13,709 nucleotides of DNA. It comes from Octopus sinensis. Its lineage: Eukaryota. The number at the start of each line of letters is the position of its first letter. The stretch's first letter is position 1. Of this stretch, positions 1-13,709 are shown piece by piece. Location of the stretch: assembly GCF_006345805.1 (NCBI RefSeq), contig NW_021826062.1, positions 1-13,709 on the forward strand. The letters are read 5' to 3'. The position numbers were made by a program, and so were the translations under genes. Below the pieces are notes generated by a model. That model had not been told where the DNA came from and made no database searches. It saw nothing but the letters and a program-made list of their open reading frames with translations.

Positions 1-220
1 CGCTCACCGCGACCTAGCTCCTGCGGAGGGCCTGTTTCATCAAACAACTATAAGTTTATGTAGATGTATAAAACTACCTGGTTTAATGTAACCCTATTCT
101 ATCGCCTGTTGATAAACGATGTTGTTGTCCGTCCTTCCTTGGCATATATGAATAAATTTTCTCTTCTACCTACCCTCGAGCATCCCACATACAGCTGTCC
201 ATGTGAAAAGCACTCACTCT

Positions 221-1135
221 CTAAAATAACCCAACTACCTTTAATGACTGTCCCTGGGCCTTGTTTATTGTCATTGCAAAACTCATCCTCAAAGGAAATT
301 GCAGCCTTTTAAATCTAAATGGTAATTCATCAGAAATTATCGGAATTCGTGGAATATAAACATCCTCACCTCTATACTTACCTGTTAATATCGTCGCCTC
401 TATTACGTTAGCCATTAAATTTTTGATAACTAACCTCGTTCCGTTGCATAATTTAGGTGGCGCAAGATTTCGTAATAAAACCACTGGAACGCCTATCTTT
501 AATTTTAAAAGATGATTCGGCATTCCAGAGGGATCTAAGGAGTTTAAAAATTCAACCGGATATTCGCAGGCTCTTTCATGGTCCATAATAACGTCTACCG
601 ATTTGTATATTCTTTCTTCTCCAGGGATTTTGATTAATAAATCTAAATTTATATTAAGTACCTCATCATTTAGCGGAGCTAATATAGCCCGTTCACGAAG
701 CCAGTCGAAATTTCTGTAGTGTTCTGATAGTTCAGAATATACTGAACTGAATAATTCTTCTGCTGTATTCACATATATACATAATTCTTCCGGTAGACTG
801 ATTTTCTGATCCTGTATATCTGAAGTAATTGCCCCATTTCCAATATCTAAAAGGATATTTGGAAATATGCTATTGACGCCTTGTAAATGTGCACATACAT
901 TTACATCTAAGCTTACCTTTTTGACGTGTGTCCACAGGTATGACGATTTGAGGCAGGCATTCAATTCATCCGCAGGCGTCCCTCTTTGAATAATTGGCAG
1001 AGTTTGTCTAAAATCACCTGCCAATACAACTATTGCTCCCCCAAAACAGTTCCTCACAATTCTTGATATCTCTATATGTTCTGTCGACTGCTTCGAATGC
1101 GCCCTTATGAGCCATTGTGCATTCATCCCAAACAA
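221..1135 (-). CDS. Helitron Pif1-like helicase, C-terminal part (fragment of RepHel)
   Basis: FGGAIVVLAGDFRQTLP, LLRNLAPPKLCNGTRL, FKRLQFPLRMSFAMTINKAQGQSL (Pif1 family motifs). Walker B IVWDECTM is in another frame at about 1111..1137. Confidence 0.9.
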   Translation of the reverse strand: MFGMNAQWLIRAHSKQSTEHIEISRIVRNCFGGAIVVLAGDFRQTLPIIQRGTPADELNACLKSSYLWTHVKKVSLDVNVCAHLQGVNSIFPNILLDIGNGAITSDIQDQKISLPEELCIYVNTAEELFSSVYSELSEHYRNFDWLRERAILAPLNDEVLNINLDLLIKIPGEERIYKSVDVIMDHERACEYPVEFLNSLDPSGMPNHLLKLKIGVPVVLLRNLAPPKLCNGTRLVIKNLMANVIEATILTGKYRGEDVYIPRIPIISDELPFRFKRLQFPLRMSFAMTINKAQGQSLKVVGLF

Positions 1136-1196
1136 TTAACCTAGAATTCATAATTCTATAACCCGCAACTGAATTTTTTTTACATTACAAACCGGT

Positions 1197-1808
1197 TCAG
1201 TATTGTAAGACAGGTTCAAGGATGTTGAATGTTGAATGTGCTGTTCGACCTCCATCTAAAAGAGTTGCAGCAATTCCAGACGATGCAACTGCTAATGCTA
1301 TTAGATTGTCGCTTCTCACCTTTGCTAACAATAAATTTAGAAGATAGGTCTTACCTGTACCACCTGGTGCATCAATAAAGATGATAGAACCATTTTCTTC
1401 TTGGATGACTCGGTTAATTTCTCTGTATATTTCCAACTGCCCAGGTAATAAGCTTTGTTCTCTTTCTTCCACAATTTTTTGAAGTTCTTCTAAATTATAA
1501 TGCTCATCTAAAGAATTTATATTATGAAGATCACTGATTGTTAAACCAAAATCACTTACACTCTTACCTACGACAGATATTAGCAATCTGTCTATCATGA
1601 TTAATCCAATGTTGAAAATCTCTTCATCAAAAATCGATCTATTCTTCTCTCTTAATATATCTTCGCACATGCTTTCTCGATGCCCTTCCCACAGTTGCTT
1701 AGGATTAGCTAACCCACAATGGGCTAGCATCAAAGTATATAAATACCTTAGTCGCGATGGAGAATCTGCAATTGCGGCTTCTGTTAAAGTCTGATTCCAG
1801 TTTGTCAT
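1197..1808 (-). CDS. Helitron helicase, N-terminal part with Walker A (fragment)
   Basis: FIDAPGGTGKTYLL (Walker A) and AVASSGIAATLLDGGRTAHSTF (motifs Ia/Ib). Confidence 0.9.
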   Translation of the reverse strand: MTNWNQTLTEAAIADSPSRLRYLYTLMLAHCGLANPKQLWEGHRESMCEDILREKNRSIFDEEIFNIGLIMIDRLLISVVGKSVSDFGLTISDLHNINSLDEHYNLEELQKIVEEREQSLLPGQLEIYREINRVIQEENGSIIFIDAPGGTGKTYLLNLLLAKVRSDNLIALAVASSGIAATLLDGGRTAHSTFNILEPVLQY

Positions 1809-1856
1809 CCTCTAAAAGACCTAATTTAAAACAGGCTTCTCTGTATGTTTCGCAGA

Positions 1857-3339
1857 CTACACCATTGACAGTCCGCAGATCAGTGAATGATTCTGGCCCT
1901 CGAAGTTGTGCAAAAGTAACCTAACACAATAACATTCAAAATTATTTGGATGCACGGTATATACTCTACCCAATGCATCCGTACTTACAATACCGTTATG
2001 TCCGTTTACTGGCTCTCCTCTTATCCTTCTTTTAAATTTCTTTCCGGCCACTTCCCACGTATAATATCTAGGCACATCAACATAATAAATTGTCTTCGCA
2101 AATTCATCAGTCTGACATAATTCAAAGTAGGCCATAAGCGTTGAATTTTTTGGATTCATAACTTGATTACGGGCAGTTTCTTCTCTAAAATATATCCTTT
2201 GTCCATTTTCCAAGTGCACCGCTAAATGCATTACTAATGGATATCTTTCATGAATCGGATATCCGAAAATTCTCCATGCTCCTTCATTACTGCAGATGAA
2301 TCGTCCATGCTGAAAAAAGCTTGGCTCGTCACGCTGCTCAATTGTAAAAATTGCTTGATCAGACCCTTTATTAATGTATTTACATACATATTTAATTGAT
2401 CTAATAGAATTACAAAATTCAACATTAATATGTGCATCAAAAATCTTACATAACAGAGGATTATAAGGCACCACCCACCTGTTGTCAACTGTTATTTCAT
2501 TTTCTTTTCCTTCGTGGAGAGTTGCAGTAAATCCTCCTTCAGCTGTGCCCCTTCTTCGGTAAAGCGGAAATCCATTTTCACCTGTTTGCGTATTATATAT
2601 TAAGTTTTTAGGGTACCCTTTAGAACACTTACCATTTCGCATACACGGTGATGATCTGTTATACATGCCACATGGACCATGTATCATATTTCTTTTGATG
2701 ATCTCGTATAATTCTCTATCTTCATTTGGATTTGGCAATTCTGCCCGTATGCAATCGTCTATTTCTGTAGCCCTAATTTTAGTGACTAACCATAACAATA
2801 TGTGTATATGTGGCAAAACTCTTTTTTGCCACTCTACTGTATACATGTGGCATCTTGTCTTTCCAAATATCTGTCCCTTTGTGAGAAGATCCATCATCTT
2901 ATCGACTTTCCGTTTAAAAACTCTCGCAATGATGTCTTGTCTATACTCTGCCTTTTGCCCTATAAATATGTTATCACTAATTTCTGGCCATTTTTGATTA
3001 CATGTAAAAGTGATAAACAAATCCGGTGTTCCGTAATTTCTTACGTACGTCATCGCATCTTGTGTGCGTTCATGCATATATCTTGGTCCTCCCGTGAATG
3101 ACGACGGCAAAATAACCATTAGACCTACATCAGTTACATTACCATCATTAATTATTGCATCTCTTAAATATATACTCCTCAGCTCTTAGTTTTCGCTGAT
3201 TTAAACGAATGTAGAGAAGTCTCTCTGCTTCTATCTTTGCATACATATCTACAATAAACTGATTAAATAAATGTCCTGTACGATGAATCATGTTGAAATC
3301 TTGCTCTCGTATCATTAACCTATAAGAATAAAATTCCAT
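1857..3339 (-). CDS. Helitron Rep (HUH/Y2 rolling-circle initiator) domain (fragments 3148..3339 and 1857..3119)
   Basis: LPSSFTGGPRYM, PDLFITFTCN (motif 1), VEWQKRVLPHIHILL (HUH, 2802..2810), KYVCKYINKG (two catalytic Tyr). Confidence 0.92.
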
Positions 3340-5687
3340 ACAACTGGTTTTTTTAGTATTGTTAAACCAGTAGATGGATTGATATGCATTACCCTAAAAT
3401 TGTAGCCATCCTCTCCTCTGGGGAATATTAATGGGTACTGAAGAGCATCGTATGATCGATGCGTTTCTGAAATTCTCATTAATCCAGTGGATCTTTTGTT
3501 TATGATAATGTCTCTAGTATCATATTGTTGACCTACTATTAAAATTCCTACCTGGTTTGATGTTGGTGCGTTGTATCGACGCTCATGTTCATTTGCAGGT
3601 GTTCTATCTGCATGTATAACCACCCTATAATCTTCATCAGTTGTAGATCCTAGGATAGATCTAAATGATAAAATATATGTATTGCAAATTTGCAACATAT
3701 TCTGTAACGAACTTATAATATCTGCACGTAGTCTTTGATCTGTTAAACATCTTTGGTTAAATTGATCCTCGTGATTATCTATAAAGTAAATTTGTAAAAA
3801 TTTAAAATCTTCGCCATCATTTGGCAGTAGTGACCCCATCCTATGATATACCTGCCCAAGCACTTTGAATGTTGGCATATAGCCATTCGGTTTGAAATTA
3901 CCGCTTGTCCCAAAAGATGTCATCTGAAAAGCATTATTGTACCTGCGAATATTATCAATGAAGTGCCTAGAAGAAGGTGTTTCATTTCTTAACAGTGTTA
4001 GAAGAGGTTCTGGAGGCGCCTCTAAAGGTGGTAAACGTACCTTTCCCCGACTGCAGCAGATCCCAATTGTTTCCCCCTTAAATTTCATTGCTAAGCACCA
4101 ACTGCATTTTTCCATTAAAGAACCTACATTACCTAAATTTCTATACTCAATGCCCCTATTATAATTAAATCCAGTGTTTTCTAAACCAATAGAATTTGAT
4201 ACCCTACTATTCCTGCGTGAAACTCGTAGTCGATTTTCTGTCTGATGTTCATCTTGAGTTAGTTGGTTCCTCCTAACTGAATTTCTTCTTGTGTTCCGAT
4301 CTCGTCGGCATTCCCTTTGTTGTTGTGACTCTTGTTCCCTACTAATAGCCGTTGCCATTCTATCTTGTTCTTGCCTATGTTCCCTCTGTTCTTGAGTCTC
4401 TTGTTCCCTACTAATAGCAGTTCCCATTCTATCTTGCTCTTGCCTATGTTCCCTTTGTTCTTCTGTCTCTTGTTCCCTACTAATAGCCTTCCCCATTCTA
4501 TCTTGTTCCTGCCTATGTTCCCTCTGTTCTTGTGACTCTTGTTCCCTACTAATAGCCGTTGCCATTTTATCTTGTTCTTGCCTATGTTCCCTCTGTTCTT
4601 GAGTCTCTTGTTCCCTACTAATAGCAGTTCCCATTCTATCTTGCTCTTGCCTATGTTCCCTTTGTTCTTCTGTCTCTTGTTCCCTACTAATAGCCGTTGC
4701 CATTCTATCTTGTTCTTGCCTATGTTCCCTCTGTTCTTGTGACTCTTGTTCCCTACTAATAGCCGTTGCCATTCTATCTTGTTCTTGCCTATGTTCCCTC
4801 TGTTCTTGTGACTCTTGTTCCCTACTAATAGCCGTTGCCATTCTATCTTGTTCTTGCCTATGTTCCCTCTGTTCTTGAGTCTCTTGTTCCCTACTAATAG
4901 CAGTTCCCATTCTATCTTGCTCTTGCCTATGTTCCCTTTGTTCTTCTGTCTCTTGTTCCCTACTAATAGCCGTTGCCATTCTATCTTGTTCTTGTCTATG
5001 TTCCCTCTGTTCTTGTGACTCTTGTTCCCTACTAATAGCCGTTGCCATTCTATCTTGTTCTTGCCTATGTTCCCTCTGTTCTTGAGTCTCTTGTTCCCTA
5101 CTAATAGCAGTTCCCATTCTATCTTGCTCTTGCCTATGTTCCCTTTGTTCTTCTGTCTCTTGTTCCCTACTAATAGCCTTCCCCATTCTATCTTGTTCCT
5201 GCCTATGTTCCCTCTGTTCTTGTGACTCTTGTTCCCTACTAATAGCCTTCCCCATTCTATCTTGTTCTTGTCTATGTTCCCTCTGTTCTTGTGACTCTTG
5301 TTCCCTAGTAATAGCCTTCCCCATTCTATCTTGTTCTTTTCTGAAATTCCTCATATCATCGGTCTCTTGCCTCCTTCTTATAGTTGCTCTTAATCTGTTG
5401 CATTCTTGTCGATGTTCCTTTTGATCTTGTGACTCGGATGCCCTTTTCATAGCCATGCGCAATCTATTCTTTTCTCGTCTAAAATTTGAGATCGAAAACG
5501 TCTCATTTGAACTATTTACTTTAATTTTAAATTTATTATCTAGACTAACACTTATATCATCGAAACTATATCGTTTAAAATTATTATTTCCTACACTAAC
5601 TTTTTTACGTTTCGTGCTACATAAATTATCTAAAACCTGTGTATTTTCCAAATATTCTTTGTTTCTCAATAGGTAATCCGTTTCCAT
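3315..5687 (-). CDS. Helitron RepHel N-terminal region with STPR-like 23-aa repeats and zinc-binding motif (exon 2 portion)
   Basis: 14 x EQE(S/T)xEQREHRQEQDRMxxAISR, then CSWC...ICCSRGKV, IRRYNNAFQMTSFG, FKVLGQVYH and SYDALQYPLIFPRGEDG, typical of Helitron N-terminal regions. Confidence 0.88.
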   Translation of the reverse strand: METDYLLRNKEYLENTQVLDNLCSTKRKKVSVGNNNFKRYSFDDISVSLDNKFKIKVNSSNETFSISNFRREKNRLRMAMKRASESQDQKEHRQECNRLRATIRRRQETDDMRNFRKEQDRMGKAITREQESQEQREHRQEQDRMGKAISREQESQEQREHRQEQDRMGKAISREQETEEQREHRQEQDRMGTAISREQETQEQREHRQEQDRMATAISREQESQEQREHRQEQDRMATAISREQETEEQREHRQEQDRMGTAISREQETQEQREHRQEQDRMATAISREQESQEQREHRQEQDRMATAISREQESQEQREHRQEQDRMATAISREQETEEQREHRQEQDRMGTAISREQETQEQREHRQEQDKMATAISREQESQEQREHRQEQDRMGKAISREQETEEQREHRQEQDRMGTAISREQETQEQREHRQEQDRMATAISREQESQQQRECRRDRNTRRNSVRRNQLTQDEHQTENRLRVSRRNSRVSNSIGLENTGFNYNRGIEYRNLGNVGSLMEKCSWCLAMKFKGETIGICCSRGKVRLPPLEAPPEPLLTLLRNETPSSRHFIDNIRRYNNAFQMTSFGTSGNFKPNGYMPTFKVLGQVYHRMGSLLPNDGEDFKFLQIYFIDNHEDQFNQRCLTDQRLRADIISSLQNMLQICNTYILSFRSILGSTTDEDYRVVIHADRTPANEHERRYNAPTSNQVGILIVGQQYDTRDIIINKRSTGLMRISETHRSYDALQYPLIFPRGEDGYNFRVMHINPSTGLTILKKPVVWNFILIG
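4338..5303 (-). repeat. Coding minisatellite: 14 x 69-bp units (23 aa), with degenerate units on both sides (to about 4270 and 5441)
   Basis: Unit boundaries at 5303 and 4338 span 966 bp = 14 x 69. Units are nearly identical. Confidence 0.97.
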
Positions 5688-5690
5688 ACA

Positions 5691-5715
5691 CTAAAAATAA
5701 ATCTAATATTAATAC
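5691..5715 (-). other. Predicted 25-nt spliceosomal intron in RepHel
   Basis: Minus strand AAA GAG|GTATTAATATTAGATTTATTTTTAG|TGT ATG GAA. Removal fuses ORF 5626..6063 in frame to ORF 3315..5687 (...FSKE-CMETDY...). Confidence 0.75.
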
Positions 5716-6063
5716 CTCTTTACTGAAGTTATTTTCATCGAAACGGATCGATTGATCATCTTCTGACAACTGATGAGTAATCTTATTTTCTCTGACATTA
5801 CATAAGCCTACACTACCTACAGTTCCTCCACCTAGATTACCTACGCATGCACCTACACTACCTACAGATCCTCCACCTAGATTACCTACGCATGCACCTA
5901 CACTACCTACACTCCCTGCGCCCACATTTCCTGCATTTCCTACACCTATATTACCTATGCCCGCACCTACATTACTTACACTCCCCCCAAGCTCAGTTTG
6001 TTCCTTTGTTTTGGCATCCACGATATCTTCGGTGAAACTCTCCATATTCTGACTACCCACCAT
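5716..6063 (-). CDS. Putative exon 1 of RepHel: Gly/Val/Ser-rich low-complexity N-terminus
   Basis: ATG at 6063, open frame up to the predicted GT donor at 5715; contains GGGSVGSVGACVGNL repeats. Confidence 0.65.
5807..5911 (-). repeat. 45-bp coding tandem repeat, about 2.3 copies (15-aa VGSVGACVGNLGGG(S/T))
   Basis: CCTACACTACCTACA recurs at 5807, 5852 and 5897. Confidence 0.9.
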
Positions 6064-6112
6064 ACTAATCTTATTTTTGACGCCACGCAGTAATACATAT
6101 TGAACATTTAAC

Positions 6113-6304
6113 GCTCTTAAGCCTTGTCTTATCTTAATTGCTATCTGAAGTGGTTTATCTAATCAAGGTCACTAAGCCTAATTTCCGGAAACTGTAAAGG
6201 GCTCTTAAGCCTTATCTTAATTGCTATCTGAAGTGGTTTGTCTAATCAAGGTTACTAAGCTAAATTTCCGGAAACTGTAAAGGGCTCTTAAGCATTATCT
6301 TAAT
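6113..6304. repeat. 83-bp tandem repeat (2.2 copies) upstream of RepHel
   Basis: GCTCTTAAGC starts at 6113, 6201 and 6284 (the first unit has a 5-nt insertion). Each full unit contains the palindrome TTTCCGGAAA. Confidence 0.92.
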
Positions 6305-6357
6305 AGGCTGTTAAAAAAATTGACAGGTTTTTAAAGATAAGTGAAAATAAGAATTAA

Positions 6358-6411
6358 TGTCGCGCGCAATGGATGAAACGCGTGCCTAAAGTGAAACGCT
6401 GTGAACCTTGA
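6358..6411 (+). repeat. Left terminal inverted repeat
   Basis: TGTCGCGCGCAATGGATGAAACGCGTGCCTAAAGTGAAACGCTGTGAACCTTGA matches the reverse complement of 7904..7956. Confidence 0.95.
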
Positions 6412-6589
6412 GAAAACCACAAAAAACCTCGAAAATAAAATTAACAATCCTTTGATGAAAACAGGAATAAAACCGAGAAATCAATTTTTTATTATTATCG
6501 TTTGAAAGATTAACAATTTATTTAAATAATGGTTAGCCATTTTAAAATTACCAAAAAATTAAAATATTTTAACCTGAAAATTTACCTGT

Positions 6590-7823
6590 CTAAATTTTTT
6601 TAACTTGTGATTTAAATACTATTTTTTCATTTCCATCTTGATCTTTTATTTTAACTCTATTATTTGAAATTAAATCTTCAACAGTAAAGATTTGTTGATG
6701 ATAAAAAGATTCTAATTTTCGCTTCTTCGTCCTTTGATTTGTATCAAAATCTTTTTTCAGCAAAACATTATTTCCAATTGCAATTTCTTTCAATGTTTTT
6801 GAAAAATTTCGTTCCATTCTTTCAAGATATTTGTCATTTATGATAGTTTGATTTTCATGTTCTTCAATTAATTCATCATCATTATAATAAGAAATGTTAT
6901 ATCCTCTTGTTCGGAAAAAAGCCATAAATGGTGACATATTATAGAAGAATGAATTGAAATATTGTACTGATATATAATTTTTTCTAACACATCCACCCAT
7001 TTTTTCTGTTTGTCTGTGAGTTCTTTTTGAATCCATCTGCAAATGGTTTGATTGCAACGCTCCACTTGTCCCTGTGATTCTGGATGTCTTGGACGTCCCC
7101 TTTTATGAATTATTTTAAATTCTTCACATAATGACGTTATTTCTGAATTAACAAATTCTGTTCCGTTGTCAGACTGCAGAATTTTTGGTGGACCATAGGA
7201 AAGAAATATAGTTTTCAATGATTCCGAAACTGTAACTGCTTCTTTATTTTCTATTTTTTAGCAAAGCAAAATTTTGAATAAATATCTATGACATTCATAA
7301 GATATTTATAGGAATCATTTATATCTGCATAAAACGAAAGATCGACTAAATCAACTTGATAGCTAAAAATAAGCTATTGAATGAACCGTTCTCGAGGTTC
7401 TTTGGCTACTATGTTGACTAGTGGATATTTTGTCTTTAAGGGCTGACTTCGCTGACATTTGTGGCATGATGATATTACATCCCTAATTATGTTTCGATTG
7501 ATTATGCAAAAATTATTTTTGCAATACTCTTCCATTTTATTAAATCCATAGTGATAAATTGAATGAATCCTTTCACAATGCAGTTTCATGGATTCGAAAT
7601 CATTTGAGGCAATTACCAATATTTTGTTTCCATCAGATTGTTTATAATATAGCACACCTATCATTAGATTTAATAGTACCTCCAGAATTTACGAAATTTC
7701 TACATTTTTTGAGAAAACGAAATCTGTTTAGTCTTGAAAAATCTTCTGGTATTGTATTATTTATTAAAAATCAAGAATATTCTTATACTCCTGATCATCC
7801 TTTACAATGTTGGCAAATCTCAT
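6590..7823 (-). CDS. Integrase-type transposase (H2C2 zinc domain, DD35E core, C-terminal SH3-like region); 396 aa after removing 2 introns and restoring three 1-nt homopolymer losses
   Basis: ATG at 7823 (MRFANIVKDD...); HSIYH...CHKC; YQVDLVD; ILQSDNGTEF with E of QGQVER 35 residues after D; stop TAG at 6590..6592. Frameshifts at about 7768, 7256 and 6941. Confidence 0.85.
7363..7386 (-). other. Predicted 24-nt intron in the integrase (contains an in-frame TAG)
   Basis: GAA CG|GTTCATTCAATAGCTTATTTTTAG|C TAT CAA GTT GAT. Splicing restores PRERYQVDLVD, the normal context of the first catalytic Asp. Confidence 0.8.
7658..7679 (-). other. Predicted 22-nt intron in the integrase
   Basis: GGA G|GTACTATTAAATCTAATGATAG|GT GTG CTA. 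Splicing gives NFVNSGGVLYYK; a branch-point-like CTAAT lies just upstream of the AG. Confidence 0.78.
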
Positions 7824-7903
7824 TTCGATAATATTATCTCAAAGTGCGCAATCATCTTTAATATTGACTTGATAATTGTCAAGAGCTTAATTGAAGGTTA
7901 AAT

Positions 7904-7956
7904 TCAAGGTCACGGCGTTTCACTTTAGGCACGCGTTTCATTTATGGCGCGTGACA
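7904..7956 (-). repeat. Right terminal inverted repeat
   Basis: Reverse complement is TGTCACGCGCCATAAATGAAACGCGTGCCTAAAGTGAAACGCCGTGACCTTGA. Confidence 0.95.
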
Positions 7957-8034
7957 ATGTAAATAATTTTTAAGTGAAAATAAGAATCAATTAAGAGATC
8001 CAGCTCGATCTGCGGTTGTTGTGGTAAAAGCCAA

Positions 8035-8483
8035 ATGAAGAACGAAGAAGCTAGAAACGAAGACCCGTGTCAACTCACTCACTCTACCAGCGCATGTGCT
8101 ACCTGCTCCCGAAAGAACTCTCGGAACTGGGTATATTCTGCTCCTCTTGTGGGGTCTACCATCATATTGGCTGCGCGAAGCTAAGGAAGAAGGCTGTCAA
8201 GGGCCTTCGTAATTGGCTTTGCCCACCTTGCTTACGCATGTTCACCTTTTCTGAACCCCGAGCAAAACGCTCTGATGTATTTTCAATCACAGACGGAGAT
8301 TCAATTATTCTGCTGCTCTCTTCTATTTGAAAATCCAGAAGGATCCCTTTAAAGATCCCCAAGTCAGCCAGAGTTTCTGCTGCCTCGTGCCTCAACAGTC
8401 TTGTTGAAAGGGCACTCCAGTCACGTGACACAGAATCATGGATCCGCCTTTTCTGTTTTGCACCTCTTGGACTTGGAACTTCT
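8035..8483 (+). pseudogene. N-terminal PHD finger and linker of the retrotransposon ORF (1-nt frameshift near 8126, in-frame TGA at 8328..8330)
   Basis: ATG at 8035: ...CATC...; then GIFCSSC...HIGC...WLCPPC (C4HC3). After the TGA the frame continues KSRRIPLKIPKSARVSAASCL directly into ORF 8484..10985. Confidence 0.75.
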
Positions 8484-10985
8484 GTGCACTCTTCAGAAAA
8501 CCGCAAGTCTTTGGCTTCTGAAATTAAAACGCATCTAAAATCCCTCCCTGAACGCCCTATTGAGGAACTAATTGATCAGCCTGGGCGGCACGAATTTCAT
8601 CGGCCACGCTTGGGAGATGAGAGGGAGTGGATCAGAGGAGAAGTTTCTCGTAAATTCATGGTGGGGGACCTGCGGGGAGCACTTCGTGTTATTTCCAACG
8701 ACGGCAAAATTTTGCCGACGACACCTGAGATCTTGGATCTACTCAAATGCAAGCACCCGTCGGCCCCGACGAATGTGCGGCCGTTCCATTTTATAAATTC
8801 CACACTGGATGCGAAAACACTTACGGAGGAGATACTCGCATGCATTTCCTCTTTCAATGGGGGCAGCAGTGGCGGAATCGATGGCCTGCGTCCAAGCCAC
8901 CTGAAGGATCTGGTTTCGGCCTCAGCGCACGAGGCTGGCCGGTCTCTGGCCGGCTCGCTTACAGCTCTGGTCCAGCGCATTATCGAAGGGGACATTCCCG
9001 TGATCGCTAGGGAGCTCCTTTTTTCTGCCCATCTTCTTGCTTTCGGCAAAAAAGACGGTGGGATACGCCCAATTGCTATTGGCAACGTTTTTAGAAGACT
9101 TGCTGCTAAAGTCGCTTCACGAAGGGCATCACAGAGACTCAGCTGCGAACTTTCGCCACTTCAGCTGGGTGTGGGAATCCCAAATGGCTGCGAAGCTGCA
9201 GTGCATGCAACCAGAGAATTCTTCTCACAAAAAGGGAACTCAAATGGTCCCGGAGTTCTAGCTATAAAACTGGACATTAAGAATGCATTCAACAGCCTGA
9301 GGAGAGATGTGATTCTCGAAACCTGCTTAGAAAGGGCTCCTGATATTATCGGCTTGGTTCACTTGGCATATGGGTCAGACAGCTCTCTTCTTTTTGGAGA
9401 TGAAATTATTAAATCGTGCACAGGAGTTCAGCAGGGCGACCCTATCGGTCCACTGCTGTTCGCCCTCGGCATTGACTCTGCCGTACGGAAAGTCGATTCT
9501 TTTTTCAACCTGTGGTACCTCGATGATGCAACCATCGGGGGCCCCTCTGATACTGTGATTCAGGATATTTTCAACATAATTCCCACCCTCCGTGAAATTG
9601 GACTGGAAGTAAACGTCAGCAAGTGCGAGCTTATAAATATCTCTTGCTCGCACGAAGAATTCGGTTCCGCACTAAACAAGCTGCAACTTCGCCTGCCGGG
9701 GCTGACAACCACACCCATTGATGATGTTCTATTCCTCGGCGCGCCCATGGGCCAAATCCAACTTAAGAAGTCGCTATCTGAGAAAGCCAAATGGGTCACT
9801 GATTTCACAAATAAGCTCATGTTGCTTGATTCTCACTACGGATTTTTCGTGCTCAGAGCAAACCTCATGTTGCCAAGGCTTCTATATTTGCTGCCAACTT
9901 CAAACTGCTCAATACAATCCGACATGCTTCAATCGCTCGATACTTCTCTGAAGTTGGCCGCTGAAAAAATCCTAAACATATCCTTTGATGACGCTGGTTG
10001 GACTTGCTGCAAATTACCTCTACGCCTTGGCGGAGTTGGACTCCGTTCACCTCTGGACATGGCTCTTCCTGCATTCCTCTCCTCACGTGCGAGCTCCCAA
10101 GCCCTCATCACCCAAATCCTACGTAACTCTCGCGGATTGGAAGAGGACCGGGTTTTCTCTGGAGCTTGCGAATTCTGGAAGGGATCTGGATTGGCCATTC
10201 CATCTAACATTTCACGCCAATGGGATTGGGATGATATCTCCAGCAAAGCTAAAATGGAAGCAATCAGACCTACACTGGATCAGCATCGCCTCGCTTGTTT
10301 CGGTGCCGCTGCCAGACCTGAAAGTGGGGCGTGGCTTAATGCCCTCCCTTGCTCCCAATCTGGAACCCTTCTCGATAATGACTGTGTGAGGATTGGCGTA
10401 GCAATGCGCTTGGGACTTAATGTCTGTTCGGGGGGCCGATGCCGATGTGGGAGTAAAGTCGATACCAAAGGACTACATCCCCTGTCATGCAGAAGGAGTG
10501 CTGGCCGTGCTCCCAGACACTCTGCTATCAACGAGACTATTTCGGCTGCGTTACAAGCAGCTGGATTCCCGACAGAACTGGAACCCGTTGGGCTTGACCG
10601 TGGAGACGGTAAACGCCCAGATGGAGTCACCATTTTCCCGTGGAGTAATGGGAAATGCCTCGCGTGGGACTCCACGTGCACAGACACCTTCTCAAAGACC
10701 AATATAGTTGACTCCGCGATCAGTCCAGGCTCAGCCGCTGAGAAGGCTGAGATACATAAAGCTCAGAAATATTCCAACCTGCTGGACAACTTTATCTTCT
10801 CCCCAATATCTGTAGAAACCTCCGGGGCCATGAGCCAAAAATCGTTTGAACTCGTCGTGAGGGTCGGGAATCTGATCTCGAGAAGACGGAGAGAGCCTCG
10901 GGAGAAGCAATGGTTGTTCCAAAGAATATCCATTGCGATCCTGAGGGGCAACGTCTTCTCGATCATCAGCAGCTTAAGATTATGA
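8484..10985 (+). CDS. Reverse transcriptase plus restriction-like endonuclease
   Basis: SSGGIDGLRP, KKDGGIRPIAIG, KLDIKNAFNS, GVQQGDPIGP and WYLDD (9513..9527). C-terminal CRC...HPLSC knuckle, RH, KRPDG (10611..10625), WDSTC and KAQKY. Confidence 0.95.
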   Translation: MHSSENRKSLASEIKTHLKSLPERPIEELIDQPGRHEFHRPRLGDEREWIRGEVSRKFMVGDLRGALRVISNDGKILPTTPEILDLLKCKHPSAPTNVRPFHFINSTLDAKTLTEEILACISSFNGGSSGGIDGLRPSHLKDLVSASAHEAGRSLAGSLTALVQRIIEGDIPVIARELLFSAHLLAFGKKDGGIRPIAIGNVFRRLAAKVASRRASQRLSCELSPLQLGVGIPNGCEAAVHATREFFSQKGNSNGPGVLAIKLDIKNAFNSLRRDVILETCLERAPDIIGLVHLAYGSDSSLLFGDEIIKSCTGVQQGDPIGPLLFALGIDSAVRKVDSFFNLWYLDDATIGGPSDTVIQDIFNIIPTLREIGLEVNVSKCELINISCSHEEFGSALNKLQLRLPGLTTTPIDDVLFLGAPMGQIQLKKSLSEKAKWVTDFTNKLMLLDSHYGFFVLRANLMLPRLLYLLPTSNCSIQSDMLQSLDTSLKLAAEKILNISFDDAGWTCCKLPLRLGGVGLRSPLDMALPAFLSSRASSQALITQILRNSRGLEEDRVFSGACEFWKGSGLAIPSNISRQWDWDDISSKAKMEAIRPTLDQHRLACFGAAARPESGAWLNALPCSQSGTLLDNDCVRIGVAMRLGLNVCSGGRCRCGSKVDTKGLHPLSCRRSAGRAPRHSAINETISAALQAAGFPTELEPVGLDRGDGKRPDGVTIFPWSNGKCLAWDSTCTDTFSKTNIVDSAISPGSAAEKAEIHKAQKYSNLLDNFIFSPISVETSGAMSQKSFELVVRVGNLISRRRREPREKQWLFQRISIAILRGNVFSIISSLRL

Positions 10986-11027
10986 TGATCATTTTCGCTC
11001 TTTGATTTTAATAAGATTCTATTTTTG

Positions 11028-11040
11028 AAAAAAAAAAAAA
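11028..11040 (+). other. Poly-A tail (A13) of the retrotransposon
   Basis: Starts 42 nt after the stop codon; AATAAG at 11010..11015 may be a variant polyadenylation signal. Confidence 0.85.
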
Positions 11041-11982
11041 GTTTTTTTGTTATTTTCTTTTTTTATTTTTAAAAATTTTATTTTATTTTTTATTTTTTTT
11101 TTATTGTGTTTTTATTTTATTTTTTTTATTTAAATTTTTTTTTATTTTTTAAATTTTTTTCTTTTTTTGTGTTTTTATTTTCTTTTTTTATTTTTTAACT
11201 TTTTTTTTTATTTTTTATTTTTTTGTTTTTATTTTCTTATTTTTTGTTTTTTTTGGGTTTTATTTTCTTTTTTTATTTTTTAAATTTTTTATTTTATGTT
11301 TTAATTTTTTTTTCTTTTTTTATTTTTTAACTTTTTTTGATTTTTTTGATTTTTTTTGTTTTTTATTTTCTTATTTTTTGCTTTTTTGTGTTTTTATTTT
11401 CTTTTTTTATTTTTAAATTTTTTCTTCTTTTTTTGTGTTTTATTTTTCCTTTTTTTATTTTTCGATTTTTTGTTTTTTATTTTCTTTTTTTGTCTTTTGC
11501 GGTGTTTTATTTTATTTTTTTTTGATTTTTTAACTTTTTTTTGATTTTTTAACTTTTTTTTTGATTTTTTTCTTATTTTTTGTTTTTTTATTGTGTTTTT
11601 ATTTTCTTTTTTTATTTTTTAATTTTTTTTATTTTTTGATTTTTAAACTTTTTTTTGAATTTTTTCTTATTTTTTCTTTTTTATTGGTTTTTTTTTCTTT
11701 TTTATTTTTTTTAAATTTTTTTATTTTTTTATTTATTTTTTAAATTTTTTTTTATTTTTTGAATTTTTTTTTATTTTTTTATTTTTTGTTTTTTTTTTAT
11801 TTTTTGTTTTTTATTGTGTTTTTATTTTTTTATTCTTTTTTTGTGTTTTATTTTCTTTTTTTGATTTTTTTGTTTTATTTTCTTTTTTTATTTTTTAGTT
11901 TTTTTTATTTTTTGATTTTTATTGTGTTTTTTTTATTTTTCGATTTTTATTGTGTTTTTATTTTATTTTTTTATTTTTATTG
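11041..11982. repeat. T-rich low-complexity degenerate minisatellite
   Basis: T runs punctuated by A/G/C, with recurring TTGTGTTTTTATTTT, TTTTAAATTTTT and TTTTGATTTTT motifs. Confidence 0.9.
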
Positions 11983-12019
11983 TAGTATAATTAAATGTCA
12001 GTTAATAAATTCAGAGAAG

Positions 12020-13709
12020 AGATTGATTTGAGAAATCAATTGAGGAAGCCCGCTGCCTGTATGGAAAGCGAGTTCCCTCGGAGTATGGCTATTCCGATCC
12101 TTTGTCTTAGCCATACTCCTTCACGAGGATCATTTTTCTTTGTGGCGAGCATTCTTCCGAGTTCGCGCAAGAAATGAGCAAAGCCTGCGCCGAGACGCTG
12201 TCAAGCTGGCAGTGCCCCCCTTGTATTGGAAACGAGGTCCCCAGGCGGGAAACAACAGCCCAGCCAAACTTTACATCACCACATACTGACCACATTCTCT
12301 TGAAGATCTCGAACCTCCGGAAAGCCAGGAAAATCCCAGTAAAAATCCCAAAAGGAGCACGTATTGCCGCAGCAACGTGCCTCTCAGACCTCATTGACAA
12401 CGCACTGTCCTCTGACAGCTGGGAATCCTGGCTAAAACTTATATGCTTCGCACCTGTTGCACTCGGAACACCTACAACGGAATCTGATAACCAGAGTAAA
12501 GAAACAAACCCCCGGCTAAACTTAACCGGAAACTGAAAGGAAGAATATTGAATTACGGCAGTCATAGCATACACGCAATACTGAACAGCCACTTATTGCC
12601 AATGCGGTCAAAACCAGAGGAGCATTCACCAAAGATGCCCCCAACAACTGAAGGAGCGAGTGAATCGGAAACTTCTGGAGGGCGATGTGCGGGCAGCCTA
12701 CGGGTTATCACGTCCGATGACACCGTGCTGTCTAGCACCCCCGAGGTCCTGAATACCTTAATTCAGAAACACCCAAGTGCACCGAGTGATTATGTAAAGT
12801 TCTCGAATCCTGAAGGAACCCAAGAGATTATGATTACCGAATCAGAAGTGCGGCGCGGAATCGCTTCCTTTGCCGCTAGCAGCAGCGGAGGCTTGGATGG
12901 GTTACGCCCCGGCCATATCAAGGACCTAACGTCCACCTACACCTCGGAAGCAGGACGCTGTCTTGTTAAATCGATCACGGACCTAATAAGGAAAATGGTG
13001 AATGGCGACATCCCGGAGTATGCCAGAGAATTGCTCTTCTCCGCAAGGCTACTCGCGTTCAAAAAAACCAACGGAGGAATCCGCCCCATTGCGGTCGGAA
13101 ACTATTTCAGAAGACTCGCAGCGAAGATTGCTTCGACCCTCGTGAGCCGCCCACTCGGTGCGGAGTTCTTCCCAGAACAAATGGGTGTTAGTATCCAGAA
13201 CGGATGTATGTGAGCAGCGGTTCATGCGGCAAGGCGTTTCTTCACACAGAAGAATACTGCAAACGAATGCATTGGAATCAAATTGGACATAACCAATGCA
13301 TTCATTTCTCTCAGAAGAGACTCCATTATGGAAACGTGTTGGAAGAGGGCTCCCATGCTTTTCCCTCTTGTTAAATTGTCATACGGAGAAGATACGTCTC
13401 TGGTTTTTGATGATGAAATCATCAAATCAAAAACTGGTGTCCAGCAGAGAGATCCGCTCGGACCCCTCTTATTTGCTGCCTGACAATTGATGATGTTGTG
13501 AGATCAATTGACGCACAACTAATCTCTGGTACCTCGACGATGCCACAATTGGAGGATCATTCGAGGAAACATACAATTCTTTACGTCAAGCACTTCCCGC
13601 ATTAAAACACTTGGGATTGGACATCAATATTAACAAATCAGAGTTAATAAATGTCTCATACTCAAACACCGACTTTCTCTCTATCAAGGAGTTTTTCAAC
13701 GAACTGCTT
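12020..13709 (+). mobile_element. Second, diverged CRE-like non-LTR retrotransposon; degraded and truncated by the window end
   Basis: WQCPPC (PHD remnant), RKIPVKIPKGARIAAATCL, SSGGLDGLRPGH, KKTNGGIRPIAVG, LDITNAF, GVQQRDPLGP and WYLDD (about 13527..13541). Collinear with the first element but with several stops and frameshifts. Confidence 0.88.
12174..13709 (+). pseudogene. Disrupted PHD-RT ORF of the second retrotransposon
   Basis: Fragments 12174..12536, 12548..13213 and 13283..13483, plus a downstream WYLDDATIGG frame; stop at 13211; QQGD changed to QQRD. Confidence 0.85.

Follow-up and report, generated by a model that had tools for sequence, protein, structure and literature searches.

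Short introns in dicyemids, introns in Ginger1 transposons (0-4 per family), and the uptake of introns by mobile genes have all been published. Dicyemid introns have a mean length of 26.2 nt in one report (PMC2222250) and a median of 27 nt in another (PMC6543705). The introns described here resemble the micro-introns of D. acuticephalum, D. japonicum, and Dicyema sp. in that they probably come from the same group of organisms and have the same length range, GT-AG ends, and weak splice signals, as these are described in PMC2222250, PMC6543705, and PMC13644364. The published dicyemid examples are found in cellular genes, while those reported here are in transposons. Ginger1 elements as described by Bao et al. 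(2010, PMC2836005) encode a Gypsy-like integrase with H2C2 and DDE motifs and have TGTNR ends, terminal inverted repeats (TIRs) of 40-270 bp, and GT-AG introns that vary in number among the families of one genome. Intron uptake by mobile or foreign genes is known from Fanzor/HERMES (bioRxiv 2023.06.13.544871) and a hemipteran mannosidase (PMC6444547), and introns have been predicted in Tc1/mariner elements of Paramecium (PMC3464196). Compared with mobile genes that gained host-type introns, the present case involves introns at the lower size limit of animals, at about 14 positions, in one family of 400-aa proteins of a single genome. The origin of new spliceosomal introns is still an open question, and animals offer few clean examples of recent gain.

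The window analyzed here is the entire 13.7-kb contig C2533 (13,709 nt) of a 2.72-Gb assembly, and its nine scanned ORFs belong only to transposons, with no marker or housekeeping gene among them. A Helitron lies on the minus strand. Its coding exon 1 (5716..6063; 116 codons, Gly/Val-rich) is followed by a predicted 25-nt micro-intron (5691..5715; GT..TAG, phase 0) in the N-terminal region of RepHel, and then by exon 2 with in-frame 69-bp repeats, Rep, and PIF1 helicase, plus the 3' region (1..5690). Nested within the Helitron 5' leader, also on the minus strand, is a 1.6-kb Ginger-like cut-and-paste transposon (6358..7956). It is bounded by a pair of 47-nt TIRs (5' at 7910..7956, starting TGTCA; 3' at 6358..6404) that are 89% complementary. 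This copy was inserted with a short deletion of target DNA and has no target site duplication (TSD). Its transposase consists of exon 1 (7680..7823, ATG at 7823), micro-intron 1 (7658..7679; 22 nt, GT-AG, phase 1), exon 2 with an H2C2 zinc finger (7387..7657), micro-intron 2 (7363..7386; 24 nt, GT-AG, phase 2), and exon 3 with the DDE/rve core and C-terminus (6590..7362). The zinc finger match (PF17921, E 1.8e-5) falls slightly below the curated cut-off, and micro-intron 2 directly precedes the first catalytic D. The window also contains two related non-LTR retroelements (8055-10985 and 12111-13709), which we take to be HERO-like, with a reverse transcriptase domain and a PHD finger upstream of it. 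A 1-kb T-rich low-complexity tract (approximately 11020-11980) lies between them. The 884-aa reverse transcriptase ORF (8331..10985, plus strand) is free of introns, as expected.

Judged by its termini and predicted protein, the nested element is Ginger-like in a broad sense: it has TIRs with TGTNR ends, a single Gypsy-like integrase with H2C2 and DDE, and no reverse transcriptase or LTR. It would fail as a Ginger1 on its TSD and C-terminal domain. Ginger1 has a 4-bp CCGG/CCGT TSD and a length of 2.6-7 kb as described in PMC2836005, whereas the elements here are 1.6-2.2 kb with a 5-bp AT-rich TSD, which is exact in 11 of 15 two-ended copies and is also found in five other families. The protein of about 400 aa ends at residue 396 with only rve in exon 3, so that the OTU/Ulp1 C-terminal domain is absent, unlike in Ginger1, and its introns of 22-30 nt differ in length from those of Ginger1. 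An F-P-F-Y pattern upstream of the zinc finger resembles YPYY when compared by eye with the text definition of that motif, while the GPY/F triplet is absent, making GPY/F degenerate at most. The fit to Ginger2/Tdd also appears to be only partial. The TGTNR ends, AT-rich target, and H2C2 plus DDE are similar, and a 5-bp TSD also occurs in TDD-4 and in TDD-5. Metazoan Ginger2 elements, on the other hand, have 4-bp TSDs (RTATAY) and lack YPYY, while the element here has a 5-bp TSD, apparently has YPYY, and is much shorter. Among the homologues returned there was no protein named as Ginger2 or KRBA2. Compact elements of 1.6-2.2 kb with 5-bp AT-rich TSDs are represented by L006, L163, L182, L214, L227, and L231. 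Together with standalone integrases of 400-450 aa, most of them unnamed, they make up a large clade that may be an undescribed group. The named members from outside the assembly are microsporidian (Nosema granulosis KAF9752809.1 and Enteropsectra breve KAI5152326.1), and most others are nameless.

The two Ginger-like segments have the properties expected of introns. The original prediction held that removing three GT..AG segments restores the reading frames of the two transposons. All three segments are present at the positions given above, and their removal joins the frame as ..NFSKE^CMETD.. in the Helitron and as ..NSG^GVLYYK.. and ..EPRE^RYQVDL.. in the Ginger-like gene. This local restoration stands, but both window copies are still broken after splicing by private 1-2-nt indels, which in the Ginger-like gene are a 1-nt deletion in exon 1 and two frameshifts in exon 3. 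The intact state was therefore judged from other copies. In copy L006 a 396-aa transposase is obtained only when both segments are removed; the longest open stretch is 261 aa unspliced and 261 or 358 aa with one segment removed. This copy was compared with eight intron-free homologues by means of a purpose-written spliced protein-to-DNA aligner, run with GT-AG favored and with no splice-site preference. With GT-AG favored, the exact boundaries were recovered for intron 1 with seven of the eight homologues (the other begins downstream of this intron) and for intron 2 with all eight. With no preference, six of the eight still needed the 22-nt and 24-nt insertions, and the remaining two are partial or noisy. 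By chance, both sites would show a GT..AG register with a probability of about 0.001. Among 83 homologues from outside the assembly, 79 cover junction 2 and 56 cover junction 1; of these, 70 and 44, respectively, agree with the spliced protein in length at the junction.

Conservation of the segments among copies and families also points to introns. A copy lacking either segment would have counted against the original prediction, and none was found among the 25 and 27 Ginger-like copies covering the two sites; the GT..AG ends are intact in 23/25 and 26/27. The sister family L185, with 66% amino acid identity to the window family, has GT-AG introns of 22 nt and 23 nt at the sites of micro-introns 1 and 2, and these are unrelated in sequence to those of the window family. 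Identity by codon position between L185 and the window family is 0.76/0.82/0.49, and the exons flanking the segments show purifying selection. Dead copies might have acquired the segments by chance insertion or through assembly error, or the segments might be removed at the DNA level as with ciliate IESs; the assembly does have many 1-2-nt indel errors. These explanations are highly improbable given that the segments are fixed in all covering copies, that the same codon is interrupted by new sequence in diverged families, and that the flanking exons are under purifying selection. The GT..AG ends, the collinearity on removal, and the maintenance of position and phase while sequence diverges support the view that the segments behave as spliceosomal (U2-type) micro-introns. 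Contigs from four read sets of one study cross both Ginger-like segments unspliced and without joints; as these reads may be DNA, they are uninformative on expression.

The Helitron segment presents a weaker case. The element itself has Rep and PIF1 helicase domains (PF14214 and PF05970 matches) and a 3' CTRR end, by which it qualifies as a Helitron; like other RepHel elements it has a CTAG 3' end followed by T and lacks TIRs. In the window this CTAG end is cut off by the contig edge. The present Helitrons differ in having one intron of 25-33 nt near the N-terminus, beyond which a single exon extends for more than 5 kb. No further introns were found in the Helitron, and the remaining frame breaks in the window, including all those in exon 2, are 1-2-nt indels. 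The N-terminal part contains approximately 16 in-frame 69-bp repeats (window 4252-5400) encoding 23-aa EQRE-rich units. All 13 alignments of family A across the site, counting the window, contain the 25-nt segment, and at the same codon boundary subfamily B has a 33-nt GT-AG segment that holds in-frame stops. The site lies in a non-conserved region, where collinearity can be judged solely against this sister subfamily. Two codons past the intron there is an in-frame ATG in family A, so that RepHel could be made without splicing; subfamily B lacks this ATG. Open frames of 1763 and 1846 aa are present in copies L104 and L105, respectively. No single copy gave a full spliced RepHel from ATG to stop, and indels occur downstream of the intron in both of the merged copies that were tested. 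At window position 5692 a diverged variant of the Helitron, represented by a deep contig (read set X1), has one extra base within the 25-nt intron. Overall, it is predicted with high confidence that the GT-AG segments are real introns, and with somewhat less confidence for the Helitron segment considered separately. A dicyemid U2 spliceosome would then remove the segments to give the 396-aa Ginger-like transposase and the full RepHel protein.

It was noted originally that two of the segments share a 3' end although the elements are unrelated. This common 10-nt end, TTATTTTTAG, turns out to reflect a T-rich tract and base composition rather than a conserved motif: stretches of at least 10 nt are common to 2 of the 496 intron pairs, and the 10-nt end is not kept in introns at the same positions in sister families. 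Among 3n introns, 4 of 14 transposon introns and none of 12 host-gene introns are stopless, from few introns in each class. Another explanation is that the mRNA mostly keeps the segments and that they serve as a brake on the production of transposase, with splicing restricted, for example, to a certain stage or to the germline. Retention leads to an immediate stop or a frameshift in all three cases (an in-frame stop for 7363-7386), and very short introns are spliced inefficiently in microsporidia according to work cited in PMC13644364. Transposon introns are also shorter and more AT-rich than those of host genes (medians of 24 and 27 nt, inner GC of 16% and 25%), based on a small and non-independent sample. 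However, in the same sample no splice-site feature was found that separates the two classes, and near-identical copies with intact TSDs indicate recent transposition. A brake is thus quite unlikely compared with ordinary splicing.

The contig appears to come from a Dicyema genome that was assembled together with that of its host. The original prediction had raised the possibility of a parasite contig inside a host assembly, and genes on other transposon-bearing contigs bear this out. Contig C8694, which carries both Helitron and Ginger-like copies, encodes an ATP synthase beta identical at 404 of 414 residues (98%) to that of D. acuticephalum (I7GPQ3), while the other matches listed are at or below 83%. 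The gene is intron-free across the 414 aa compared, and Dicyema ATP synthase beta has been published as intron-free (PMC2222250). Host-gene introns under 30 nt, which the prediction also required, are abundant: nine actin and HSP70 genes gave 37 GT-AG calls with a median of 27 nt, 34 of them 24-34 nt, after two non-canonical calls were dropped. These genes are on unplaced contigs, several of which bear the same transposons, whereas the first intron of the chromosomal actins is kilobases long. The ATP synthase match together with the tiny actin and HSP70 introns identifies the compartment as Dicyema, and the window contig is provisionally assigned to it through transposon families common to the compartment. 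None of the transposon matches lie on the chromosome-scale contigs C1-C30 (0/116, 0/41, 0/57, and 0/111, from the best 40 of 89, 40 of 151, 40 of 1052, and 99 of 3451 candidates). A microsporidian source, suggested by the Nosema and Enteropsectra matches, is ruled out by the intron-rich actins, which are approximately 78-87% identical to an intron-free reference actin, and by the Dicyema match. From dicyemid biology as outlined in PMC12953835, the host would be a cephalopod.

Other features of the assembly concern the same compartment. A substantial Dicyema genome is found in unplaced contigs, such as C1794 (1.29 Mb), C7755 (0.85 Mb), C8460, and C8694. Near-duplicate genes occur in it (BiP on C7755 and C8845, actin on C12602 and C6094), suggesting that haplotypes or a second dicyemid species may be present. 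There are two types of 18S in the assembly, one of about 2.6 kb on the chromosomes and one of 1667 nt on C1618 (L051, G000:C1618:6101-7767); the latter is presumably from the dicyemid.

Short intron length is a property of the organism. The median of 27 nt in actin and HSP70 matches the known dicyemid norm. The earlier suggestion that these transposons are adapted to a miniature-intron spliceosome is thus correct in that the segments behave as micro-introns, but their size is that of the organism, and micro-introns are not required since there are intron-free Ginger-like and Tc1-like families in the same compartment. Micro-introns as a rule for all DNA transposons can be rejected, as none were found in 29 Tc1/IS630-like loci of the compartment (324 aa compared). 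A transposase fragment (L017:3780-4250; L178; L011), presumably hAT/CGGBP1-like, has a 27-nt GT-AG intron holding an in-frame stop; this site is occupied in a 55%-identical relative and empty in a 37%-identical one.

The distribution of introns among Ginger-like families suggests that they were gained repeatedly. At least 111 matches gave 73 aligned loci, which were grouped into 16 families at 88% nucleotide identity, and introns were called by a majority-of-references rule. There are 31 GT-AG calls of 22-30 nt (median 24) across 12 of the 16 families; of these, one is wrongly positioned owing to a deletion in the copy concerned, and another (L170) is possibly coding sequence. L162, L213, and L217 are intron-free across the aligned region, and L218 has an AT..AG remnant. 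L213 is nearly identical to the database protein P0212. The introns occupy about 14 positions, nearly all of which are limited to one supported clade or family in a careful tree. Positions 49/1 and 138/2 are found in the window family and L185, and both are absent from their sister L162 (support 97/96). Positions 148/2 and 281/1 occur in one clade and 50/2, 123/0, and 168/2 in another, with 365/0 in both, while L208 has 117/0, 159/0, and 240/2. Position 138/2 is also found in L223, whose grouping with the window family is rejected (AU p 4e-9), so this position would have to be gained in parallel or lost several times. The AU test also rejects a monophyletic grouping of the dicyemid families, with p values of 0.002 (25 rows, after removal of six distant or long-branched outside rows) and 1e-36 (95 rows, after removal of five short ones), the AU tests having been run on quick LG+G4 trees.

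The clade-specific positions, the interleaved intron-free families, and the non-monophyly point to repeated gain of micro-introns, and on this evidence gain is probable over loss. The homologues from outside the assembly were drawn from collections biased toward uninterrupted ORFs and transcripts, and their lack of introns is therefore no neutral argument for gain; a fairer one comes from the intron-free families of the genome itself. The introns could instead descend from an intron-rich ancestral Ginger-like gene that lost different ones in each lineage via reverse-transcribed mRNA. The compartment is rich in reverse transcriptases, position 138/phase 2 is common to two distant clades, and the Hydra Ginger1 families described in PMC2836005 range from 0 to 4 introns, with some positions anciently conserved. 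An ancestral origin is nevertheless unlikely, for the other 13 or so positions each occur in just one supported clade or family, families lacking introns lie interspersed among the others (L162, for one, beside the window's clade), and some positions are only 4-18 nt apart in the alignment (49/1 and 50/2, 236/0 and 240/2, 117/0 and 123/0), which would be hard to accommodate in one ancestor. Taken together, it is very likely that the contig is Dicyema co-assembled with its host, and that the segments are ordinary spliceosomal introns of dicyemid size, and it is likely that the lineages gained them independently.

The likely route of gain would be insertion of short AT-rich DNA that already bears GT and AG. 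Such DNA could be tolerated and then fixed in an organism with a minimal splice signal, little beyond GT and AG some 25 nt apart, because the signal is reduced to GT..AG, as described in PMC13644364. Two other sources of new introns were rejected. Tandem duplication is not apparent, with 1 of 31 introns resembling the flanking exon at p<0.05, and an Introner origin is not either, as there is no strong similarity beyond AT-richness among the 496 intron pairs.

Micro-introns of this repeated, clade-specific kind, within a compact clade of Ginger-like elements, seem not to have been described. No published introns in dicyemid transposons, and no publication of this Ginger-like clade, were found in the literature outside subscription journals, Repbase, and the repeat tables in the supplement of PMC6736024. 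The result has practical consequences. Annotation pipelines with an intron floor of 30-50 nt would label these elements dead, and catalogues of host genes and repeats can be contaminated by a co-assembled Dicyema genome whose contigs reach 1.3 Mb. A multi-family transposase set in which micro-introns occupy about 14 clade-specific positions within a single genome makes the rate of gain, the site preference, and the origin of the intron sequence testable. As a more tentative scenario, the compact 5-bp-TSD clade may have entered dicyemids several times without introns, after which introns of 22-30 nt would have arisen de novo in each lineage separately, with neither Introners nor exon duplication involved and even twice at the same codon. 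These would then form a datable series of the birth of introns of minimal size, and each gain might act as a one-way valve that locks the element into hosts with micro-introns.
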